The position numbers were made by a program, and so were the translations under genes. This document shows positions 1 to 64,000 of a DNA stretch of 64,000 nucleotides, in pieces. This DNA comes from an uncultured Candidatus Saccharibacteria bacterium. Its GTDB lineage: Bacteria > Patescibacteriota > Minisyncoccia > Phycocordibacterales > UBA1006. Position 1 is the first letter of the stretch. Each line of letters opens with the position of its first letter. The stretch is taken from positions 248,377 through 312,376 of the forward strand of contig CAYGJA010000001.1 in assembly GCA_964350165.1 (NCBI GenBank), read 5' to 3'. The notes under the pieces were generated by a model. It did not search any database, had not been told where the DNA came from, and saw nothing but the letters and a program-made list of their open reading frames with translations.

Positions 1-204
1 CAGATTGCTGACATCCTGCGTACACACTCGCTGACAATTGCCACCACAGTCTATTCCCCGCTCCAAGCCGTTCTGTTTGCCGTCAAAACACGTCGCCGGC
101 CGGGTAAAGTACCGATACGCTGTAATACCAATCAGTATCGTCGGCAGAATAGACAGGATACCGATATAGGTGAGTTTTCGCCGTTGTGACCAGGATAATG
201 CCAT
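1..204 (-). CDS. Hypothetical membrane protein, N-terminal part (gene runs off left edge)
   Basis: ATG at 204-202 on minus strand. Open frame to position 1 translates MALSWSQRRKLTYIGILSILPTILIGITAYRYF with one hydrophobic helix. Below the 60-aa ORF-track cutoff, found by manual translation. Confidence 0.3.
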   Translation of the reverse strand, partial: MALSWSQRRKLTYIGILSILPTILIGITAYRYFTRPATCFDGKQNGLERGIDCGGNCQRVCTQDVSNL

Positions 205-236
205 GGGTATATCATACCAGGATTTGTGCAGTGGTT

Positions 237-773
237 TTAATCATCTTTTTCCAGACCATGTAACCAAGCCAATATTCTGGTTGCGGTATACATAACCAAT
301 CCAACAACCAACAGCATCGCTAGCATTAACCCCGTCGGCATACTCACCGCTGGCAACAATGCTGTCCCCAACAATGCACTCATCAAAAAAACTTGCACCA
401 AATAAGGCAATCGTTGCCACCACTGACCTCGCTCCTTTTTTCCCAAAAAAACAATTCCCTCAAAAACAATCCCCACCGCCAACAACCCACCCTGCAATAC
501 AGCCACTAATTGTGCCAGCGTATACGTTCCCTCCAAAACCAAAACCGGCCGCAACACTGCCAAAGGTCGCACAAATCCCAGTTCTTGCAAATTAATAATC
601 ACAAGAATTAACAGCACCAACGCAGCCCCCAATTGCAGTGAGCGTACCCACCCCAATAACGCTGACCACAGTATCCTCCCCAGCAACAGAACGATTTTGT
701 TCGGTTTTTCTTGAATAGGGCTGGTTTTCATAGGTATATGATACCAGGCTTCGCCCCCAAAAAATCGCAACAC
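237..773 (-). CDS. Hypothetical integral membrane protein (multi-TM)
   Basis: 178-aa ORF with 4-5 hydrophobic helices (LVLLILVIINL, LLAVGIVFEGIVFLG, LLGTALLPAV, LVVGLVMYTA). No recognisable family. Confidence 0.45.
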   Translation of the reverse strand: MLRFFGGEAWYHIPMKTSPIQEKPNKIVLLLGRILWSALLGWVRSLQLGAALVLLILVIINLQELGFVRPLAVLRPVLVLEGTYTLAQLVAVLQGGLLAVGIVFEGIVFLGKKERGQWWQRLPYLVQVFLMSALLGTALLPAVSMPTGLMLAMLLVVGLVMYTATRILAWLHGLEKDD

Positions 774-829
774 CTGTTCCCACTAGCGACTATCTCTAAT
801 ATTTACAAAAAGCTATACTATTCTTGTAA

Positions 830-1705
830 TTGTTAGCTTTAATATACATATCTATGGAAATAATCCCATTTAATAAACCAGAGGAATCACGGGACGAAGG
901 ATCATTACCCAGAAGATCATTTCTAAAAAAAGCAGGGGTGGGATTCGTCGGAATGCTTCTTGGAGGGAATGCACTAGCTGGAACAGAAGGAATAGAATCA
1001 GACTGGACCATGCAACTGTTGGAGGATGAGGCCTCCCGCATCGACGGGATAAACCTGTATGCCATAGCTCAAAGTCTAAACGGAGGAGGTGCACTAGCAA
1101 CCTTCCGAAAGGAGATTCTAGAACCACTCGTCGGATCGTCAAATATGGATACTTCAGAGATTCGAGCAGCCATAAAGCAACGAATACTTAAAACGACAGA
1201 CCCCGACCTACAAGAAATCAAAGAGGCCTTTAAAGCCAAACTCCAGGAAAAAGAAACCATAACAGCAGAACGAGCAACAGCAGCAGACAATAGAACGGAA
1301 GCAGAGAGAGAAAAAGAAGAGTTAAAAGAACAATTAGAAAACTCGACTTTGGATGAACTTCCAGACGCACAGTTCATAGAATTCATTCGTCAGAAATTAA
1401 TCGAGAAAAAGAAAATCAGCGATATCGATTTCGAAGCAGGGGATAAATTTGAGCGCACCTACACCCCCGATGAACAAAAAATTTTCAAAGGCGCTGTGCA
1501 CCAAAAAGCTAAATATATTTGGGGCATAGACGAAGCAAGAAGAATACTAGACAGCCTAGAAGGAAAAAGTAGCCCACGCACAAAGGGAGACAGAGAGCGT
1601 GATGGCGGCTGGACAGAGAACACACAAAAAAGAGGCGCTGGTTCTGCTTATGGAAGGACTTGCGGAGAAGCGCTTGGTAAACTATACGAACTACTGCAGT
1701 GGTAA
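830..1705 (+). CDS. Hypothetical exported protein with twin-arginine-like signal (SLPRRSFLKKAGVGFVGMLLG), highly charged coiled-coil region
   Basis: 291-aa ORF (likely start at M854). S-R-R-x-F-L-K motif followed by hydrophobic h-region and AxA-like site. E/K-rich central segment. Followed by a rho-independent terminator. Confidence 0.5.
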   Translation: MLALIYISMEIIPFNKPEESRDEGSLPRRSFLKKAGVGFVGMLLGGNALAGTEGIESDWTMQLLEDEASRIDGINLYAIAQSLNGGGALATFRKEILEPLVGSSNMDTSEIRAAIKQRILKTTDPDLQEIKEAFKAKLQEKETITAERATAADNRTEAEREKEELKEQLENSTLDELPDAQFIEFIRQKLIEKKKISDIDFEAGDKFERTYTPDEQKIFKGAVHQKAKYIWGIDEARRILDSLEGKSSPRTKGDRERDGGWTENTQKRGAGSAYGRTCGEALGKLYELLQW

Positions 1706-1725
1706 CCCCAGAAACAGTCTCAATA

Positions 1726-1760
1726 AACCCCAGCCTTCCAATGGCTGGGGTTTATTTTTG
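1726..1760 (+). terminator. Rho-independent terminator (AAACCCCAGCC..GGCTGGGGTTT + T-run)
   Basis: 10-bp GC-rich stem, 7-nt loop, followed by TTTATTTTTG. Located 21 nt after stop of 830..1705. Confidence 0.7.
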
Positions 1761-2006
1761 GGTGATTTTTGAAAATTGGGTAAAAAAAAGACGGTGTCAT
1801 ACAGAGTACAACAACCGCCCTGCTTTGAGGCCCCACCTCTCACCTTTTACCAAACCATCTATTGGTGAGGCCTCTCTTCACTACTTCAAAAATTGCCTGC
1901 GTATCTTTTTCAAATCTATCACACCAAATAGTAGTGTCAATGGCTTGACAAGTGCTATTAAATAATGGTATAATATAAAAAGAAAGTATCTGGTTCTTTG
2001 ACAAAT

Positions 2007-2083
2007 GGTTGGTGAAACGGTGAATCTAGAGCATTCCCAGGCGGCAAGCCTGATGAATTAGACTCACCGTTTTACCAACCAAA
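2007..2083 (+). promoter_or_regulatory. Long imperfect inverted repeat (18-bp arms, 41-nt loop with nested 5-bp hairpin) immediately upstream of GC-rich gene start
   Basis: TGGTTGGTGAAACGGTGA ... TCACCGTTTTACCAACCA, one G-U wobble. 3' arm ends 9 nt before ATG 2093. No T-run, so not a classic terminator. Confidence 0.4.
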
Positions 2084-2092
2084 TCATCAATT

Positions 2093-3097
2093 ATGAAAAA
2101 AAGTATTTTTATCATCGCCACCACCCTGCTCCTGACCTTTTCTGTCCAGGCTCAGGACACAACCTGGACCTCTGTTACAGAGGTCCAGGGGGTAACCCTG
2201 GCCTCCTGGGTCAACCCAGCGGGAGACTGGGTGACACAGGTCACCGCACCCCTCCCGACGGGAGCGGTCGCCCTCCGCTGGGCGCCCGCTGACTCCTCGG
2301 CTGGGCGAGCACTGGCGCCCACCCAACACTACGAAATCGTGTCCTTGGAGGCACACCTTCCCCTGCTGGGGTGGGTGATCCTCCAAACAACGGAGGACCT
2401 GGCGGACTCGACTGAGTCCGCTAGGTCGGAACAATATTTGACCCCCCTCCCCGAGGGGACGGACTTCGTCAGGTGGAGTCACGGATTCCCGGCGAACCCG
2501 GGGGCGGTGGAAGTGAACAGCCTCCACGTGGAGGCTAAATGGGGCCTGGACCCCACCGCCTTTCCGGTCGAGTGGCTCTATTTTGAGGCCAAGACGACCG
2601 CCGAAGGGGTTGCGCTCAACTGGGCCACGGCTCAGGAGCTGAACTCCGACCGGTTCGAGGTGGAGCGCAGCGCCGACGGTACGGAGTGGGCTAACATCGG
2701 CCAAGTGGCCGCAGCTGGCTGGGCTGACTCCAAATCGGAGTATCGGTTCACCGACACCACCGCCTCCGGCCGGATGTACTACCGCCTCCGTCAGGTAGAC
2801 TTTGACGGCGCCACCGACTACAGCAGTGTGGTCGAGGCGGTCGTCGAGGCCCCCACCTCAGCCGGGCCGACCCTTCGGGTCACGAGCTGCGCGGGCAACC
2901 CGCAGGTCCACGGACTCGAGGTGGGGGCCACTGGCATGCTTCAAGTCTATGACCTGAGAGGCCAGCTGGTCTACACCAGCCAGGTGTACGGCACTGGGCA
3001 GCCAGTTACGGTCGCCCTGCCAGACCTGCCCGCCGGCCTCTACACCGCCACCATCACTGACGGCCACGGCGGAATCGGCAAGGTGCTGATAAAGTAG
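2093..3097 (+). CDS. Secreted protein with Bacteroidota-type signal peptide and C-terminal T9SS sorting domain (Por_Secre_tail-like)
   Basis: N-term MKKSIFIIATTLLLTFSVQAQ. C-term ...LQVYDLRGQLVYTSQVYGTGQPVTVALPDLPAGLYTATITDGHGGIGKVLIK matches the T9SS CTD pattern. About 64% GC with GC3-rich codons, unlike flanking DNA. Confidence 0.7.
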   Translation: MKKSIFIIATTLLLTFSVQAQDTTWTSVTEVQGVTLASWVNPAGDWVTQVTAPLPTGAVALRWAPADSSAGRALAPTQHYEIVSLEAHLPLLGWVILQTTEDLADSTESARSEQYLTPLPEGTDFVRWSHGFPANPGAVEVNSLHVEAKWGLDPTAFPVEWLYFEAKTTAEGVALNWATAQELNSDRFEVERSADGTEWANIGQVAAAGWADSKSEYRFTDTTASGRMYYRLRQVDFDGATDYSSVVEAVVEAPTSAGPTLRVTSCAGNPQVHGLEVGATGMLQVYDLRGQLVYTSQVYGTGQPVTVALPDLPAGLYTATITDGHGGIGKVLIK

Positions 3098-3225
3098 GGG
3101 CAACCCCTCCCCGCGTCGCATGAAGCACGACGTGGGGATGAAACAAAATATTTGCTTCTTTGTATAAAAAGGTCCCGCTCTGGAATTTTCCAGGGTGGGC
3201 CTTCATTTTTGGGTAATTTTTATTT

Positions 3226-4353
3226 TTATAATTCTTCGGTAATCACCTCCGCCGCAGCGTTGGCCCAATCAATCCGCAGGAACGTCAGACCAATCACCCG
3301 CCCATCGTCCGTCACGGTACGGATGCGCCAAGCGTCGCCCGGCAAATTGCTTTTGTACGAATATCCGCGATACCCACGATCGGCACCGCCAACGATGGTC
3401 ATAGGAATGCGGTCGGTGGTCACCCACTTGCCTTCTTTTTTGTACTGCCATTCGTGATAGATCCGAGCGGTAAATTTGTCCGGGGCAAACACACTGGTAA
3501 AGACATACGCCCGATCACCCGGCACCAGGGTCAATGTGTTGCTACGCTTGTCCCAGAACCGCCAAGCAGGATTGGCCTCGTAGTCAGCCTGGTACCCATC
3601 CCCCGCCCGCACCACGCGGTGATACACGGCGTCTAATTTGATAGACAGCGGTACTGGCGGCAAGACCTTGGCAAAATATGATCCGGCGATTACCACCAAG
3701 ACAGCGCCAATAATCCAACCCTTGCCCATAATCAGGCGCCTTTTTTGAATCCGTCCCAATCTGGCCAGCAGTACCAAATATCCAAAAGCAAGCACTAGCC
3801 AAATCCCCGTTGCAAGCAGGAACAACCCAGTGCTCATATCATGGAAAATCAGCGGAATTAGGATGGCCAGATATAAATACAAAGCAGTAAACAAAGCCAC
3901 TAGCTGGATAGACAGGGCTTTGAAATATCGCTTGGCAAACTCGCTCCCGAACAGAAAGACCACCAGAATAAGCAGGAGCGGCCAACTGTTCAGCAGACTG
4001 CCACTGCGTCCATAGAAAATAACCAGCCCGCTATAGATGCCACCAATAGAAAAAGCCATGGCCGTATACAGCCAGTTGACCCAGCGATCAGGTATCCGCG
4101 AGCGCTCTCCCAGACGATACCAACGGAAAATAGCCGCCATGGATACCGACACAATCAGGAGATGCACCACCAGCAGAGCTTGATCAAAAATCTGATCAAT
4201 CCGATTGAGGGTCAGATTGTCCAACACAAATCCAATAATCAACGCCGCCGGAGCAATCAGCTGGTGGTGGCGGTTGGTAAAGTTGCGGAGGTTTTGCAAG
4301 CGTCGATGAAAGGCTTTCATGGCGTTAGTATAGCGCAAAGTAAAAGACCGCAC
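3226..4353 (-). CDS. DUF2914-family membrane protein (N-terminal multi-TM + C-terminal DUF2914 domain)
   Basis: 375 aa with about 8 TM helices. C-terminal YHEWQYKKEGKWVTTDRIPMTIVGGADRGYRGYSYKSNLPGDAWRIRTVTDDGRVIGLTFLRIDW is typical of DUF2914. Confidence 0.6.
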   Translation of the reverse strand: MRSFTLRYTNAMKAFHRRLQNLRNFTNRHHQLIAPAALIIGFVLDNLTLNRIDQIFDQALLVVHLLIVSVSMAAIFRWYRLGERSRIPDRWVNWLYTAMAFSIGGIYSGLVIFYGRSGSLLNSWPLLLILVVFLFGSEFAKRYFKALSIQLVALFTALYLYLAILIPLIFHDMSTGLFLLATGIWLVLAFGYLVLLARLGRIQKRRLIMGKGWIIGAVLVVIAGSYFAKVLPPVPLSIKLDAVYHRVVRAGDGYQADYEANPAWRFWDKRSNTLTLVPGDRAYVFTSVFAPDKFTARIYHEWQYKKEGKWVTTDRIPMTIVGGADRGYRGYSYKSNLPGDAWRIRTVTDDGRVIGLTFLRIDWANAAAEVITEEL

Positions 4354-4401
4354 CCGGGGAGGGTACGGTCTGCTTTGGCGGCTGTTAGACCGCCCCAGAA
4401 G

Positions 4402-4812
4402 CTAGGTTTTTCTTAGGAAGCCATTCACAATCGCCTGGCGAACCTGGTTGACATATGCAGCTTTGGCATAGTCGTCTAGGCCGTCATACCAGCAGGCGTC
4501 ACCCGGCCAATCGAGACCAACAACACCATAGGCGCTGGCCAACTGGGCGGCGGACCGCACCCGACCACGCTTGATAGGGTTCTCGGCAATCCAGATGGAC
4601 CGCGGATCGTCCCGCCCCCATTCATCACACAAGGCTTTCGCCCAGCGCCGTCGAGGGTCGTGGTGGGTAAAGGTGTCGAGCAAAATGGGCCCAGCAATGA
4701 AATGCCTTAGCACTTCTGGCACCCCAGGCGGTAACTCGGACCACTTGGATGGGATTACCTGAACAACACGATCAACAGCAGCTAGGGCACTGAGATCAAA
4801 AATGTTTTTCAT
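4402..4812 (-). CDS. Hypothetical protein (136 aa)
   Basis: Clean ORF, about 57% GC, no recognisable motif. Confidence 0.4.
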   Translation of the reverse strand: MKNIFDLSALAAVDRVVQVIPSKWSELPPGVPEVLRHFIAGPILLDTFTHHDPRRRWAKALCDEWGRDDPRSIWIAENPIKRGRVRSAAQLASAYGVVGLDWPGDACWYDGLDDYAKAAYVNQVRQAIVNGFLRKT

Positions 4813-4860
4813 AAGAAAACCTAATTTATTTAATTAGACCACACTTTCACTTTTTTGTAC

Positions 4861-4900
4861 ATAAAAACCCGGGTGCGCAAAGCGCACCCGGGTTTTTATT
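4861..4900. terminator. Bidirectional rho-independent terminator (AAAAACCCGGGTGCGC-AAA-GCGCACCCGGGTTTTT)
   Basis: Perfect 13-bp GC-rich stem flanked by A-run and T-run. On minus strand it follows the 5S rRNA, so it is the rRNA operon terminator. Confidence 0.8.
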
Positions 4901-4922
4901 ATTTTTTCTACAAAAAAAGCCC

Positions 4923-5030
<108 letters not shown>

Positions 5031-5096
5031 CAGATTACAAAGCTTTTTCGAGCTTGGAATATCAATATATTGTTTATGAGTTTCAAAAAACACCTA

Positions 5097-5111
5097 GTTT
5101 TCTCACAATGA
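5097..5111 (-). other. 3' half of 23S processing stem (TCATTGTGAGAAAAC), complementary to leader segment 8653-8667
   Basis: Leader (minus) GTTTTCTCACAATGA at 8653-8667 is an exact 15-nt complement of trailer TCATTGTGAGAAAAC at 5097-5111, bracketing the mature 23S like an RNase III processing stem. Confidence 0.6.
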
Positions 5112-5357
5112 GAAAGAAAATGCTTAATGGTGTATATGATGTCCAGAGTTCCTAACTGGACAATGGGCAATTAGTACTTCTCCGCTCAACACATTACTGT
5201 GCTTACACGTAAAGCCTATCAACCTGATCATCTCTCAGGGCCCTAGGATTACTAATCTTAAAGTTGGCTTCCCTCTTAGATGCCTTCAGAGGTTATCCAT
5301 TCCCGACATAGCTACCCGACGGTGCCGCTGGCGCGACAGCCGGTAGACCAGAGGTCA

Positions 5358-5390
<33 letters not shown>

Positions 5391-5440
5391 CTTTTCAATA
5401 ATCGACGCCTGCAGTAGATAGGAGACCAACCTGTCTTACG

Positions 5441-5756
5441 CATGTGTAGCAATTAGTTGTTTAAAACTAATCACACCGCCATTACTGGCGGGATCGGACT
5501 GTATCTTTATTCGCAAAATGCGAATAGTTAACGTGCAGTCTCTACGGGCTTATATTTCTATAATTCCCTCGGTATTGCCCGCACGAATGCTAGGGTTCTA
5601 CCGATATGAGTTAACTTTTTCTTTCTAGACGAATCTAGAAGACCGCCGTAATTGGTTGGTTCTATCATTTTTCATTTTTGTTAAGACGAAAAGACTATGT
5701 CGTTTTTTTAGGATTCAGATTGGTTCATACTCCAATTCGTAAAAATTAGAATATGA
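5441..5756 (-). other. 316-nt ORF-less insertion in 23S domain V with group-I-intron-like boundaries (U before 5' splice site, terminal G)
   Basis: Flanks GGGTTCAGACCGT | insertion | CGTAAGACAGGTTGG reconstitute the conserved GGGUUUAGAACGU-CGUGAGACAGUU block (E. coli about 2590s). No ORF of 60 aa or more inside. Confidence 0.6.
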
Positions 5757-6418
5757 ACGGTCTGAACCCAGCTCGCGTACCCTTTTAATTGGCGAACAGC
5801 CAAACCCTTGGGACCTTCTCCAGCCCCAGGATAGGATGAGCCGACATCGAGGTGCCGAACATCGCCGTCGCTGTGGACGCTCGGGCGATACTAGCCTGTT
5901 ATCCCCGGGGTAGCTTTTGTCCTATGATCTTCTGCCGCATCTAAAGCGGTCAGTCGGTTCACTATGCTCTGCTTTCGCACCTGTTCGTCATGTCCGACTC
6001 ACAGTCAAGCTGGTTTATGCCATTACACTATCGGCACGGTTTCCATTCGCGCCTAACCAACCTTAGTAGGATCCTCCGTTACTTTTTGGGAGGAGAGCGC
6101 CCCACTCAAACTACCCACCACACACTGTCCCTCCTGGTTTTTGCCCAAGGGGTTAGAACATACATAACATGAGGGTGGTATTTCACTGGCGACTCCAGTG
6201 CAGCCAAAACCGCACCTTCAAAGTCTCCCACCTATGCTGCGCACAGGTCACGTATGCTCAATGTGAAGCTATAGTAAAGCTCCCGGGGTCTTTTCGTCTA
6301 ACTGCAGGTAACCGGCATCTTTACCGGTATTGCATTTTCACCGAGCAGGTCCTCGAGACAGTTCCCCAGTCGTTACGCCATTCGTGCACGTCTGAACTTA
6401 CCAGACAAGGAATTTCGC

Positions 6419-6614
6419 TCATGTATTCCTTTTAAATGCTCGACATGGACTCTATCTTATCCCTCCTTTGCAGGTAGGGCCGTGACGTTGGTCTCTATAT
6501 CATCACGTTTGGACTATGCTTACATTACTGTAAGTAAGGTAACTTGCGTATTCTATTTATCTACTTCTATAACAGTCCCAGTCCTACTGATTTCTAGTTT
6601 GCACTAAAAATCAG
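6419..6614 (-). other. 196-nt ORF-less insertion in 23S domain IV between CCTAAGGT and AGCGAAATTCC (L1917-L1923 intron-site region)
   Basis: Conserved UAAGGUAGCGAAAUUCC block is interrupted. Insertion begins ACTGATTTTTAGTGCAAACTAGAAATCAG (hairpin) and ends ...AATACATG (G terminus). AT-rich, no ORF. Confidence 0.5.
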
Positions 6615-6650
<36 letters not shown>

Positions 6651-7462
6651 CAGGGCTTATACAGATCAGCAAAACAAATAAATTTATTTCACCCTCCAGT
6701 ATTTAACCTTCTGGCATTGGTCAGGCGTCACCCCCTATACATCCTCTTTCGAGTTCGCAGGGAGCTGTGTTTTTGATAAACAGTCGCCAGGGAATCTTTC
6801 GCTGCGGCCCACATTGCTGTGGGCAGGCCTTATCCCGAAGTTACGGCCGCTTTTTTGCCGAGTTCCTTGAGGACCTCTCACTCGTTCGCCTTGGTCTACT
6901 CGACCTGACTACCTGTGTCGGTTTACGGTACAGGTTCCATATGTTTAACCTTAGAAGTTTTTCTCGAAAGGCTCTTCACATACCTCTCCCGGTCCGAAGA
7001 CCGGAATTGCTTGTATCCTCTCTGTTTGCCCGAGGGCCACTACCCGGATTTACCTAAGTAGCACAGATCGAATCCACGACACCAATCCGATAAGATGCGT
7101 ATGCTTATTTCCTTTGTCACTCCATCGAAACATAGGGAAGTTACGGAATATTAACCGTATGTCCATCGCCTGCGGTTCTCACCATCGGCTTAGGCCCTGA
7201 CTAACCCACGGTCGATCAACGTTGCCGTGGAACCCTTAGTCTTTCGGCGGGAGGGGATCTCACCCTCCTTGCGGTTACTTGTGCCAACATTCTTACTTCT
7301 ACACGCTCCACTATGGCTCACGCCTTTAGCTTCATCGCAGAGTAGAATACTCTCCTACCACTCGTATACGAATATACGAATCCTCAACTTCGGTACAATA
7401 CTTAAGCCCCGATTATTTGCGGCGCAGAATCTCTAGACCAGTGAGCTGTTACGCTATCTTTA

Positions 7463-7493
<31 letters not shown>

Positions 7494-8062
7494 TTGTCGG
7501 AGAAATTCTACCTCCTTAAGTGCACTGAGTATTGTTTAGGGACCTTAGTTTGAGATCTGGGCTGTTTCCCTTTTGTCCACGTGACCTTCGCGCCCCGGGA
7601 CTGACTGCCACGCTATTAACCGACTGGTATTCGGAGTTTGGTAAGTTTGGCGAGCCGAAGCCCTACTCAAACTATCCAGTGCTCTACCCCCAGCGGGAAC
7701 ACGTGACGCTATACCTAAATATATTTCGGAGAGAACCAGCTATTACCAAGTTCGATTGGCTTTTCACCCCTTACCACAAGTCATCCCCGCGTTTTGCACG
7801 GCGCGTGGGTTCGGGCCTCCATCTGTGTTTCCACAAACTTCACCCTGCTCATGGCAAGCTCACTTGGTTTCGGGTCGTATGCATGCTACATATTCGCGCT
7901 ATTCACACTCGGTTTCCCTGGGGCTCCGTCCGAAAAGGACTTAGCCAAGCAACATACATACACTCGTTGGCTCATTCTTCAATAGGCACGCCGTAGAGGA
8001 TGCAAGCACCCTCATCGACTCCTTGTAGACACACGGTTTCAGTTCTATTTCACTCCCCTTCC

Positions 8063-8108
<46 letters not shown>

Positions 8109-8863
8109 TGATGAAATATTTAGCCTTACCAGTTAGTACTGGCAGATTCCTCCAAGCTATTCATGTCTCGGAGTACTCAGGAACAGTAGTCAAGAAGGCG
8201 TGAGATTTTCGATTACGGGACTTTCACCCCCTTTGGTTAGGCTTTCCAGCCGTATTCATCTAACCTCACACTTTGTAACTTCTCGGGTAAACCCTACTAC
8301 TGCCCTACAACCCCACATCTCTTTACCGAAGTAAACAGACATGGTTTGGGCTTCTTCCGTTTCGCTCGCCGCTACTCAGGAAATAACATTTGTTTTCTTT
8401 TCCTCTAGGTACTGAGATGTTTCACTTCCCTAGGTAAACTCTTTTGGTCTCTTATGTACCAAAAGTGACTGTGGTTTACACAGCCGGGTTGCCCCATTCG
8501 GAAATTTCCGGATCAAAGCTCGATTATCAGCTCCCCGAAACTTATCGCAGATAGTCCACGTCCTTCATCGCTTTCATCAGCCAAGGCATCCACCGTGCGC
8601 CCTTGGACTCCAATTAGGAGATCCAAACATCAAGTAACACCGCATTTTGTTTTCATTGTGAGAAAACTCGATGTTCTTTGAAAAGACTCACACTTGGCAC
8701 ATACATATATATGTATGTGCCAAATATATTGATATTCAGCTATCAAAGGTCTCGACCTGTTTGCATTAAAAAATCGCCACTTGAGGCGATGCGGAGAACA
8801 ACCAAGGTTGGTCACTGCATCACGTAAGTCTCAAAGTCGAATTGATACGCATAAGGTGGTTGG

Positions 8864-8892
8864 AGTATAGGCGAAAAGGTTGGAAGCGTCAA
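8864..8892 (-). promoter_or_regulatory. Sigma70-type promoter for the 23S-5S operon (-35 TTGACG, 17-nt spacer, -10 TATACT)
   Basis: Minus strand reads TTGACGcttccaaccttttcgccTATACT, about 240 nt upstream of the mature 23S 5' end. No other gene between it and the rRNA. Confidence 0.55.
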
Positions 8893-8939
8893 GCAAACTT
8901 TTCAACAAAGAATACTGGTCAACAGAGTGCTCCAAAAAA

Positions 8940-8978
8940 CAAACAACCCCGCCGGCTTGACGAGGTTGTTTTCTGAAA
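8940..8978 (-). terminator. Rho-independent terminator after 8994..9689 gene
   Basis: Minus strand AAACAACCTCGTCAAGCCGGCGGGGTTGTTT followed by GTTTTTTGG. Confidence 0.6.
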
Positions 8979-8993
8979 AAAGAAGGGTGTTTT

Positions 8994-9689
8994 TTACTTC
9001 TTTTCGTGTCGTTCGACGGCCTTGGATACGCTACCGATTACTCGACTGGCGGCCTCTTTGCCTCCGAGACCAAAAGCGATTCCACCAGCAATTGCAAACA
9101 TCGCAATGATGCCAGTAAAGAGCGTGAACAAGAACTGTTCACCAATTCGTAATTGCGTTAGTGCCAAGAGAATGGCAAAAATCCAAATTGCCCAACGAGC
9201 AACGGAAGCCAAAAAATTAGCCGCGTCCATGCCAGCTGCTTTGGCGCTACCCAATACAATTTTGTGAGTGATATTTCCAATCACCGAAGCCAACATCAAC
9301 ACCACTACCGCAATGAATACGTTAGGAATATAGAGCAAGACTTCGTTGAGGAATTGATTCAGTTGTTGCAATCCCAAGACGTCGAGAGCCAACACCAAAA
9401 AGATAATCACAATAAACCAATCCAAAAGTGTGCCTAGAAATTTTGAAGCAGAGAATTCGATGTCTGCTTTTTTCAGTGCATCATGTAGGCCGGTTGCCTG
9501 CAATGCCCTATCTAATTTCAAATGTCCGATCACATGATAGACAGCCTTGCCTACTAGTGATCCAATGAGAAGCCCTATTAAAAAAACCGCAATTGCAATA
9601 ATCACCTGTGGCAAAAAAGACACGACGGTCCCCCATACCAATTGAGATGAATCTGCGAGCGGCTGTATAAGTTCAAATGATGAAGCCAT
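8994..9689 (-). CDS. Membrane protein with conserved TM-helix repeats (MscS-related / mechanosensitive-channel-like small family)
   Basis: 231 aa, 5-6 TM helices with repeated G/A-rich helix motifs (IGLLIGSLVGKAV, ASVIGNITHKIVLGSAKAAG, IAGGIAFGLGGKEAASRVIG) as in the TM_helix repeat family. Confidence 0.45.
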   Translation of the reverse strand: MASSFELIQPLADSSQLVWGTVVSFLPQVIIAIAVFLIGLLIGSLVGKAVYHVIGHLKLDRALQATGLHDALKKADIEFSASKFLGTLLDWFIVIIFLVLALDVLGLQQLNQFLNEVLLYIPNVFIAVVVLMLASVIGNITHKIVLGSAKAAGMDAANFLASVARWAIWIFAILLALTQLRIGEQFLFTLFTGIIAMFAIAGGIAFGLGGKEAASRVIGSVSKAVERHEKK

Positions 9690-9742
9690 AAATCAGTGGT
9701 TATGAATAAATCCTAGCCTCTTTTATTTTATCATGCATCTGA

Positions 9743-10405
9743 CTAGCGTTTGTAATTAAAACGCAATTTGTCGACCAACAGGTCATGTGGGTAGTCAAAA
9801 ATATTACGCACCAATTTGTCATACATTTCGAGGCGGTACTTGAACTCGCTGGTTTCAAAAATAGAATACCGGAGCTCTTTGCCAATTTCGGCTTCGATTT
9901 CTTGGATGGTTTTTTCTACACTGGCTTTTTTGATATTGTCTCCGACAATCAACAGGTCGGCCATGCTCTCCCCTTCGTCCAGGAACACTCCTGCCAAAAC
10001 CAAGACCTTGAGGCGGCCAGCTTTGGCAAAACGCTGGATTAGGTCCTTGCCCTTGATCAACCCAACATCAATCAGTAGATTGCGCAGTGGTTCGACCAAT
10101 GACATTTTTTTATTGAGAAAATAACCCAAGGCTTTTTTGTTTCGCACCGATACTTTGCCGGTTTTGGTTTTTGATTCTATCTCAAAAGTAGCCTGCTTTT
10201 TTTCCAAAAAATCAGCCTTGAACAAAGACAGTAATTCTTTTTGGGCAATGGCTTTGGTAACCCGACTGCGCTTGACCACATCGTCCACGCTGTAGATTTC
10301 GTTCTCGTTGAACAAGAACAAACGCATGATTTTTACCCGAGCGGCACTGCCAATTATTTTTGCTAGTTCATCCATATCGCGCAGAGTATACCATGCAGGC
10401 ACCAT
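9743..10405 (-). CDS. Hypothetical protein (about 210-220 aa)
   Basis: Clean ORF, probable start MDELAKIIG. No recognisable domain. Confidence 0.4.
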   Translation of the reverse strand: MVPAWYTLRDMDELAKIIGSAARVKIMRLFLFNENEIYSVDDVVKRSRVTKAIAQKELLSLFKADFLEKKQATFEIESKTKTGKVSVRNKKALGYFLNKKMSLVEPLRNLLIDVGLIKGKDLIQRFAKAGRLKVLVLAGVFLDEGESMADLLIVGDNIKKASVEKTIQEIEAEIGKELRYSIFETSEFKYRLEMYDKLVRNIFDYPHDLLVDKLRFNYKR

Positions 10406-10422
10406 TGACGATTACCTGGTTT

Positions 10423-12336
10423 TTATATTGTTTCGATGACTTGTTGGAGGCGTTCGTTCAACGCATCCCGAGCAGCTGGAGTAATCTGGCGCAGCTTGGT
10501 CATGAATTCGATATAGGAAAAATGCGAATGCAATTGTTGCAATATATTGTCGGTCATAATTTGACGGCGCAAAGATTGATCTTCGCCCAAACCACCTCTC
10601 TTTTCGATTTGTTGCAATCGAGATAAAAACGAGCGACGCAAAATATCTGCAGTGGAATTTTTTATCTCATCAGCTTGTTCGAGATTGTTTGTGACTTCGA
10701 TTAATTGCCGCAGTCGAACACCCGCATCCGCCTCGGGACCAACCACCGGAAGCGTACCGTAGACCTCTCCTTCAACAATCAACCCCTGCCCTATGGTTTC
10801 GACAACAAAACGATGTTCTTGTCCAAAGCTGGTATTACCCGCTATGGTGGGTACGATTAATTCTTCCGAGGAACCAATCGGTTCGGTAGATTCGGCAGTT
10901 ATCTTAATAACCCCCACGTGGAACTCGCCCTCTCCAGTACCAGTTCCTTTTATTTCATACGTACCAGCCTGTGGATTATTGATAATAATTACCTTTGGAC
11001 CAAGAGGATCACCATCATCAAAATATTCGGCCTGGCCTCCTATTTGATTTGTTGTTTTACTGATCTTTTTTCCATCGGGGGCAATTACCTCTGGTGCTAT
11101 TGGTGAAGCGATAGTAAAAGCCAGGATTTCTTCGGGTTCATCTTCGTCTTCATATACTGAGCCGGGAATATTTTTTTGATTCAACACCTCGTGAACAATG
11201 GGAATGGCTTTTGTCACCACACTGCGATGTCCCGCATTATAGATATATTCCTGACGAACAGCGTCCCAACCGGGTATGGATTCGGTACCATATTCGAATG
11301 TTACCAAATCACAAGCATGCGCTGTCGGTATCAACCAAGACAACACGGGCGGCGGCCCAATAAAACAATCAAAGTTGGGGCGCGGCAATGGAAACATCAC
11401 ACTGCGCCCCAATACCGAACCGTCGCCAATTGGAGAATAGGCCACTCCACCATCTATTGGTCGGCCGTCCTGCCAACGTGCCGACCCAACGGTGCTCGTG
11501 TCTACCGCGATTCGCTCGATGGTGTCGTAACCGCGACCAGCCAGAATGGTCAGTTGCCCTACTCTGTCAGCAACATTGAGAATGCCTTCGTCTGAGTGCA
11601 AATCATTCCAGGTTGGCAGGAGCGGGTTTCGAGCTTGCATACCCTCGATGGGCAAATCAAGGCCCGTGGCAAAATCAACGAGATAATCATTGGTCGGAAG
11701 TAGTTCCTGAGTAGAGGGAATATCTTGCTGAATTAACTTGCGACGAGAAAAAGCCAAGTCGGGGCCAGCATAAGTAAGACCACGGTAGAAAAGAAAGGCT
11801 GCGGCTTGAGATTTCTCTCCCGTTTTCATATTCGGCGGAAACTGACCACCGCTCCACAAATAATACGCATCAACCGAACCATAATTCGGCGTAGCGATCA
11901 TAATAAAGTTCCGAATATCGTCTCGATAATCGTCGCTCTGAATATATCCCCGAGTAAACAATCCTCCCATACTGTGGGCAACAATATCCACCCAGTCTTC
12001 GTCTGGATTATTGAATAGAGCCTGATCAATAACCGGCAACAAATACTGCTGATAATTATCCTGATTAGATTGTCGCCAATCATAAAACGCCACAAAGAGA
12101 TCCTGGCCTCGAACATAACCCTCGTCTTCAAAAGATTGAATAAGTTGATCGTAAGTGTCGTCACCTAATGAAAATTCCCATTTATTTTCTAGCCCATGCC
12201 CCACAAACAAACCCCAATTCCAAGAAGCCAAATATCCTGGGACAATAATTACAGGAATCTTGTCTTGAGCTTTTGCACCCAAAGGAAAAAACACATAAGA
12301 AAAAAATATTAGGCAAAAGAATATTATTATTTTCAT
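10423..12336 (-). CDS. Secreted alpha/beta-hydrolase (lipase/esterase; LCAT/PGAP1-like) with large C-terminal extension
   Basis: Signal peptide MKIIIFFCLIFFSYVFFPLGAKA. PVIIVPGYLASW and nucleophile elbow AHSMGG (GxSxG) typical of lipase-like hydrolases. 637 aa. Confidence 0.65.
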   Translation of the reverse strand: MKIIIFFCLIFFSYVFFPLGAKAQDKIPVIIVPGYLASWNWGLFVGHGLENKWEFSLGDDTYDQLIQSFEDEGYVRGQDLFVAFYDWRQSNQDNYQQYLLPVIDQALFNNPDEDWVDIVAHSMGGLFTRGYIQSDDYRDDIRNFIMIATPNYGSVDAYYLWSGGQFPPNMKTGEKSQAAAFLFYRGLTYAGPDLAFSRRKLIQQDIPSTQELLPTNDYLVDFATGLDLPIEGMQARNPLLPTWNDLHSDEGILNVADRVGQLTILAGRGYDTIERIAVDTSTVGSARWQDGRPIDGGVAYSPIGDGSVLGRSVMFPLPRPNFDCFIGPPPVLSWLIPTAHACDLVTFEYGTESIPGWDAVRQEYIYNAGHRSVVTKAIPIVHEVLNQKNIPGSVYEDEDEPEEILAFTIASPIAPEVIAPDGKKISKTTNQIGGQAEYFDDGDPLGPKVIIINNPQAGTYEIKGTGTGEGEFHVGVIKITAESTEPIGSSEELIVPTIAGNTSFGQEHRFVVETIGQGLIVEGEVYGTLPVVGPEADAGVRLRQLIEVTNNLEQADEIKNSTADILRRSFLSRLQQIEKRGGLGEDQSLRRQIMTDNILQQLHSHFSYIEFMTKLRQITPAARDALNERLQQVIETI

Positions 12337-12824
12337 CAGCCAAAAAATCTAACCCCCATATATCCAACAAACCAAATATACAGACCAAAAGCAATAAGAA
12401 AGCCACTACTTATTATTAAAATTCTTAAAAAATGTGAACCCTTTTTTTTGTGGCTAAAAAAAAGATTATAAAAATATACGGGAAGCGAGAAAAATGTAAT
12501 TATTTCTATAAAAAAATTTGAATTAAAAACCTCACGCATTGTCTCACCATTATCAAGCGTCAAACGATTTAAACACAAATACCCCCACCAAAAGAGGGCG
12601 AACAAAACAACAAAAACCAGAAAGACTCCTAGTCGCGCTCGCCAGGAAACATGTTCTTTTTTTCGATAATGCCAGCGGAACCAACCATACGGCCCCCACA
12701 ACATCACCACCGCCAGGATGTTGACGGCAATGGCCAAGGCAATCTGTTGCCCAGAGGAAAGCGAGATAATATCCATCACTGTTTTCAGTATACCTGTCCA
12801 CCCCCCTAATCTCGAACAGCACAC
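12336..12824 (-). CDS. Hypothetical small membrane protein
   Basis: 162-aa ORF with about 4 TM helices. Start ATG overlaps start of the hydrolase gene (operon). Confidence 0.4.
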   Translation of the reverse strand: MCCSRLGGWTGILKTVMDIISLSSGQQIALAIAVNILAVVMLWGPYGWFRWHYRKKEHVSWRARLGVFLVFVVLFALFWWGYLCLNRLTLDNGETMREVFNSNFFIEIITFFSLPVYFYNLFFSHKKKGSHFLRILIISSGFLIAFGLYIWFVGYMGVRFFG

Positions 12825-12916
12825 CTTTCTACCTGTGAATTTCTCGTTTTTGAAATACGAACGATAACCTACAGCTAGCTACTTTTTTTGGATAGCTAAT
12901 CAAAGTTAATCTGACA

Positions 12917-12947
12917 AAAGCCCCCGCCCGGGGCTTTTTTTGGAATT
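12917..12947. terminator. GC hairpin + T-run (AGCCCCCGCCCGGGGCT TTTTTT), possible terminator/insulator
   Basis: 7-bp GC stem with T7 on plus strand. No upstream plus-strand gene, so role is uncertain. Confidence 0.35.
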
Positions 12948-12976
12948 TTTTATAGTATTAGTGATATACTAGTGTC

Positions 12977-13429
12977 ATGAAAGTACGGGACGTCATGAGA
13001 ATCGACATCGTCACCGTTCCTCACGGTCACACCTACGAGGACACTGCCCGATTGCTCCGGGAACACAAATTGTTTGGTGCTCCTATCGTCGACGACAATG
13101 GAAAAATGATCTCGATGATTACGGAAAAGGACCTGTTACGGGTCCTTTATCCTTTTGCCAAGAGCTACTACGAACAACCGGAGCAATACACCAATCTCGA
13201 AGACCGCGAACAAAAAATCCTAGAAATCAAAGGCGATGTGATTACCAAATTTGCTCCCGCCAGACACATCAGCGCCCACCAAGACGACCCGGTGCTCCGT
13301 ATTGGTGGCAAAATGCTCGCTCGTGGTATCCACGCCATGCCGGTCGTAGACAATGACGACAATTTGATTGGCGTAATTTTTCGCAACGACATCTACAACA
13401 AAATCGCCGAGGAGTACCTGAATATCTAA
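12977..13429 (+). CDS. CBS-domain pair protein
   Basis: 150 aa. Two CBS motifs (VMRIDIVTVPHGHTYEDTARLLREHKLFGAPIVDDNGKMISMITEKDLL and IGGKMLARGIHAMPVVDNDDNLIGVIFRNDI). Confidence 0.75.
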   Translation: MKVRDVMRIDIVTVPHGHTYEDTARLLREHKLFGAPIVDDNGKMISMITEKDLLRVLYPFAKSYYEQPEQYTNLEDREQKILEIKGDVITKFAPARHISAHQDDPVLRIGGKMLARGIHAMPVVDNDDNLIGVIFRNDIYNKIAEEYLNI

Positions 13430-13488
13430 AAAATCTTTCTCTTGACCTACAAGGTTAAAGATTGTATGGTTTTTTAAATGTTTATGAT

Positions 13489-14253
13489 ATGAAATACTTC
13501 TTCACGCTCTTCTTGAGCTTGAGCGCGACCTTGTCGCTGCTCGCTCAGGAAACCTTTTCGAAAGAAGGGGTAGTTTTTTTAGCCTACGCTGAGGGCGGAG
13601 TCTGGACCTTCGCCGCCCAATCGGTCCCAGCCTGGGCCGACAAGGACCCAGACCACAACACCGGCTGGTGGTCGACGGCTTCCTCCTCCCCATGCTTTAA
13701 AGTCGAAGTGGAGGCGACTACGGTCTCCATCTACCGAGACAGCTCTGCCGCCGGTTACCTCCTAGTGTTAAAACTCGGGGACTATGGGTCCGTAAGTCCC
13801 AATTTCGTTCTTCGCGCCTTCTTTGAAAGGGCGCGGAATTTGCGCCATTTCAAAAAACTCTTGAAACAAGAGGAGCCCCGACTGCCCGAGGGAGTCAGTC
13901 AGTACTCGTATTACTACCGAGACAACGACCGAGGAAAAGGAGTTGTTACTGTAGTAATAAGCTATGCAGTAACGACCTTTCCCAAGGCGTTAAATCAGCT
14001 GGAGGGACGGGAGACATGGCCCCTTATTCATGGAAGCAAAAAAGGGGTCATAACCAAAAAGGTGACCTTGGGAGAGGTCGACATAGTTGTCGTCGGAGGA
14101 AGGGATTCCACCCCCCAAGAGATCGCGCGCAGTTTGGCTCTCCACCTCCCATACGGGATAGAGAAAAAGGCACCAGATCTAATCCGGACCCTCTACAGAA
14201 AAAAAACAATCAAGGGCCTTCGTCAGGCCTTTGACAAGATAATGAAGGAGTAG
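13489..14253 (+). CDS. Hypothetical secreted protein
   Basis: Start at MKYFFTLFLSLSATLSLLAQ (signal peptide) inside ORF 13462..14253. No known domain. Confidence 0.45.
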   Translation: MKYFFTLFLSLSATLSLLAQETFSKEGVVFLAYAEGGVWTFAAQSVPAWADKDPDHNTGWWSTASSSPCFKVEVEATTVSIYRDSSAAGYLLVLKLGDYGSVSPNFVLRAFFERARNLRHFKKLLKQEEPRLPEGVSQYSYYYRDNDRGKGVVTVVISYAVTTFPKALNQLEGRETWPLIHGSKKGVITKKVTLGEVDIVVVGGRDSTPQEIARSLALHLPYGIEKKAPDLIRTLYRKKTIKGLRQAFDKIMKE

Positions 14254-14284
14254 AGCAATCCTCCGCTCCCCGCTCCACCTCCGC

Positions 14285-14352
14285 CCTATGGTCTTTGTGA
14301 CCATGGGGTGTGTTTTTTTGCAACAAAAAAACCTCTTGCGAGGTGTTTTTGT
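14285..14352. terminator. Convergent terminator region (two hairpins with T-runs) between 13489..14253(+) and rplL(-)
   Basis: CCATGGTC-tttgt-GACCATGG + GTGTGTTTTTTT (plus strand). ACACCTCGCAAGAGGTTTTTTT on minus strand after the rplL stop. Confidence 0.6.
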
Positions 14353-14382
14353 TTTGGGGATTTGGGGGATATGGAATTAAAG

Positions 14383-14922
14383 TTATTTCAATTCTACCTT
14401 TCCACCAGCTTCTTCGATCTTGGCTTTGATCGCTTCGGCTTCTTCTTTCTTGACTCCTTCCTTGATCACAGCAGGAATTCCTTCCACCAATTCCTTGGCT
14501 TCCTTGAGGCCGAGACCTAGGATTTCCTTGACTGCTTTCATGGTTGGGATCTTGGCACCACCGTCAGAAACAAGCTCGACCGTGAACTCGCTCTGTTCTT
14601 CGGCGGCTCCACCAGCAGCTGGGCCAGCAACGGCAACAGCGGCAGCAGATACACCAAATTTCTTTTCTAGAAGTTTGACCAATTCATTCAATTCAAGAAC
14701 AGACATATTCTCTACTTGTTCTACTAGGTCCTTGAACTTGGCAGGAACTTCTACGTCTGCACCAGCGTCATCGCTAGCATCATCGGCAGAAGTATCTTCT
14801 GTCTTGGTTTCTTCTTTTGGAGCTTCCTCGGTTGCAGTTTCTTCTGCAGCAGCGGGAGCTTCAGTGGTTACCTCTGGAGCAACTTCTTCTCCTTCTGGTT
14901 TTGTTACATCTTCTGACATCAT
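14383..14922 (-). CDS. rplL: 50S ribosomal protein L7/L12 with about 60-aa acidic low-complexity N-terminal extension
   Basis: C-terminal 115 aa align to canonical L12 ([39 protein letters not shown] ... [44 protein letters not shown]). Preceded by [60 protein letters not shown]. No alternative in-frame start before helix alpha1. Confidence 0.85.
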
Positions 14923-14953
14923 AATACGTATGTGATTATTCTGTGATTAGTAA

Positions 14954-15442
14954 TTAAGCTTTTGCTTCGGCAATCTGTCCGAGAACCGATACAAAACCTT
15001 GGATAGGTGAATTGATGACATTTACAAACATTCCTCGCAATACTGGTACTGGTGGAATGGTTGCGATATCCATCATTTCGTCTTGGTTTTTGTACATTCC
15101 TTCGAAGACTCCTCCAACAATTGCAATTTTGCCCTTGTGGTCTTCTGAAAAGGTATACACTTCGCGAGCTGGAGCAATCAAATCATCTGCATAGGCAACC
15201 GCGATTTCCCCCTCGAGAGGTGGAAGTTCGCCGGTGTAGTTCATGTCAGACAATGCCAAACGAAGAAGAGTTTTTTTGAGTACTTTGTACCCAATGCCTT
15301 CTTCGTATAGTTTGCTACGCAAGCTATCGATGTGATCAACAGTTAGTCCGTGAAAATTCACAAACACTGCTGATTGAGAATTTTGCAAAGACGAAGTAAC
15401 TTCGTCCAAAATCTCTTTCTTTTTTGCTTTGGTAATTGCCAT
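14954..15442 (-). CDS. rplJ: 50S ribosomal protein L10
   Basis: MAITKAKKKEILDEVTSSLQNSQSAVFVNFHGLTVDHIDSLRSKL... matches the L10 family. Immediately upstream of rplL. Confidence 0.85.
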   Translation of the reverse strand: MAITKAKKKEILDEVTSSLQNSQSAVFVNFHGLTVDHIDSLRSKLYEEGIGYKVLKKTLLRLALSDMNYTGELPPLEGEIAVAYADDLIAPAREVYTFSEDHKGKIAIVGGVFEGMYKNQDEMMDIATIPPVPVLRGMFVNVINSPIQGFVSVLGQIAEAKA

Positions 15443-15575
15443 AGTTTTTTCTTCAAATAAAAAAGCGGCTATGCCGCCGAGAGACACTACCTCTCAGTAT
15501 TCTGGAGATAGCAACCGACCGCTCGGCAGGGCTTATGAATGCCTGCTGTCTCTACGGCTTGCCCCAAAAATGTAT
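15443..15575 (-). promoter_or_regulatory. Structured rplJ leader with terminator-like hairpin (CGGCGGCATAGCCGC + T6) abutting the start codon
   Basis: Minus strand GGGGCAAGCCGTAGAGACAGCAGGCATTCATAAGCCCTGCCGAGCGGTCGGTTGC...GTCTCTCGGCGGCATAGCCGCTTTTTTATTTGAAGAAAAAACT-ATG. Several mutually exclusive pairings possible. Confidence 0.4.
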
Positions 15576-15711
15576 CACGCAAGCAATGGTGTGTCAATTA
15601 CAGCTCATGACCGTAATCAATTTGCAATACTGAAAAATTACTTTTTTATTATTGTATACTATTAATACTAGAAGCCCTTGAGGTTCGAAAATTATTATTA
15701 AAAACCGAACG

Positions 15712-16200
15712 GTGAAAATTTCTAATCCCTTAGACCCAGTTAGCGAACCTCAATTTCGTTGCAAAAAATGTAACAAACTTCTTGGCAAGAATTTGATGAC
15801 CTGTCCAGGTATCGAAATAAAATGCCTGCGTTGTGGATCTTTCAATTCTTTTCTTGAAAGATCGGTAGACCAAATAATAATTACTGACCCGAATGGAGTA
15901 ATTTTGTTTGCCAACAAAGCCGTCTTCGCCAACACTCTTTACTCTGCAAAGGAAATCTTAGGCAAAACTCCAGCCCTGTGGGGCGGAAATATGTCAAAAG
16001 AATTTTACCAAAACCTTTGGCAAACTATCAAAAACGAGAAAAAAACTTTTTTAGGTGTCGTCAGAAATGTCAAAAAAAACGGTGAAAGCTATCTCGCTAA
16101 CCTCAGAATTTCTCCGGTAACAAATATTTCAGGAGAAATTCAATTTTTCGTAGGAATAGAAAATAAAATACCTCACCAAAAACAAATCACATCATTATGA
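15712..16200 (+). CDS. Sensor-type protein: N-terminal Com-like zinc ribbon (RCKKCNKLL...IKCLRCG) fused to a PAS domain
   Basis: CxxC...CxxC spacing and flanking residues resemble the phage Mu Com zinc finger. Remainder (IIITDPNGVILFANKAVFANTLYSAKEILGKTPALW...) fits the PAS fold. No output domain. Confidence 0.55.
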   Translation: MKISNPLDPVSEPQFRCKKCNKLLGKNLMTCPGIEIKCLRCGSFNSFLERSVDQIIITDPNGVILFANKAVFANTLYSAKEILGKTPALWGGNMSKEFYQNLWQTIKNEKKTFLGVVRNVKKNGESYLANLRISPVTNISGEIQFFVGIENKIPHQKQITSL

Positions 16201-16691
16201 AAAAAGCCCCTTTCGATAAAAACGAAGAAGCTCGAATTGAATTATTAAAATCAAAAGGTTTAGAGAATCCAACGAGCGATACTCACTTTAACAAAATAAC
16301 CCAAAAAGCAAAAAAAACCCTAAATGTCGCAATTTGCACAGTGGCCATTCTCAACAAACAAGAAGAGATATTTTTGGCATGTGCGGGCACTTCTGACTCA
16401 AGAGGCCCTCGAGATATTTCTTTTTGTGGGCACGCCTTATTACAAGAGGACGTTTTAATTATTGAAGATACGCTGGAAGATATAAGGTTTAAAGACAATC
16501 CTTATGTTATCGGGGTTCCATTCGTGCGCTTCTATGCCGGCATGAGATTGCTGGACAAAAACACAGGACTACCACTTGGTGTTTTTTGCGTTAAAGATAC
16601 CATCCCTCGAAAATTAACCATGGAAGAGCTAGGATTGTTTTTAGAATATGCATCAGAATCAGAGAGATTGTTGCAAGACTTATTAAAATAA
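16197..16691 (+). CDS. Stand-alone GAF-domain protein
   Basis: Start overlaps PAS gene stop (ATGA). SFCGHALLQEDVLIIEDTLEDIRFKDNPYVIGVPFVRFYAGMRLL matches the GAF core. No output domain. Confidence 0.6.
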   Translation: MKKAPFDKNEEARIELLKSKGLENPTSDTHFNKITQKAKKTLNVAICTVAILNKQEEIFLACAGTSDSRGPRDISFCGHALLQEDVLIIEDTLEDIRFKDNPYVIGVPFVRFYAGMRLLDKNTGLPLGVFCVKDTIPRKLTMEELGLFLEYASESERLLQDLLK

Positions 16692-16790
16692 AGTCACTAC
16701 AAAACCTCAACCAACAACATCGCCCCTACCCCAGCCAACAACAAAAGCCCGAATAGAAAAACGTGTTTAAAAAAATCTCGATTAAACATA

Positions 16791-18827
16791 TTATTGTGGT
16801 TCTTCGCCATCTTCTAGTGCCCGCAGTGTTCGCAATGACGTGAAATGAGCATCCTGCAAAAAAGTCGAATCCGGAGACGTTGCCAGCATAATATCGATGG
16901 TTTCGCGAGCTTTTTCATATTCTCCCTCCATCGTATATAACTCGGCCAGAGTAAGGTACGCCATGGCATTCTGAGGAGCAATCGCCACTGCCTGGTTGGC
17001 ATATTCGATTGCATCTTTCATTTTTCCTGTCTCTCCCATAAAGACTCGTAGCTGAGCCATTTTGGCAGCGGTAATGTATCCACGATAGTTATATGGTCGC
17101 TTTTCGGCTTCGTAGAGCAGTGCTTGTTCAAAAAATTCAGCTTCGGACCTAATGGCTGGAGCAGACTGAGGATTTACCAGTTCTGGTTGTTGACGAATAC
17201 TGTCGTACATCCGCGTAGCGACTGTCCGCAAAAACAACGTACGTCCAGCCGGTAAGCTGAAAGCCTGATCGTACAATTCCATGCGCTCCTGCGGAGTGTT
17301 CACCACCAGGCTGCGACTGACTGCCCAGGAAGCGTTCAAAATCCGAGTTGATGTCGCAAAGATAAGCACCAGTACAGATATAGCAATCAGGCCGTGCATG
17401 CTCTTCCAGGCAATTTCTTTTTCTGCACAAGGGGCCAATGAGGCCTGGTTGCGACGAGGAAGCCTGGAGGCAAGATACGTAAGAACAAAAAAGAAAGCTA
17501 CATAACTAACCGTCATGTCGAACACCGTCATCCCCTGCAAAAGATAAGCAAACATCAGCCCACCTAAAATAGCTGACTCCGCATCAGAAACTCGTCCCAT
17601 TTTTCGTAATCGAAAGACCACCAAAAAGAAGGCTGCAAAAAGTAAAGCGTATGCCAAAAGACCGAGCATACCGGTCGAAACCATCGTATCAACAACAATA
17701 TTATGAGCTCGGTCAAACCAAAGCTCTCCACCATAGGCATCGACATATAGCAACGGATCAAAAAATCGCTGATGCAACAAATCAAAAGATTCTGGCCCCC
17801 ACCCTAATAACGGTCGCTCAGAAAAAGCCTGCATTGATTCGTTCCAGGTCAGAAAACGTGCCCGAGCCGCCATGTCCCCAAAAGCCTCTCGCACTTGCGT
17901 GCCTGGCGTAAAGAGCATCACCAGAGCCGTCATGCTCGCTATCAAAATTCCAAAGGAGATCAGGGTGCCGGTAATTTTTTTCCAAGCCTGTTTTTGTCTC
18001 AGCAGCCATAATCCACCAGCGAGGAACAGTCCAATAAAAAGTGAAGCCGCAACGGCCCTAGCTTGACCCAAAATTAATTGAGGAGAAGACAGCAGTGTTC
18101 CAATCGAAACATCTCCGGAAAAAATTCCAAAATTAAAGATAGCTGGACTAAAAATCATGAGCACCAGTGCCGACCAGGAATAGATGCGTAATTTTTTTGA
18201 TTTTTTACCCTCTTGCACCAAAATCAACAAGGTTGCAAAAAAAGTAAACAATACGTACGTTCCCAAAAAAGAAGTGTTTCCAATCGTCGCCCCGCCGCGA
18301 GACAAATCAAGACCAGTAAAAATATTTAAACCATGCGGACCAAAAATCGTATACGCCGACACAATGACCCCAGTCAGACTAAAAACACCCAACAGTCGCT
18401 TCCAGATATGCTTTCCTCGCAACACCGCTGTCGAAACCGTGAGCCACATGGTCAGATGAAGTAACAACAAAATACCTGTCATGCGTTGATAGGTTGACCA
18501 AAAAGAAAGCGTCCAATCGGCTCCAAAAATACCAGAAACAGTCCACACCCCCAAAAGACCTAGCGTTGCTAGGATTATAGGATTCTTGAAATCAATACGG
18601 TATTTTTTTGGATTGAGATAATGCAAAACCGCCCAATTAATTACCAACAGATCCACGGTGATCATAAAGAATACTGATCTGGGGACAATAAAAGGAAAGA
18701 AGAATTTTTTGGCAACGAGGAGTGGCACAACAAAAACAACGACTGCGGTAAGTACTAGAAATATTTTTCTAGCCACTTTTTCTACGTCTGAAGCAAGGAT
18801 GTCGGGCAGGTCTTGTTGGTCATTCAT
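16791..18827 (-). CDS. O-antigen ligase/polymerase-family (Wzy_C) membrane protein with C-terminal TPR repeats; candidate O-oligosaccharyltransferase
   Basis: About 12 TM helices. Wzy_C periplasmic loop (AARARFLTWNESMQAFSERPLLGWGPESF ... DRAHNIVVDTMVSTGMLGLLAY). C-terminal about 200 aa TPR-like (YNYRGYITAAKMAQL..., AMAYLTLAELYTMEGEYEKARETID). Start taken at MNDQQ (18827) to avoid overlap with divergent 18885 gene. Confidence 0.65.
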   Translation of the reverse strand: MNDQQDLPDILASDVEKVARKIFLVLTAVVVFVVPLLVAKKFFFPFIVPRSVFFMITVDLLVINWAVLHYLNPKKYRIDFKNPIILATLGLLGVWTVSGIFGADWTLSFWSTYQRMTGILLLLHLTMWLTVSTAVLRGKHIWKRLLGVFSLTGVIVSAYTIFGPHGLNIFTGLDLSRGGATIGNTSFLGTYVLFTFFATLLILVQEGKKSKKLRIYSWSALVLMIFSPAIFNFGIFSGDVSIGTLLSSPQLILGQARAVAASLFIGLFLAGGLWLLRQKQAWKKITGTLISFGILIASMTALVMLFTPGTQVREAFGDMAARARFLTWNESMQAFSERPLLGWGPESFDLLHQRFFDPLLYVDAYGGELWFDRAHNIVVDTMVSTGMLGLLAYALLFAAFFLVVFRLRKMGRVSDAESAILGGLMFAYLLQGMTVFDMTVSYVAFFFVLTYLASRLPRRNQASLAPCAEKEIAWKSMHGLIAISVLVLIFATSTRILNASWAVSRSLVVNTPQERMELYDQAFSLPAGRTLFLRTVATRMYDSIRQQPELVNPQSAPAIRSEAEFFEQALLYEAEKRPYNYRGYITAAKMAQLRVFMGETGKMKDAIEYANQAVAIAPQNAMAYLTLAELYTMEGEYEKARETIDIMLATSPDSTFLQDAHFTSLRTLRALEDGEEPQ

Positions 18828-18884
18828 GGTTTTATACGTTGCAAATGTGTAACGCGAATAGTATAACATCGATACGCACCCACC

Positions 18885-20165
18885 ATGAAACAACCCCGCA
18901 TTGGACTATTATTGACCGGAGATTTGGCAGCAATGGCTATCGCTTTTGTGGCCACACTTATTTTTGGTTTTGGTGGCTCTGTGCCAACCGAAACAATCCT
19001 CATTCACGCCAGACCATTTAGTGTTTTGTATGGAGTTTGGATACTTATCTTTTATGTTTTTGAACTTTATGACGTCGAATATCATCGACATGGTATCCAG
19101 CTCTATGCCAAAATAAGCCAAGCTCTTCTGACTGCCCTCCTGGCCTCTATCGCCTTTTTTTACATATTGCCTTTTTATGGAATTTCTCCACGAACAAATC
19201 TAGCCATCAACATCACAGTGTTTGGTATCTTTTTTCTCTTGTGGCGATTGCTTTTTTCTCAGCAAATCGCAAAACGTTTTACAATCAAAACCAGCATCAT
19301 CGATCCTAAAAATAAACTACAAGAGTTGGAAAATCTTTTGGCAGAATCTCCTCAACTTGGCCTAGGTGCGCCGGTTCGTTTTTTGTCAGCCAGCCTTATT
19401 CCAGCCGACACTCAATTCGTGATCGTAGACGCCAATAGATTAGAAGCCGTTGCCATCGAAGACTTGCTCAATTCACCCAAACAAGTAATGAGCTCTGTTT
19501 CTGCTTATGAGCAATATTTTCAAAAAATACCACTTTCTCTTGTTGACACAGAATGGCTTGTTCACAACATAAAACCTCGGTCGAATCCTTTTTATCGACT
19601 GGTGCACGCGATACTTGACCCGATTGTGGCTATGGTAATCATTCTAATCACCCTACCCGTCACTCTAATTTCGGCGCTACTTATTTATCTAGAAGATCGT
19701 GGCCCTATCTTCTACACCCAAACTCGAACAGGTATCTATGGAAAGCCTTTTCTTATTTACAAATTCCGATCAATGCACAACGATGCAGAAAAAAATGGTG
19801 CTGAGTGGTCGGCGGGAAAAAAAGATTTGCGAATCACTAAAATTGGAAAAATATTACGCAAACTACATATCGATGAGATTCCGCAAATGCTTAATATTAT
19901 TAAAGGAGACATTGCCTTGATTGGCCCTCGTGCGGAACGACCAGAATTTGTTAACAAACTAGAACAAGAGATTCCTCATTATCGAACCCGACACATGGTA
20001 AAACCTGGTTTTACTGGTTGGGCACAGATCAAATTTCTCTACGCTCGCAGTGTTATGGACTCTTATGAAAAATTCCAATACGACCTGTATTACATCAAAA
20101 ACCGAAATTTAATCATGGACATGGCTATTCTGGTGCGGACAGCCTATATCATCATCAAACACTAG
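18885..20165 (+). CDS. Polyprenyl-phosphate hexose-1-phosphate transferase (WbaP/EpsE-type priming glycosyltransferase)
   Basis: N-terminal TM region plus C-terminal bacterial sugar transferase domain (PIFYTQTRTGIYGKPFLIYKFRSM...DEIPQMLNIIKGDIALIGPRAERPEF...KPGFTGWAQI). Confidence 0.85.
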   Translation: MKQPRIGLLLTGDLAAMAIAFVATLIFGFGGSVPTETILIHARPFSVLYGVWILIFYVFELYDVEYHRHGIQLYAKISQALLTALLASIAFFYILPFYGISPRTNLAINITVFGIFFLLWRLLFSQQIAKRFTIKTSIIDPKNKLQELENLLAESPQLGLGAPVRFLSASLIPADTQFVIVDANRLEAVAIEDLLNSPKQVMSSVSAYEQYFQKIPLSLVDTEWLVHNIKPRSNPFYRLVHAILDPIVAMVIILITLPVTLISALLIYLEDRGPIFYTQTRTGIYGKPFLIYKFRSMHNDAEKNGAEWSAGKKDLRITKIGKILRKLHIDEIPQMLNIIKGDIALIGPRAERPEFVNKLEQEIPHYRTRHMVKPGFTGWAQIKFLYARSVMDSYEKFQYDLYYIKNRNLIMDMAILVRTAYIIIKH

Positions 20166-21277
20166 CAATCGAGCACCTTTCTATAAATCTTTAGCGTCTC
20201 GTCAACCATGTGTTCTCGAGAAAATTTTTCTTTTGTTTGTTTTTCAAATTCTAATCCGGCTGTTTTTCGAGAATATTCGTCTTGGGCAAGAAAAGTATCA
20301 AGCGCTTTTGTTAAACCAACCACAGAACCTGGTTCAACAAGCCAGTCTTGATTAGTAACAATTTCTGGAACTCCACCAACCCGACTGGCCAACACGGGAA
20401 CACCCGCCAAACCAGCTTCGATAATTGTGTATGGTAGCCCTTCCTTCAAAGAAGGCAACATCAGACAATCAAAAGCCCTGAGATAAGAAGCAGCCCCATC
20501 GACATGACTCAAAAAAAATACCTTTTTATCTAAACCAAATCGGTTTACTTGTTTTTCTAATTCTGCACGTAGCTCCCCTTCGCCAACAAAAAAGAATTGG
20601 GCCTCTATGGACCGAGCGACTTCGAGCAAAAACCGATGCCCCTTGTTGGGATGAAGTTCAGCCACCACACCAATCCAAGGTTTTTCTCTGACTGGTTCTT
20701 TTTTTACTAAAGGAAGTAATCGTCTCCTCGAGGTTTCTCTATCAAAAAATTCCACTTCGCGACCAAGATATACCAACCGAGTTTTTCTCCCAACCAGCGG
20801 CATTTTTTGTGCCAACCGAAAATCATTCATGCTTGGAACAATTACCTGCGAAGAAAACAAGCCAGTCAACCAGCTGAGCAACCAAATAAGCACAGTGGCC
20901 AGTTTGTTTCTTTTTTCTTGGAAAGGCCAGCCATGAGCCGTAAAGACTGTTTTTTTCCGTAACAAAAAACCAACCACTGCTCCAATTCCACCAAGTTTTG
21001 AACTATTAACATGAATAATGTCGGCATTGGTTTTTTTGGCAAGTCGCGTCAATTCTAAAAAAGTTTTTATATCTTTTATCAGACTTACATCGCGTTGAGC
21101 GGAAGCAAAAGCATACGTGGACACACCTTGTTCTTCTAGTTTTTGCAACAAAGGGCCACCACCCCCAGCTGCCACCACAACAGAATGCCCTTTTTCTTTC
21201 ATTGCCACAGCCAAGTCATACACATAACGTTGGGCTCCACCCCATTTTGATTTTGTAATGACGTGCAATATCTTCAT
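20162..21277 (-). CDS. Glycosyltransferase family 4 (GT-B)
   Basis: MKILHVITKSKWGGAQRYVYDLA... N-terminal GT4 domain and C-terminal Glycos_transf_1 signature (EGLPYTIIEAGLAGVPVLASRVGGVPEIV). Confidence 0.8.
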   Translation of the reverse strand: MKILHVITKSKWGGAQRYVYDLAVAMKEKGHSVVVAAGGGGPLLQKLEEQGVSTYAFASAQRDVSLIKDIKTFLELTRLAKKTNADIIHVNSSKLGGIGAVVGFLLRKKTVFTAHGWPFQEKRNKLATVLIWLLSWLTGLFSSQVIVPSMNDFRLAQKMPLVGRKTRLVYLGREVEFFDRETSRRRLLPLVKKEPVREKPWIGVVAELHPNKGHRFLLEVARSIEAQFFFVGEGELRAELEKQVNRFGLDKKVFFLSHVDGAASYLRAFDCLMLPSLKEGLPYTIIEAGLAGVPVLASRVGGVPEIVTNQDWLVEPGSVVGLTKALDTFLAQDEYSRKTAGLEFEKQTKEKFSREHMVDETLKIYRKVLDC

Positions 21278-21279
21278 AT

Positions 21280-22086
21280 TTATTTCATCAAACGAAGCCC
21301 AGACAGAACTCGATACGCCACATATCTGACCAGACGACGCACCCAAGCAATATAGAAATTGGGATAATCTTTTTTGAATTTTTGAATAATACTCAATACG
21401 CCTTTCATAGCATTGGCTCGCCTCGCTACAATAATATTCCCTTGGTGAATGCGGTACCCCACCATATACCGAGGCAAGTTTACTAACTTTCCAATCCGAC
21501 CCAAACGCAAAAATAATTCATAATCTTCGGCGGTGGTTAGCTTGTTGTCATATCCCCCAAGGTCGAGCACCTGTTGAGTTCGAAACATTACCGAGGAGTG
21601 AACAAAAGGGTTTTTCTTGAGCATCGTGGCGCGAACATCTTTGTCGCTGATTGGATTTTTTAAATGCTCCAACCCTTCTCCATCCTTATCAATCGTGACA
21701 ACTCTTGTCCCAACAAGGGCCACCTCTGGTTTTTGCTCCAGGTATCTAACCTGTTTGCCTAATTTTTCAGGATCTAGCCAGATGTCATCACTATCAATAA
21801 CCGCCACGAACACACCTCGCACATAGGACAAGGCGGTATTGCGCGCTCGTCCAACATCTTGATTAACTGTGTTTTTGTAATAATGAATTCGGTTGTCCTT
21901 AAAACCAGCCACAATCTGTTCTGTATCATCAGTAGAAGCATCATCAACAATAATCATTTCCCAGTCTTGGTAACGCTGTTTTTGGACACTGGCAATCGCC
22001 GCACCAATCAAATCGGCTCTATTATACGTAACCATACAGACAGATACTGTCGGTTTTTTTACTGATTCTTGTTGATACGTGTCCAT
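21280..22086 (-). CDS. Glycosyltransferase family 2 (GT-A)
   Basis: VSVCMVTYNRADLIGAAIASVQKQRYQDWEMIIVDDASTDDT...VIDSDDIW: DxD and GT2 fold. Confidence 0.8.
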   Translation of the reverse strand: MDTYQQESVKKPTVSVCMVTYNRADLIGAAIASVQKQRYQDWEMIIVDDASTDDTEQIVAGFKDNRIHYYKNTVNQDVGRARNTALSYVRGVFVAVIDSDDIWLDPEKLGKQVRYLEQKPEVALVGTRVVTIDKDGEGLEHLKNPISDKDVRATMLKKNPFVHSSVMFRTQQVLDLGGYDNKLTTAEDYELFLRLGRIGKLVNLPRYMVGYRIHQGNIIVARRANAMKGVLSIIQKFKKDYPNFYIAWVRRLVRYVAYRVLSGLRLMK

Positions 22087-22934
22087 GTTTTTGGGATTAA
22101 ATCTTTAAAAAATTTTTCGTTCACTTCAAACCAGGGTTCGGGCGCAATAACAATTTTGCTTGGGTTTTGATTAAGCCAAGCACCCCACCAGCTAAAAGTG
22201 CTGTTGGCGATAATATTGTGCCGACACTTGCTCATCAAAATAATCTCTTCTGCGTCCGTCAGGCCTTGCCCGGAAACAAAGACCACTTTTTTTCCTATCA
22301 ATAAGTTTTCTTTTACCCAATCGATATCATCAGAAAAAATAAAGAAAACTGGATCTTTGGTTTTTGCTCGTACCATTTCGATGGCTGACTGATAATAACC
22401 AAGACCACACTCACCATAAGCCTTGTTCACAGAAGCATTAGCAACATAATCACCACGACGAACATGCAGAGCGATGCTTTCACTTCGAGATATCTGGTCC
22501 GAGAACTGCTCTGCTGTGGCAGACAAGCCCTTCTTTAAAGAAAAGTCAGCAAGCAAGACATCTCGAATACTTTCAAAATACTTTGGTGATTGCCAATAAC
22601 CATCTAGATATTTTGTACCCTTTGTTTTTAAGACAACAGGTTCCCAGCCTATGTGCATTTGCCGTAATATCTTGAAACGAAATTTTCGCAGTATTTTTGA
22701 AAATATTCCATACTGATTTTTATACTGCTGGATCTGCTGAGGGGTGGCGATATTTCCTGCAACTAAAAACTGTCCCAACGAAAAAGGGCGATAAATATCA
22801 CCAACCTGATTGGCTCGATCGAGACCACTCGTGTCTAGCAATAATTCATCATTGTTCTGCAACGAAAGCTTTCGTCCTAGTGCATACTGAAACATCTGAT
22901 TACCTAACCCTCCTTTTATGTTCACGACAATCAT
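22059..22934 (-). CDS. Alpha-1,2-fucosyltransferase (GT11 family)
   Basis: N-terminal GGLGNQMFQYA hallmark motif of GT11 fucosyltransferases. 291 aa. Confidence 0.75.
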   Translation of the reverse strand: MIVVNIKGGLGNQMFQYALGRKLSLQNNDELLLDTSGLDRANQVGDIYRPFSLGQFLVAGNIATPQQIQQYKNQYGIFSKILRKFRFKILRQMHIGWEPVVLKTKGTKYLDGYWQSPKYFESIRDVLLADFSLKKGLSATAEQFSDQISRSESIALHVRRGDYVANASVNKAYGECGLGYYQSAIEMVRAKTKDPVFFIFSDDIDWVKENLLIGKKVVFVSGQGLTDAEEIILMSKCRHNIIANSTFSWWGAWLNQNPSKIVIAPEPWFEVNEKFFKDLIPKTWTRINKNQ

Positions 22935-23881
22935 AATATGTATTCTGCCATATTTGATAACTTTTCTTTTGGAATGGCGACCAGATTATCATATCCATAA
23001 TTTTCCTGAGGAGTGTGCGCTTTGAGCAACCCGTCTACCGCAATCTCGAACAGCTGGTATTGATGATGTTGCAGCAATTGAAGTGCCTTACTCCTCCCCT
23101 CCGCCCAAGATTTACCACCAGCAACTTCAATAGACACCAGCGGTCTCAATTCCTCAGAGGACAATGTCTTGTCCAACCCCAACAAAACCTCATGTTCAAA
23201 ACCTTCGGCATCAATCTTGATTACATCGGCCGCTAGATTACCGTTCTTCAAATGATCATCCAGAATAACTGTTTCCACCTGGACACTTCGAGACTCCTTG
23301 GACAAATCGGCGGCGCCAGTAACATGAGCGCTATTATAAGCACCGTATCCTGGACCATAATCAGCCAAAGTGATTTCTCCACTAGTATCAGAAACCGCTT
23401 TTTGAAAAATTTTTACATTATCCATTTCTTTTGTGTTTTTTTTCAATAGCGCGTATGTCCAAGGGGTCGGCTCAAAAGCCAGCACTTTTCCCCGTGAGTC
23501 CACGAGACGAGCAAAAAGCATCGTGTAAAAACCAACATGAGCCCCCACATCAATACAAACCATGCCAGGCTGTACGTAGCGAAGAAAAAAGTTAGCGAGG
23601 TTTGCCTCACAATATCCGTAATAATAAAAAGTATTACCTTCGGGCAAATAGCTCTGCATTCTGTCACCCCAGAGTGTCTTGAACCGCAATTGATACGGCC
23701 GAAGGCGACTGAGGGCTGCTAAAAAATAAAAAGGAAGCGTACGCAAAGGTGCTCGCAGTAATCTTTTCCAGCGACTCAGGGGTCGTAATTTTTCTCGAGC
23801 GACAATAGTTGCTCTTATTTTTTTTCGTTCACTGTTATTCATTGGTTGCTGATGTTTGTTGATAGAGACGAAGGTAGGCAT
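22931..23881 (-). CDS. FkbM-family SAM-dependent methyltransferase
   Basis: VCIDVGAHVGFYTMLFARL...VLAFEPTPWTYALLKKN...IKIDAEGFEHEVLLG is the FkbM pattern. True start may be MNNSERKK (23842). Confidence 0.7.
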   Translation of the reverse strand: MPTFVSINKHQQPMNNSERKKIRATIVAREKLRPLSRWKRLLRAPLRTLPFYFLAALSRLRPYQLRFKTLWGDRMQSYLPEGNTFYYYGYCEANLANFFLRYVQPGMVCIDVGAHVGFYTMLFARLVDSRGKVLAFEPTPWTYALLKKNTKEMDNVKIFQKAVSDTSGEITLADYGPGYGAYNSAHVTGAADLSKESRSVQVETVILDDHLKNGNLAADVIKIDAEGFEHEVLLGLDKTLSSEELRPLVSIEVAGGKSWAEGRSKALQLLQHHQYQLFEIAVDGLLKAHTPQENYGYDNLVAIPKEKLSNMAEYIL

Positions 23882-25037
23882 TGGTCATATTGGAGACATC
23901 ATATTTTTCTCGAACCTTGCCGGCGGCAGACTGGGACAGTTTTGTTTTTTCTGAATTAGACAGAGCCAGCACCCACTGAACACCCCTTATCAAATCTGGG
24001 ACACTTTGATAAGGACCAACATAGCCTTGTTCTTTATGAACCAAGACTTCTTTGACGCCGCCAACGTCAAAGGTAACAACTGGCAAACCGCAACTCATGG
24101 CCTCGAGTATCACTAACGGAAAATTTTCGGCAATAGAAGTAAAAAGAAGCGCATCGGCGGCACTGTAGTATAGGGCAAGCTCCTGAGGAGAAGCGACATG
24201 GCCTCGATAAAGAACATTTTTTTCTTGCTCATGTTTCACCAAATTGCCAACACTGAGGAACACCGTATCTGTATCTTTAGAAAAATGATCAATAACCTTT
24301 TGAGTATATTTCCAACCTTTCCACGTATTGTTCTTGGCGTCCACGGCCAAAAACAAGATTATTTTTTTATCTAGCGGTAATGCAAGCTTTTTTCGTGCCT
24401 CAGTCTGATCGCTACCAACAAAAGCCTTGGTATCAATACCATTAGGAATGTGGTACTGAGTGTGACTTCCTAGCGGTGTTTTTTCAACTCGATGCTTAAG
24501 CCACAGTGAAGGAGAAACAACGTGTAAATTTTTTGCAGTCTGATAGACATAGAGGCGATCTGACGCCAGTTTTTTGGTATTGTTCCAAAGAATTCGAGGC
24601 TGTGTGTTAATGCTTGGACAAACATACAAACCGTTCTTCATCTTTGTACCCTCCAGAGTATAAGCACAATGGGGCGTAATCGCCCATTCATCATGCAGTG
24701 TCCAAATGATGGTTTTTTCTTGAGACATTTTTACCAAAGTGCCCAAATTAAAAAAACGACCATGTAGATTGTGGCAGTGAATGATATCTGCGTTTTTATA
24801 TTCTGGGGTATCGAGTATCCAGTCTGTTCTAGGTAATTTGTCGGTGCCCAACAAGAGCCCCACATATTTACGCCAGGTTTGCCTAGGTATTACTTGCACC
24901 GATGGATCATTGCTTCTCTTGTCCGCCACGAACATAGACACCGTGTGGCCCTTTTTTTCAGCAGCTTTTTTTATCTCCCAGGAAACCTTGGCTGCGCCAC
25001 CCAGAATATCGGTTGTACCTATGATTAAGATATTCAT
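23835..25037 (-). CDS. Glycosyltransferase family 4 (GT-B)
   Basis: MNILIIGTTDILGGAAKVSWEIKKAAEKKGH... and C-terminal ENFPLVILEAMSCGLPVVTFDVGGVKEVL (Glycos_transf_1). Confidence 0.8.
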   Translation of the reverse strand: MNILIIGTTDILGGAAKVSWEIKKAAEKKGHTVSMFVADKRSNDPSVQVIPRQTWRKYVGLLLGTDKLPRTDWILDTPEYKNADIIHCHNLHGRFFNLGTLVKMSQEKTIIWTLHDEWAITPHCAYTLEGTKMKNGLYVCPSINTQPRILWNNTKKLASDRLYVYQTAKNLHVVSPSLWLKHRVEKTPLGSHTQYHIPNGIDTKAFVGSDQTEARKKLALPLDKKIILFLAVDAKNNTWKGWKYTQKVIDHFSKDTDTVFLSVGNLVKHEQEKNVLYRGHVASPQELALYYSAADALLFTSIAENFPLVILEAMSCGLPVVTFDVGGVKEVLVHKEQGYVGPYQSVPDLIRGVQWVLALSNSEKTKLSQSAAGKVREKYDVSNMTNAYLRLYQQTSATNE

Positions 25038-25771
25038 TTCTTTGCAATGATTATGTAATCCATGGTTGGTCCAGATTTATCAAGCAACCAGTCTAGACCC
25101 AAAGACAGCGCCTGAATAGGCGCAAAGAGAAAAATAGCCAACAGAGCCTTGAGCACTGGCGCTCTAAACTTTATTGACTCAAAAACCCACACCACAAACA
25201 GTTGGCCAAACGTACCAAAAAATCCGGTAGTTTTCTGAATGGAAACATCCTGAAAACCATATTTTGAAAAAATACGCTTATGCTGAAAACTAGTATAACG
25301 GCGAAAATCATAAGGCACCTCGTGTTCGGGGTACATGAATGGCATCGAGAAAAAAGCTTTCCCACCCGGACGCAAGACTCGCGCCGCCTCGGCAACAAGC
25401 ATGTCGGCGTTATCAGCATGCTCGAGTACTTGGGTGCAAATCACAACGTCAAAAGAAGTATCCGGGTATGGCACAGTGCGACCATCGTAATAAACATCAA
25501 CAACCTTTGCCTGATCGCTGTGTCCCCCGCCTTCGATGTCGATACCGATATATTCTTTGGCAACAAAAAGTGAGCGGTAAGGTTTGAGGCCGCAACCAAT
25601 ATCCAGCACTCGGGCTTCTGCCGGCACTCCATCCGCAAATAATGATATATTCTGGAGCAACGACCACCGATTGATAAAATATGGATTGATAAAAATTGAA
25701 TACCAAACAGGACGAAAAAAACTTTCATCAATAATTTTATCTTTAATTTTTTTTATTCTAGAGAGCGTCAT
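25034..25771 (-). CDS. Class I SAM-dependent methyltransferase
   Basis: RVLDIGCGLKPY (motif I GxGxG) ... ADMLVAEAARVLRPGGKAFFSMP (post-II). Confidence 0.65.
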   Translation of the reverse strand: MTLSRIKKIKDKIIDESFFRPVWYSIFINPYFINRWSLLQNISLFADGVPAEARVLDIGCGLKPYRSLFVAKEYIGIDIEGGGHSDQAKVVDVYYDGRTVPYPDTSFDVVICTQVLEHADNADMLVAEAARVLRPGGKAFFSMPFMYPEHEVPYDFRRYTSFQHKRIFSKYGFQDVSIQKTTGFFGTFGQLFVVWVFESIKFRAPVLKALLAIFLFAPIQALSLGLDWLLDKSGPTMDYIIIAKK

Positions 25772-26538
25772 ATTCGATAACCATAGATATTAAGCTGCAG
25801 ATCCATGCCGTGGTCACTGTTTTGTGAAATATACGGAAAAGGAGAACGAATTCCAACGTGCTCTATATAATATCGAAAACCAGCTTCTTTCAATAGCAAA
25901 AGAATATTATCCAACCCCTGAGGCTGATTGGACTGAGAATGATATTCAACAAAAATATTTTTTACTTTTTTCAAATTTTCTCGACTACTTTCCAGTACTT
26001 CAAGCTCTGCCCCCTCGATGTCTAGTTTTAAAAAATCTACTGGTTTTGTAATGTAATCAGATAGAACAACAGCTGGTACTTCTATTTTCTTTGTAGCCTG
26101 TCCATGATTAATTTTTGATCCACCGTCAGAACCATCAGAGTAAAAAGTGACCGAGCCCTTTTCTGCCGCCAGACAAGCGCCGATACAAGTCACACCTTCT
26201 GCAACTCCCGCAGAAACAATGTTCTTCTTTAAGATTGCATAGATATCAGGATCGGGCTCAAAAGCCAACACTTCGGCCTCTGGAAATAGTTTTTTAAAAA
26301 AAACAACCGACAAGCCGATATTCGAGCCGCCGTCGATAATAAAAGGAGTTTTTGCATTGGTTTTGAATTTATATATCTCCTTACCAAAGATTTCATCGTA
26401 CATAAACAAAAAAGAAGATTTGTCCGCAACAGTACAAAGAAACCCAGGATATCGTGTTTGAAAAACAACAAATCTATCATGCAAGCGCACATTAATCCTG
26501 CGCAACAACTTTATTATCTTGTTTAAAAAGGAATCCAT
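25768..26538 (-). CDS. FkbM-family methyltransferase
   Basis: FIIDGGSNIGLSVVFFKKLFPEAEVLAFEPDPDIYAILKKN...LKLDIEGAELEVL. Confidence 0.75.
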   Translation of the reverse strand: MDSFLNKIIKLLRRINVRLHDRFVVFQTRYPGFLCTVADKSSFLFMYDEIFGKEIYKFKTNAKTPFIIDGGSNIGLSVVFFKKLFPEAEVLAFEPDPDIYAILKKNIVSAGVAEGVTCIGACLAAEKGSVTFYSDGSDGGSKINHGQATKKIEVPAVVLSDYITKPVDFLKLDIEGAELEVLESSRENLKKVKNIFVEYHSQSNQPQGLDNILLLLKEAGFRYYIEHVGIRSPFPYISQNSDHGMDLQLNIYGYRI

Positions 26539-26551
26539 GTCGGCATTAGCC

Positions 26552-27490
26552 TCATTTGCGAAGCTGTTTTATGTACTCAGTATAGCATAATCGCACCCTG
26601 TTCTGGATTCGTTGCCATAAGCTTTTTACAAATATTTTCTTCATAACAAGAGCATCCAACCCTTTATCTTCTTTCATCTCTCCAGCACACACTAAAGGAA
26701 ATTGCATTTTTTGAGCAAACGGAGATATGGAGGCTGCGCCATGTGTGTGAGTAGCTTCATCATCAAAACCAATGTTATAGACCATGTTTACAACCGGCGC
26801 CACACAAAAACCGCCGCGCCTCATGATTGAATACGTCCACGGCGTAGCCCAAGAATCTACGTTTCGACGAGAAACATGCTCAAACAGCCCAGGCCAATAA
26901 CGAGCGTGTTTCTTTTTAGAAAAACGAGAAAGATATTCTTTGTCTCCAAGTAATTGCTGGCGATATTTCATTTCCGAATCAAAGTGTTTCCAAGATCTTG
27001 CCCACGTTGCCCAACCCCAAACATGAGGAATTCTTGAAAAGTAATATGACCCCGCAACCCTCTGCAGATCATTTGATTCCAGAAAAACCGTTCCATTAAT
27101 GTGCATAACCCGATCGTCTGCTCGATATTTTTCAAGCAATTCCGCGCAGAACCTAAAAAAAGAAGGGTCCGGAATACAGTCATCCTCCAAGATGACGCCC
27201 TCTTGCTCGTGACTAAAAAACCAAGAAATACCACCTGAAACCCCCAGCTTGCAACCAAGATTTTTTTCTGAAAAATTGGTTATTACTTCGCAGGGCCAGC
27301 CAGGGTCTGTCGCTATCAGACGGGCCTGATTACATCGCTCAGCCTCACCCTTCCTATCAGAACGTGGACCATCCGCAGAAACATAAATTTTAGCTGGTCT
27401 TATCTTTTCTAGGGCACGCATTAATTTCCGGACTTTTTCTGGCCGGTTAAAAATGAGCAACAAAATGGCGGGTGGGTTATTCTGATTCAT
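26552..27490 (-). CDS. Putative GT-A-fold glycosyltransferase (HlpA/GNT-I-like), hypothetical
   Basis: N-term PAILLLIFNRPEKVRKLMRALEKIRPAKIYVSADGP resembles HlpA-like glycosyltransferases, plus EDDCIP acidic motif. Assignment tentative. Confidence 0.4.
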   Translation of the reverse strand: MNQNNPPAILLLIFNRPEKVRKLMRALEKIRPAKIYVSADGPRSDRKGEAERCNQARLIATDPGWPCEVITNFSEKNLGCKLGVSGGISWFFSHEQEGVILEDDCIPDPSFFRFCAELLEKYRADDRVMHINGTVFLESNDLQRVAGSYYFSRIPHVWGWATWARSWKHFDSEMKYRQQLLGDKEYLSRFSKKKHARYWPGLFEHVSRRNVDSWATPWTYSIMRRGGFCVAPVVNMVYNIGFDDEATHTHGAASISPFAQKMQFPLVCAGEMKEDKGLDALVMKKIFVKSLWQRIQNRVRLCYTEYIKQLRK

Positions 27491-29339
27491 GATTCTTTAC
27501 CCTATCGAAAAAACCTCGCTCCCAAAAATAAGGAGCAATCGCCATCCAGGCAGCTTCGGCCTGGTGAAAAGTCGCTTGTTCTGAATTCATCACAGATTCA
27601 ACCTGGGCACGAACAGCATCACTAGCAATCATCTTGCTCTTAGCAAAAGAGACTGAGTCGAGTGTTTGCTCAAAAAAACCACGCAAAGGGCCCCTAAACC
27701 AATCGACCATCGGTGAATTGAAACCTATTTTTATTTTTCTATTCACTACCTCTGGCGGAATAATGTCACGCAAGGCGTCTCGAATGATTGCCTTTGTGTA
27801 TCCGTTTCTAATTTTTGCATCCCAAGACAAAGAGAAGGCATATGTCACAATGCGATAATCCATAAAGGGCATCCTGATTTCTACGCCATTTATCATGCTG
27901 TAGCGATCATAATTCCTAAGCAAAGTTGGTAAAACTGTCTGATGAAAAGAGATATATAACTTCTGGGTGGCATAATCCAAGGTCTTCCATTTGGGATGGC
28001 TTGTATCTGGGTGAATGTTCCGGTGTCTCAAAATACGCTTACCCATATTTTTTATAAAATGCCTTAACCAAAAAATCCATTTGGCGGGTAATTTTGAAAA
28101 TTGTTTGCCATCTTGTGTCTGTGTTTTGTAATAGGTATCAATAATCTTTTTTGCGCGTCGAAAGTCAAAAGGTCGATTATATAGTGTGTGTAAAAAATCA
28201 AATCCATACCCACCAAATAATTCATCCGCTCCGTGGCCGTCCAGAGTGACACACACTCCCTCTTGGCGCATGGCTCCGTAGGTAGCAACAAACGGGATAT
28301 GTGGCGTAATATATAAATCTTCAAAAAGATATGTGTGCCAATCAAAATCAGATAAGTGTTTTGTGGGATTTACTTCCACAATTTTTATAGGAGAACCACA
28401 GTGTCTCGCCACCTGCCTGGCCCAATAAGCCTCGTCTATCGGAGACCCTGGAAAAGAAGCAGAGAATGCATGTTGCCAATCCTTACTCACACGGCCTTCA
28501 ACCCCCTCTTTGCTTATTTCTGACAATGCACAAAATACAGCGCTCGAATCCAAACCACCGCTCAAAGCCGTTCCGATTGGAACATCAGAACGCATTCGAA
28601 TACGACAAGCATCCATAAAAAGTTCTCGAAATTTTTGCACCTGTTCTTCGTAACTGTCAGGAACCTTTTCAATATGATCCAGAGTGTTCCAATAGCGATA
28701 ACAAGAAAGCTTCCCGTCAACCAAAAAAGCAGAATGACCAGCTGGAAAATGTTTTACCCCTTCAATAATGCAATCAGGAGTGCTTTCGTAATAAAAAATC
28801 TGTTTTAGATTATTAAAAATATTCATATTGGGTCGGACACGAGAAAGCAGTGGAGCAATTGCCTTCATCTCAGAGGCAAGCGCAAAGCCATTTTCTAGTT
28901 CTGCATAAAAAAGTGGCTTCTGTCCAAACCTATCCCTACTGATAAAGAGACTTTTTTCGACGTTATCCCAAATTGCCAAAGCCCACATGCCGTTAAACTG
29001 ATGCACACACTCTTCTCCCCATTCCACAAAAGCGGCCAGGATTACTTCGCTGTCAGATTGACTTACAAAAGAATGACCCTTTTTCTCAAGTTTTTCTTTC
29101 AGTTCAATAAAGTTATAAATCTCACCGTTAAAAACAAGCCAATACCTGTCCTCTGCGTACGGCATAGGCTGTCGCCCAGCATCTGACAAATCTAATATAG
29201 CCAAGCGCTTATGTCCCAGAAAAACATCTTTGGTGTGATACACGCCCTCCCCATCTGGCCCACGATGGTCAAGGGTTTGCAAACAAGCAAGTCCTTGTTC
29301 TTTTTCTATACTGCCTATGTATCCAAAAATTCCACACAT
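27477..29339 (-). CDS. asnB: Asparagine synthetase B-type glutamine amidotransferase (likely glycan amidation enzyme)
   Basis: N-terminal MCGIFGYIG (Ntn Cys2), LAILDLS, FNGEIYN. PP-loop SGGLDSS. 620 aa. Confidence 0.85.
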   Translation of the reverse strand: MCGIFGYIGSIEKEQGLACLQTLDHRGPDGEGVYHTKDVFLGHKRLAILDLSDAGRQPMPYAEDRYWLVFNGEIYNFIELKEKLEKKGHSFVSQSDSEVILAAFVEWGEECVHQFNGMWALAIWDNVEKSLFISRDRFGQKPLFYAELENGFALASEMKAIAPLLSRVRPNMNIFNNLKQIFYYESTPDCIIEGVKHFPAGHSAFLVDGKLSCYRYWNTLDHIEKVPDSYEEQVQKFRELFMDACRIRMRSDVPIGTALSGGLDSSAVFCALSEISKEGVEGRVSKDWQHAFSASFPGSPIDEAYWARQVARHCGSPIKIVEVNPTKHLSDFDWHTYLFEDLYITPHIPFVATYGAMRQEGVCVTLDGHGADELFGGYGFDFLHTLYNRPFDFRRAKKIIDTYYKTQTQDGKQFSKLPAKWIFWLRHFIKNMGKRILRHRNIHPDTSHPKWKTLDYATQKLYISFHQTVLPTLLRNYDRYSMINGVEIRMPFMDYRIVTYAFSLSWDAKIRNGYTKAIIRDALRDIIPPEVVNRKIKIGFNSPMVDWFRGPLRGFFEQTLDSVSFAKSKMIASDAVRAQVESVMNSEQATFHQAEAAWMAIAPYFWERGFFDRVKNHESE

Positions 29340-29342
29340 ATA

Positions 29343-30116
29343 CTATTTGGTGAAATAGAAGCATCCACAACCCCAGTCTTGTTTTTCTACCAGCGCCGGG
29401 TCTGCCCGCTCCAAAAAACCTTCTGCCCGGAAGTTGTCAGGAACCAACGAGAATTCTTTTAAGGTGAGTCTTGGGAACAGGTCGAGCACCTGTTGATACG
29501 AATAAATTCGATGCGCATTGAAAGCGATTTTTGGTTTTCCTACTGGCGTCACAAATATCAAAGTGCCCCCTGGAGCCAAAACTCTGGCCAACTCGGCGGC
29601 GGCCTTTTTGTCCCCTTTTGGATCAATGGGGTCGCCATACCTTCCCAAGCCAACGTGCTCGACCGTATGCATACAGGACAAAGATTCGATGCTGTCGGAC
29701 TCAAAATGCAGATTAGTTAAATCAGTGTGGCCAGAAGTATAACTGGAGAGATTTAATATAGCTGGACGATAATCATAGAATTCCACCGGCACAAAAGCGG
29801 ACACGATAGTACTGAATTGCAATATCGAAGCAATATCGATATGTTTTTCTGGTTTATTCTTGGCAATAATTCGAGCCGCCCAAGCCGGATGGTACACATA
29901 ATGAGGTTCAAATTGTGTCAGGTTTGTTTTATCTATTAGAACAGGTGTAATATCCCTAAGAGACATCACAAAACGGTCATCTCTGCTTAATGCTTTTTTA
30001 AAGGCTGAATAATCAGAAAAAAACCAAGGAAGTGCGAGCAGTCTTCGCATAAACATATACAGAGACACCGAACCTGGTATTTTTTTTATTGTTTTTTTTA
30101 TTGTGAATATGTTCAT
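29343..30116 (-). CDS. DUF268-like SAM-dependent methyltransferase
   Basis: SCMHTVEHVGLGRYGDPIDP...APGGTLIFVTP resembles the DUF268/methyltransferase family. Confidence 0.55.
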   Translation of the reverse strand: MNIFTIKKTIKKIPGSVSLYMFMRRLLALPWFFSDYSAFKKALSRDDRFVMSLRDITPVLIDKTNLTQFEPHYVYHPAWAARIIAKNKPEKHIDIASILQFSTIVSAFVPVEFYDYRPAILNLSSYTSGHTDLTNLHFESDSIESLSCMHTVEHVGLGRYGDPIDPKGDKKAAAELARVLAPGGTLIFVTPVGKPKIAFNAHRIYSYQQVLDLFPRLTLKEFSLVPDNFRAEGFLERADPALVEKQDWGCGCFYFTK

Positions 30117-30117
30117 A

Positions 30118-31320
30118 TTATTTTGTTAATTTTCTAAAGAAAAAAATTAGGCGATGCAACCACCCTGAATTCCAAATCATTTTTCTCCGTCTAGGTTGCT
30201 TATCTCCAGAAAAAGCGGCCTGCTCTTCAACGGTGACGTCCTTGCCATCTCCACTCAATGCGATTAGGCATCTTTGTATATTGTAAGCAATCACCACTGA
30301 ATCTGGTTTTTCTTTTTGGAGAACAAGAAACAAATTACGAGCATCCTCAAATTTGCCCAATCGATAAAAAGAAATGGCCTTGATAAAGCGATCAATAAAG
30401 GAATCTTCGGCTTGTTCGCTGTATGCAGTCAAACCATTCTTACCTGAATAAGATTGATACTCTTTTCTAAAGAAATCTTTTCCATATTCTTGGTACAAGT
30501 TCTCTAGGTGGCTTTTTATGTTATTTCGCCCAAGTTTATTTTGTGAAAAAATATCATAATCAATAATGGCACCAATTACCTGGTCACTAAACAACTGAAG
30601 CAGCTCCTCAAAAATTAGATAAAAATTTATTGAAAACATGCCTTGTTCATACACCCTCTGGAAATAAGACTTTCCTTTTGTGATTTGCCGATGATAAAAT
30701 ACGGCCCCAGGCACCGTGACGACCTTGTTCCCAGCCGATAAGAATCTAAACTCGAAACACTGCGTATCAAAACCATGACGCACAGGATAGCCAAGCGTCT
30801 TGTCATAAGCTTCTCTTGTAAAAAGAAAATTATCCAAAAGAAGACCGCTCCCATTAAGCAAGTCATCCAACACAAACGGCTGATCTTTGATTGTATTAAA
30901 GTGAGAAGTATAGCTTGCTGGATTTTTATCTTTAAAAAAACGCCGCTCATGAATCACGACACCGTCGATCTCTTTTTTTTCTAGCTCAACAAGCATTTTG
31001 CGCAAAGTTCCATGCGCAAAATAATTATCGCTATCAAGACAAAATATATATTTTCCCTGGGATTCTCTTATTCCAGTATTTCTTGCTTGTCCTCCCCCGA
31101 GGTTTTTTTCATGAAATAAAAACCGAATCTCTTTGTGTTTTTTGGCAAGTTCTTCAATTATATTTCTTGTCGTGTCCCGAGACCCATCATCTACAATAAT
31201 TATCTCAAACTCTTGAGAATCTAGTTCTTGGTTATAGCAAGACATAACCGCCTCAAACAGGGTATCTTCACTGTTATAACAAGGCATTATTATTGAAATT
31301 TTTTTATTTGACTGGCTCAT
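30118..31320 (-). CDS. Glycosyltransferase family 2 with about 150-aa C-terminal helical/TPR-like extension
   Basis: ISIIMPCYNSEDTLFEAVMSCYNQ...EIIIVDDGSRD...CLDSDN (GT2 DxD). C-term FKDARNLFLVLQKEKPDSVVIAYNIQRC. Confidence 0.75.
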   Translation of the reverse strand: MSQSNKKISIIMPCYNSEDTLFEAVMSCYNQELDSQEFEIIIVDDGSRDTTRNIIEELAKKHKEIRFLFHEKNLGGGQARNTGIRESQGKYIFCLDSDNYFAHGTLRKMLVELEKKEIDGVVIHERRFFKDKNPASYTSHFNTIKDQPFVLDDLLNGSGLLLDNFLFTREAYDKTLGYPVRHGFDTQCFEFRFLSAGNKVVTVPGAVFYHRQITKGKSYFQRVYEQGMFSINFYLIFEELLQLFSDQVIGAIIDYDIFSQNKLGRNNIKSHLENLYQEYGKDFFRKEYQSYSGKNGLTAYSEQAEDSFIDRFIKAISFYRLGKFEDARNLFLVLQKEKPDSVVIAYNIQRCLIALSGDGKDVTVEEQAAFSGDKQPRRRKMIWNSGWLHRLIFFFRKLTK

Positions 31321-31405
31321 TACATTAGGAAATACATCAGAATAGACTCAGTTTATCTTTTTTCGTAACGCTTGCACAGGGACAACGGCGAACGACTCAA
31401 TAAAA

Positions 31406-32722
31406 TCAATTATTTTTTTCGGAAGCAAATATTTGTGCTCCCCAAAAAACCAACGACACACCAGCCAGCGTTAAGAGTGTTGCGTAAGCTGCGCCCAAAA
31501 CCCCCCAAACTGGTATCAAAATAATGTTTAATACCACATTAAGAAGTGCTCCAAATAATGAATAGAACAAAAAATGAAGCTCCTTGCTTTCAGCTATTAA
31601 ATAATTCTGAATAAGCACCACAAAAATAGTTCCCACTGATGACCAGAGATAAACTCGCAATATCGCAACAGAAGGCAAGAAATCTTCGCCAAACAAAAAC
31701 TTTACCAATATCGGTGCAATCACAAACAGAACCAATGCCGACACGAGCGTTAACGAAACACACAGCAAGCTGAGCATTTTTAATCTTTTCTTGTATTCGA
31801 CCAAATCATTTTTGCGAGCATTGATTATAGCTGGGAACAATGACCCCACCAGAATTGCCGGAAAAAAAGTAAGCAGTTCCGACATGCGTACCGCAATGTC
31901 ATACCAACCAACAGATTCGGAATCAATCAGCCCCTGAATCATCACCTGATCAATACGTCCATAAATATATCCAGACAAGCTAGCCAGAGCCAAAGGCCAC
32001 GACCGCCGAAGCAACCACCAAAAGACGCGCTTGCTTACTTTCCATTCTCGCGGTGAATAACGAAAGACCCTCACATACAACCACCAATACCCCAGACTAA
32101 AGATAATTGCCTCTAATACCAACAAAAAAGCAAAAGCAAAAATATCAAAAGACAAATACACAAAAACAAGCTTGAGCAGTGGCAAAACAATAGCAATAGC
32201 AATGGTGATGTAGGTTACATATTTTGTTTTTACTTGAGCATTAAAAAAATGACTAATGGTGCTCATTGGCTGGAAAATAAGAGTAAGACCAACAACAAAA
32301 ACTAACCAGACAAGAACCGGATCAGATTGTGTGAACCAAGAAGTAGCTACGGCCACAACCAAGGTCAACAAGCCAAAAAAAGTTTTTGTGGCAATGCTCG
32401 TTCCCAACAATACATTTCTTTTTTCAGGATGAGCAATGAGTTCCCGATATACAACCTGATCAAGACCCAATACGGCAAACACAGAAAATATAGCGACAAA
32501 ATTCTGAGCATAGCTCAATTGACCGTACTGCTCTGGTCCCAAATATCTAACGACAATAGCGGCAGTTAAAAAAGAAATTGCAAAAGTAACAATTTTCCCA
32601 AAAAAAGCCCAGCCGGTATTTTTGGCATATTTTTCGACCCCAGCAATATCTTGAGCCAAAAAATGCTTGGAAAACCAAGATGGGGTGTGTTTTTTTATAA
32701 TTTTTAAAAATAACTGAACCAT
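31406..32722 (-). CDS. Wzx-type oligosaccharide flippase (polysaccharide biosynthesis protein, MOP superfamily)
   Basis: 438 aa, about 12 TM helices. N-terminal KNTGWAFFGKIVTFAISFLTAAIVVRYLGPEQYGQLSYAQ typical of Wzx/RfbX. Confidence 0.75.
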   Translation of the reverse strand: MVQLFLKIIKKHTPSWFSKHFLAQDIAGVEKYAKNTGWAFFGKIVTFAISFLTAAIVVRYLGPEQYGQLSYAQNFVAIFSVFAVLGLDQVVYRELIAHPEKRNVLLGTSIATKTFFGLLTLVVAVATSWFTQSDPVLVWLVFVVGLTLIFQPMSTISHFFNAQVKTKYVTYITIAIAIVLPLLKLVFVYLSFDIFAFAFLLVLEAIIFSLGYWWLYVRVFRYSPREWKVSKRVFWWLLRRSWPLALASLSGYIYGRIDQVMIQGLIDSESVGWYDIAVRMSELLTFFPAILVGSLFPAIINARKNDLVEYKKRLKMLSLLCVSLTLVSALVLFVIAPILVKFLFGEDFLPSVAILRVYLWSSVGTIFVVLIQNYLIAESKELHFLFYSLFGALLNVVLNIILIPVWGVLGAAYATLLTLAGVSLVFWGAQIFASEKNN

Positions 32723-32724
32723 TT

Positions 32725-33588
32725 TTATTTAGCCAGAATCATGATTCGACCATCTGCCTCCTCTTTTAAGACCTTTGTCTGGTAGCCATAATTATTGAGT
32801 AATTCCATACAAGCATAAGTGGAATAGATTGAATGAAATTCCACAATAATTATTGGGTGATGTTTTGTGATTGTTTTTTCAGCTCCCGCCAACACCAACT
32901 GTTCAGCGCCCTCAACATCAATCTTCATAAAGTCAGGTGGTAATATTTTTTTGTTTTGAATCAAATTATCAATTGTATCTACTGGCACAGCAGAAGCAGT
33001 AAAACCTGTTTTTTCAACAAAAACATGTTTTGGCCAAATTGTCTTGGCTGTCTTGATAAATCCCCCTGTGCTGGTTCCGTTTTCTACATTGTCCGTGCTC
33101 AAAAACTCAATAATTCCAACCTCATTTGAGAGAGCCAGGTTTAGTGGTGTAATATTCAGTTCACGATTACGGTTAAGCTCTACTATTTCTTGGGTTCTTT
33201 TTATGTTTGCTGGATTGGGTTCAAACGAATAAACATGCCCTTTTTGTCCAACATAAGTAGCAAAAGCAAGTGAATGATAACCAATGTGTGAGCCAATATC
33301 GTAGACAACTTTTCCATCAAGACTCATTTTCCTAACACAAGAAAATAATTCTTGGTCATAATCACCGTCAATCATTTCTTTTTGCCAATCTCCCTCTCCG
33401 CTCAGTTTTAATTTAAAACCAGCCAAATCACCTTTCACAATCGCTATTTCTTTTAGCGGTGTGGGTTTTTCAAAAAGCCTAAGCAAGCGAACAACGCCAC
33501 CATAGAGAGGACTTTTTCGAATCAATCGAAAAACAATTGGCGGGGTGATGTTTTCTACAAAACGATAGATGAGGAGTTTTAATTGCAT
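32725..33588 (-). CDS. FkbM-family methyltransferase
   Basis: VVYDIGSHIGYHSLAFATYVGQKGHVYSFEPNPANIKRTQ...MKIDVEGAEQLVL. Confidence 0.75.
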   Translation of the reverse strand: MQLKLLIYRFVENITPPIVFRLIRKSPLYGGVVRLLRLFEKPTPLKEIAIVKGDLAGFKLKLSGEGDWQKEMIDGDYDQELFSCVRKMSLDGKVVYDIGSHIGYHSLAFATYVGQKGHVYSFEPNPANIKRTQEIVELNRNRELNITPLNLALSNEVGIIEFLSTDNVENGTSTGGFIKTAKTIWPKHVFVEKTGFTASAVPVDTIDNLIQNKKILPPDFMKIDVEGAEQLVLAGAEKTITKHHPIIIVEFHSIYSTYACMELLNNYGYQTKVLKEEADGRIMILAK

Positions 33589-33589
33589 G

Positions 33590-34570
33590 TTACGATTTTC
33601 TAAGGCTAATTTGTGCGAGTTTGATTTTTTTTATCCAGAAATCCATATGTAGTGGTTCCCAAGATGCTTCTGTGATCATTTTTTTATATCTGGTTGCTAT
33701 TTCTTTTTCGGTAAGACCGTCTAATTCCTTCCAATCTCGAACAATCCAGACCGGCAACTCGAGAGACTTAAAGTATCGCACAGCCACAGAATCTTTGACT
33801 ATTGGAATAGTTCTCAGATACAACGCCTCCCAGGTCCGAATACAGTCTATTCCATTTCCCGGAGGAGAAGCAACAAATTTATAAGCTGTGAGTGTTTTTG
33901 CGTGACGAAACGGAGTCAAAAACCAGGCCGTCGTTTCCATGTGCGGATGTTCCAAAAAATACTTTTTGGCCGGTTCTCGTTCAGCGGGATTGGTTTCGAC
34001 GCTAAAACGAAAGAAAATTTTGTTTTTTCGTACCGGCGGTAGCTGTAACGTCTTTTTTTGTAGTCTCCGAAAAAGAAAAGTTGGACCATTGACATAATAA
34101 TGTAAGTCTTCCATTCCTATAGGAATGGGGGTTATTTTTTCATGTTCAATGACTGCATTTTGAGCAAAAAAATGACCAATCTTGTCGTCTAATCGGTCAG
34201 CAATAGCACCATCAATCGACGCATCACCGTTGTGACAAATCAGAATATACACTGCTTGGATATCCGGATGAATTTTTTCAAAATATTCACAAAGAAATTC
34301 CTGACCAACAAAAACAATGTCACCATTTTTTACCCGCAATGGATCACAACAAGACTGGTTGTCATATATATGGTCAGCAACTGCTCGAAATGAGTCTCCG
34401 GTCACATAAGGATAAGCGTCAGGTCTTGGATTTCCTGTTATTTTCATTTTTATCTGAAAAAGCCTTCTGGCGACTTTCCTAACAAGCAGACCGTACTTGT
34501 GTCGCACTTTTTCTGCGACAAATATAATATTCACGATTTTAAGTATAAAGCACAAGAAGTCCATCACCAA
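33590..34570 (-). CDS. Hypothetical protein in glycan cluster (possibly a glycan-modifying enzyme)
   Basis: 326-aa ORF (start may be internal MKITGNP). Conserved-looking HNGDASIDGA and PIGMEDLHYYVNGP patches, no confident family. Confidence 0.35.
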   Translation of the reverse strand: MVMDFLCFILKIVNIIFVAEKVRHKYGLLVRKVARRLFQIKMKITGNPRPDAYPYVTGDSFRAVADHIYDNQSCCDPLRVKNGDIVFVGQEFLCEYFEKIHPDIQAVYILICHNGDASIDGAIADRLDDKIGHFFAQNAVIEHEKITPIPIGMEDLHYYVNGPTFLFRRLQKKTLQLPPVRKNKIFFRFSVETNPAEREPAKKYFLEHPHMETTAWFLTPFRHAKTLTAYKFVASPPGNGIDCIRTWEALYLRTIPIVKDSVAVRYFKSLELPVWIVRDWKELDGLTEKEIATRYKKMITEASWEPLHMDFWIKKIKLAQISLRKS

Positions 34571-34623
34571 ACCTCTTTTTCCAAATTTTCTCTACTTTAT
34601 CTGGGTAGTTATGTGCTCTTTCT

Positions 34624-35433
34624 CTAAGAAATCTTCTTGAACACAAGCCCTTGCGAGATGGTCGTCAAGGAGTTTGCCCGCTGTCTCTTTTCTGACCAAA
34701 AGACGGTTTTGTCAAAAAAGAAAAACAACGCCTTGGCAAAAAACAACACCACCGGTCGCACTATTTTGTAGGGTGTTTTTTTGGACCAGCTTTTATCTCG
34801 GCGAGAAATTGCAAAAATAAATCTTTTCGCAATTTGTCGCCAGGGTCCTTCTTCGTAGAATATTGCTTCTAGGCTATAGCCAGTCAGAGCCATCTGCGTG
34901 GTTATTTCCCGGTGTGTGTAGTGCTTGATGTGGCCATCTTTTTTGCGTTCATGCCACAGCGCTGATTCTGGGGCTGGACCACAACGAAGCGGATTCGGAG
35001 TAAGTACGTATACAACTCCGCCAACAGTCTGCATTCTCCCTATTTTATCAACAAAAGCCTTTATGTCGGGAATATGTTCGTACACGTCTGCTAGTAAAAT
35101 AAAATCAGCTTTTTTATCCTGACGAAAAGTCTCAATATAGGAATTTTCAACCGAAAGATTGTCGTACCTCGCGAGAAATATTTTTTGTTCAGGCCATTCT
35201 TCTGGCTCCAGCAGTAATACTTCTTTGAACCGAGACGCCATGGCAACAGCATAATGACCACTCCCTCCCCCAATATCAACACAAAAGTCCCACTGCTCGC
35301 AAAGATTGATAGCTGCGTTCATATACCTCAGCGTGGTTCTCAGGGTGACATTAGGCAAGTCCTGAGAAAAATCTCGGAGCACCAAACGTTCTCGATAGGA
35401 TTGATATAGATTAACGTCTGGATACATCTTCAT
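34624..35433 (-). CDS. Class I SAM-dependent methyltransferase
   Basis: FCVDIGGGSGHYAVAMASRFKEVLLLEPEE (motif I) ... ILLADVYEHIPD. Confidence 0.65.
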   Translation of the reverse strand: MKMYPDVNLYQSYRERLVLRDFSQDLPNVTLRTTLRYMNAAINLCEQWDFCVDIGGGSGHYAVAMASRFKEVLLLEPEEWPEQKIFLARYDNLSVENSYIETFRQDKKADFILLADVYEHIPDIKAFVDKIGRMQTVGGVVYVLTPNPLRCGPAPESALWHERKKDGHIKHYTHREITTQMALTGYSLEAIFYEEGPWRQIAKRFIFAISRRDKSWSKKTPYKIVRPVVLFFAKALFFFFDKTVFWSEKRQRANSLTTISQGLVFKKIS

Positions 35434-35441
35434 GTTGGTTT

Positions 35442-36131
35442 TTATTCTTCGAGCAATTCGGCTCGTTCAACAAAAACACTAGCCCGTTCTGGATAACGCT
35501 CGGCAGTATCATTCCAGATATCTTTGGCTCGAGCAGTATCACCCTGCCGTTCTAGAAATTCGGCATAGGCGATCATAATGTCTACGTCGTAGTTAGTCTG
35601 GACGAGTGCTTGCTCAAAAACAGCGCTAGCACCAATTGGCTCTACTAGGAGCTTCTCTTCGAGTTCTGCACGCCACAACCATGGCAAATAACTAGTTGGA
35701 TCTAGAGCAATGGTGCGTTCCGCAACATCCAAGGACTCTTGATATCGCTCCTGAGTAAATAGCATTTCGGAATAAGTCTTGAGTACTGGCTGGCTATCTG
35801 GGGCCAGATCAGCAGCCTCGCTAATTACTTTGTCCATCAAGGCATACTCCCCTAGATTTCGATAATCAAAAGCCTGACCCACGAGATACGTAATCCTGTC
35901 AGGAGTAGAGAGATCTTCTTTGTCTAGCTCTATCTGATATTCAGCAATTCTATTTTCTAAAAATTCGACGCTCTCCGCGGTGATCCCAAGGTCAACCTGC
36001 TCGACACGCTCGACAGGAAAAGCAATGTATTCGTTGGTCGTCGGACTCTTTTCTCCAAAAATAGCCCAGCCAGCCAATCCGGCCACAATGACAATCAGCG
36101 CTACTATTGGGACAATGTATGTTTTCTTCAT
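35442..36131 (-). CDS. Membrane-anchored TPR-like repeat protein
   Basis: N-terminal TM (IVPIVALIVIVAGLAGWAIF), then helical repeat region with TPR-like spacing. Last gene of the co-directional cluster. Confidence 0.45.
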   Translation of the reverse strand: MKKTYIVPIVALIVIVAGLAGWAIFGEKSPTTNEYIAFPVERVEQVDLGITAESVEFLENRIAEYQIELDKEDLSTPDRITYLVGQAFDYRNLGEYALMDKVISEAADLAPDSQPVLKTYSEMLFTQERYQESLDVAERTIALDPTSYLPWLWRAELEEKLLVEPIGASAVFEQALVQTNYDVDIMIAYAEFLERQGDTARAKDIWNDTAERYPERASVFVERAELLEE

Positions 36132-36162
36132 AGAAATTCATTATATAGAAAAATCACCCAAC

Positions 36163-36192
36163 AAAAAACCCCGCCGAAGCGGGGTTTTTTGA
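36163..36192. terminator. Bidirectional rho-independent terminator (AAAAACCCCGC-CGAA-GCGGGGTTTTTT)
   Basis: Perfect 9-bp GC stem, tetraloop, flanking A/T runs. 38 nt downstream of the surface-protein gene stop. Confidence 0.8.
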
Positions 36193-36230
36193 GGAACAAG
36201 TAGTTCTAGTTACTTAGTCAGACTAAGAGA

Positions 36231-39200
36231 TTAGAATTGTGTCTTCCAGGTCTCGGTTCCGAGATCTAGATTAAGCACCTTGTATCCGTTCGTCCAGTCA
36301 GCTGATGAGCTGTCTCCCACATTAAACAAGTGAGTGATAGCTGATTGATCTGACCAGATGAAGTTTCTTGCCGTATCGTCACCAACATCACCGGTAGCGG
36401 TCGCAGAGTTGTGCAACTCGTAGAAGCCTTCGGTGGTGGTAGCTAGATACGTGTGGTTAGCATCCTGAGGGTCTGCATCTCCAACAAGTCTCAAAGATAC
36501 TGAATCCCCACTTTCTGCGAATCCACTAAACGTACCTTCTAGACGATAAGTGTTTGTCGCACCAGCGTTAACAGTTGATTCCTGAGTAGCATCCCAAACG
36601 ATGTACAAAGCAGTATCAGCTTCGGTTGCATTTGAGGCTTCCACACTGTTTCCGGCCTGGTCCATAATCGTCACCTTGTCGGTGATGTTTGATTCGTTTT
36701 CGTATAGCTTGAAGTTACCAAGACCAAGCGTGCTAGTAGCACCCGCATCAACCCAGCTAAGGTCTAGTCGGAATTGCTTGATCGAAAGTGAACCAGCAGC
36801 ATCGGCAGCAACGCTCCACTTGTAGACAGTTTTTGTGCTGTCAGGCTGTGAGCTTGATTCGCCGGTTGCTTGCTTGTTTACCGTAGGAATGCTTCGGTAT
36901 ACCAAGAGTGCGTTACCGCTTGCGTCAACCTCTGAGAATGGAGCAGCACTTAGTAGTGATTCCACTCCCTGGCTGGTAGCTACCTTGGTAGTACCAGTGT
37001 CAAGTTTTACAAAGGTATCAACACCAGAAGCGCCGTTGTTTCCACCGACAGCAACTAGGTTGTAACGAACTTCAACTGTTACAGAACCATTAGCAGGAAC
37101 TGCAATGTTCAATCCGGTGAAGAGAGCACGAGTGCCGCTGTTCAATAGGAATTGAGCTGAGTTTCCAACCTTGGCGCCATTTACGTACAATTCAGCTGAA
37201 CCCACGTTCTTGGCAGCAGTTGCGCTTGGTACTTCGACACCAAGTTCTTTGATGGTGTAGTTTTCGCTAACACCATTAAATCGGAATTTACCAGCGGTAA
37301 CAGTCTGGTTACCAGCTACGATTCGGCCTAGAGCTGAAGTACCGTCAAGTGTGACAGTAAGGTCTCCAGAACCAAAGGTAATGGTCTGTGCACCAGCGTT
37401 AACCATACCAGAAGCACTTGAACCAAGAGTGGTGTAAGAAACCTCAAGGTCGCTTACGGTCAAGGTTTCATCTGTAGAAGCATTGTTGGTGATTGATGAA
37501 AGAACATCAGCGTACACCGCAACCTCTACTGATTGTCCAGCTGGAACGTCAACGTTCACACTGAAGTTGTTACCAGTATCAGACACAGCTGACTTGATAG
37601 TAGAAGTGTATGAGCCAATAACTACATACAGGTTCTGCAAGTCATCTGAAGCGTCAGCGATACCAGCGTCTCCACCAGTAGTGAAGTCAATGTCAAGACC
37701 AGTAATGTTGATTCCTTCGGTTGAGTCAGCTTGCAAAGCAAAGTCTGCAATCTTGTACGCGGTCTTTGGAGCAACCGTAGTTCGGTCACCATAAGTCACG
37801 TCCTCAGCCAAAGTAGGAACACCAGTACCGATGGTCAATGAGTTAGCGGCTACTACTCCGGTAGGAGCAGATAGGAATCCGGCAGAACTCAATCGTTCGA
37901 CATTGCTTGAACCAGCAGTGATGCGAACCTGGAAGGCGTCACCAGTATCTGTTCCTTCTGATCCATTGTCATCGTAGATATCTCCGCGAAGTTCGATAAC
38001 TCGAGAAGTACCTGGATTAACAATGAAAGAAGAACCAAACTGGTAGGTGCTTCCTGACTGTGCCAATGAGGCAGTAGAACCAACCTGTACACCATCTACG
38101 AATACCGCAGCGTTACGTAGGTGGCTCAAAGCTGAACCAGTATCAGTTGAGGTAGCAAAGTCAAATCCAAGATTCTCGATCTTTACCTGCTCACCGAATG
38201 CACGTACTTCCCATCGTCCAAAGACAACAGATGAAGCGTCATCAACAACGGTTCCTGATGGTGAATCAGAAGCCTTGGTAAAGGTAAGGGTTCCCTGGTT
38301 AACAGTCTGAATGCCGGTATCAACCGTAGCAAAGGTAGAGCTGTTTTCCTGTGGAGTTACGAATACACCAAGCTGTGTGTCTTTTACAACAAAGTCAGCA
38401 GCTTCGCGGATCATAACTTGGATGGTTTCATTAGCGGTATCACCGGTAATGTCTCCAGTCAATTTCAATTCGCTGCTACCAGCCTTCAATAGAATTGGGC
38501 TTGAAGAGAAATCAAAGGTTACGTGATTGGTCATGTCGAATGAAGGCATGGTTGCCCCTTTCTGCTGACCTTTTACGTAGAACTTCAAGTTGGTTAGGTC
38601 ACCTGAGTCAGCTGATCCGGTTTGTCGGAAGGTAACGCTGTACAACATGACGTCTTCGTTGGTAACAGAAACAGTGTTCTGCCATAGTCGGAAGTTGTCC
38701 TGTGCATCAATCGTTGCAGCTGATGAAGGTGAAGTAGTAGCGCCGAAGTTAACGCCCGCGATGGTTGCCGTAGCAATCGTGTGAACGTTACCCATAAGGT
38801 TGACGGCCATAGCTGATCCACCCATAGAGGTGTAAGAAGCTAGGGATACGCCTAGGAACTGTCCAGCGGTACCAGCAGCAATGTTGGCTCGGAATGAGAC
38901 CGTCATAGCGCTGTTAGCTGGAACAGAGAACAATCCGTTAGGACTGTTGAAGGTGATCTTGCCCTGAGAAACAGTAGCAGAATCGGTTAGTCGCTTACCC
39001 ATAGCGTCAAAGATGTAAGCCTTTGAGATAGTGGTGTCGACTGATACACCGGTTCGGTTGAAGACAAGGTTAGTAACCTTTACTTCTGAACCAGTTCCGT
39101 TAGAGAAGGTAAAGTGTGCCAAGTCAGCAATTCCTGAACCAGCCACGATAGCGGTTGAAGCAGGAGTTGAAGCTGCCAAGGAAACACTTACGTTCCCGGT

Positions 39201-39707
39201 GGTTACTGGGGTTCCGGTAGAAGTACCGGTCTCAGTGGTGGTGGTACAAGTGCTTGAAGCGGTTGCTCCAGCAATCTTGTTACCAGTGTTTGGACCAACG
39301 ATGCCGTCCGCAGTCAAGCTGTTTGCTGACTGGAAAGCCATAACACCGTTTACGGTCATTCCCCCAAAGATACCATCGGCAGTACCGACGTTGTATCCAA
39401 GAGAGTTAAGGGTCATCTGTAGTTCGGTAACCTTGGCTCCGCGGCTTCCGCGTCGCAAGGTCGTTGTGTGAACATAAGATGTTGAAGTGGTCGTACAAGT
39501 TGTACCGGTGGTGGTGCCTGTTGAAACAACAGGTGTCCCGTTAAGGGCGCCCTCCACGCTAGCTTTTGTTGCGGCATCAACTCCAAAAGAGTCGAGCAGA
39601 GTCAAGATCGAATTGATCTGAACCTGCGTAAGCGCAGCAGAAGCTCCTGGGGCCATAGCCATGAACCCAGTTACAACTAGAAGACCAGCAATAATTTTTT
39701 TCATCAT
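36231..39707 (-). CDS. Giant surface protein: signal peptide + peptidoglycan-binding domain (PG_binding_1) + Thr/Ser-rich linkers + long beta-rich repeat body (S-layer-like)
   Basis: MMKKIIAGLLVVTGFMAMAPGASA. TTLRRGSRGAKVTELQMTLNSLGYNVGTADGIFGGMTVNGVMAFQSANSLTADGIVGPNTGNKI matches PG_binding_1. Thr-rich tracts (TTGTTCTTTSTSYVHTTT, TCTTTTETGTSTGTPVTTG), then about 1000 aa of S/T/G/A/V/N-rich repeats. 1158 aa. Confidence 0.7.
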   Translation of the reverse strand: MMKKIIAGLLVVTGFMAMAPGASAALTQVQINSILTLLDSFGVDAATKASVEGALNGTPVVSTGTTTGTTCTTTSTSYVHTTTLRRGSRGAKVTELQMTLNSLGYNVGTADGIFGGMTVNGVMAFQSANSLTADGIVGPNTGNKIAGATASSTCTTTTETGTSTGTPVTTGNVSVSLAASTPASTAIVAGSGIADLAHFTFSNGTGSEVKVTNLVFNRTGVSVDTTISKAYIFDAMGKRLTDSATVSQGKITFNSPNGLFSVPANSAMTVSFRANIAAGTAGQFLGVSLASYTSMGGSAMAVNLMGNVHTIATATIAGVNFGATTSPSSAATIDAQDNFRLWQNTVSVTNEDVMLYSVTFRQTGSADSGDLTNLKFYVKGQQKGATMPSFDMTNHVTFDFSSSPILLKAGSSELKLTGDITGDTANETIQVMIREAADFVVKDTQLGVFVTPQENSSTFATVDTGIQTVNQGTLTFTKASDSPSGTVVDDASSVVFGRWEVRAFGEQVKIENLGFDFATSTDTGSALSHLRNAAVFVDGVQVGSTASLAQSGSTYQFGSSFIVNPGTSRVIELRGDIYDDNGSEGTDTGDAFQVRITAGSSNVERLSSAGFLSAPTGVVAANSLTIGTGVPTLAEDVTYGDRTTVAPKTAYKIADFALQADSTEGINITGLDIDFTTGGDAGIADASDDLQNLYVVIGSYTSTIKSAVSDTGNNFSVNVDVPAGQSVEVAVYADVLSSITNNASTDETLTVSDLEVSYTTLGSSASGMVNAGAQTITFGSGDLTVTLDGTSALGRIVAGNQTVTAGKFRFNGVSENYTIKELGVEVPSATAAKNVGSAELYVNGAKVGNSAQFLLNSGTRALFTGLNIAVPANGSVTVEVRYNLVAVGGNNGASGVDTFVKLDTGTTKVATSQGVESLLSAAPFSEVDASGNALLVYRSIPTVNKQATGESSSQPDSTKTVYKWSVAADAAGSLSIKQFRLDLSWVDAGATSTLGLGNFKLYENESNITDKVTIMDQAGNSVEASNATEADTALYIVWDATQESTVNAGATNTYRLEGTFSGFAESGDSVSLRLVGDADPQDANHTYLATTTEGFYELHNSATATGDVGDDTARNFIWSDQSAITHLFNVGDSSSADWTNGYKVLNLDLGTETWKTQF

Positions 39708-40156
39708 AATTAATAGCTAATCTCTCACTAATGCATTAGAGACGATCCGAAGATCGCATAGAATTTAGAGTTGCCTAATTTTACAAAGGCAAACTCTAAC
39801 TGATAATTTTTGCCTCCCCCGCTGGTCAATTAGAGCAAGCTCTGATTGAGTCAGTGGGTTTGGCGGGTAAGTACTACCTTTGACCACTACCTACATTCAT
39901 TTAATAGTCTGTATTTGGTTGTCAAAGGTCTTCACAAAGGCAAGTACGCAAAACACGTACAGAGCCTCTGTTAATTATAGTACAGAGGTCGGAAGCTATC
40001 CTACATGCACTTTGTGGATAAGAGCGCACATTCCCCAAAAAGAAAATGTGCGGTCTTTGCTACCCACACACCATAATCATAGCAAAATCAAGGGCAAATC
40101 GCAATGATTATGGTGTCTACATACAAAGACGTTTGTGAACCAAAAAAGTTACAAAC
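39708..40156 (-). promoter_or_regulatory. 449-nt structured leader/promoter region of the surface-protein gene with repeated GTACAGAG boxes and several palindromes
   Basis: Direct repeats GTACAGAG x2 around palindrome ACAGAGcCTCTGT (about 39958-39995). Hairpins GCGCACATT..AATGTGCGG (about 40025-40057) and CCATAATCAT..ATGATTATGG (40069-40112). Candidate -35 TTGACC at about 39818 on minus strand. No credible ORF. Confidence 0.4.
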
Positions 40157-41080
40157 CTAGTTCAAAAAGTACTTTGTCCAGCGACGTTTACCTTCGGTTC
40201 GTACCTTGTTTTCTTCGATGAGTCGCGCCATGTCGCGCTGAATAGTTTTTTCGCTTACTCCCGGAAATTCATTAGCAATATCCTTAATATTGGCTTCACC
40301 TAATCGTGCCAAAAGACCAATTATTTTTGCGGTGCGCCCCACTGCGGGAGAGGCTTTGGTTGGGCTACCGACGGGAGCAACGGAAGCTATTTTTCGATCT
40401 GTTTCTGTGACCTCAAGCTCACGGTTCAGGCTAGACGCATTCGCCTCTTTTGTTGCTTCCTTTTCTGTCTCACCATTACGTTCACCAGAAAGAATTTGGT
40501 TGTTTTTTTGTGGCTTTGTGACCGCAAAAAAGTCTTCTGACAAGTACCGTTCTAATCGAGGCTGAAAGGCTGTTTTTGCAAAAGGCAAATCAACAACCAA
40601 TTGCCCAAGCAGTTCTTCGCAATAGTCTATGAGTTGAGAAATCTCAGCCTGAATGGTTTGGACATTGGCCACGCTTAGTCGGCCACTCAACCCCCCTACT
40701 CGCAACAAAGAAGCCAAGACCATCAGGTCTGATTGTCGCTCCAAAATCCGAGTTCGTGCATCCACACTGTCCATACCAGCAAAAACAATCGGTCGAGCGC
40801 TAGCGACCAAGGCCTGATCATGAATGACTTTTATAAAATCAGGATTGTCTTTTATGAGGTCGATAACGACAAAAATTGCCGCCACGATGCGTTCGGTTTT
40901 TTTCGAGACATACATCATGTCTTTTTTAAAAGACTCTTTAACAGCAAGCATTTCTTGGCCAGAAACGTGTCTTTTATTGGTGTCTTTTATGTTTTGTCCT
41001 TTATGAATAATCACGTTGACTTTTATAAATTTCGTGTCCTTATGTAAAAGACATAGTACGCTCTCCCAAGCAAAAAGCAA
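40157..41080 (-). CDS. Hypothetical DNA-binding protein with C-terminal winged-HTH (DeoR/MarR-like)
   Basis: C-terminal IKDIANEFPGVSEKTIQRDMARLIEENKVRTEGKRRWTKY is an HTH + wing pattern. N-terminal 250 aa unknown. True start may be internal. Confidence 0.45.
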   Translation of the reverse strand: MLFAWESVLCLLHKDTKFIKVNVIIHKGQNIKDTNKRHVSGQEMLAVKESFKKDMMYVSKKTERIVAAIFVVIDLIKDNPDFIKVIHDQALVASARPIVFAGMDSVDARTRILERQSDLMVLASLLRVGGLSGRLSVANVQTIQAEISQLIDYCEELLGQLVVDLPFAKTAFQPRLERYLSEDFFAVTKPQKNNQILSGERNGETEKEATKEANASSLNRELEVTETDRKIASVAPVGSPTKASPAVGRTAKIIGLLARLGEANIKDIANEFPGVSEKTIQRDMARLIEENKVRTEGKRRWTKYFLN

Positions 41081-41163
41081 GCGTTTTCAATGGTATCGAC
41101 TCACGGCTCCTGATGCATTGTGATAAAATTCATGTATTCAGTAATCGCTAAACATATATTCCC

Positions 41164-43395
41164 GTGGGCAAAAAAAAGAAACAAAAAAGATCACGTGCGT
41201 CTGGAGACGCCGGCACAACGCTGACGCCAGCAACTCGAAAAAAAATCCTCATGATTAGTCTGACACTGCTCGGACTACTCTTACTGCTTGGTGCCTTTGG
41301 TCTAGCTGGAAGTGTCGGGAACAAGCTCCATCACTTCAATTACAAAATTTTTGGCTTTGCTTTTTTCTTTACTCCCCTCCTCTTGATCGCCCTCCCTTTG
41401 CGCAAATATTTACAAAAAATCGCCGACCCAGACAAAAAAGAAATTGCTAGTTTTTTTGCCTTGCTTTTGTCTTCGATGGTTTTTATCGAACTCCTACTTC
41501 CGGGCCGAGAATATGGCGGTCTCATTGGCAGTAGTTTGGCTACTCCTACCAATCGACTTTTTGGGTCTATTCTCAGTTCGGTGGTTACGGGCGGAATAGC
41601 GGCTATCTCTCTGTTTGTTATTTTTGATGGCAAGTTCAGACTGCCGGAACGATTCAGAAAAAAAGAACAAGACATCGACATGGTAGTAGAAGCAGCGGTG
41701 ACCAATAGCGATTCTGATCTCGAAGAAAGCTCCGACGAATCTACCGAAACAATCCAGGATTCAAAACCAAAAGACTACACCATCACTGGCATGGACAAGA
41801 AAAAAAAGACCGAGGAAACAGATTTGGAAATGTCCTCCATTATTCATTCGCACCACGATCCTGACTATCAATTTCCACCCCTTAACCTGCTCAACAAAAG
41901 CAAAGGCAAGCCCGTCGTTGGCGACATCAAAGCAGCGGCAAACACCATCAAACGAACGCTTCAGAATTTCCGTATCGACGTAGAAATCGACGAAATCTCA
42001 ATTGGGCCGACTGTGACCCGTTTTGCTATCAAGCCAGCCGAAGGTGTCAAACTCTCTCGCATCTCTGGTCTCAAAAACGAACTTGCCCTCGCCCTAGCTG
42101 CTCACCCGATTCGTATCGAAGCACCTATTCCAGGCAAATCCCTGGTTGGTATCGAAATTCCAAACAGCGTCAAAACCATGCTTGGCCTTGGTAGTCTTTT
42201 GGGTGAAAAAGAATTTGTCACTGACCAACGACCCCTTTTGGCACACATGGGTCACGGAGTATCAGGAAAAACAGTAATGATGGACATCGCCAAAATGCCA
42301 CACATCCTGATTGCTGGTGCGACCGGAGCTGGAAAGTCAGGTACTGTACACGCCATCATTGCCTCGCTCCTCTACCGTAATGCTCCCGAGAATCTTCGCT
42401 TTATCATGGTCGACCCCAAGCGCGTCGAGCTGACACTATACAATGGTATCCCTCATCTACTCACCCCCGTCATCAAAGAACCTCAAAAAGCCATCACAGT
42501 TCTCAAATGGGCAGTAAAAGAAATGGAACGCCGTTATAACGTCCTCGAAGGAGAAGCCGTACGCGATATTTCTTCGTACCATGACAACATCGTCAAACCA
42601 GCCTACGAAGGCCGTAGCGCCGAGGAGGGCGACGATGTCAGTCTCCCAGAAAAGATGCCTTATATTGTGGTTATTATCGACGAATTGGCAGACATCATGC
42701 AGATGTATCCCAAAGAACTAGAAGCGGGCATTGTTCGCCTAGCCCAAATGAGCCGTGCGGTCGGAATTCACCTTATCCTCTCGACACAGCGCCCCGAAGT
42801 GAACGTCATTACCGGTCTTATCAAAGCCAATATCCCCGCCCGAGTCGCTCTGCGTGTGACCTCCCAAATCGACTCTCGCACCATTCTCGACGCCAGCGGT
42901 GCTGAGAACCTACTTGGAGCCGGAGACATGTTGTATCGAGGTGGAAACATGGGCAAACCAGTTCGAGTACAGTGTGGTTTTATGTCAGAAGACGAAGTGA
43001 AAAAACTAGTCAAATTCCTCAAGAAAAATCATGACAACGAACTGTACGACGAAATAAATCTCTCCGAGGTGGATACCAGCTCGGCCATGTTCAGCACAAG
43101 TACAGACGGCGGTGATGGTGACGATGATGAGCTTTACGAAGACGCTCGACAGACGGTGCTTCATGCCGGAAAAGCCAGCACTTCTTACCTGCAAAGAAAG
43201 CTACGAGTTGGTTATGCGCGAGCCGCCAGAATCATGGATATGCTCGAAGAAAACGGCGTTATTGGACCAGCCCAAGGCTCAAAACCACGTGACGTAATCG
43301 AACAAATCATACCCCAAGAAGCCAGCTTTGATTCCCCAAAAGAGGTTGATTATATCGAAGTAACCGAAGACTATGAAGAAACTGACGACTACTAA
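41164..43395 (+). CDS. ftsK: DNA translocase FtsK/SpoIIIE
   Basis: N-terminal TM segments, linker, motor domain with Walker A GATGAGKSG, Walker B IVVIIDELAD and C-terminal gamma winged helix (LYEDARQTVLHAGKASTSYLQRKLRVGYARAARIMDMLEENGVIG). Confidence 0.9.
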   Translation: MGKKKKQKRSRASGDAGTTLTPATRKKILMISLTLLGLLLLLGAFGLAGSVGNKLHHFNYKIFGFAFFFTPLLLIALPLRKYLQKIADPDKKEIASFFALLLSSMVFIELLLPGREYGGLIGSSLATPTNRLFGSILSSVVTGGIAAISLFVIFDGKFRLPERFRKKEQDIDMVVEAAVTNSDSDLEESSDESTETIQDSKPKDYTITGMDKKKKTEETDLEMSSIIHSHHDPDYQFPPLNLLNKSKGKPVVGDIKAAANTIKRTLQNFRIDVEIDEISIGPTVTRFAIKPAEGVKLSRISGLKNELALALAAHPIRIEAPIPGKSLVGIEIPNSVKTMLGLGSLLGEKEFVTDQRPLLAHMGHGVSGKTVMMDIAKMPHILIAGATGAGKSGTVHAIIASLLYRNAPENLRFIMVDPKRVELTLYNGIPHLLTPVIKEPQKAITVLKWAVKEMERRYNVLEGEAVRDISSYHDNIVKPAYEGRSAEEGDDVSLPEKMPYIVVIIDELADIMQMYPKELEAGIVRLAQMSRAVGIHLILSTQRPEVNVITGLIKANIPARVALRVTSQIDSRTILDASGAENLLGAGDMLYRGGNMGKPVRVQCGFMSEDEVKKLVKFLKKNHDNELYDEINLSEVDTSSAMFSTSTDGGDGDDDELYEDARQTVLHAGKASTSYLQRKLRVGYARAARIMDMLEENGVIGPAQGSKPRDVIEQIIPQEASFDSPKEVDYIEVTEDYEETDDY

Positions 43396-43738
43396 TTACC
43401 CCCTGCTCGTAAAAAGAATTCTGCTTGTTTTGTTTGGCTTTGGAATATTGGGATACATTGGTTATCAAATGCAAAATTTGGTTACCGGCCCCGATTTAGT
43501 TATAGAAAACCCCAAAAATGGCACGTCGGCTATCCAGATGGTGACCCTCGTGGGCTCAGCCAAGAGAGCCGAAGTGGTAACAGTTAACGGAGCTCAGATA
43601 GCCCTAAACGAAAGCGGCGATTTTAGCTTTCCTTTATTACTGCTCAGCGGTTATAATAGTATCAATGTGACGGCGACTGATCGGTTTGGCAAAAAAGCCT
43701 CAAAACAGATCACTATCGTTGGGCCAGCAAAAGAGTAA
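43373..43738 (+). CDS. Hypothetical membrane-anchored small protein
   Basis: 121 aa, N-terminal TM (ILLVLFGFGILGYIGY). Overlaps ftsK 3' end by 23 nt. Confidence 0.4.
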   Translation: MKKLTTTNYPLLVKRILLVLFGFGILGYIGYQMQNLVTGPDLVIENPKNGTSAIQMVTLVGSAKRAEVVTVNGAQIALNESGDFSFPLLLLSGYNSINVTATDRFGKKASKQITIVGPAKE

Positions 43739-43765
43739 CCTTATTCAACCTAATCAAATCCAGCC

Positions 43766-44824
43766 ATGCCTAAGAAAAAAACAACCACAAAAGAAAATCC
43801 AAAAGAGGATAATAATCTGCAAAACACCATCGACATGATCCAAACCAAATTCGGCGAAGGCGCCATCATGAAGCTTGGTGATTCACCAAAAGTAGACGTT
43901 GGGGTTATTCCCACCGGATCCTTGGGGCTGGATAATGCGCTCGGAATCGGTGGGCTGCCCCTTGGACGTGTCATCGAAATATATGGCCCTGAATCTTCAG
44001 GTAAAACAACCCTCACCCTTCACGTTATTGCCGAATCACAAAAACAAGGAGGTATTTGTGCCTTTATTGATGCCGAACATGCCCTAGATCCAGAATATGC
44101 AAAGAAACTTGGTGTTCAGACCAGCGACCTTCTTATTTCTCAGCCAGACACCGGAGAACAAGCGCTCGAAATTGTAGAAACTCTCGTTCGCTCAGGAAAA
44201 ATTGCTGTTATTGTTGTTGACTCCGTGGCCGCTCTGACCCCAAAAGACGAAATCGAGGGAGACATGGGTGCTCATCATGTCGGAAAACAAGCCCGCCTCA
44301 TGTCCCAAGCTTTGCGCAAATTGACCGCTATTACCGCCAAAAGCCATACTATGGTTATCTTTATCAACCAGATTCGTATGAAAATCGGGGTAATGTTCGG
44401 CTCTCCCGAAACAACCACTGGCGGAAAAGCCCTCAAGTTCTACAGCTCGGTTCGTATCGACATTCGTCGCATCGCCCAAATCAAAAAAGGCGAAGAAGTG
44501 GTAGGTTCGCGAACCAGAGTCAAGGTGGTCAAAAACAAAGTTGGGCCCCCTTTCCGAGTCAGCGAGTTCGACATCATCTACAACGAAGGTATTTCTCAGG
44601 AAGGAGAATTCTTGGCCCTAGGAGAAAAATACAAACTCATTAGTAAGTCGGGAGCCCACTTTAGCTATGACCCAGGAGAAGGCGCAAAGCTACCTGATTC
44701 GGTAAAACTTGGTCATGGTTACGACAATGCTCGCAAATTCTTGCGCGACAAAGAAAACAAAGCCATTCGCGCTCAATTATTGAAAGAAATTCAAGCAAAA
44801 ATGAAAGAAGAGAATGCTGCCTAA
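43766..44824 (+). CDS. recA: Recombinase RecA
   Basis: Walker [23 protein letters not shown]2 loop and overall collinearity with RecA. 352 aa. Confidence 0.95.
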
Positions 44825-44836
44825 CACCACATCACC

Positions 44837-45430
44837 ATGCTTAGCTACAACGAAATCAAAGAACGAAAATACATCATTGTTGATGACGAACCTTATGAGG
44901 TGCTGGAATCTCATATTTTCCGAAAACAACAACGAAAACCAGTCAACCAAACAAAACTACGCAACCTCATTACTGGACGTGTAGTCGAACAAACATTCCA
45001 GCAATCTGACAAAGCCAACGAGGCTGATCTCCGTTCCGAGACTGTTATTTTTCTATACCAGAACCCAAAAAATGGAGAAATCTGGTTTTCTCGTCTCGAT
45101 AATCCAAAAGACCGCTTTACCCTAGACAGTACTATTGTTGGGAATGCGACAAACTACGTTCCGGAACAAAGCAAAGTCGATGTACTTGTCTTTACCAGTC
45201 AAGGATCGGGCGATGAACAGATCATTGGCATCAAGCTTCCCATCAAAGTAGAGCTAAAAGTCGTCGAAGCCCCACCTGCCATCAAGGGCAACACCGCCAG
45301 TGGAGGTGACAAAAAAGTCGTTCTCGAGACTGGATATTCGGTCACTGTCCCCCTCTTTATTTCCGAAGGCGACATCCTCCGCATCAATACCGATACCGGC
45401 GAATATGTAGAACGGGCAGAGAAAGCATAA
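44837..45430 (+). CDS. efp: Translation elongation factor P
   Basis: Three-domain EF-P collinearity (…DDEPYEVLESHIF…TKLRNLITG…; C-term VPLFISEGDILRINTDTGEYVERAEK). 197 aa. Confidence 0.85.
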   Translation: MLSYNEIKERKYIIVDDEPYEVLESHIFRKQQRKPVNQTKLRNLITGRVVEQTFQQSDKANEADLRSETVIFLYQNPKNGEIWFSRLDNPKDRFTLDSTIVGNATNYVPEQSKVDVLVFTSQGSGDEQIIGIKLPIKVELKVVEAPPAIKGNTASGGDKKVVLETGYSVTVPLFISEGDILRINTDTGEYVERAEKA

Positions 45431-45452
45431 TTTACTCGAAAAGCTTCCCTCA

Positions 45453-45486
45453 TACAAAAAACTCCCCTATAAGGGGAGTTTTTTGT
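45453..45486. terminator. Bidirectional terminator (AAAAAACTCCCCTATAAGGGGAGTTTTTTG)
   Basis: 8-bp stem CTCCCCTA/AGGGGAG with flanking A6/T6. Sits between convergent efp and rpsR. Confidence 0.8.
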
Positions 45487-45499
45487 ATGAGGGATTCTA

Positions 45500-45724
45500 T
45501 TATCGCCCCTGGAGTGCCACGAATGGCAAAAGCCCCATCGTGCGAGAGCGTTTGATTGCTTTCGCGAGTTGGCGTTGATATTTTGCAGAAACACCCGTTC
45601 GTTTGCTAGCCATGATTTTGCCAGCGGGTGAGATGAATTTTTTTAGAATCTCAATGTCTTTGTAGTCAATGTGTTTGATGCCATTCTTCTTGAAGAAGCA
45701 GGCTTTCTTTACTTTTTTTGCCAT
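45500..45724 (-). CDS. rpsR: 30S ribosomal protein S18
   Basis: 74 aa. [29 protein letters not shown]...[25 protein letters not shown] is canonical S18. Confidence 0.9.
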
Positions 45725-45745
45725 AACAATGTTGTAGGTTATCGA

Positions 45746-46207
45746 TTAGAAAGGAATGTCCTCTGGATCGATATCATCATCGGGATACTCTATGGTTGGT
45801 GTATTTTGTTCCGGAGAACCCTGGTCATCTGAGCCTGAATCATTACCGGCACCTGATTGACTAGGCGCTGAGTCAGATGAACCCTTTTGACCAAATTGTA
45901 CGCGGTCAGCGACGATTTCGGTGCGGTAGTTTTTTTTGCCATCCTGGCCATCCCAGCTTCTGGTTTGAATTCTACCTTCAATAAGGACCTGGCTACCCTT
46001 GGTAAGATATTTGGCTGCATTGTCACCCTGCGGACCAAAGACCACAATATTGTGATAATCGGTTGCTTGTTGACGTTGACCGTTCTGGTCTTTCCAGAAA
46101 CGATTCGTGGCTACGGAGAACGAAGCCACTTTTTGTCCCGAAGGAAGTGATCGTAATTCTGGGTCTCTGGTTAAATTTCCGGCAATAAGAGCTTTGTTAA
46201 GATACAT
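45746..46207 (-). CDS. ssb: Single-stranded DNA-binding protein
   Basis: OB-fold N-terminus (NKALIAGNLTRDPELRSLPSGQKVASFSVATNRFW...), Gly/Ser-rich linker, acidic tip DDDIDPEDIPF. Confidence 0.9.
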   Translation of the reverse strand: MYLNKALIAGNLTRDPELRSLPSGQKVASFSVATNRFWKDQNGQRQQATDYHNIVVFGPQGDNAAKYLTKGSQVLIEGRIQTRSWDGQDGKKNYRTEIVADRVQFGQKGSSDSAPSQSGAGNDSGSDDQGSPEQNTPTIEYPDDDIDPEDIPF

Positions 46208-46247
46208 GTGATGATATCAGTTTAGACGACTAGTGGATAGTTTTATA

Positions 46248-46751
46248 CTACTCTTCACTTACCAGGTCGTCAATTTGCTGGTCGAGTTTTTTTTCATCAA
46301 CCTCTGCCTTGGCTTTCGTCTTGGTGTTAGTCTTTGATTTCTTCCCCTCTTTGTCTTCATCTGTTTTTTCAGTAAGACCAGGAATATCGCCAACCACCGT
46401 GTCTTCACGGACAGTTGAAAGGATGATGTAACGAAGCATGTTTGGATGTTCATCGAGCATTCGCTTCATGTCAGCAATAACTGCTGGCTGAATTGCGAAC
46501 TTTATCCAACCAAAGTAACCCTTATCGAATTCATTACGCTTGTTTTCAATGACCTTGGTCATTGGATAAGCAAGATCAATTAGACGTGGAGCTCCTTCTT
46601 TGATCAGTTCTCCTTCTTTTTCGGTAACGAAGGTTCTGATGAGATTGACCTCTGCGTCCAGATCAGCTTCTCCAACAATAGGAAGAATGTGGTACCCCAC
46701 TTCGTACACGCGGGGTTCTAGACTGTTTGTACTCATAGTTTTTTGAGTCAA
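46248..46751 (-). CDS. rpsF: 30S ribosomal protein S6 with Lys/Glu-rich C-terminal tail
   Basis: YEVGYHILPIV...LIRTFVTEKEGELIKEGAPRLIDLAYPM core. Classic rpsF-ssb-rpsR order. Confidence 0.8.
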   Translation of the reverse strand: MTQKTMSTNSLEPRVYEVGYHILPIVGEADLDAEVNLIRTFVTEKEGELIKEGAPRLIDLAYPMTKVIENKRNEFDKGYFGWIKFAIQPAVIADMKRMLDEHPNMLRYIILSTVREDTVVGDIPGLTEKTDEDKEGKKSKTNTKTKAKAEVDEKKLDQQIDDLVSEE

Positions 46752-46809
46752 TTTATAATCGAGGCCTTATAATAAGGCATCTTTACCCTACGCCAGGAGA
46801 ATCCGTGTG

Positions 46810-47664
46810 TCAAGCCAAAGACGGAAAGAATTTTTTTGTATTACGCAGAAGAATAGCTGTCATTTCGAATTCTTCTATTCCCTTTAGGCGTCCAATCTTG
46901 GCGGCAACCTCGCGCACATATAACGGTTCATTGCGCTGTCCACGGTGTGGATGCGGTGTGACATAGGGACAATCAGTCTCAGCCATAATGCGATCAAGAG
47001 GTACAAATTTGACTAGTTTTTCGTATTGCCGCGCAAAAGTAATCACACCAGTAAAAGAAATGGTGCAGCCCAAATCGAGAAATTTTTTTGCAATCTCCGT
47101 ATCCCCAGCAAAAAAATGAAGGTTGGCTATCAAGTCTCGCTCGAACTGGCTTCGATACGACATCAAAATATCATAGACATCGTAATAGGCGTCCATTGAC
47201 CCCTCACTAGCGCGAACATGAAGCATTAGGGGTAGATTATGAGTTATGGCAAATTCAATCTGGGCGAGAAAGGCTTTTGCTTGTAAAGCTTTTGAATCAG
47301 CGTTGTTACGAAAATAATCAAGGCCCGTCTCACCTACCCCTACAACCTTACCCGTGATTATTGTTTTAAATTTTTCATCATCAAAAGCCTCACCTTTCGT
47401 TTCGAAAGCTTTTGCCCCCTCCCCCAATTCATCAGCATCATGAAAACTAGGCACGGTATGGATGGGATGCAAACCAACGATGGCATAAACGCCTTCATAC
47501 TGCTCGGCTATTTCTACGGCCAAGCGTGATGTTTCAAATTTTGTACCCACATTAATCATTCCTATCCCTGCATTCAAAGAACGCTCGATAACTTCCGTTC
47601 GGTCTTTATCAAAGGCAGAAAAATTTACGTGGGAATGAATATCAAAAAGGTTAATTTCTTTCAT
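46810..47664 (-). CDS. tatD: TatD-family metal-dependent hydrolase (DNase)
   Basis: MKEINLFDIHSHVNF (HxH metal motif), later ...GLHPIH..., ETDCPY. Start at M47664 inside ORF 46810..47682. Confidence 0.8.
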   Translation of the reverse strand: MKEINLFDIHSHVNFSAFDKDRTEVIERSLNAGIGMINVGTKFETSRLAVEIAEQYEGVYAIVGLHPIHTVPSFHDADELGEGAKAFETKGEAFDDEKFKTIITGKVVGVGETGLDYFRNNADSKALQAKAFLAQIEFAITHNLPLMLHVRASEGSMDAYYDVYDILMSYRSQFERDLIANLHFFAGDTEIAKKFLDLGCTISFTGVITFARQYEKLVKFVPLDRIMAETDCPYVTPHPHRGQRNEPLYVREVAAKIGRLKGIEEFEMTAILLRNTKKFFPSLA

Positions 47665-48655
47665 GACGTAATTGCTCAACAATACTAGTGTACATTCTTT
47701 TTACCTTATCGTACTGAAGTTGCCCCAAAGAAGCGTAATGGTGCAGACCAGGGGTGTGTGCGACTTCTAATACCCAGTGTGCAGACATGGGTTCTTGAAT
47801 GGGACTAGCACAAATAATATCTATCCCCACCAAATTGAGATCCAGGGCCTTGGCTACTTTGGCTGCCAGCAAATGATAGTCGGCATGAACCTGATTAGAA
47901 ACATCAATCACGTCACCACCCGTAGACAAATTTGCATTGTCGCGCAGATGAAGCACGGTATCAATTGGCAAGACCGCATCAAGCCGGTAACCCAAACCAT
48001 GAAGACGTTCGGTTATAAAATCCATATGAGGCAAAATAACATCTCCTCGACCTCGCAAGATCTGCTCGGTTCTCTTGTCTTCGAGCAAAGCACCAACAGT
48101 AGACACACCGTCACCAATAACCCGCAACGGTGTTTTTTGATAGGCAGCCTGAAGTTGGCCCCGATACCAAACCAATCGATACTCTTCACCAACAACGCAT
48201 TCTTCTACCAGAACAACGCTACTTGTTTGCAAAACCAAATCAATGGCTCGGCCCAAGTCTCGATGATTGTGAACCTTGTATACGCTTCTCCCCTGAAAAC
48301 CCCTGTTGGGCTTCACTATTACTGGAAACAGATTTTCGTCTTCATAGAAAGCCATGGCTGCTTCTTTGGTGTCAGTCAAATCATAAGCAAGGCACCAATC
48401 TTCAGAGAAAATAACCTTACCAAAAGGAACTGACACCCCTGATCTTTCTAGAAAAAACTTGGTAAAAGCTTTGTCGACAGCACCAACCCGAGAAGCCGCG
48501 CCGTTGATATTAAGAGTTGAGGAATGAAACAATGTCGATGTCCCATTCGGAAAAGTAATGCGACACATGGAGGGCTGGGAGAAATGTCGCTCCAAAGAAT
48601 AACCTTGTTCTTCACAAATATTCCGCAATAATTCGGTTGTCCATGATGGCTCCAT
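47651..48655 (-). CDS. ATP-grasp domain protein (RimK/cyanophycin-synthetase-like ligase)
   Basis: FPVIVKPNRGFQGRSVYKV (ATP-binding lysine), VLVEECVVGEEYRLVWYRGQ, and C-terminal metal-binding region (IDIICASP) fit the ATP-grasp pattern. Substrate unknown. Confidence 0.5.
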   Translation of the reverse strand: MEPSWTTELLRNICEEQGYSLERHFSQPSMCRITFPNGTSTLFHSSTLNINGAASRVGAVDKAFTKFFLERSGVSVPFGKVIFSEDWCLAYDLTDTKEAAMAFYEDENLFPVIVKPNRGFQGRSVYKVHNHRDLGRAIDLVLQTSSVVLVEECVVGEEYRLVWYRGQLQAAYQKTPLRVIGDGVSTVGALLEDKRTEQILRGRGDVILPHMDFITERLHGLGYRLDAVLPIDTVLHLRDNANLSTGGDVIDVSNQVHADYHLLAAKVAKALDLNLVGIDIICASPIQEPMSAHWVLEVAHTPGLHHYASLGQLQYDKVKRMYTSIVEQLRHERN

Positions 48656-48675
48656 ATTTTTATGATGGGGCCACT

Positions 48676-49731
48676 CTACTTTGGTTGCTTGTGAGATGCA
48701 AGCTTTATTTTTTCGTAATCAGATAGTAGCTCCAGCATGAGCACCGCGGCCGGTATGCTTAGGAACAAACCCGAAAATCCAAACAACTTGACCCCGAAAA
48801 CAAGCGACAACAAAACAATAATCGAAGGCACTCCCGTGGCCCGCTGAATAATCAGTGGTTGGAAAAGATAATTCTCAAACTGTTGAATAATAATAAAAAG
48901 ACCTAGCACATAGAGCGTCATAGGAATTCCGCCGGCAGCATAGGCAATCAAAGCTGCAGGAATACCGGCAATAACATTTCCAAATGGAATAAGTGCAAAC
49001 ACCCCAGACAATAGCGATAACAATAATGCATAAGGAACCCCAATCAAGAGAAGACCCAAATACGTAAGCACGCCAATAATTAAAGCCAGCAAAAGTTGCC
49101 CCTGGAACCACAGTCCTATTTTTTTTCGAGTACGTCGCCAAACATCAATGACGTATTTCTCGTGATGATACGGGGTTACGATTCTCAAAAACTGCTCAAT
49201 TCCACGCTCCTGCACCGAGAGGTAAAAAGAAATAACCAGAATAAGGAGCAGGTTGATAATTCCACCAAACACCGAAGAAGTGCTTTGCAAGAAACCACCA
49301 GAAGAAGACTGGTATAGATCCCTGAATTGACCAATCACCGCCACAGGGTCTCCACTGGCCAAAGATCCACCACTCGAAAAAGCACCAAACAAAGCCGCGA
49401 TAGTAGAGTCAGGAGGCAGTAATGCTAATACCCCTGAAAGTTCTTCAAAAAAGATAGGCAAAAACATATAGGCGATTCCACCAAATACACCAATAGTAAT
49501 CGCGTAAATAGACAGTACTGATATTGTTCTAGGGATTTTTTTTACCTGTAGCCATTCGGTCATACCCTCGATAAACGAAGCCAAAACCACTGCCACCAGA
49601 AGAACCAGCACAAAACTGCGCACCATCCAAAAACCATACAAAAGAACCACAATCGAAACCAGCGGCAATAAGCCGGCAATGCTTGTTTTGATATGTAGCG
49701 TCTTGTTTTCTTGATTAGAAGAAGGTTCCAT
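48676..49731 (-). CDS. AI-2E family transporter (PerM/UPF0118)
   Basis: 351 aa, about 8 TM helices with characteristic architecture (LLLVAVVLASFIEGMTEWL...IIQQFENYLFQPLII). Confidence 0.7.
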   Translation of the reverse strand: MEPSSNQENKTLHIKTSIAGLLPLVSIVVLLYGFWMVRSFVLVLLVAVVLASFIEGMTEWLQVKKIPRTISVLSIYAITIGVFGGIAYMFLPIFFEELSGVLALLPPDSTIAALFGAFSSGGSLASGDPVAVIGQFRDLYQSSSGGFLQSTSSVFGGIINLLLILVISFYLSVQERGIEQFLRIVTPYHHEKYVIDVWRRTRKKIGLWFQGQLLLALIIGVLTYLGLLLIGVPYALLLSLLSGVFALIPFGNVIAGIPAALIAYAAGGIPMTLYVLGLFIIIQQFENYLFQPLIIQRATGVPSIIVLLSLVFGVKLFGFSGLFLSIPAAVLMLELLSDYEKIKLASHKQPK

Positions 49732-49754
49732 ATCTCAATCCTAGCACAGGATTG

Positions 49755-51026
49755 CTATATGAATTTTTTTATCACTTTTGTGAACTGGACATCGCTTTTG
49801 TGAGGACCAACTATCGATAGCACCATGTTTTTGGGTTGAAAAATCTGCTGAGCCACCATTTGGATATCTTCGGCGGTAATGGCTCTAATTTTTTCATCAA
49901 AAGCCTGTGGAGTAAGAACTGCTTCTTGGAAAAGAGCCTGTGTTCCCAAAAACATTGCCAGAGAGCTTGATGATTCTAGGTCAAGCGCTAGATTTCCCAA
50001 AATATACTCTTTGGCTTTGTCCAGCTCCCCTAGCCAAACAAGATCGTCTCTTATTTTTTGTGCTTCTTCTAAAAGGGCTTCTATCACTTCGACCGGGCGT
50101 TTTTTGTCTACTCCAGCGTACAAGGTTAATGCTCCATGGTCGCTATTTATTTCTGGATACGCACCAACATAATAAGCAACCCCCATTTCTTCTCGCAATC
50201 GAGCAAACAATCGAGAACTCATGTTGCCCCCTAATATATTAGCCAGTACTCGCAAAGACAAAGCGTCTTTGTGATCTCGACCAAAAGCCTTAAAGCCGAG
50301 CATCAAATGCGTTTGTTCTGTTTTTTTATAAAAAACTTTTACTTGCGGTTCGGTCTGTTTTGTTTTACTGCTCGGTGCTTTTTTTGGTTTTCGAGAAGCA
50401 ATATCTTTAAAATTATCAGCAATTAATCGATACACTTCTTGTTTTTCTACTGCCCCCGATACCACAATCACCGTATTGCCCCCCTGATACTGACGATGAA
50501 AATTCTGCAGATCAGATCGAGAAAAATCACGAACCGATTCGACTGTACCAGCAATTGGCCTTCCTGCCGGAACTTCAGGATACATGGCGCCCAAATATTG
50601 TTCATGCACAATCGACTGAGGGTCGTCATTCATCATCCTGATTTCTTCTATTACCACCCCCTTTTCTTTTTGCATTTCTTCTTCTGGAAAAGTTGAGTTG
50701 AGATAAATGTCAGCAATAATATCCACAGCGCGAGCCAGATGATCTTTTTTGATGGTTACGTAATAACCGGTTTTTTCATGACCAGTAAAGGCATTGTATT
50801 GTGCCCCCAAACCATCAAGCTCAGAAACAATATCCATTGCTCGCGGACGACGCTTGGTACCCTTGAAACACATGTGCTCCAAAAAATGAGCCAACCCATA
50901 CTGTCCCGGTTTTTCGTGATCAGAACCAACTCCAATAAGTATCAGAATGGTTGCAGCTTGAGTGTCTTCTCTTGGGGCCACGAACAAACGCAACCCAGAA
51001 TCATACTCCTGATAGTGAAATTTCAT
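49755..51026 (-). CDS. M16-family zinc peptidase (pitrilysin/insulinase-like)
   Basis: Inverted zincin motif HFLEHMCFKGT (HxxEH) and downstream E. 423 aa. Confidence 0.85.
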   Translation of the reverse strand: MKFHYQEYDSGLRLFVAPREDTQAATILILIGVGSDHEKPGQYGLAHFLEHMCFKGTKRRPRAMDIVSELDGLGAQYNAFTGHEKTGYYVTIKKDHLARAVDIIADIYLNSTFPEEEMQKEKGVVIEEIRMMNDDPQSIVHEQYLGAMYPEVPAGRPIAGTVESVRDFSRSDLQNFHRQYQGGNTVIVVSGAVEKQEVYRLIADNFKDIASRKPKKAPSSKTKQTEPQVKVFYKKTEQTHLMLGFKAFGRDHKDALSLRVLANILGGNMSSRLFARLREEMGVAYYVGAYPEINSDHGALTLYAGVDKKRPVEVIEALLEEAQKIRDDLVWLGELDKAKEYILGNLALDLESSSSLAMFLGTQALFQEAVLTPQAFDEKIRAITAEDIQMVAQQIFQPKNMVLSIVGPHKSDVQFTKVIKKFI

Positions 51027-51035
51027 AATAACAAA

Positions 51036-52406
51036 CTAGATTGTTAATTTTTCAACAAAATACTCTTCCAGCTCAGACAATTTTACTCGCTCCTGATTCA
51101 TGCTGTCTCGATGACGAACAGTAACGGCTCCATCCTCCAGAGACTCAAAGTCAAATACCACACAAAAAGGCGTACCGATTTCGTCTTGTCTTCGATATCG
51201 TTTCCCTATATTTCCGTTATCATCCCAAAGCACGGCTCCAAAGCGAGCTTTTAGGTTACGGAACACCCCTTCGGCCCCCTCTACCAAATCAGACTTGTTT
51301 TTCAACAGTGGAGAGACGGCAATTTTGTACGGAGCCACATGAGGAGGAAAAGCCAGGTACACCCGCTCTTCGCCTTTTTCGTCTAGCTCGGTTCGATATA
51401 CGCTTTCCAAAATAGCCAAAATCGTACGATCTAGCCCCATAGAAGGCTCGATCACGTGCGGAGTGATTAACTGATTGGTTTCTGGGTCTTCAATCTGAAG
51501 TTTTGTTTTACTTTTTTCGGCGTGCTTGGTCAAATCATAGTTTGTTCGATACGCCAAACCATAGAGTTCTTTTTGGCCAAATGAATAATCAAATTCAAAA
51601 TCTATTGTGCGCTTGGAATAATGAGCTCGGTCTTCCTCGCCAACCTCTACTTCATGAACCTTGTTCATATCAACCCCAATCCACTCGAGCCATTCGAGCA
51701 TTTCGTCTTTCCAATATTGAAAGTATTTTTCCCAATCACGTTCGGCAATAAAATACTCTATTTCCATTTGTTCAAATTCGCGAACCCTAAAAATAAAATC
51801 CCGAGGTGTTATTTCGTTTCGAAAGGCTTTTCCAATTTGAGCAATTCCGAACGGAAGCTTGGGACGAATGGTATCTACTACGTTTTTAAAGTTTACAAAA
51901 ATCCCCTGGGCGGTTTCGGGACGCAAATACGTCGTGTTTGAGGTATCAGCCACTGCGCCAATCTGAGTGGCGAACATCATGTTGAACGTTCTCACCTCTC
52001 CCAGCTTGTTTCCTTCGGGCGACAAAATTCCTTTTTCCTGTATAGCCTGACTCATAGCTACAATATCCATCCCCAGAGGGTCAACACCATTCTCTTCGAG
52101 CAAGTGATCGGCTCGATAACGCTTTTTTGTTTTTAAGTCTTCTACTAAAGGATCAACAAAACCAGCCACGTGACCGCTAGCCTCCCAAACGCTGGGGTTC
52201 ATCAACAAAGCAGCATCTAGTAACTGCATGTCGATTCGAGTATCAACAAATTTTTGCAACCATAAATTTTTAATATTATTTTTCAACCGAGAACCCAAAG
52301 GGCCATAGTCATAGGTTCCCCCCAATCCTCCATAAATATCCGATCCTGCAAAAATAAAACCTCTTCGTTTCGCCAATGAAACAATATTCTGTATCTGTTC
52401 ACTCAT
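51036..52406 (-). CDS. glyS: Glycine--tRNA ligase (class II, alpha2 homodimeric type)
   Basis: N-term QNIVSLAKRRGFIFAGSDIYGGLGGTYDYGPLGSRLKNNIKNLW is characteristic of alpha2 GlyRS. Class II motifs and C-terminal anticodon-binding domain. 456 aa. Confidence 0.9.
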   Translation of the reverse strand: MSEQIQNIVSLAKRRGFIFAGSDIYGGLGGTYDYGPLGSRLKNNIKNLWLQKFVDTRIDMQLLDAALLMNPSVWEASGHVAGFVDPLVEDLKTKKRYRADHLLEENGVDPLGMDIVAMSQAIQEKGILSPEGNKLGEVRTFNMMFATQIGAVADTSNTTYLRPETAQGIFVNFKNVVDTIRPKLPFGIAQIGKAFRNEITPRDFIFRVREFEQMEIEYFIAERDWEKYFQYWKDEMLEWLEWIGVDMNKVHEVEVGEEDRAHYSKRTIDFEFDYSFGQKELYGLAYRTNYDLTKHAEKSKTKLQIEDPETNQLITPHVIEPSMGLDRTILAILESVYRTELDEKGEERVYLAFPPHVAPYKIAVSPLLKNKSDLVEGAEGVFRNLKARFGAVLWDDNGNIGKRYRRQDEIGTPFCVVFDFESLEDGAVTVRHRDSMNQERVKLSELEEYFVEKLTI

Positions 52407-52433
52407 ATGTTGTATTGTATACCACCCAAAAGC

Positions 52434-54377
52434 CTACTCTACAATACGCCCACCTGACTGACTGGTGTTGGCACCATCATTGAGTAACCTAGTAGTAGCG
52501 GCCCTGGCCTGGGTCGACAATTCGCGCTTGGTATAAGCATCAATACCAGTAGCACTAACACGCGACGTCAAATCTGCGGTTTCTCCAATCTGACTCAATG
52601 ATGGGGTGATGCTTACTTGGAAATAGGCTGTCTTGCCTGCACCACCAAAACCAGCTCCAGGATTAATTGCTCCAACATCCCAAATAACCGTTCTTGAAGT
52701 TGGCTCGTAACGAATATTTTCGCTAGCTGGCGACGTCTGACCTGCCCACTCGACATAAGGTGGCAAGGTGGCTGTAATACGCCCCCTCTCAACTGCATTA
52801 GAAGAATTTGTGACAGTCCATTTGACAGTATAATCTGTGGCTCGACCAACTTGTGGTGGCACGGCGCCAGTATTATCAAAAGGCCCAGTATAGTGCAGTG
52901 ATTCTGCCAAAACGTCCAGCACGGTTCCGATTTGAATTTTTATGGTGTCAGTCTGTTCGGCTGTTCGCAATTGCCCACTAGCATCAACCCCTTTCACACC
53001 AACTCGCAAATTAACCTCAGGACTACCAAAACCAACTCCGCTAAGCAGTCGCGGTGTCAACGTAAACCGCACCGTTCCTGATTCTCCTGGTTCAACCACA
53101 GCCAACGAATCGAGGGTTTCTTTGCTCCAAATAATGCGACTATCAGAAGAACTATAAAAACCAGATTGTGGCTCGACGGCTTCTTTATCAAAAGCTCCTC
53201 CCGACATAAACAGCAAAATCTCCGGGCTCTTGATTGCTTCATCAAGAGTATTCTTCCACTCAATCGTTCCCGAGATTTTCTGCCCGGCAACCACCGACAC
53301 AGTGTCGTCGCTGGAACGATTAACAAAAATATTAGCCTGCAAAAACGGCTGGACAATATCAACAGTCTTGCTCAAAGAATTAAAAACAGTAGCAATAGCG
53401 CCGTTTTGGCTAGAACTGCCAGAACCAACATAAGCCCTAATTGTCTTGGACTGCCCTTCTTGGCCACTCAAAATCCCCGTAATGGTAATTGTTTTTTCTT
53501 CAAGTGGATCAAGTGTTCCAAGCAACCAGGTGTCATTGCCAAACAAAGAAATCGGTGTTGCTTTTGTTACATTAAATCCAGGTGGCAAATCCAGTTGCAA
53601 CACAAGGTTTGGAAGAGGGTCTTCTGATTGAGATATGACAGAAAAAGTATAGGTCTCTTCTTGGCTTCCTATTATTTCATCTCTAGATTCCAAAACAATA
53701 TCAACTGGCGTAGATCGCAAGGTCACCAAAGAGCCTTGTCGTTTTTCAAACGTAGCGTTAGAGCCTTCCACCTGATACTGAAAGATTGTTTCTAAAGGGT
53801 TTTGTGTGCCCTGTTCGCCGTAAAGCACAACGGTAAATTCGGCTGTTTTTGTTTCCCCTGGCCGAAGCGTATCAAGCGGGTAATCCAATCTTCCCACTCC
53901 GTTCTCGTTCAGAGCGGTAACGCTTGGATATTCCAGCACCACGTTGGTAAACACCAAAGGGGCGTTGTTTTTGTTTGTTACATCTATAGATACCTGTAAT
54001 TCCTCTCCGCCATCAACAAAAGCCACATGATCAAATACGACCTCGATATTCTGGCTCGAAACGGTATTTTTGTTCTGATAAAAAGTAACAAAAGCAAAAC
54101 CAGCAGAAAACAAAAATATCAAGAAAGAGAACAAAAATATTTTTTGCCCTAATGAAAATCTTCCTAATGCTGTTTTTTTGCGTTTTTTCATCTCAGTATC
54201 GGCAGTATTCCTGGGTTGTCCCCAACGAGAAGGAACTTCTACCCGCTGAGGCCTTAGATAAGACCTGCCCCTAATTTTTACCCCGGTGGCTCCTGGCTGG
54301 TACAAATCCTGCCGCAGAGACTCAACCGAAGACTCTTCTTCTCTTTCGGGGTTTGGGTTAGCCTTCTTTCCTACCAT
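52434..54377 (-). CDS. Hypothetical type-II membrane protein with large extracytoplasmic beta-rich domain
   Basis: About 85-aa basic cytoplasmic N-terminus, one TM (IFLFSFLIFLFSAGFAFVTF), about 540-aa extracellular region with repeated Ig-like/DUF11-like segments. Confidence 0.45.
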   Translation of the reverse strand: MVGKKANPNPEREEESSVESLRQDLYQPGATGVKIRGRSYLRPQRVEVPSRWGQPRNTADTEMKKRKKTALGRFSLGQKIFLFSFLIFLFSAGFAFVTFYQNKNTVSSQNIEVVFDHVAFVDGGEELQVSIDVTNKNNAPLVFTNVVLEYPSVTALNENGVGRLDYPLDTLRPGETKTAEFTVVLYGEQGTQNPLETIFQYQVEGSNATFEKRQGSLVTLRSTPVDIVLESRDEIIGSQEETYTFSVISQSEDPLPNLVLQLDLPPGFNVTKATPISLFGNDTWLLGTLDPLEEKTITITGILSGQEGQSKTIRAYVGSGSSSQNGAIATVFNSLSKTVDIVQPFLQANIFVNRSSDDTVSVVAGQKISGTIEWKNTLDEAIKSPEILLFMSGGAFDKEAVEPQSGFYSSSDSRIIWSKETLDSLAVVEPGESGTVRFTLTPRLLSGVGFGSPEVNLRVGVKGVDASGQLRTAEQTDTIKIQIGTVLDVLAESLHYTGPFDNTGAVPPQVGRATDYTVKWTVTNSSNAVERGRITATLPPYVEWAGQTSPASENIRYEPTSRTVIWDVGAINPGAGFGGAGKTAYFQVSITPSLSQIGETADLTSRVSATGIDAYTKRELSTQARAATTRLLNDGANTSQSGGRIVE

Positions 54378-54398
54378 AACACTTTTAGTATAACGCTT

Positions 54399-54947
54399 TT
54401 ATTCATAAGCCGCCTCCAGACTCTGATTAACAACCTGGACAAAATCTCGTGGCGGAACACCAGCCTCGATTGTTTTCTTTACCGACAGCTCCCCGCGCCA
54501 CCAACCGAGTACCTCTAGCATTTCGGCTACGATTCTTGCTTCCACCAAAGAAGCTTCTTTGGTGGAAGCAAGAGAATCGCTATTCTGAAACATTTTTTCT
54601 AACAACTCAAACAAAATCACCTCTGGCTGTTCAATCGGCGTCAAATCACCAATGATTCTAATCACTCTTCCCCACAGAGATTCCCGAACCAGATCTTGTT
54701 TCGTCCACCAGCTTTTTAACTGGGAACTTCCTGTAAGCCTCCACCCATGTCTTCCCCGGACCACGTCAATTTGGACCAAGGACAAGGGTTGTAGGTTTTT
54801 GCGATGCTTGGCAGAAAGCTTGCGAACACTTTTTGCTTGCACGTACACCTTGCCCATTTCCTGGGTATACACCAAAAAACTACTGTCATCTTCGGCCTGA
54901 TGATACTCCCTCAAGACAATGCCTCGAAGCGAAACAACAGAATACAT
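54399..54947 (-). CDS. recO: DNA repair protein RecO-like (short form)
   Basis: N-terminal OB-fold aligns with RecO (GIVLREYHQAEDDSSFLVYTQEMGKVYVQAKSVRKLSAKHRKNLQPLSLVQIDV vs E. coli [52 protein letters not shown]). Lacks C-terminal zinc finger. Confidence 0.55.
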   Translation of the reverse strand: MYSVVSLRGIVLREYHQAEDDSSFLVYTQEMGKVYVQAKSVRKLSAKHRKNLQPLSLVQIDVVRGRHGWRLTGSSQLKSWWTKQDLVRESLWGRVIRIIGDLTPIEQPEVILFELLEKMFQNSDSLASTKEASLVEARIVAEMLEVLGWWRGELSVKKTIEAGVPPRDFVQVVNQSLEAAYE

Positions 54948-54948
54948 G

Positions 54949-57900
54949 CTACTGCAGGGTGACCGCGAACAAAGCTTCGTGAGCCACTACTTCAGCCTCG
55001 GCTTCTTTTGCCAAATCAGCAATTTCTAATCCATTAGCATTAACGGTATTTGTAATGTGCTCTTGGTAATTGGCCAACACTTCTTTTCCGGCATCATTAG
55101 TTGCAATTAGAATATTGACAGCATCGGCAGGTTCTAATCCGGCCGTCTTGCGCAGACCCTGGATATGTCGAATGAGCTCTCGTGCGCCCCCCTCCTGCTT
55201 GAGCTCTTTGGTTAAATTAGTGTCAAACCTACAAGGAGAGCCGTCTTGGTCACCTTGTTCGACAACAATTTCTTTGACGTTCAGCTCGTCTTTTAATAGA
55301 TACTCGCACTCCTGCCAATATTTTGGCACGACAGAAGATTTTATAAAGAATGACTGTAGAGGTTGTCGGACGTTAATTTGTTCTTGTTTGCGGATATTGA
55401 GACCCATCGTCACAAAATTTCGAATCTGGAGCATTGTGCTCAATAATTCAGAGTCTACCGGCTTGTTCGAGTCGGGCCAGGTGCACAGGTGCACGCTTTC
55501 GATATCTTGTTGTTTTCTAAGAGCTTGCCAAATTTCCTCAGCTACAAAAGGCACAAATGGAGCCAATATCTTGGAAGATTCGAGTAATACGTGTCGAAGT
55601 GCTCCTCGAGCCATCGCCGCGTCTTTACTTTCTCCATCTTTAAAACGATCCCGACTACGTCGCACATACCAAGTAGACAAATCGTCCACAAAAGCAAAGA
55701 TAGCGCGCGCGCTCTGATCCAAAGCATAACCATCCAAACTCGCAGTTACTTCATTTGAAAAATCTGCCAAACGAGCGCTCATCCAATGATCCAGAATATC
55801 TTCACTGTTGTTGATGTCGACATGCTCTCCCTGACTATAGAGCTGATAAAAAGAAAGCACGTTGCGCAATCGTCGCATTACTTTGTTTCCAGCGTCCTGT
55901 ACGCCTTTTTCGGTAAAACTACTGCTCTCTCCTCGAACCACGGGCAGGGACACCATAAACAACCGAAAAGCATCAGCGCCATACGCATCAAACACCTCTC
56001 GCGGATCAGGATAATTTTTGAGGCTCTTGGACATCTTTCGTCCGTCTTCGGCCAACACGAGACCGTTCACCACCACTTGCTGGAAAGCAGGCTTGTCAAA
56101 CAATGCGGTAGCCAATACCATCAACACATAAAACCACCCCCTGGTCTGGTCCAACCCTTCGGCAATAAAGCTCGCCGGAAAACGAGATTCTTCAAATAAT
56201 TGTTCGTTTTCGAATGGATAATGCAGTTGTGCATAGGGCATCGAACCAGAATCAAACCAAACATCAAAGACGTCTTCGATGCGCTGATATTCATTCCCTT
56301 CTGCGTCTTTCAGGACAACTTCGTCGATATACGGACGGTGCAAATCCAAATCATAATTATTGTTATGAGGAATGGGAACAAAAGGCAATGGTCTAAGTTC
56401 AGCATTTTTAAACGGAACAAAATCCGCTACAAAAGCCATATCATTGGTGTCTTTTTTGTATTCTTGGTTTTTGGGCAAATGCTCCATCGCCAGGACATTG
56501 AGCAACCAACATACACCACCATGTGTCACAATGACTATTTTTTTATCGGTATGAGTTTTTTCTATTTCATAAAGAAAATCTCCTAGCCTGTTTTTGACGT
56601 CTTGATAGGATTCTCCTCCCGGAACCGGCGTAGCAAACCAATCTTTCTTTGATTGGCTGGCAATATAATCATGATAATCAGACCACGCTCCCCCTTCGAA
56701 TTCTCCGGGCTCTTGCTCACGCAAACGCTCATCCACAATGATGGACTCCTTTGCTAGCCTCAGTTCAGTGGCCAAGACTTCGGCGGTTCCTCGTGTTCGC
56801 AACAATGGAGAAGTAATAATCAAATCAATATCCTGATCCTTGAGGTCATGCGCGGTCACGACTGTCTGTTCCTTGCCCAAATCAGTAATAGGATGAATGG
56901 TGTTGTCATAAGCACTAATCACACCCAAAGCATTTGATTCGGCTTCACCGTGACGCATTACATAGTAGGTATTCTTGGCAGACGGAACGTGTTGTTTTAG
57001 CTCGGCTATCGAACCAATCACGATTTGTTTGCCTGTTTCTTTGTTTTCCCACACCGGCAATGGTGTTCCCCAAAAACGACTACGAGATACTGCCCATTCG
57101 CGAGCACCCTCTAGCCAATTGCCAAATCTCCCGTCTCGCAAATGCTCTGGCACCCAATTTGTTTTGGCATTGTTGGCTAACAAGCGGTCTTTGATAGCGG
57201 GCACATCAACGAACCAAGACTTGGTTGCATAATTAAGGAGCGGTGTGTCACAACGCCAACACAATGGATAGCTGTGTACGTATTTGTATTTTGAAAATAA
57301 TTTTTCGTTATGGGCAAGCCATTTGACGATTTCGATATCGGTCGACATGGTGTCTCCTTTTTTCTTTACCAACAGACCAGCAAAGTCTGTTACTGGTTTC
57401 AAGAATTTTCCACCAATATCTACGTGTTGAATAAAAGGTAGCTGGTATTGCTTGCCAAGCTCCATATCATCGGAACCAAAAGCCGGCGCTATATGCACAA
57501 TACCAGTTCCTTCTTCGGTAGTAACAAAATCAGCAGCGTAGACCTTCCAGCCATTCTCTCGGTTCTCTAGTGTTTCGTCATTGGTGTAATAATCAAAAAC
57601 AGGCACATAAGATTTGCCCACTAATTCCTTGCCAGAAATTTCTGATTCAACCTGGTGTTCTTTGTCTTTGAACACTTCCCCAGCCAAATCCTTGGCGACA
57701 ATATAGCTATGGTCTTCAAATGAAATTTTGACATAGGAAATTTCTTCCCCAACCGCCAGCGCCACGTTTCCTGGCAATGTCCAGGGCGTGGTAGTCCAGG
57801 CGAGCAAATAAGTCCCCGGCTCGTCTACCAGTTCGAATTTTGCAGTGACCGTAATATCGGTAACATCTGCATAGCCCAAATTAACCTCAAAGTTCGCCAG

Positions 57901-58476
57901 TGGCGTCTCGCAACGGGGACAAATATGCATTGGCTTAAAGCCCTGATTTACTAGCCCCTTGTCGTGCAATTGCCGGAACACCCACCAAACCGATTCCATA
58001 TAACTAGCCTGCATGGTCATATACGGATCCTGCATATCTACCCAACGCCCGGTACGCGGGACCAACCCCTCCCAATCGGCCGCATAGCGCAAAACACTGG
58101 CCCGAGCAGCGTCATTAAATTTGTCGATACCGTATGCCTCGATGTCTTTTTTTGATTTCAGATCAAGTTCTTTTTCTATCAAATTCTCGATTGGCAATCC
58201 ATGACAATCCCAACCCCAGCGGCGCGGCACACGATAGCCCTGCATGGTTTTGTAGCGTGGAATAATGTCCTTGATCGTACCAGCCAAAAGGTTACCCAGA
58301 TGAGCAGTACCGGTACCATAAGGAGGGCCATCATAAAACACAAATTCTCCCTGGGGTGCTTCTTTTTCTAGGCTTTTTTCAAAGATTTTTTGTTCTTGCC
58401 AAAAACGTAGGATTTGCTCTTCGCTTTCCGCCACATCGCTTTTTTCTATTTTTTTGGGAGTTTTAGCATCGCTCAT
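54949..58476 (-). CDS. ileS: Isoleucine--tRNA ligase (eukaryote-like type) carrying an in-frame histidine-phosphatase (PGAM-family) domain insertion
   Basis: HIGH-region PPYGTGTAHLGNLLAGTIKDI, CP1 editing domain, KMSKS (DGRKMSKSLKNYPDP), anticodon-binding domain. About 190-aa inserted domain YYVMRHGEAESN...ITSPLLRTRGTAEVL...VIVTHGGV between WGTPLPVW and DLHRPYIDE. ORF track starts at GTG 58494; ATG 58476 (MSDAKTPKK) preferred. Confidence 0.9.
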   Translation of the reverse strand: MSDAKTPKKIEKSDVAESEEQILRFWQEQKIFEKSLEKEAPQGEFVFYDGPPYGTGTAHLGNLLAGTIKDIIPRYKTMQGYRVPRRWGWDCHGLPIENLIEKELDLKSKKDIEAYGIDKFNDAARASVLRYAADWEGLVPRTGRWVDMQDPYMTMQASYMESVWWVFRQLHDKGLVNQGFKPMHICPRCETPLANFEVNLGYADVTDITVTAKFELVDEPGTYLLAWTTTPWTLPGNVALAVGEEISYVKISFEDHSYIVAKDLAGEVFKDKEHQVESEISGKELVGKSYVPVFDYYTNDETLENRENGWKVYAADFVTTEEGTGIVHIAPAFGSDDMELGKQYQLPFIQHVDIGGKFLKPVTDFAGLLVKKKGDTMSTDIEIVKWLAHNEKLFSKYKYVHSYPLCWRCDTPLLNYATKSWFVDVPAIKDRLLANNAKTNWVPEHLRDGRFGNWLEGAREWAVSRSRFWGTPLPVWENKETGKQIVIGSIAELKQHVPSAKNTYYVMRHGEAESNALGVISAYDNTIHPITDLGKEQTVVTAHDLKDQDIDLIITSPLLRTRGTAEVLATELRLAKESIIVDERLREQEPGEFEGGAWSDYHDYIASQSKKDWFATPVPGGESYQDVKNRLGDFLYEIEKTHTDKKIVIVTHGGVCWLLNVLAMEHLPKNQEYKKDTNDMAFVADFVPFKNAELRPLPFVPIPHNNNYDLDLHRPYIDEVVLKDAEGNEYQRIEDVFDVWFDSGSMPYAQLHYPFENEQLFEESRFPASFIAEGLDQTRGWFYVLMVLATALFDKPAFQQVVVNGLVLAEDGRKMSKSLKNYPDPREVFDAYGADAFRLFMVSLPVVRGESSSFTEKGVQDAGNKVMRRLRNVLSFYQLYSQGEHVDINNSEDILDHWMSARLADFSNEVTASLDGYALDQSARAIFAFVDDLSTWYVRRSRDRFKDGESKDAAMARGALRHVLLESSKILAPFVPFVAEEIWQALRKQQDIESVHLCTWPDSNKPVDSELLSTMLQIRNFVTMGLNIRKQEQINVRQPLQSFFIKSSVVPKYWQECEYLLKDELNVKEIVVEQGDQDGSPCRFDTNLTKELKQEGGARELIRHIQGLRKTAGLEPADAVNILIATNDAGKEVLANYQEHITNTVNANGLEIADLAKEAEAEVVAHEALFAVTLQ
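56395..56970 (-). other. Histidine phosphatase (phosphoglycerate-mutase-like, branch 1) domain embedded in IleRS (about aa 509-700)
   Basis: RHG motif (VMRHGEAESN), conserved Arg (LLRTRGTAE), glutamate (EQEPGEFEGG), distal His (VIVTHGGV). Flanked both sides by conserved IleRS catalytic-core sequence. Confidence 0.75.
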
Positions 58477-58484
58477 ATTGCCCC

Positions 58485-58495
58485 ATATTAGCACA
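58485..58495 (-). promoter_or_regulatory. Extended -10 promoter element (TGTGCTAATAT) 8 nt upstream of ileS ATG; near-leaderless transcript predicted
   Basis: Minus strand TGTGCTAATAT-ggggcaat-ATG. TGnTAATAT fits extended -10. No SD sequence. No T-box leader. Confidence 0.35.
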
Positions 58496-58552
58496 AAAGC
58501 CTTGCACGACTAGCCCCAGAGTCTTGTTTCGGAACGCTTTTCGAAACACAGA

Positions 58553-58933
58553 TTAGTCTAGAATTTTTTTATTTTTTAACGTTTTTTGCCACCAGGCTGT
58601 TTCTTTTGTGCCTTTAATATGGTTTTTGTGATAGACCAATAACACTTCGGCACTCTGCCGATTATCGTCAAGCCGAGCAATAAAACGATGACCAGACTTT
58701 AGGGCTGAGGTTTTTTCACCAAAAATCTTAAAATAACCTTTCACTATACGAGTATTTCCCTCGTGAATAATGGTCTCCAAAATACTTGTTTCTTGAATGG
58801 TTTTATCGGGCAACTGCAAAAGCCGTATTATTGCCTCTCTAGTCAGTGGCCATCTCTTTTTATGTTTTTTTGCCAAATCCTTGCAATAGTGTTTTTCCGC
58901 AAAGGTATGAATAACAACACGATACGTCGACAT
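58553..58933 (-). CDS. RelE/ParE-superfamily-like toxin (putative)
   Basis: 126 aa. YRVVIHTFAEKHYCKDLAKKHKKRWPLTREAIIRLLQLP ... GHRFIARLDDNRQSAEVLLVYHKNHIKG follows the RelE/ParE pattern. Starts 6 nt after the upstream antitoxin-like gene. Confidence 0.45.
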   Translation of the reverse strand: MSTYRVVIHTFAEKHYCKDLAKKHKKRWPLTREAIIRLLQLPDKTIQETSILETIIHEGNTRIVKGYFKIFGEKTSALKSGHRFIARLDDNRQSAEVLLVYHKNHIKGTKETAWWQKTLKNKKILD

Positions 58934-58938
58934 AACCC

Positions 58939-59637
58939 CTAGAACACATTGTCATGGTCTTCTTGACCAATCAAAGCATAGCTGATGAGCTCACCGTCTC
59001 CGGCCAGCTTGTAGGGCAGCTGTCCGTGTGTAAAAGCCACGATTTCATTAGTGCTGACATCGTGCCACTTCTTCTCGATATCATTCATCAATGTAATTTG
59101 TTCACTCGACAAATGGGCAGACTGATACAGATTTCCAGGACGCGTCGCACGGAGTAGATATACCGGCCCCTTGTCGGTGGTCTTGTGCTCGACCTCAATC
59201 AGGCCTTTTTCTTCCAACTCGTCTATCATCCGAAAATACGTGTCCGGTACGGGGCCAAATTGGATTTTGCGGTAGCCAAGCCCACTCATGCTGTCCATAT
59301 GTTCATAAAACCAAGCAAAATCAGCCAAATATAAAAGTTTGGCCAACTTTGTTTTTGGCACCTTGCCGTCGCCCGCTCCGCGGGCGACGGCCTGCAACAT
59401 TGCAATAATCATATCGCGGTAGACGTCTAATCGCGGCGCAATTCCCGCCACCAATTCTTCGACGGTTACGCCCAATACTCGCGCCAGCCGTTCGGCCTCC
59501 TGAATCGAAACATCGCGCGCGCCTTTTTCGATCGCAATATACGACGGACGCGAAAGTCCGACCGCCTCCGCCATCGAGACCTGTGTCAGCTTTTTTTCTT
59601 TTCGCAGCGTCAACACTGCATCACCTAATGTAGCCAT
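58939..59637 (-). CDS. HTH-XRE + Panacea (DUF4065/SocA-like) domain protein, putative antitoxin
   Basis: N-term LRKEKKLTQVSMAEAVGLSRPSYIAIEKGARDVSIQEAERLARVLGVTVEEL (Cro/C1 HTH). C-term KLAKLLYLADFAWFYEHMDSMSGLGYRKIQFGPVPDTYFRMIDELEEKGLIE matches the Panacea core. Confidence 0.6.
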   Translation of the reverse strand: MATLGDAVLTLRKEKKLTQVSMAEAVGLSRPSYIAIEKGARDVSIQEAERLARVLGVTVEELVAGIAPRLDVYRDMIIAMLQAVARGAGDGKVPKTKLAKLLYLADFAWFYEHMDSMSGLGYRKIQFGPVPDTYFRMIDELEEKGLIEVEHKTTDKGPVYLLRATRPGNLYQSAHLSSEQITLMNDIEKKWHDVSTNEIVAFTHGQLPYKLAGDGELISYALIGQEDHDNVF

Positions 59638-59718
59638 ATGCCTTTACTGTACAGAATGGGTGTAAAAAGTAAAGACAGGGTGTGTATTAACTTTTTACAT
59701 AACTCATTCTTTTGCGCC

Positions 59719-60522
59719 TCATTCGCTACTTTTTCGAGGCCCCAGTGGACGGAACCAAATCGAAGGGAAGGTTTTGTTATAGTTTTGCTCAAAATAAGCA
59801 ACACCCTTCTGAAGTTTGCGATACATGGCACTAAGCTCGGTGTACTCATTTTCTGAACCGATAAGCTGGATATGAAGAACTTCATTGGCTTTATAGAGCG
59901 CAAAAGCTAGCAGAATTCTCTCGTCCAGATTTTCCACTTGGTTGTCACAGCACTCATATGTGCGCATTCGATTATTAAAATAAAAAAACAAATTAGTCTT
60001 TTTATCTTTTTCTCTACCCCCGCACTTCTCTGCGGCACGCTCTTGCTGCCTATATAAAATCCACAATTTCTCTGCCAACACACTATTGGACGCTACAATC
60101 GCATGGATATGGTCTACTTGTCGATTAAATGCTTCTGCCCTCTCTAAAAACCTGGCCAAGGTATCCACAATTTTTTTTTGCTGCACAATTTTTGCACCAA
60201 ATGCTGTGCGGGCAAACCCGCCTATTTTCAAGAGTTCTGGGCCAGCAGTAAAATGGAGCGGGTATACCTGCTTATGTGGATTCCACCACTCAGCATCATG
60301 ATAATTCGCTGGATAGCGCGCCCCAATCCAGTTTTTGGCATAATCTAACTCTGCCTGAAATGCCCTCACCACAGATTTTAAATTCTGATACCGCGCAATA
60401 ATAGATTGCTGATAAGCAAGAATCGCAATAACGACAGCAATAAACGTCAGAAAAAAGGTCGCTGTATCAGCTTGAAACAATATATATTCACCTACCGGCG
60501 TCAAAATCCTGCTTATAACCAT
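59719..60522 (-). CDS. Hypothetical membrane-anchored protein (N-terminal TM, helical cytoplasmic domain)
   Basis: 267 aa. TM FFLTFIAVVIAILAY. Start overlaps stop of upstream HsdR_N-like gene by 10 nt (operon). Confidence 0.4.
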   Translation of the reverse strand: MVISRILTPVGEYILFQADTATFFLTFIAVVIAILAYQQSIIARYQNLKSVVRAFQAELDYAKNWIGARYPANYHDAEWWNPHKQVYPLHFTAGPELLKIGGFARTAFGAKIVQQKKIVDTLARFLERAEAFNRQVDHIHAIVASNSVLAEKLWILYRQQERAAEKCGGREKDKKTNLFFYFNNRMRTYECCDNQVENLDERILLAFALYKANEVLHIQLIGSENEYTELSAMYRKLQKGVAYFEQNYNKTFPSIWFRPLGPRKSSE

Positions 60523-60800
60523 ACTTCGTCAATCTCCTTCATAATCCGATCAGTTTCCACCAACACCGTGGTGATGCCCTGATAGTTAGATATTTTATTT
60601 TTGAGAACAACAAAGTCAGGCTTGTTGCCGCCCACCGCCCTGGCGTCGTGATGAATATGATAGCCAGCATCTTTTGGAAAGAATGTTCCAAGAAAGTTTT
60701 CGAACTCGGTACGGAAACCCATCTCTGAGTTTTGAGGATCTTTGAATTTATTTGCAATAGCAATAATATAGTCCCGCATATACGCCCTACTATAACCCAA
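60513..60800 (-). CDS. Small stand-alone HsdR_N-like (restriction-endonuclease-fold) protein
   Basis: 95 aa. FRTEFENFLGTFFPKDAGYHIHHDARAVGGNKPDFVVLKNKISNYQGITTVLVETD follows the HSDR_N topology (E..F...L...GY ... kPDfVvl ... hydrophobic strand + E). Tentative. Confidence 0.35.
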   Translation of the reverse strand: MGYSRAYMRDYIIAIANKFKDPQNSEMGFRTEFENFLGTFFPKDAGYHIHHDARAVGGNKPDFVVLKNKISNYQGITTVLVETDRIMKEIDEVWL

Positions 60801-60842
60801 ACAAGTGGCTTTGCCAGCAAAAAAAGTAATTGGTACCTAAAA

Positions 60843-60936
60843 CCCACCCTGCCTAATATAGATATTGATAAAATCGACAGCACTTTGTCGCAGGCAATTA
60901 CGCCGGGTATTTTTTGGCTGGCAATTATTCTGGCAC
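60843..60936 (+). pseudogene. Truncated duplicate of the 5' region of gene 62074..62382 (left copy of 94-bp direct repeat)
   Basis: 94 nt about 96% identical to 62119..62212, encoding PTLPNIDIDKIDSTLSQAITPGIFWLAIIL. Reading frame terminates right after (…AHKTRSH*). Confidence 0.6.
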
Positions 60937-60992
60937 ACAAAACCAGGTCGCATTAAAAGAATTCAAAGCCAGACATCAAGTCTAAGATTGTT

Positions 60993-61982
60993 CTACGCCT
61001 TGACTGGCAACATGTTTAATATACGCCTACGACCCGCTTCCCATTTTTTTTTACGTTCTGTTTTCTTGGGTTGATGCCTCGGATCTGTTTCAGCAACGGA
61101 TCCCAGGGTTGCCGCCATCAAGTTAACCATTGCTTCATCTATTTGTTTTATTGCACCGGCTGACGGGCTCTCCTCCCGTATGGGCAGCCCAAAATCCCAC
61201 CGGCCCGCATCCATTTTTTCAGTCAAAGAACTACTGCTTGGTGGTGCTTCATAATTCAGCAGGCCCCCTAGGTTTTGTGCAATACGAGCTGCTGCAATCA
61301 TTTCTAGGGTAGCTTTAGGAATAGTTCCGTCAGCTGTGGATAAACCATCAAACCATGTTTCAGCCAGAAAAGCATATTCTTCTGCTCTTGTTTTAACTTC
61401 TTGAAACCCACCATCAATCGAGGCGCGACGAGCAGCTTGAAGTGGATGAGTATCAATTTCTTTAAGACGATTCCGAACTAAATCGATTTCTTTTGTTAGT
61501 TCTTCGCCATTTTTTTGTCGCGCAATCAAACCACGAAGTTCTCTCTCTAGACGAGCGATATAGCCTAATTGATCAGCGTCTGTTTTTTCCATGGACCGCA
61601 GACTGGGGAGGTTAGCGCCTTCTTGGGCGTTCCTAAAATCTCTATACACTTCAAGCACCTCATTCATAGGGTCAATGACTTGACGCCAGAGCGACAAAGG
61701 TTTGTACCAATCTGGAAGACTCTGACTGTTGTTTTCGGCTAGTTGTTTCTCATGGTTGCGTACAGCGGGCAAATTTTCTTTGATGTATTGCAACCACTTT
61801 TCTTTTAATCTTGAAAGATTCTGGCCATCTATCTCGAGTGAACCTCCTTCGAAGTAATACTTAAATCCCTCTAAAATTTTTTTTTGTTCCTCGGGTAATA
61901 CTATCTTTCCGGGTGCTTCGACCAGGGAAGGGATTTCTATTTTTTTACTAAAAATATTTTTTATACCATCTAGATTAAACAT
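60993..61982 (-). CDS. Hypothetical protein (329 aa) on the segment bracketed by the 94-bp direct repeats
   Basis: Helical/coiled-coil prediction. Basic C-terminus KKTERKKKWEAGRRRILN. No integrase/transposase motifs. Confidence 0.45.
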   Translation of the reverse strand: MFNLDGIKNIFSKKIEIPSLVEAPGKIVLPEEQKKILEGFKYYFEGGSLEIDGQNLSRLKEKWLQYIKENLPAVRNHEKQLAENNSQSLPDWYKPLSLWRQVIDPMNEVLEVYRDFRNAQEGANLPSLRSMEKTDADQLGYIARLERELRGLIARQKNGEELTKEIDLVRNRLKEIDTHPLQAARRASIDGGFQEVKTRAEEYAFLAETWFDGLSTADGTIPKATLEMIAAARIAQNLGGLLNYEAPPSSSSLTEKMDAGRWDFGLPIREESPSAGAIKQIDEAMVNLMAATLGSVAETDPRHQPKKTERKKKWEAGRRRILNMLPVKA

Positions 61983-62073
61983 ACTACACAGAGGTTATTT
62001 TTTGTCGTGTGACACTATAATTATATCTCATCCTTGAACCTATGTTTTTTTCTCCTTTTGTAAATAGCGTATA

Positions 62074-62382
62074 ATGAGAAGCATGGAACCAGTAGCAATG
62101 ACTACACAAATCCCTAGACCCACCCTGCCTAATATAGATATTGATAAAATCGACAGCACTCTGTCGCAAGCTATTACGCCGGGTATTTTTTGGCTGGCAA
62201 TTATTCTGGCACTGCTTTTTGTGGCCATCATGACAGCGGTGCTTCGCTGGCACTGGCGACGTTACGCCCTCAACACAAAAACCGAAAAAAAGATGATTCG
62301 CATGTATTACCTTGGTATGTTTGTTGGTGTATCTGCGCTGATTATTAGCGGTATTATGTACACCCTAAATTACTCATCATGA
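62074..62382 (+). CDS. Small two-TM membrane protein (intact copy carrying right repeat)
   Basis: 102 aa with TM GIFWLAIILALLFVAIMTAVL and YYLGMFVGVSALIISGIMY. Stop overlaps start of downstream bPH_2 gene (ATGA). Confidence 0.5.
   Translation: MRSMEPVAMTTQIPRPTLPNIDIDKIDSTLSQAITPGIFWLAIILALLFVAIMTAVLRWHWRRYALNTKTEKKMIRMYYLGMFVGVSALIISGIMYTLNYSS
62119..62212 (+). repeat. Right copy of 94-bp direct repeat (pairs with 60843..60936)
   Basis: CCCACCCTGCCTAATATAGATATTGATAAAATCGACAGCAC...TGGCAC. About 4 mismatches versus left copy. Confidence 0.8.
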
Positions 62383-63005
62383 TTCAAATCCCCCGCGATG
62401 AAAAAATAATCCTCGTACTCCGCAAGCACTGGTTTGTGCTCCTGGTGGAGTCCTTGGTCTTTGTTGGTTTGGCTGTGGCGCCTGCTTTGGCGCTGAGTGC
62501 GGGAGCTTTTTTCTTTAAACCAGACCTGGCCTCTTCTCTGACTATTCTGGTGGGAGGGGCGTATATTATCTGGTTACTGGCGCTGTGGATTGGTTTTTTT
62601 GTATTTTGGACTGACTTTTATTTAGACATCTGGATTATTACCGACAAGCGCATTGTGGACATCGAACAACAAGGGCTCTTTTCTCGCACCACCTCTGCCC
62701 TGCGTCACGAAAACATCCAAGACAGCACCATTAGCGAAGGCGGCGTGGTGGCATCATTGCTTGGCTTTGGAACGGTAAAAGTCCAAAGCGCCGCGGCTGA
62801 TGTTCAGATTGTCATCCCTTATGCTCGATCTCCTCGCAAGGTAAAAGAGCTGATTATGCACCTGCATGACACCACTCTGGAAAAAACAAAAACCGTCCGG
62901 CTGGCCAAAGAAGACATTGTCGCCCTCCGCGAAGCCATGGACGACCAGGAAGATCTCGAAGACCTCTTCCCTGCTCATCACAAACGGAAAAAATCAGACA
63001 AATAA
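62379..63005 (+). CDS. Bacterial PH-domain (bPH_2/YdbT-like) membrane protein
   Basis: ILVLRKHWFVLL... two TM helices then PH-like domain (IWIITDKRIVDIEQQGLFSRTTSALRHENIQDSTISEGGVVASLLGFGTVKVQS). Confidence 0.65.
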   Translation: MIQIPRDEKIILVLRKHWFVLLVESLVFVGLAVAPALALSAGAFFFKPDLASSLTILVGGAYIIWLLALWIGFFVFWTDFYLDIWIITDKRIVDIEQQGLFSRTTSALRHENIQDSTISEGGVVASLLGFGTVKVQSAAADVQIVIPYARSPRKVKELIMHLHDTTLEKTKTVRLAKEDIVALREAMDDQEDLEDLFPAHHKRKKSDK

Positions 63006-63039
63006 AAAAGGCCCCTGCTTGTGCAAAGGGGCCTTTTTC
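63006..63039. terminator. Bidirectional terminator (AAAAAGGCCCCTGCTTGTGCAAAGGGGCCTTTTT)
   Basis: GGCCCCT/AGGGGCC stem with A/T runs. Between convergent bPH_2 gene and minus-strand genes. Confidence 0.75.
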
Positions 63040-63040
63040 C

Positions 63041-63202
63041 TTACTTAGAGATCCCGGCGAGAAAACTCGCCAAAATACAAAGGGCCGTTGCTGGAACGAA
63101 CCCGTATCCCGTTTCAAAGAAAAACAGGATCTCTAATATTACGCAGAAAATGGCGATAACCCCAAACCAGAGAGCAATCTGGATTGGTTGAATTTTCTGC
63201 AT
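63041..63202 (-). CDS. Possible small hydrophobic protein (53 aa) downstream of argS
   Basis: Manual translation: MQKIQPIQIALWFGVIAIFCVILEILFFFETGYGFVPATALCILASFLAGISK. Below ORF-track cutoff. Two putative TM helices. Confidence 0.25.
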   Translation of the reverse strand: MQKIQPIQIALWFGVIAIFCVILEILFFFETGYGFVPATALCILASFLAGISK

Positions 63203-63214
63203 CTATTAATTATA

Positions 63215-64000
63215 CTACATTTCAGAAGGTGTGTCTATAGCGAGCAATGCGAGCCCATTGTGCAGTACCTGGCCCACCGCGGCCACAATTGCCAAGGAAT
63301 GGCTGGCCTGTTCGCTGTCCAAGATGCGCTCACGCCCATACCAAGAATTAAATTCCCGAGCCAATTCGAGCAAATACCCCACCACGTGATGCGGTGCATA
63401 CGCCTGCTGGGACTTGGCCACAATCTCTGCATAGTGCAGGAGTTTTCGTTCTACCAGCCCAACCTCTCCCGCAGTCATATCTAGGATTGGCCCAATCCCC
63501 TGTTCTTTGCCTTTTCGCAATAGGCTCTGTGTACGTGCATAAGTGTACTGCAGGTACGGACCCGAATCCCCCTCGAAGGACAGCGACGTATCAGGATCAA
63601 AGTTAATATTCTTTCCAGCCTCGCTTTTGAGGATGGCGAATTTGAGTGCGGCAATGGCCACCTGGTCCAGAGTAGATTCTGGCAGATTGCGGTCTGCGGC
63701 TCGCTCGACGACTTCTTCGTGCACCACCGCCAGAATGTCCTCGGCCAGAGGGACGCCGCCCAACCGAGAAGACATTTTTTTACCCTTGAACTGCATGCGA
63801 CCATGCGGAACATGAACAAAATTCTGCTCCCAAACCGGATTTATTTTTCCCGCTGCTTTGGCTACTACTTTGAAATAAGCCGCTTGTTCATGATCGGTAA
63901 CCGTAATCGAAATATCCGGCTGATAGCGCTCATTCTTGATGCTCATCAGGCCAATATCCTTGGCTTCGTAGGTTGGGTTGCCTTCGGAGTTAATAAATAC
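63215..64000 (-). CDS. argS: Arginine--tRNA ligase, C-terminal two-thirds (gene continues beyond right edge)
   Basis: KMSKS-type motif (FKGKKMSSRLGGV) and DALR anticodon-binding domain (…YAPHHVVGYLLELAREFNSWYGRERIL…). Frame stays open from 63946 to 64000 (…NPTYEAKDIGLMSIKNE…). Confidence 0.85.
   Translation of the reverse strand, partial: VFINSEGNPTYEAKDIGLMSIKNERYQPDISITVTDHEQAAYFKVVAKAAGKINPVWEQNFVHVPHGRMQFKGKKMSSRLGGVPLAEDILAVVHEEVVERAADRNLPESTLDQVAIAALKFAILKSEAGKNINFDPDTSLSFEGDSGPYLQYTYARTQSLLRKGKEQGIGPILDMTAGEVGLVERKLLHYAEIVAKSQQAYAPHHVVGYLLELAREFNSWYGRERILDSEQASHSLAIVAAVGQVLHNGLALLAIDTPSEM

Follow-up and report, generated by a model that had tools for sequence, protein, structure and literature searches.

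A GC-rich gene encoding a 334-residue protein with a type IX secretion system (T9SS) sorting domain was probably acquired horizontally from a GC-rich Bacteroidota-like donor, and is a real part of a CPR/Patescibacteria chromosome. We put the probability of this reading at roughly 0.75. The gene, hereafter the target, was examined in a window of 64 kb, the whole stretch of DNA analyzed here (64,000 nucleotides); the features discussed below are collected in Table 1. An initial annotation had offered two origins for the target, a transfer from a high-GC Bacteroidota donor and a chimeric assembly. The transfer is supported by the homologues of the protein, by the CPR identity of the host, and by the empty site in a sister lineage.

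Table 1. Features of the target gene, its product and the surrounding DNA, numbered from the first nucleotide of the window.
Feature	Position	Strand	Remarks
Sigma-70-type promoter-like site	1945..1974	+	TTGACA-18 nt-TATAAT, TG ahead of -10; 12/12
Left copy of 22-nt imperfect direct repeat	1979..2000	.	AAAGAAAGTATCTGGTTCTTTG; 82% to right copy
Near-perfect hairpin in predicted 5' leader, 76 nt	2006..2081	+	
Target coding sequence, 334 aa	2093..3097	+	ATG 2093, TAG 3097; GC 0.642, GC3 0.788
Signal peptide, residues 1-21	2093..2155	+	MKKSIFIIATTLLLTFSVQAQ; assigned by inspection of the sequence; modelled with a helix at 3-15
Orphan N-terminal region, residues 22-150	2156..2542	+	GC3 0.77
FnIII/Ig-like beta-sandwich, residues ~151-252	2543..2848	+	pLDDT ~95; PVEW..LNWATAQELNSDRFEVERSADG..YYRLRQVDFDG..YS
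T9SS type A C-terminal sorting domain, residues ~258-334	2864..3094	+	HMM match 278-329 (2924-3079)
GC-rich hairpin directly 3' of the stop codon, without a U-tract	3108..3138	+	Ends the GC-rich segment
Right copy of 22-nt imperfect direct repeat	3141..3162	.	AAACAAAATATTTGCTTCTTTG
Host-type intrinsic terminator	3169..3221	+	Stem 3174-3199 and T-run
DUF2914 membrane protein gene	3226..4320	-	GC 0.52; 92% nucleotide identity in sister lineage
Strain-specific ORF, 136 aa	4402..4812	-	GC 0.56; not shared with sister lineage
5S rRNA	4927-5034	-	Borders the variable locus
23S rRNA	5151-8616	-	Borders the variable locus

The composition of the target sets it apart from its surroundings. The 52 other open reading frames (ORFs) in the window have a mean GC of 0.441 (sd 0.041, maximum 0.560) and a mean GC3 of 0.426 (sd 0.076), which places the target at z ~5 for each quantity and bears out its initial description as a 64%-GC, GC3-rich gene. 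GC at the three codon positions is 0.636/0.501/0.788. The peak at the third position confirms the reading frame, and the N- and C-terminal sequences first attributed to the protein are present in this ORF. The other two positions are also shifted, as most host genes have a GC1 of ~0.5-0.56 and a GC2 of 0.33-0.40, both below those of the target. Measured over 200-nt segments, GC is 0.63-0.68 within the target and 0.35-0.48 in the flanks; it rises at ~2110, within the signal-peptide codons, and falls at ~3138. The earlier label of an AT-rich genome is somewhat overstated for a window with 44.5% GC. The whole ORF, its orphan N-terminal part included, is donor-like in composition.

The host was placed using RecA. 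Its closest named matches, at 77-78% identity, are from Ca. Pacebacteria and Nomurabacteria. Named sequences are few among the 120 matches listed, and the CPR assignment rests on them. Judged from sequence, the host is a member of CPR/Patescibacteria and not of the Bacteroidota. No T9SS machinery family was matched when the 53 other window ORFs that reach 150 aa were scanned with Pfam, a set that left out five ORFs overlapping others in antisense or in an alternative frame, as well as an ORF antisense to the 23S rRNA gene. This result agrees with the earlier statement that no T9SS components are present in the window, and with the earlier view that a cargo protein with a C-terminal sorting domain (CTD) but no machinery would be an orphan. 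The absence is observed within the 64 kb; for the rest of the genome, it rests on the known biology of the phylum.

A further reading is that the whole contig belongs to a Bacteroidota/FCB organism with a T9SS, and that the target is a native cargo of odd composition; the initial annotation had named such a contig as grounds against its own claim. We regard this reading as extremely improbable. Bacteroidota proteins typically have a signal peptide and domain layout of this kind, but the best named RecA relatives are CPR, the scanned ORFs match no machinery family, and the target is a 5-sigma compositional outlier in the window. The rRNA genes argue in the same direction: the 23S rRNA gene carries insertions and has no adjoining 16S rRNA gene, and neither a 16S rRNA gene nor a tRNA gene occurs in the 64-kb window. 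The 23S match spans 3466 nt against a model of 2925 positions, which leaves ~540 extra nucleotides. CPR genomes often have insertions in their rRNA genes, and the 16S rRNA gene is often unlinked from 23S-5S. The insertions and the absent 16S and tRNA genes fit CPR, though they are not exclusive to it.

The junctions between the target and its flanks are reproducible across assemblies. Logan contig L001 equals window positions 1-5008 at 99.98% and encodes a protein (P0001) identical to the target, and Logan contig L005 equals positions 1-2288. The same junctions occur in the NCBI contig and in the Logan per-run assemblies of ERR3534981 and ERR3535002. Over 5 kb, the sole difference between two assemblies is a nonsynonymous change in the target, at position 2285 (Pro65Thr). 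The NCBI contig that contains the window is 377,332 bp long and carries genes from either flank of the rRNA. An assembly or binning chimera, in which a GC-rich Bacteroidota fragment was misjoined to a CPR contig, could explain why the compositional steps are abrupt, why an rRNA operon, a classic site of misassembly, lies nearby, and why the Logan contigs end within the 5S rRNA gene. The contigs break in 5S, however, because two co-occurring strains have near-identical rRNA. A sister contig (L012) covers window positions 4893-5813 at 97.5% and continues through 5S into 23S, so that the sister lineage repeats the linkage of the DUF2914 gene, 5S and 23S. The upstream GC step is located within an uninterrupted ORF, where the signal peptide gives way to the mature part, and a related protein (P0002, described below) repeats this layout elsewhere, at a CPR locus unrelated to the present one. 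Together with the agreement of the two Logan runs, these observations refute the chimera proposed initially, which we consider very improbable.

The target occupies a strain-variable locus beside the 5S-23S rRNA genes. The sister lineage, with a RecA 96% identical, shares the DUF2914 gene, the terminator segment and 5S/23S. The target gene is absent at its syntenic site, where other genes are found instead, and the position of the strain-specific 136-aa ORF is taken by unrelated genes of 227 aa and 76 aa. We considered whether the variable locus derives from a phage or mobile element, and set this aside after PHROGs gave no match for nine proteins. No integrase, transposase or phage families were found among the neighbors of the target. 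The module described in the next paragraph is present on six IMG/VR contigs at 34-42% identity; these copies are no closer than the chromosomal Bacteroidota matches, and thus identify no vector.

The C-terminal half of the protein is the module usual in Bacteroidota cargo, in which a type A sorting domain follows an FnIII-like sandwich. The FnIII-like part matches tandem FnIII domains in Foldseek and is kept across 90 homologues, with every near-invariant residue retained in the target. The signal peptide contains no cysteine and is therefore of type I rather than that of a lipoprotein. The region between the signal peptide and the module is an orphan. A HMMER search of 1.84 billion cluster representatives returned the protein itself and, beyond that, only short matches to large multi-stretch proteins, and AlphaFold models the region with pLDDT <50. 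With neither relatives nor a confident model, no inference about the function of this N-terminal half is possible.

The C-terminal domain is real, although it passes the cutoff of one T9SS profile narrowly and falls short of that of another. It scores 25.0 bits against TIGR04183 (cutoff 23), where Bacteroidota relatives score 30-37 bits. The family profile matches solved T9SS CTDs, namely 8glj_D (4e-8), 8glk_D, 8qb1_A and 5hfs_A, with gingipain R2 among the matches. The model is a beta-sandwich with strands spanning residues 261-333 (pLDDT 80-93), and Foldseek matches it to the RgpB IgSF+CTD structure 5ag8_A, a match that is generic among Ig-like folds. The domain lies at the extreme C-terminus (278-329 of 334) of a protein that, from a reading of its sequence, begins with a Sec signal peptide. 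Residues G290, G315 and Y317 and the terminal KVLIK are retained. At the entry to the domain, the first proline of the PNP motif, 94% conserved in the 90 homologues, is replaced by Ser265, with N269-P270 remaining. The initial annotation called this domain unmistakable, and that wording is too strong: against PF18962, the score is 21.1 bits, below the cutoff of 27, and the match covers only model positions 24-72 of 75.

The distribution of homologues points to the Bacteroidota as the source. Nearly all of the 216 homologues found carry PF18962, and those with names are from Hymenobacter, Pontibacter, Flavobacteriales and Lewinellaceae. A scan of GTDB species representatives, among which the host genome is not included, placed homologues in Bacteroidota or Rhodothermales only. 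Matches in Bacteroidota such as Hymenobacter had been anticipated, and the homologues are T9SS type A proteins of Bacteroidota/Rhodothermales, save one that is CPR-borne. The Bacteroidota relatives are 30-50% identical to the target, in the C-terminal half (~151-334) only. Across Bacteroidota, the GC of the module tracks genome GC (0.43-0.73). The top genomic match is a 63%-GC Bacteroidia MAG whose GC3 over the homologous segment, 0.788, equals that of the target. No near-identical donor was found among 5.8 billion proteins, in which the best Bacteroidota matches are ~40-50% identical over half of the protein; the best non-self match, at 54%, is itself CPR-borne. The acquisition had been described as recent. 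This part of the claim draws on composition and on the empty site in the sister lineage, set against a closest relative at 54% (CPR) or ~50% (Bacteroidota).

The CPR-borne relative, P0002, is a 270-aa protein encoded on Logan contigs L002-L004 from the same sample series. It is 54% identical to the target over residues 151-334, its gene has a GC of 0.633, and its neighbor gene is CPR-like. In a tree of 90 sequences, the two proteins form a two-tip clade; we read the direction and timing of transfer from composition and distribution, rather than from a rooted phylogeny with node support. The pair shares six derived residues, AT-rich upstream DNA and the start context TCAATTATGAAAAA. In P0002, a small leader hairpin is seen by eye (the consensus scan flagged it on the minus strand only), as is a 3' terminator-like hairpin with a T-run, which the consensus scan did not call. 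A candidate promoter, TTGACT...TATTAAT, is visible by eye, whereas the consensus scan returned none, and we do not claim it. P0002 differs from the target in its shorter, unrelated N-terminal region and in its locus, which adjoins genes for CAP-domain and Ig-like/PG-binding proteins. Its CTD is also more degenerate, with a TIGR04183 score of 21.0 bits, below the cutoff, and no Pfam match. The entry proline is serine, as in the target, and the PNP motif has lost both N and P.

The target and P0002 agree in the third base at 25 of 44 fourfold sites, where 37% agreement is expected. Their divergence corresponds to approximately one synonymous substitution per site, yet GC3 is undecayed, which indicates that most of this divergence arose in a GC-rich background. 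That a second CPR contig carries a gene with this GC anomaly implies that such genes were captured more than once, from related donors, and recurrent capture would point to a lasting ecological association with GC-rich Bacteroidota. A single older acquisition is an alternative account of the paired CPR copies, under which their retained GC would be unexplained.

A family that has long resided in the CPR clade, or that passed from CPR to Bacteroidota, with constraint holding its GC high, would be consistent with two diverged copies forming their own clade in two CPR contexts, and with the start context that both share in AT-rich upstream DNA. This scenario is improbable. Bacteroidota proteins with the module number in the hundreds and join it to many different N-terminal domains, versus two CPR copies. 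Because the GC of the module follows that of the genome in Bacteroidota, the domain itself does not require high GC. The shifts in GC1 and GC2 indicate a GC-rich proteome of origin, and the syntenic site of the sister lineage lacks the gene. Moreover, we know of no mechanism that would maintain a GC3 of 0.79 where the genes of the genome are at 0.43.

The DNA flanking the target was searched for signals of insertion and expression. In the promoter scan of 1600-3400, two sites were found where 0.9 is expected from shuffles, and the promoter-like site in Table 1 is defined by its consensus match only. The hairpin that follows it has arms at 2006-2028 and 2059-2081, each 23 nt long and 91% complementary, and the leader (1981-2110) folds at -48.7 kcal/mol (z = -7.7). 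This is the inverted repeat that the initial annotation had given 18-bp arms and suggested as an insertion boundary. The repeat is real and its arms are longer than claimed, but the boundary role is not demonstrated. Its location between the consensus promoter and the ATG makes it look more like a leader RNA hairpin. A better candidate for the boundary is the 22-nt direct repeat that brackets the hairpin and the gene, in which 18 of 22 positions agree; none of 300 shuffles of both intergenic zones reached this value (maximum 17), and the repeat may be an insertion scar.

Several other identities for the hairpin were considered and rejected. It does not behave as a dispersed or mobile element: the arm has no second copy in the window, and in one metagenome scan its matches were two contigs sharing 13-nt arms only, with differing interiors and no BLAST similarity, one of them 66% GC. 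Neither the hairpin nor the 3' region corresponds to a known RNA family; at E <= 1, Rfam gave only sub-threshold noise, for instance an L20 leader scoring 23.7 bits (cutoff 58.7) and miRNA precursors. An integron cassette with an attC site is likewise disfavored. The hairpin lies 5' of the ORF, its ends (TGGTTGG...CCAACCA) do not fit the RYYYAAC/GTTRRRY core sites by eye, and the neighbors of the target include no integrase families.

These features allow us to propose how the gene arrived and how it may be used. The imported segment would extend from ~2087 to ~3138, and may have entered together with the leader hairpin, between the direct repeats. Transcription would start from the predicted promoter, proceed through the hairpin leader and end at the host terminator, which lies in a 53-nt segment that is 91% shared with the sister lineage lacking the target. 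The protein is probably exported by Sec via its type I signal peptide. T9SS moves cargo across the outer membrane in the Bacteroidetes/FCB group (PMC8754138, PMC12398890), and Patescibacteria have been proposed to have no outer membrane (PMC12102498). Given this proposed absence, and with no T9SS gene seen, the sorting domain could not serve as a secretion signal and would persist as a plain beta-sandwich. The product would end beyond the cytoplasmic membrane, and most likely be a binding protein that is either held at the surface or released.

It is possible, though unlikely, that the gene was acquired as described but is a neutral passenger, unused because it is unexpressed or useless without a T9SS, and will decay. 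The CTD scores of the two CPR copies are below those of the Bacteroidota relatives, the entry proline is serine in both copies, the single inter-assembly difference in 5 kb is nonsynonymous and in the target, and the locus turns over rapidly between sister lineages. Both copies are nevertheless uninterrupted ORFs that retain a signal peptide, conservation of the FnIII-like module is complete, and the target is preceded by a promoter matching the consensus at 12/12 and followed by a proper terminator. Two separately kept copies in streamlined genomes also suggest some use.

Compared with known T9SS type A cargo, the target has the expected plan of a Sec signal peptide, a variable N-terminus, an FnIII/Ig-like spacer and a terminal beta-sandwich of ~75 residues. 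Over ~151-334, it is 35-50% identical to cargo of the Hymenobacter/Pontibacter type, and its CTD keeps the same glycines, tyrosine and C-terminal lysine. Unlike such cargo, it belongs to a CPR genome in which no T9SS gene is seen in the window, and to a phylum that is described in the literature as having no outer membrane; its CTD entry is degenerate at Ser265, its Pfam score is below the cutoff, and its N-terminal domain has no relatives. A literature search found nothing relevant on T9SS or CTD proteins in CPR.

Transfer from Bacteroidota to Patescibacteria is already documented, Bacteroidota being among the more frequent non-CPR donors (PMC12455944), and the target adds a case. As in that study, one foreign gene is found in a streamlined CPR genome, its donor phylum is inferred to be Bacteroidota, and the donor itself has not been recovered, which the study notes can occur. 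The transfers in that study are mostly "not recent", whereas the target is far less ameliorated, lying ~20 GC points above its host. The target differs further in being a secretion-system substrate whose recipient probably lacks the machinery, and in having a related copy on another CPR contig.

One speculative extension, which we consider improbable, is that this CPR clade repeatedly captures genes for surface or secreted T9SS cargo from a GC-rich Bacteroidota partner and uses them, each with its own strong promoter. The product could be a host-mimicking adhesin, or the sorting domain could engage the T9SS/A-LPS attachment machinery of the partner at cell-cell contact. If this were true, the target would mark an otherwise unknown episymbiosis between Paceibacteria and Bacteroidota and would also be part of its working.

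The target, a genuine gene, would probably be flagged as foreign by automated contamination filters. It also offers what is probably a clean natural case of a secretion signal left without the machinery that matches it, and the slightly degenerate CTD motifs of the two CPR copies could reveal positions that are held only by T9SS recognition. To our knowledge, hosts have been identified for very few environmental CPR/Patescibacteria, and genes of recent transfer provide one of the rare genomic hints of their partners. The barely ameliorated target, together with the second copy, points to GC-rich Bacteroidota as a recurrent source of DNA for this lineage.

The open reading frame (ORF) reported in the initial annotation was recovered exactly: it runs on the forward strand from an ATG at 2093 to a TAG ending at 3097 and encodes 334 aa, with matching N- and C-terminal sequences. 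Its GC content is 0.642, with values of 0.636, 0.501, and 0.788 at the three codon positions. The third-position (GC3) peak identifies 2093-3097 as the coding frame and a 205-aa antisense ORF at 2087-2704 as spurious, of a kind typical of GC-rich DNA. The other 52 ORFs of the window have a mean GC of 0.441 (sd 0.041, maximum 0.560) and a mean GC3 of 0.426 (sd 0.076), placing the target ~5 standard deviations away in both. In 200-nt windows, GC is 0.63-0.68 across the gene and 0.35-0.48 on both flanks, stepping up at ~2110, within the signal-peptide codons, and down at ~3138, directly past a GC-rich hairpin 3' of the stop codon. The gene is compositionally foreign, and the GC contrast first noted holds; calling the genome AT-rich mildly overstates it, the whole window being 44.5% GC.

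A chimeric assembly had been proposed as one explanation of this contrast. Contig L001 (5714 bp), a per-run Logan assembly from ERR3534981, matches window positions 1-5008 at 99.98% identity and reaches 706 nt further left. Contig L005 (ERR3535002), identical to L001, spans window positions 1-2288, crossing the left junction into the target. The GC step itself lies within an intact ORF, where the signal peptide gives way to the mature protein. The Logan contigs end inside the 5S gene because a co-occurring sister lineage in the same sample series, with a RecA of 96% identity, has near-identical rRNA. Contig L012, from that lineage, joins its DUF2914 gene across 5S to 780 nt of 23S (97.5% identity to window 4893-5813), so an independent lineage and assembly preserves the link between this neighborhood and the rRNA genes. 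Exact-sequence look-ups place genes from both sides of the rRNA together on a 377,332-bp NCBI contig. The agreement of independent assemblies, the step within an intact ORF, and the explained 5S break lead us to reject a chimera; these data show that the gene is no artefact and is part of a CPR chromosome. Over the 5008 nt, the window differs from L001 at a single site, 2285 in the target gene, where C versus A in the first base of codon 65 exchanges Pro for Thr within the orphan N-terminal domain.

The host is a CPR bacterium, not a member of the Bacteroidota. The best named relatives of its RecA (43766-44824) belong to Candidatus Pacebacteria and Nomurabacteria, at 77-78% identity. The window also holds housekeeping genes for FtsK, EF-P, SSB, S6, L10, L7/L12, and several aminoacyl-tRNA synthetases, and a long glycosyltransferase/methyltransferase cluster. 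The rRNA genes occupy 4927-8616 on the reverse strand, 23S being followed by 5S. The 23S gene measures 3466 nt against a 2925-position model, ~540 nt extra; neither a 16S gene nor a tRNA was found across the 64-kb window, and on the rRNA strand the part of 23S covered by 5151-8000 is free of ORFs of 60 aa or more. An enlarged 23S, an unlinked 16S, and missing nearby tRNA genes are common traits of CPR genomes. In agreement with the initial annotation, families of type IX secretion system (T9SS) machinery gave no match among the 53 other window ORFs of at least 150 aa scanned, a set that excludes five ORFs overlapping others in antisense or in an alternative frame, and one lying antisense to 23S. 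Bacteroidetes/FCB bacteria use T9SS to carry cargo through their outer membrane (PMC8754138, PMC12398890), and the proposal for Patescibacteria is that they have no such membrane (PMC12102498). Together with the RecA relatives and rRNA traits, these observations identify the host as CPR. The alternative that the contig belongs to a Bacteroidota genome, raised at the outset, is rejected given the CPR-like RecA and the lack of a T9SS machinery match in the window.

An isoleucyl-tRNA-synthetase-like ORF (54949-58494, reverse strand, 1181 aa) carries a histidine phosphatase domain, PF00300 His_Phos_1, at residues 511-670 (E = 2.2e-31), an unusual insertion that splits the class I synthetase core into two stretches. 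The L7/L12 ORF (14383-14922, reverse strand) encodes 179 aa from the listed ATG; as its Pfam domains do not begin until residue 64, either the protein is extended N-terminally by ~60 residues or translation really starts further downstream. The ORF at 58939-59637 (reverse strand; HTH_3 plus a SocA/Panacea antitoxin-type domain) is, with GC 0.51, among the more GC-rich genes of the window.

Residues 1-21 of the target read as a putative type I signal peptide, with two Lys, a hydrophobic core, VQA-Q, and no Cys. For residues 22-150, AlphaFold gives no usable model (pLDDT <50), and the sole HMMER hits among 1.84 billion cluster representatives were the protein itself and short matches to large multi-stretch proteins. 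Residues ~156-252 form an FnIII/Ig-type beta-sandwich in a very confident model (pLDDT ~95), followed by a second beta-sandwich at residues ~258-334 (pLDDT 80-93). This C-terminal domain (CTD) scores 25.0 bits against TIGR04183, the T9SS type A sorting domain (cutoff 23), and 21.1 bits against PF18962, below the cutoff of 27. By sequence, the family profile matches solved T9SS CTDs, each at the extreme C-terminus: 8glj_D, a [quoted passage not shown] (4e-8), 8glk_D (endonuclease I CTD), 8qb1_A (mirolase CTD), and gingipain R2 CTDs. The later CTD landmarks G290, G315, Y317, and the C-terminal Lys are kept; the first Pro of the (F/Y)PNP entry motif, 94% conserved across 90 homologues, is Ser265 in the target. 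The TIGR04183 and solved-CTD matches thus uphold the presence of a sorting domain, whereas the PF18962 miss and Ser265 do not allow it to be called unmistakable. The domain appears real yet somewhat degenerate.

Among 5.8 billion proteins, 216 relatives were found at E <= 1e-3. The best, apart from the identical Logan copy, is P0002, a 270-aa protein on another CPR contig, with 54% identity over residues 151-334. The remainder match only the C-terminal half at 30-50% identity, and nearly all have PF18962. Those with names come from Hymenobacter, Pontibacter, Flavobacteriales, Lewinellaceae, and "Bacteroidota bacterium", and bear the annotation of T9SS type A sorting domain proteins. Across 185,579 species-representative genomes that were scanned, only Bacteroidota and Rhodothermales contained relatives. 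Both searches bear out the predicted Hymenobacter/Rhodothermus-like relatives and show that the target's homologues are Bacteroidota T9SS cargo. In these genomes, module GC tracks genome GC over a range of 0.43-0.73; high GC is therefore not something that the domain itself requires. The best genome match is a 63%-GC Bacteroidia MAG, whose homologous segment has a GC3 of 0.788, equal to the target. The FnIII-like plus CTD module also occurs on six IMG/VR contigs classed as viral (L021-L026), at 34-42% identity to the target.

Logan contigs L002-L004, from the same sample series as the target, carry P0002. Its neighbors encode a CAP-domain membrane protein, whose named relatives are likewise from Pacebacteria and Nomurabacteria, and an Ig-like/PG-binding protein. 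Its GC is 63.3%, versus 51-52% for the neighbors and 41-48% for intergenic DNA. Its layout is comparable to the target's: the DNA upstream is AT-rich, the leader has a small hairpin, and the TCAATTATGAAAAA start context is shared; a terminator-like hairpin and T-run downstream were seen by eye only, and a consensus scan there called neither a promoter nor a downstream terminator. Among 90 module sequences, the two proteins are reciprocal nearest neighbors in a two-tip clade, sharing six derived residues (W161, S185, W199, A207, A224, and S265). Of 44 fourfold sites at which both proteins have the same residue, 25 share the third base (37% expected from composition), a divergence that we roughly estimate at one synonymous substitution per site. 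Had it built up in genomes whose genes have a GC3 of ~0.43, GC3 would have dropped well below the observed 0.77-0.82, which suggests that most of this divergence arose in a GC-rich background. The two copies may have entered CPR separately from related donors, or one may have come very recently from the other's source. Against TIGR04183, the Bacteroidota relatives score 30-37 bits, the target 25.0, and P0002 21.0; the lower scores are compatible with relaxed constraint on T9SS recognition and could alternatively be a donor-lineage trait.

The anatomy of the target locus is summarized in the table.

Features flanking the target gene (window coordinates)
Feature	Position	Remark
Sigma-70 promoter, perfect consensus, extended -10 (TTGACA-18-TATAAT, TG)	1945-1974	Consensus match
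22-nt direct repeat, left copy	1979-2000	
76-nt leader hairpin	2006-2081	Single copy in window; matches no Rfam family
Target ATG	2093	11 nt past leader hairpin
GC-rich hairpin without U-tract	3108-3138	Ends GC-rich segment
22-nt direct repeat, right copy	3141-3162	
Host-type terminator	3174-3199	Within DNA common to sister lineage

The inverted repeat noted 5' of the gene is real and longer than described, with 23-nt arms (2006-2028/2059-2081) that are 91% complementary. The leader at 1981-2110 folds at -48.7 kcal/mol (z -7.7), and none of 200 shuffles was as stable. A 76-nt hairpin with identical 13-nt arm ends (GGTGAAACGGTGA...TCACCGTTTCACC) occurs at 1357-1432 of L019 (JGI Ga0210044_10055545, 39% GC), likewise a few nt 5' of an ATG (193-aa ORF); the contigs are otherwise dissimilar, and the likeness is probably a coincidence. 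The direct repeat, which flanks the leader hairpin, gene, and 3' hairpin together, matches at 18 of 22 positions; when the two intergenic zones were shuffled 300 times, no shuffle gave 18 matches. It looks like an insertion scar; no recombinase was found near the target. The terminators at 1722-1770 (of a 283-aa gene) and 3174-3221 (of the target) have a common tail, ATTTTTGGGTRATTTTT, identical at 26 of 35 positions, which may be a lineage-typical terminator or a bidirectional signal.

Comparison of window 3169-5008 with contigs L012-L015 of the sister lineage shows a strain-variable mosaic in the few kb beside 5S, with the target among its variable parts. The 5S-proximal DNA, the DUF2914 gene (92% nucleotide identity), and a 53-nt segment with the intrinsic terminator (window 3169-3221; 91%) are common to both. 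In the sister lineage, an extra 132-aa gene separates the terminator segment from the DUF2914 gene, and 227-aa and 76-aa genes stand in place of the window's 136-aa ORF (GC 0.56). Past the terminator segment, this lineage carries a different signal-peptide gene, transcribed away from the locus; the product begins MMYFLKITLGLLILLCGGEVVAQ..., and GC is 0.54 over the first 51 codons. No target copy was found at this syntenic site. The empty site, the foreign composition, and the Bacteroidota T9SS cargo homologues support the horizontal transfer first suggested.

Our analysis suggests the following course. The gene probably came from a donor that was GC-rich and Bacteroidota-like; CPR cells presumably take up foreign DNA, with Bacteroidota among the more frequent non-CPR donors (PMC12455944). 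Transcription would proceed from the consensus promoter through the leader, whose hairpin may modulate expression, and the protein would be exported by Sec. The sorting domain would be unusable because the recipient presumably lacks both an outer membrane and T9SS. The protein groups by sequence with Bacteroidota type A CTD cargo and would work alike; membership in the functional class of T9SS substrates would not hold in this host. The product would be an extracytoplasmic protein whose sole recognizable parts are two Ig-like sandwiches, most plausibly serving in binding or adhesion, with the orphan N-terminal domain as the specific part. The main alternative on function, that the gene is a neutral passenger, seems to us unlikely; that host T9SS cargo is captured deliberately and repeatedly and put to use where symbiont and host meet is more doubtful still. 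Horizontal transfer from Bacteroidota to Patescibacteria is already documented (PMC12455944). Specific to this case are the near absence of amelioration, a secretion signal without its machinery, and a second related copy on another CPR contig; we found no literature report of T9SS-type CTD proteins in CPR. The gene is unsurprising in kind, yet it offers a usable starting point for tracing the ecological partner of an uncultured CPR lineage.

Follow-up and report, generated by a model that had tools for sequence, protein, structure and literature searches.

An ORF-less group I intron at L2593 in the 23S rRNA gene of a probable CPR bacterium and a putative second exon-binding segment in its P1 loop

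The interrupted 23S rRNA gene and its host

The window, i.e. the whole 64-kb stretch of DNA analysed here, contains a complete bacterial 23S rRNA gene on the minus strand (5151..8616; Rfam LSU_rRNA_bacteria, full model 1–2925, 2401 bits) followed downstream, on the same strand, by a 5S rRNA gene (4927..5034; Rfam). At 3466 nt the 23S gene is long compared with the 2925 positions of the model. Neither a 16S rRNA gene nor a tRNA gene was found in the 64-kb window by the Rfam scan at gathering thresholds and ARAGORN, indicating that the rRNA genes are unlinked here.

The Rfam LSU alignment placed an insertion of ~320 nt in the gene, with both flanks aligned at high posterior probability, and a MAFFT alignment with the E. 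coli 23S gene (L001) resolved it as one clean 316-nt gap at 5756..5441. The E. coli annotation used carries an extra 5' base and runs +1 relative to the standard numbering (Um2552 falls at 2553 and psi1911 at 1912), and the insertion thus lies between standard U2593 and C2594, i.e. at L2593 within the helix 93 stem. The minus-strand junctions read ...GAGCUGGGUUCAGACCGU / UCAUAU...(316 nt)...CACAUG / CGUAAGACAGGUUGG..., so that ligation would join ...CAGACCGU to CGUAAGACAG. The last base of the 5' exon is U and that of the insert is G. The G+C content of the insert is 37%, versus 50% in the 23S exons and 44.5% in the window, and its sequence is strongly structured (MFE -84.7 kcal/mol, z = -5.65; 0/100 shuffles fold as well). 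No ORF of more than 36 aa occurs in the insert, the longest being exactly of that length. A preliminary description of this DNA had noted an AT-rich 316-nt split of a conserved 23S block, flanked by an exon-final U, ending in G, free of any homing endonuclease ORF and located at the LSU intron cluster that includes the I-CreI-family sites. Every element of this account was borne out, and alignment to a reference 23S gene returned the same coordinates, with L2593 as the exact site.

Two further departures from the E. coli gene were seen. A second insertion, which the preliminary description had not mentioned, is 196 nt long (6420..6615, minus strand), lies exactly after E. coli U1931 (L1931) and also ends in G. 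It gave only a faint match to Intron_gpI (17.3 bits, E=0.055), and homologous inserts of 208–297 nt occur in about seven to eight other Patescibacteria loci, all of which begin with a hairpin at nt 1 and continue with A(A)GGACUGGGACUGUUAUA. Neither a convincing core nor a U·G guide could be assigned in the L1931 insert, where U-1 would face A in ACCUUA; for a group I intron, a length of 196 nt would be very small. Finally, ~60 bases more than in E. coli were present near 23S position 277 (about 8277..8339, minus strand), which the Rfam alignment resolves as two short helix extensions and not as an intron.

The gene located 1.8 kb upstream of the 23S gene encodes an alpha/beta-hydrolase-like protein of 637 aa, whose top-ranked named homologues belong to Minisyncoccia, the Patescibacteria group, Jacksonbacteria, Paceibacterota and Andersenbacteria, with some Bacillota ranking lower. 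The nearest relatives of the 316-nt insert, among the matches listed, also came from Patescibacteria MAGs. From these sequence affinities the host looks like a CPR/Patescibacteria bacterium, in agreement with the earlier mention of interrupted rRNA genes as a recognised CPR trait. The metagenome contigs encoding the closest homologues of the 637-aa protein (L122–L126) display the gene order of the window (L10, L7/L12, CBS protein, hydrolase and MS-channel protein), and all break within a few hundred bases of the expected 23S start, probably as a result of assembly failure at the rRNA gene.

A compact group I core with a distal guide

A permissive Rfam scan of 5380..5820 detected a match to Intron_gpI (RF00028) over the full model (1–253) at 5475..5726 (41.5 bits, E=2.5e-9). 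This score is below the Rfam gathering threshold of 50, and the match is accordingly absent from the gathering-threshold scan of the window. Group II and other RNA families gave chance-level matches only within 5380..5820 (snR46, miRNA precursors and a plastid group II fragment, all with E>4). The elements of the intron, the insertion site and the exon ends are given below; intron positions (nt) convert to window coordinates as 5757 minus the intron position.

5441..5756, minus strand: whole intron, 316 nt, from T5756 to G5441, after E. coli U2593 in 23S helix 93
5757..5762, minus strand: 5' exon nt -6 to -1, GACCGU, exon strand of P1, with the U-1 (5757)·G111 wobble; direct reading
5641..5651, minus strand: internal guide UUACG/GCGGUC, nt 106–116, pairing with both exon ends
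5436..5440, minus strand: 3' exon nt +1 to +5, CGUAA, exon strand of P10, pairing with UUACG
5623..5640, minus strand: P2 hairpin, nt 117–134, 7 bp, UUCG loop; 7/7 pairs with compensatory changes
5610..5615, minus strand: P3 5' strand GUUAAC, nt 142–147; 6/6 pairs compensatory, 96% of cells paired
5546..5604, minus strand: P4-P6 domain, nt 153–211, from alignment and pair counts
nt 153–157/184–188, minus strand: P4
nt 162–179, minus strand: P5 (162–164/177–179) and P5a with a UUCG loop
nt 189–211, minus strand: P6 (189–191/209–211) and P6a with a GAAA loop
5536..5540, minus strand: P7 5' strand GACUG, nt 217–221; 100% of cells paired
5527..5532, minus strand: P3 3' strand GUUAAC, nt 225–230
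5509..5525, minus strand: P8 hairpin, nt 232–248; 6/6 pairs with compensatory changes
5497..5508, minus strand: J8/7 AAAGAUA and P7 3' strand CAGUC (256–260), together nt 249–260
5476..5491, minus strand: P9 hairpin, nt 266–281, loop AGUAAU; 99% of cells paired, 4/5 pairs compensatory
5441..5475, minus strand: 3' tail, nt 282–316, terminal G316 = 5441
within the 3' tail, minus strand: possible P9.0 (282–285/311–314) and P9.1 hairpin (286–305), weakly supported

In the guide, GCGGUC pairs with the 5' exon GACCGU as P1, with the U-1·G111 wobble at the 5' splice site, and the contiguous UUACG pairs with the 3' exon CGUAA as P10. The guide is complementary to the ligated junction at 11/11 positions with no gap, a fit that was equalled in 5/5000 intron shuffles. 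The guide is preceded by 105 nt of intron instead of lying close to the 5' end, a point absent from the preliminary description. The 5' strand of P7 is immediately preceded by the invariant J6/7 GUAGA, and only 3 nt (CAC) separate P7 from P3', leaving no P7.1/P7.2. The P2 loop is UUCG here versus GNAA in most relatives and, as it is not GNRA, one tertiary contact may be missing. P9.0 and P9.1 remain unsupported because few relatives have either helix. With a P1 containing the U·G pair, P10, a P3-P8 core with the P3/P7 pseudoknot, J8/7 and J6/7, and a terminal G, the insert is confirmed as a group I intron in the Michel-Westhof sense.

Relatives were collected from one genome per species as loci in which the exon junction is followed by any base except C (at least 120 loci). 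Two kinds of L2593 intron were apparent among the matches listed: class A introns start with AAAUUACAUUGCGUUC or AGAUCACACUGCGUCC, have their guide at ~nt 6 and are flanked by exons with GAACGU, and class B introns, which include the 316-nt intron, have GACCGU exons and the guide NYACG/GCGG(UC). Scanning metagenomes for the exon variant with U at -8 yielded another 20 class B introns, giving 72 distinct class B sequences among the matches listed, with nearly all of the named sources in these matches being MAGs labelled Patescibacteria, Parcubacteria, Paceibacterota, Saccharibacteria and similar. Class B introns range from 213 to 1034 nt in length (median 342, n=72), and their guide starts 52 to 299 nt into the intron (median 110, n=72). 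The terminal G is present in 72/72 members and the GCGG of the guide in 71/72; the guide ends in UC, giving a P1 of 6 bp, in 35/72, and reads GCGGC-N, giving a P1 of 4 bp, in 34/72.

The part from the guide to the 3' end was aligned for 34 ORF-less class B members (alignment A1), and the pairs of a hand-drawn P2-P10 structure were counted. Standard pairs occupied 88.6% of cells, compared with 35–41% when the 3' partners were slid by 1–3 columns, and a compensatory change affecting both sides was seen in 44/64 pairs; 0/500 shuffles reached any of the five measures. Most or all pairs of P2, P3, P5, P6, P8 and P9 were compensatory in this alignment. The fraction of paired cells was 96% in P3, 97.6% in P4, 100% in P7 and 79% in P8, with compensatory changes in each, P7 for example switching from GACUA/UAGUC to GACUG/CAGUC in 12 sequences. 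P10 covaries as well: an A at exon +4 (A2597) faces a guide U in 7/7 cases, and a G at this position faces C in 60, U in 3 and A in 2 of 65. The motifs UCGG, CCGAG, UAGAGAC and GUCC, together with ACGGCG of the guide, were invariant across the 34 members and are all kept in the 316-nt intron. The suggestion made from the letters alone, that the insert is a group I intron, is thus upheld by the full-length Intron_gpI match, the guide and a fold that covaries in 34 relatives; the covariance-model search named at the time as a possible refutation, should it find no intron core, found a full-length one at 41.5 bits.

Splicing of the 316-nt intron, alone or with help, is what we infer from these sequence features, and it is very probable that the insert is an ORF-less group I intron at L2593 removed from the pre-rRNA by the standard two-step reaction. 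Removal would restore helix 93, with the internal guide (nt 106–116) aligning both exons: GCGGUC, through P1 and its U·G pair, would position the 5' exon, and UUACG, through P10, the 3' exon. In the compact core (P3-P9, with no P7.1/P7.2 and no P5abc) the P3/P7 pseudoknot would serve as the binding site first of the guanosine cofactor and then of G316.

The sub-threshold Intron_gpI score, the loss of an endonuclease or maturase gene, the non-GNRA loop of P2 and the low identity to the nearest sampled relatives (only about 70–75% in the core) would also suit a decayed group I relic incapable of self-splicing, which would either be retained in the rRNA or depend fully on a host or trans-acting factor. 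However, the 316-nt intron agrees with the family alignment at all invariant columns, P1 and P10 are perfect and all core helices are intact. Moreover, a 316-nt insert that could not be removed from helix 93 would probably be lethal, CPR genomes usually carrying a single 23S gene according to the accessible text of Tsurumaki et al. (2024; PMC11270868). We regard such a relic as very improbable.

Most class B introns have no room for an endonuclease ORF, 56/72 being of 480 nt or less, and 9/72 are of at least 650 nt. Three members of ~680–715 nt (L028, L055 and L102) contain an ORF of about 150–180 aa, and L195, L197 and L231 are similar by length. In the former three, the ORF starts in the P4'/P6 region and ends just before UAGAGAC, i.e. 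it occupies the P6 loop. The encoded proteins are single-motif LAGLIDADG_1 proteins (45–54 bits) that match I-CreI over their full length (E about 1e-20) and also I-MsoI, the classic enzymes of the L2593 site; the earlier assignment of the insertion to an I-CreI-family site is strengthened accordingly. The 316-nt intron does not encode the LAGLIDADG endonuclease that characterizes I-CreI-type homing introns, and at the position of the relatives' ORF it has a 5-bp P6a with a GAAA loop. This short P6a in place of the ORF indicates that the gene is absent and not decayed in situ. Given that a few relatives still carry the gene in P6, the 316-nt intron appears to be derived from a homing intron of the I-CreI type by loss of the endonuclease gene.

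Unusual insertions and deletions occur in CPR rRNAs, and the small expansion near position 277 in this very gene could be cited in favour of the 316 nt being a lineage-specific expansion segment kept in the mature ribosome. Against this stand the group I fold and the guide, as well as the length range of the family (213–1034 nt), its hypervariable periphery and the occasional endonuclease gene, all of which fit a mobile intron and not an rRNA domain, so that an expansion segment is hardly credible.

Two sequences, L031 from the genome set and L146 from the metagenome set, share the class B core consensus and have their guide within the first ~15 nt and two P7.1/P7.2-like hairpins between P7 and P3'. 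Their architecture makes class B look derived, and suggests that P7.1/P7.2 were lost and that the long P1-loop domain was a later acquisition.

Pairing of the P1-loop domain with the 5' exon

The 105 nt that precede the guide form, together with the upstream part of the 5' exon, the following elements.

5725..5756, minus strand: hairpin starting at intron nt 1, nt 1–32, 14 bp, loop UUAC; from RNA folding
5711..5719, minus strand: L1 exon-binding motif UCUGAAUCC, nt 38–46, complementary to exon -13 to -5
5761..5769, minus strand: 5' exon nt -13 to -5, GGGUUCAGA, the partner of UCUGAAUCC
5652..5710, minus strand: rest of the L1 domain, nt 47–105, A-rich, with the motifs UUUCGUCU and GAUAGAACCAA

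The hairpin at nt 1 is kept across class B as a pairing, its sequence being unrelated between members. It is followed by a conserved AC (nt 33–34 in the 316-nt intron, occasionally GC in other class B members), which can pair with exon G-2 U-1, and, 1–3 bases further on, by the exon-binding motif, the family form of which is UCUGAAYCC and which is conserved in all 72 class B members. When the exon and L1 region were folded together with RNAfold, almost every one of the 32 members folded had the exon on the L1 motif. Covariation was assessed at exon position -8, the motif being picked in each sequence according to Watson-Crick matches at the eight positions other than the tested column (scoring G·U as a full pair instead led to U-rich hairpin strands being picked and to meaningless counts). 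The motif has G opposite exon C-8 in 47/48 cases and A opposite exon U-8 in 23/24; the two exceptions (L042 and L231) are mis-picks in the nt-1 hairpin, and both fit once the motif is placed correctly. At least seven independent switches of the exon -8 state were counted on a rough NJ tree of 67 cores. The remaining variation of the motif is compatible with wobble pairing (UUUGAA, UCUGAG, and Y opposite G-11). From these comparisons we conclude that the helix with exon -13 to -5 is a selected RNA pairing. Further shared motifs are visible in the L1 domain (UUUCGUYU, GAUAGAACCAAUCA and, in some members, CUGUUAUA), from which no supported fold could be derived for nt 47–105.

The nt-1 hairpin with AC-N-UCUGAAUCC has the usual topology of a P1, and was considered as the catalytic P1 and rejected in this role, given that U-1 would pair with A and not G, that the sequence forming P10 does not lie next to it, and that UUACG/GCGGUC matches both exons with covariation. 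We keep it as an auxiliary or alternative helix.

Exon, hairpin and motif together make up a helix of ~25 bp across the 5' junction, which would be the processing stem if the insert were an intervening sequence (IVS) that RNase III or another nuclease of the host excises, the 23S rRNA being left in unligated pieces. According to the accessible text of PMC11270868, IVSs that fragment the rRNA are known from the 23S genes of bacteria and suspected in CPR. However, there is no comparable stem at the 3' junction, and RNase III-type IVSs are by definition devoid of a ribozyme core, whereas this insert has a complete, covarying group I core, a guide that aligns both exons, a P10 that covaries and a terminal G that is invariant among its relatives (72/72). 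The known 23S IVS sites are in helices 9, 25 and 45, and helix 93, beside the peptidyl transferase centre, is not known to be one of them. An IVS is therefore a very improbable reading. Even when the decayed relic and the expansion segment are counted with it, the alternatives to a spliced group I intron amount to a small chance, all three being contradicted by the guide, the terminal G that never varies and the intact core with its covariation.

Within a spliced group I intron, the most economical reading of the exon -13 to -5 helix would be that of a 5'-exon clamp. Such a clamp would form first during transcription, before the guide exists, and would prevent the 5' exon from mispairing within domain V and retain it through both steps of the reaction. 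Alternatively, the helix could be part of an extended guide for reverse splicing, or an inhibitory alternative to P1. The exon -13 to -5 helix and the hairpin/AC helix compete with P1 for exon nt -6, -5, -2 and -1, a competition at the 5' splice site that could slow splicing and not help it. A 6-bp P1 shares two bases with the clamp, a 4-bp P1 (34/72 members) none; P1 and clamp together are formally a pseudoknot.

We tentatively propose, as a possibility about which considerable doubt is in order, that class B L2593 introns recognize their 5' exon in two parts, i.e. by the distal GCGG(UC), which pairs with exon -4/-6 to -1, and by the P1-loop segment UCUGAAYCC just after the nt-1 hairpin, which pairs with exon -13 to -5. 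Such two-part recognition could clamp the exon co-transcriptionally, or it could constitute an extended guide (13 + 5 nt) for reverse splicing, which would give ORF-less copies a high specificity for intron-less 23S rRNA.

Significance and comparison with known introns

On the present reading the 23S gene should be annotated as three exons, with introns at L1931 and L2593, and the gene would exceed the mature rRNA by about 512 nt. Any primer, rRNA classifier or rRNA-depletion probe spanning L1931 or L2593 will fail. The locus is a further example of the tolerance of CPR for numerous rRNA introns, the majority of which no longer have their endonuclease gene.

This tolerance is well documented. 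According to the accessible text of Tsurumaki et al. (2024; PMC11270868), 82% of 348 surveyed CPR 23S genes have insertions, in line with the preliminary description, which had called interrupted rRNA genes a CPR trait. The same text reports 433 insertions in CPR 23S genes that match the Rfam group I model, 222 of them ORF-less, with recurrent sites including 1917, 1931, 1952, 2593, 2604 and 2657; it credits the first notice of CPR introns to Brown et al. (2015), whom it also cites for the removal of the insertions from transcripts. The insert described here is, at 316 nt, above the 100-bp minimum for such a CPR 23S insertion and lies at E. coli position 2593, and it has its host group, gene, site and element class in common with the ORF-less 2593 introns of that survey, which were found by the Rfam model and tabulated; nothing essential differs as far as the accessible text goes, and the 316-nt intron is thus one more instance of a kind catalogued in 2024. 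In the accessible text of PMC11270868 we found no description of secondary structure, of a distal guide or of a pairing with exon -13 to -5, and none of the 5' module was found in the literature searched on P1 extensions, internal guide sequences and CPR introns, the coverage of which was incomplete.

The element is therefore ordinary for its host group, and only the 5' module (the nt-1 hairpin, the exon -13 to -5 pairing and the distal guide), which is family-wide, goes beyond the known picture. If two-part recognition is true, it would be a structural variant of group I introns for which no description was found in the literature searched. If functional, the 5' module would illustrate the way in which a minimal ribozyme keeps hold of its 5' exon within a large rRNA that is folding, and could inform the design of trans-splicing or circularizing group I ribozymes.

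The Chlamydomonas chloroplast intron Cr.LSU, home of I-CreI, is an L2593 intron with an I-CreI-family LAGLIDADG gene. Cyanobacterial L2593 introns, from Synechococcus and Thermosynechococcus, likewise contain an endonuclease gene and have a ~65-nt extension of P7 (P7.1/P7.2), by which subgroup IA-type L2593 introns are recognized (Haugen et al., 2007, PMC1995217). The 316-nt intron shares its insertion site with the cyanobacterial and Chlamydomonas introns, and the core consensus CUCAUAUCGG..CCGAGGG..CCCGUAGAGACU..AUAGUCC is common to class B and to the P7.1/P7.2-bearing L031 and L146. It differs from these endonuclease-bearing L2593 introns in having no endonuclease gene, and from the cyanobacterial ones in having no P7.1/P7.2, with just the CAC trinucleotide between P7 and P3', so that it does not fall within the IA-type as so recognized. 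Its guide is located 105 nt from the 5' splice site, compared with the first ~15 nt in L2593 introns of the P7.1/P7.2 type.

The tRNA introns of Azoarcus and Anabaena are small bacterial group I introns that interrupt the anticodon loop of a tRNA and whose P1 loop is short. The 316-nt intron resembles them in its minimal core of ~200 nt (P2-P9), short P5, tetraloop-capped peripheral hairpins and absence of an ORF, but it lies in an rRNA gene and has a 105-nt L1 domain with a second exon-binding segment. The extended guides of engineered trans-splicing group I ribozymes, which are artificial 5'-terminal extensions, likewise pair beyond a 6-bp P1, there for binding and specificity, as described in the accessible text of PMC3895272. 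In contrast to those engineered guides, the segment found in class B introns is a natural part of the P1 loop of a putatively cis-splicing intron, and it pairs upstream of P1.

Follow-up and report, generated by a model that had tools for sequence, protein, structure and literature searches.

[quoted passage not shown] The 23S gene is 3466 nt long, compared with 2925 positions in its Rfam model, and one of its conserved blocks, ...ACGGUCCUAAGGU | AGCGAAAUUCCUUGUC when read on the minus strand, is split by 196 nt. A first-pass annotation of the window had reported an insertion in this invariant block; the insertion is real, and homologous inserts sit at the same site in at least 86 other genome or metagenome loci. 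The exon–gap–exon pattern was not found once in 100 shuffled sequences. Counting along the E. coli sequence, we take the insertion to fall between U1931 and A1932, exactly at the classical group I homing site L1931 and not in the L1917–L1923 region to which the annotation had assigned it. L1931 is a known site of bacterial group I introns, occupied in Simkania, Thermotoga and Synechococcus (PMC1995217), and in CPR bacteria insertions are often met with at position 1931 (PMC11270868). The host is probably a CPR bacterium, and the insert falls within the class, delimited by Tsurumaki et al. (2024), of position 1931 insertions in CPR 23S rRNA genes that measure 100 bp or more.

The borders were set by the group I convention that the exon ends in U and the intron in G, which gives 6420–6615 (ACUGAUU...ACAUG). 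The annotated coordinates, 6419–6614 (CUGA...CAUGA), were one base off by this convention, and predict the same ligated product through a shared A. Throughout, intron position p corresponds to window coordinate 6616 − p, such that A1 is window position 6615. The predicted folding energy of the intron is −51.6 kcal/mol (z = −4.13), and none of 200 shuffled sequences was as stable. The minimum-energy fold contains the clean hairpin that had been noticed at the start of the insert, with 13 bp and a GCAA loop. As annotated, the insert has no ORF on the RNA strand; its sole ORF, of 41 aa with a GTG start, lies on the opposite (plus) strand.

The same 23S gene holds a second group I intron on the minus strand (window 5441–5756, 316 nt, ORF-less), at site L2593 (GACCGU|...CACAUG|CGUAAGACAG). 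This intron scores 41.5 bits against the Rfam Intron_gpI model, under the 50-bit threshold, and P4–P6 is present.

A family of mini introns at the same site

With each species represented by a single genome, a scan for the two exon flanks spaced 181–211 nt apart returned 49 loci, 44 of which are clear homologues of the window insert. Almost all of the 44 are in Patescibacteria/CPR genomes, spread over Parcubacteria/Paceibacterota, Nomurabacteria, Saccharibacteria, Gracilibacteria, Kazan and other groups. The remaining five loci (L016, L038, L039, L040 and L049), hosted by Omnitrophota, Planctomycetia and 'Undivivens', each hold a group I intron of the canonical compact type, likewise at L1931. 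When metagenomes were scanned for the 5′ exon followed by the 5′ motif of the family, at least 120 loci were found.

A covariance model, R1, was built on 45 sequences and recovered at least 87 full-length members at 95–199 bits, 42 of the 87 lying outside the seed. R1 gives a single hit in the window, exactly at 6420–6615 (150.1 bits, E = 2.7e-40), a score that is partly by construction because the window sequence is in the seed. Independently of the seed, the window intron is 75–79% identical to the introns of L017, L043, L033 and L008. The nearest introns, at 79% identity, come from Wolfebacteria and Paceibacterota genomes, and the nearest 23S sequence among the fetched loci is from Paceibacterota (78% identity).

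Several loci depart from the typical pattern. A typical mini intron was found on a contig in a Bacteroidota bin (L027, a metagenome-assembled genome labelled Segetibacter sp.), which may reflect either faulty binning or transfer to a host that is not CPR. Two longer introns, L073 (353 nt) and L133 (365 nt), are of the mini type, lacking P4–P6 and having A in the guide, and contain a further ~150–170 nt, as judged by eye, located in the 3′ tail in L073 and in linker X in L133, both tolerated insertion points of the family. Two weak second R1 matches were considered as mini introns at other sites. The one at L034:6600–6822 aligns with a 64 nt insertion where the model has 11 positions. The other, L168:2639–2793, was rejected; it belongs to an L2593 intron of the ordinary kind, in which P4–P6 is present.

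Intron anatomy and covariation

The features of the intron and of the flanking exon segments are listed in Table 1.

Table 1. Features of the L1931 insert and its exon flanks (window coordinates; intron numbering from A1)
Feature	Window position	Strand	Intron position	Remarks
Whole intron	6420–6615	minus	1–196	196 nt, after 23S U1931 (E. coli numbering)
H1	6586–6615	minus	1–13 with 18–30	13 bp hairpin, GCAA loop; begins at first intron base
Strand a	6580–6584	minus	32–36	GGACU; pairs with strand c
Strand b	6567–6579	minus	37–49	GGGACUGUUAUAG; complementary to 5′ exon −6 to −18 (CUAUAACGGUCCU)
Linker X	6544–6566	minus	50–72	23 nt; conserved GAUAAAYA motif
Internal guide sequence	6537–6543	minus	73–79	GUUACCU; GCUACCU in most relatives
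P2 hairpin	6516–6536	minus	80–100	core pairs 82–87 with 92–97; GUAA loop
Strand c	6511–6515	minus	101–105	AGUCC; between P2 and P3, in place of canonical J2/3
P3	6481–6507	minus	109–114 with 130–135	encloses a 15 nt loop only
P3 loop		minus	115–129	6 nt remnant 115–120; GAGAC 121–125 (window 6491–6495); CAAC 126–129
P8 hairpin	6459–6480	minus	136–157	GCAA loop; also in Rfam alignment
J8/7 and P7 3′ strand	6447–6458	minus	158–165 and 166–169	J8/7 AAGAUAGA; P7 3′ strand GUCC
3′ tail	6420–6446	minus		P9.0 (170–172 with 193–195), AGGAAU, terminal G196
AGGAAU	6425–6430	minus	186–191	complementary to 3′ exon AUUCCU (+7 to +12)
Terminal G	6420	minus	196	
5′ exon segment	6616–6633	minus		CUAUAACGGUCCUAAGGU; helix 69 3′ side and linker; proposed partner of b and guide
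3′ exon segment	6407–6419	minus		AGCGAAAUUCCUU; proposed partner of guide (P10) and AGGAAU

On an alignment of 89 rows the structure is 87.6% paired, compared with 67.6% in shuffles and at most 43% when partners were slid. The covariation score on this 89-row model alignment is 0.575; shuffles reach 0.194, and slid partners no more than 0.096. Every pair has changed on both sides in H1 (13 of 13, with 91.0% of cells paired), P2 (8 of 8; 87.4%), P3 (6 of 6; 95.5%) and P9.0 (3 of 3; 99.3%), as have four of the five proximal pairs of P8 (94.2%) and two of the five in the a:c helix (99.1%; for example, UGACU/AGUCA). The loop sequence of H1 is not conserved across the family. Of the 87 members, 62 close P2 with a plain GNRA tetraloop and some 20 others with a loop built on a GNRA core, and linker X is a spot of variable insertions in the relatives.

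The 5′ strand of P7 is GAGAC 121–125, the 'R' element, and the helix consists of G121–C169, a bulged A122, G123–C168 (the guanosine pocket), A124–U167 and C125–G166. These four pairs hardly vary across the family, at about 96% paired. Covarying pairs lengthen P7 in a subfamily of five members (GACUAU/AUAGUC; in L023, GGCCAU/AUGGUC). J8/7 agrees with the Rfam consensus AAGAUAUAGUC, and the J8/7–P7 consensus AAGAUAGAGUCC was recovered in the Rfam alignment. The intron thus has the P7 pocket with its bulged A, J8/7 and the P3/P7 pseudoknot with P8, as well as P9.0 followed by the terminal guanosine expected of group I introns. The terminal G, which had been remarked on in the first pass, is present in 87 of 87 members, and AGGAAU in at least 83 of them.

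Other assignments were considered. RNAalifold prefers GGAC (38–41) as the partner of GUCC (166–169); this was set aside as P7 in favour of GAGAC (121–125):GUCC, because pairing with GAGAC yields the pocket with its bulged A and has a covarying extension in the subfamily. The GGAC:GUCC pairing may be an alternative conformer. H1 was rejected as P1, since both of its strands are intronic and the Rfam P1/P2 alignment in this region is full of mismatches. A local hairpin, 41–47 with 56–63, is 83% paired, and the changes in it are almost all one-sided.

The P4–P6 domain is absent from the mini introns

At Rfam gathering thresholds only rRNA was found in the window, with no Intron_gpI call on the insert. 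The annotation had suggested Rfam intron models as a check, and with relaxed thresholds the insert does match the group I model (RF00028), yet at just 17.3 bits (E = 0.028), below the 50-bit gathering threshold. In this alignment P3, P8, J8/7 and P7 are recovered, and 98 model positions spanning P4–P5–P6 are replaced by 15 nt; the low score is explained by the absence of the whole P4–P5–P6 domain. When seven other mini introns were compared with the Rfam group I model in their own loci, one was detected (L010, 27.2 bits). No match to the insert was found among other Rfam ribozyme families, including the lariat-capping (GIR1) family, up to E = 10.

The limits of the missing domain can be read from full-size relatives. 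These introns, 247–906 nt in length, have the 5′ module (H1, a and b) and 3′ tail in common with the mini forms, and have an extra P4–P6 block at the P3 loop. The mini introns were aligned with L065 (247 nt), L083 (257 nt) and L062 (310 nt) and with canonical introns; the block missing from the mini forms comprises J3/4, P4, P5, P6 and J6/7, about 70–75 nt, running from the P3 5′ strand to GAGAC. R1 aligns L065 and L083 end to end, with insertions of 75 and 76 nt where the model has 12 positions. L065 itself scores 65.9 bits against the Rfam group I model, above threshold, with P4–P6 aligned. The Rfam P1 of L065 begins with the guide, so that the canonical model does not take in H1, a and b.

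The unassigned parts of the 196 nt are the 23 nt linker X, 13 nt in the tail and a few junction bases, stretches so short that there is no room for a hidden P4–P6. The 5′ module was considered as a circularly permuted P4–P6 and rejected: the strand polarity does not fit, and the full-size relatives have the module together with a normal P4–P6. P4–P5–P6 and the joining segments J3/4, J4/5 and J6/7 are therefore exactly absent from the mini form. The first-pass suggestion of a degenerate or mini intron gains support from these data, but the insert is not merely a small complete intron, as an entire domain is missing. It is well supported that the insert is, in structure, a degenerate or 'mini' group I intron, ORF-less, of an L1931 lineage that is common in CPR 23S genes, and that it retains the substrate helices and the P3–P9 catalytic half.

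Three grades can be distinguished within the lineage: introns of about 700–900 nt with a LAGLIDADG_1 gene in P8, ORF-less but complete introns of about 247–320 nt, and ORF-less introns without P4–P6 of about 185–262 nt. The family documents the stepwise reduction of a mobile intron, in which the endonuclease gene was lost and then P4–P6, and it may also show a growing dependence on the host.

A separate observation concerns the last base of the full-size L1931 relatives, which need not be G and tracks the pocket pair of P7: with a U–A pocket it is C in eight (L083, L161, L055, L115, L105, L153, L149 and L089) and U in one (L099), with an A–U pocket it is U in ten (L146, L164, L130, L126, L096, L076, L157, L135, L087 and L121), and with a G–C pocket it is G in six and A in six (A in L159, L062, L104, L058, L113 and L167), counts that may reflect three or four lineages only. 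P9.0 covaries immediately ahead of the terminal base in the full-size relatives. The introns ending in U look live, because L130 encodes an intact LAGLIDADG_1 gene. We know of no natural non-guanosine terminal nucleotide described with a matching change in the binding site, and the match between terminal base and pocket would suggest an altered cofactor specificity.

Recognition of the exons

The guide (73–79) is complementary to the ligated exon junction AGGU|AGC, with one G·U allowed, in 85–87 of the 87 members. Positions 76–79 pair with exon AGGU to form a 4 bp P1, and positions 73–75 pair with AGC of the 3′ exon to form a 3 bp P10, so that an exon-final U and guide pairing through both P1 and P10 are present. 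The U·G wobble, which nearly all group I introns have at the 5′ cleavage site, is absent: the splice-site U(−1) stands opposite A76, not G, and this A is shared by every one of the 87 mini introns. Relatives with P4–P6 have G at this guide position in 20 cases and A in about three, and canonical introns at L1931 have GCUAGCCU in the homologous place, with G opposite the splice-site U. Loss of the wobble together with its J4/5 receptor would make sense, although the association is not absolute, as L139 has both A and P4–P6.

Two further stretches of the intron are complementary to the exons. Positions 37–48 of strand b are complementary to the invariant 5′ exon from −6 to −17 in 69–87 of the 87 members, and where bases 37, 46 and 48 vary, the most frequent substitute is the other purine, so that the pair with U is kept. 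These patterns point to strand b being an extended exon-binding guide. The exons are invariant and so offer no covariation for b:exon or AGGAAU:exon. Strand b has alternative partners, namely GUCC 166–169 and the local hairpin with intron 56–63, and RNAalifold favours native helix 69 and b:GUCC. One locus, L033, appeared to offer a variant exon for a test of the clamp, and was discarded because its upstream difference is another intron, 14 nt upstream. This separate insertion lies at about site L1917, and in the region L033:947–986, ahead of the mini intron at 987–1183, a 14 nt exon stands between the two (AACGGUCCUAAGGU). As the intervening exon is only 14 nt long, clamp b in L033 could pair fully only after removal of the upstream intron.

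A proposed model for splicing without P4–P6, and its alternatives

We infer from the conserved elements that the intron would be spliced, that the chemistry would be carried out by its P3–P9 half, and that the exon clamps and 5′ module would compensate for P4–P6. In the first step, the final exon bases AGGU would bind A76–U79 to form P1, with the upstream exon clamped by strand b. P1, P2, a:c and b:exon would close a four-way junction with linkers of 0–1 nt, and H1 would stack beside the cleavage site. An exogenous guanosine in the G123–C168 pocket of P7 would then attack the U(−1)|A1 bond, while the 3′ exon would be held through P10 (G73–U75 with AGC) and AGGAAU:AUUCCU. P9.0 would bring G196 into the same pocket, the exons would be ligated and the helix 69–71 region would be restored; the ligated junction would read ...CCUAAGGU|AGCGAAAUUCC....

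Group I-type splicing is the most likely fate of the insert because the elements conserved across 87 diverged members (guide, pocket, J8/7, P9.0, terminal G) are precisely those that two-step group I splicing requires, and our assessment is that splicing of this type by the P3–P9 half alone, without the P4–P6 scaffold, is reasonably likely. An engineered Tetrahymena ribozyme without P4–P6 reportedly kept activity (Ikawa et al. 2000). Several features count against this reading, namely the U–A pair in place of the wobble, the 4 bp P1, the 3 bp P10 and a P7 that is down to four pairs in most members, and loss of P4–P6 also takes away J4/5, J6/7 and the J3/4 triples. The catalytic centre of group I ribozymes resides in the P3–P7 domain, with P4–P6 as scaffold, and P5–P4–P6 has been called universally conserved in these ribozymes (PMC6257700). 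A passage of PMC11270868 that cites Brown et al. states that insertions in CPR rRNA are reported to be removed from transcripts. It is possible, and we put this more tentatively, that the intron is a natural, stable group I ribozyme that self-splices without P4–P5–P6. The scaffold's place would then be taken by a 3′ exon clamp and by the conserved 5′ module of H1, the a:c helix and clamp b, which closes the four-way junction with P1 and P2, and the wobble would have become dispensable together with its J4/5 receptor.

A somewhat unlikely alternative is that the mini intron is a helper-dependent relic, in which the chemistry would still be of group I type, the RNA alone would be inactive and a factor in trans would be required. 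The lack of P4–P6 is what such a relic would show, and P4–P6 has reportedly been supplied in trans in vitro (Doudna and Cech, 1995). The helper could be a sibling intron's P4–P6 in the same pre-rRNA; in the window this would be the L2593 intron, and Saccharibacteria-labelled loci with the mini intron likewise carry further group I introns. Sibling introns differ between hosts, however, so that no conserved docking partner is evident, and an internal substitute is available in the 5′ module and the exon clamps. A host or maturase-like protein could also act as helper, and no candidate protein was identified. Degenerate group I introns of lichen-forming fungi are removed in vivo and show no self-splicing in vitro (PMC8527467), in keeping with dependence on a helper, while the engineered P4–P6 deletion argues the other way, in showing that the domain is chemically non-essential.

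It is improbable that the insert is not spliced at all, and is either kept in the mature 23S rRNA as an expansion segment or excised in the manner of RNase III without ligation, leaving a fragmented 23S. The Simkania intron at L1931 is said to stay unspliced (Everett et al. 1999), and some short CPR insertions are possibly RNase III-type intervening sequences (PMC11270868). The ends of the insert do not pair into the long stem of an RNase III substrate, since its 5′ end is in H1 and its 3′ end in P9.0, and L1931 is not among the known intervening sequence sites named in PMC11270868. Retention would leave the helix 69–71 linker interrupted. The first-pass annotation had allowed for an expansion segment universal in relatives and devoid of any catalytic-core-like structure; instead, a P3–P7–P8/J8/7 core is conserved, and near-invariance across 87 diverged members extends to P9.0, the terminal G and the guide complementary to the two exons, elements that would have no role unless the insert is spliced.

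The chance that the insert is an unrelated element (a plus-strand small RNA gene, a repeat or a mobile-element scar) is negligible: a plus-strand Rfam tp2 match (22.8 bits, E = 0.14) and the plus-strand 41 aa ORF are at chance level, whereas a minus-strand intron fits the conservation and covariation of the family as well as its fixed position in the rRNA. Matches to Rfam snoRNA and lncRNA families were likewise discarded as chance level.

Comparison with known introns

The L1931 introns described from bacterial and organellar 23S rRNA, such as those of Simkania, Thermotoga and Synechococcus, share with the window intron the site and a related guide, P2, P3, R and S elements, P8 and P9.0. They are 654–700 nt long, with a homing endonuclease gene and a full core including P4–P6 (PMC1995217), whereas the window intron is 196 nt long and lacks the ORF, P4–P6 and the U·G wobble. 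The full-size L1931 relatives in CPR genomes have the 5′ module and 3′ tail of the mini introns, and some of them carry LAGLIDADG_1 genes. The five canonical compact introns (192–204 nt) are near the window intron in length and have homologous parts in the guide GCUAGCCU, P2, P3, R GUAGAGACUAC, S GAAGAUAUAGUCC, P9.0 and the terminal G. They have P4–P5–P6, a P9 hairpin and the U·G wobble and lack H1, a and b; the window intron shows the reverse.

The engineered Tetrahymena P4–P6 deletion mentioned above (Ikawa et al. 2000) is reportedly likewise a P3–P9 half that draws stability from other elements. It is laboratory-made, while the window intron would be natural and maintained, with its own exon-clamping module. 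The degenerate rDNA introns of lichen fungi (PMC8527467) are also short and lack sequences needed for catalysis, and are removed in vivo; in contrast to the window intron they are eukaryotic and nuclear, and reported to be non-self-splicing. Extra intron–exon duplexes beyond P1 and P10 occur in engineered trans-splicing ribozymes with extended guides (PMC3895272); those guides are designed, whereas the clamps formed by b and AGGAAU would be natural and in cis. RNase III-processed intervening sequences are short ORF-less 23S insertions as well, but the window insert occupies another site, has no terminal stem and contains group I core motifs.

A search of the literature for a natural group I intron without P4–P6, or for the 5′ module, found no description of either. 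Insertions at 1931 in CPR 23S genes are already known, and short ones that fail the Rfam test have been described as uncharacterized (PMC11270868); a natural form without P4–P6 was not found described.

The Rfam group I model misses the mini introns, and with R1 or a similar model they would be classified and the 23S boundaries put right in thousands of genomes from CPR. The conserved family without P4–P6 makes the minimal group I fold for catalysis testable on a natural RNA. If the intron does self-splice without P4–P6, natural 'half' group I ribozymes would have their first example, and no class of rRNA group I intron would be smaller. A ribozyme of <200 nt with built-in exon clamps could serve in designs for RNA circularization or trans-splicing.

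Other features of the window

Beside the 23S–5S pair, the whole 64 kb contains no 16S rRNA gene and no tRNA gene; rRNA genes unlinked in this way are reported to occur commonly among CPR genomes (PMC8172020). Exact look-ups of proteins encoded in the window gave no record for two ORFs, and matched a third to a Logan metagenome contig alone (ERR3535002). On the minus strand, positions 54949–58494 encode a 1181 aa class I tRNA synthetase with tRNA-synt_1 and Anticodon_1 domains, probably an isoleucyl-tRNA synthetase, in which a His_Phos_1 domain (residues 511–670) is inserted mid-ORF. The region 2001–4000 has a G+C content of 57.6%, against a window average of about 44%, and contains overlapping long ORFs at 2087–2704 (minus) and 2093–3097 (plus), the latter with a weak match to a secretion-sorting tail domain.
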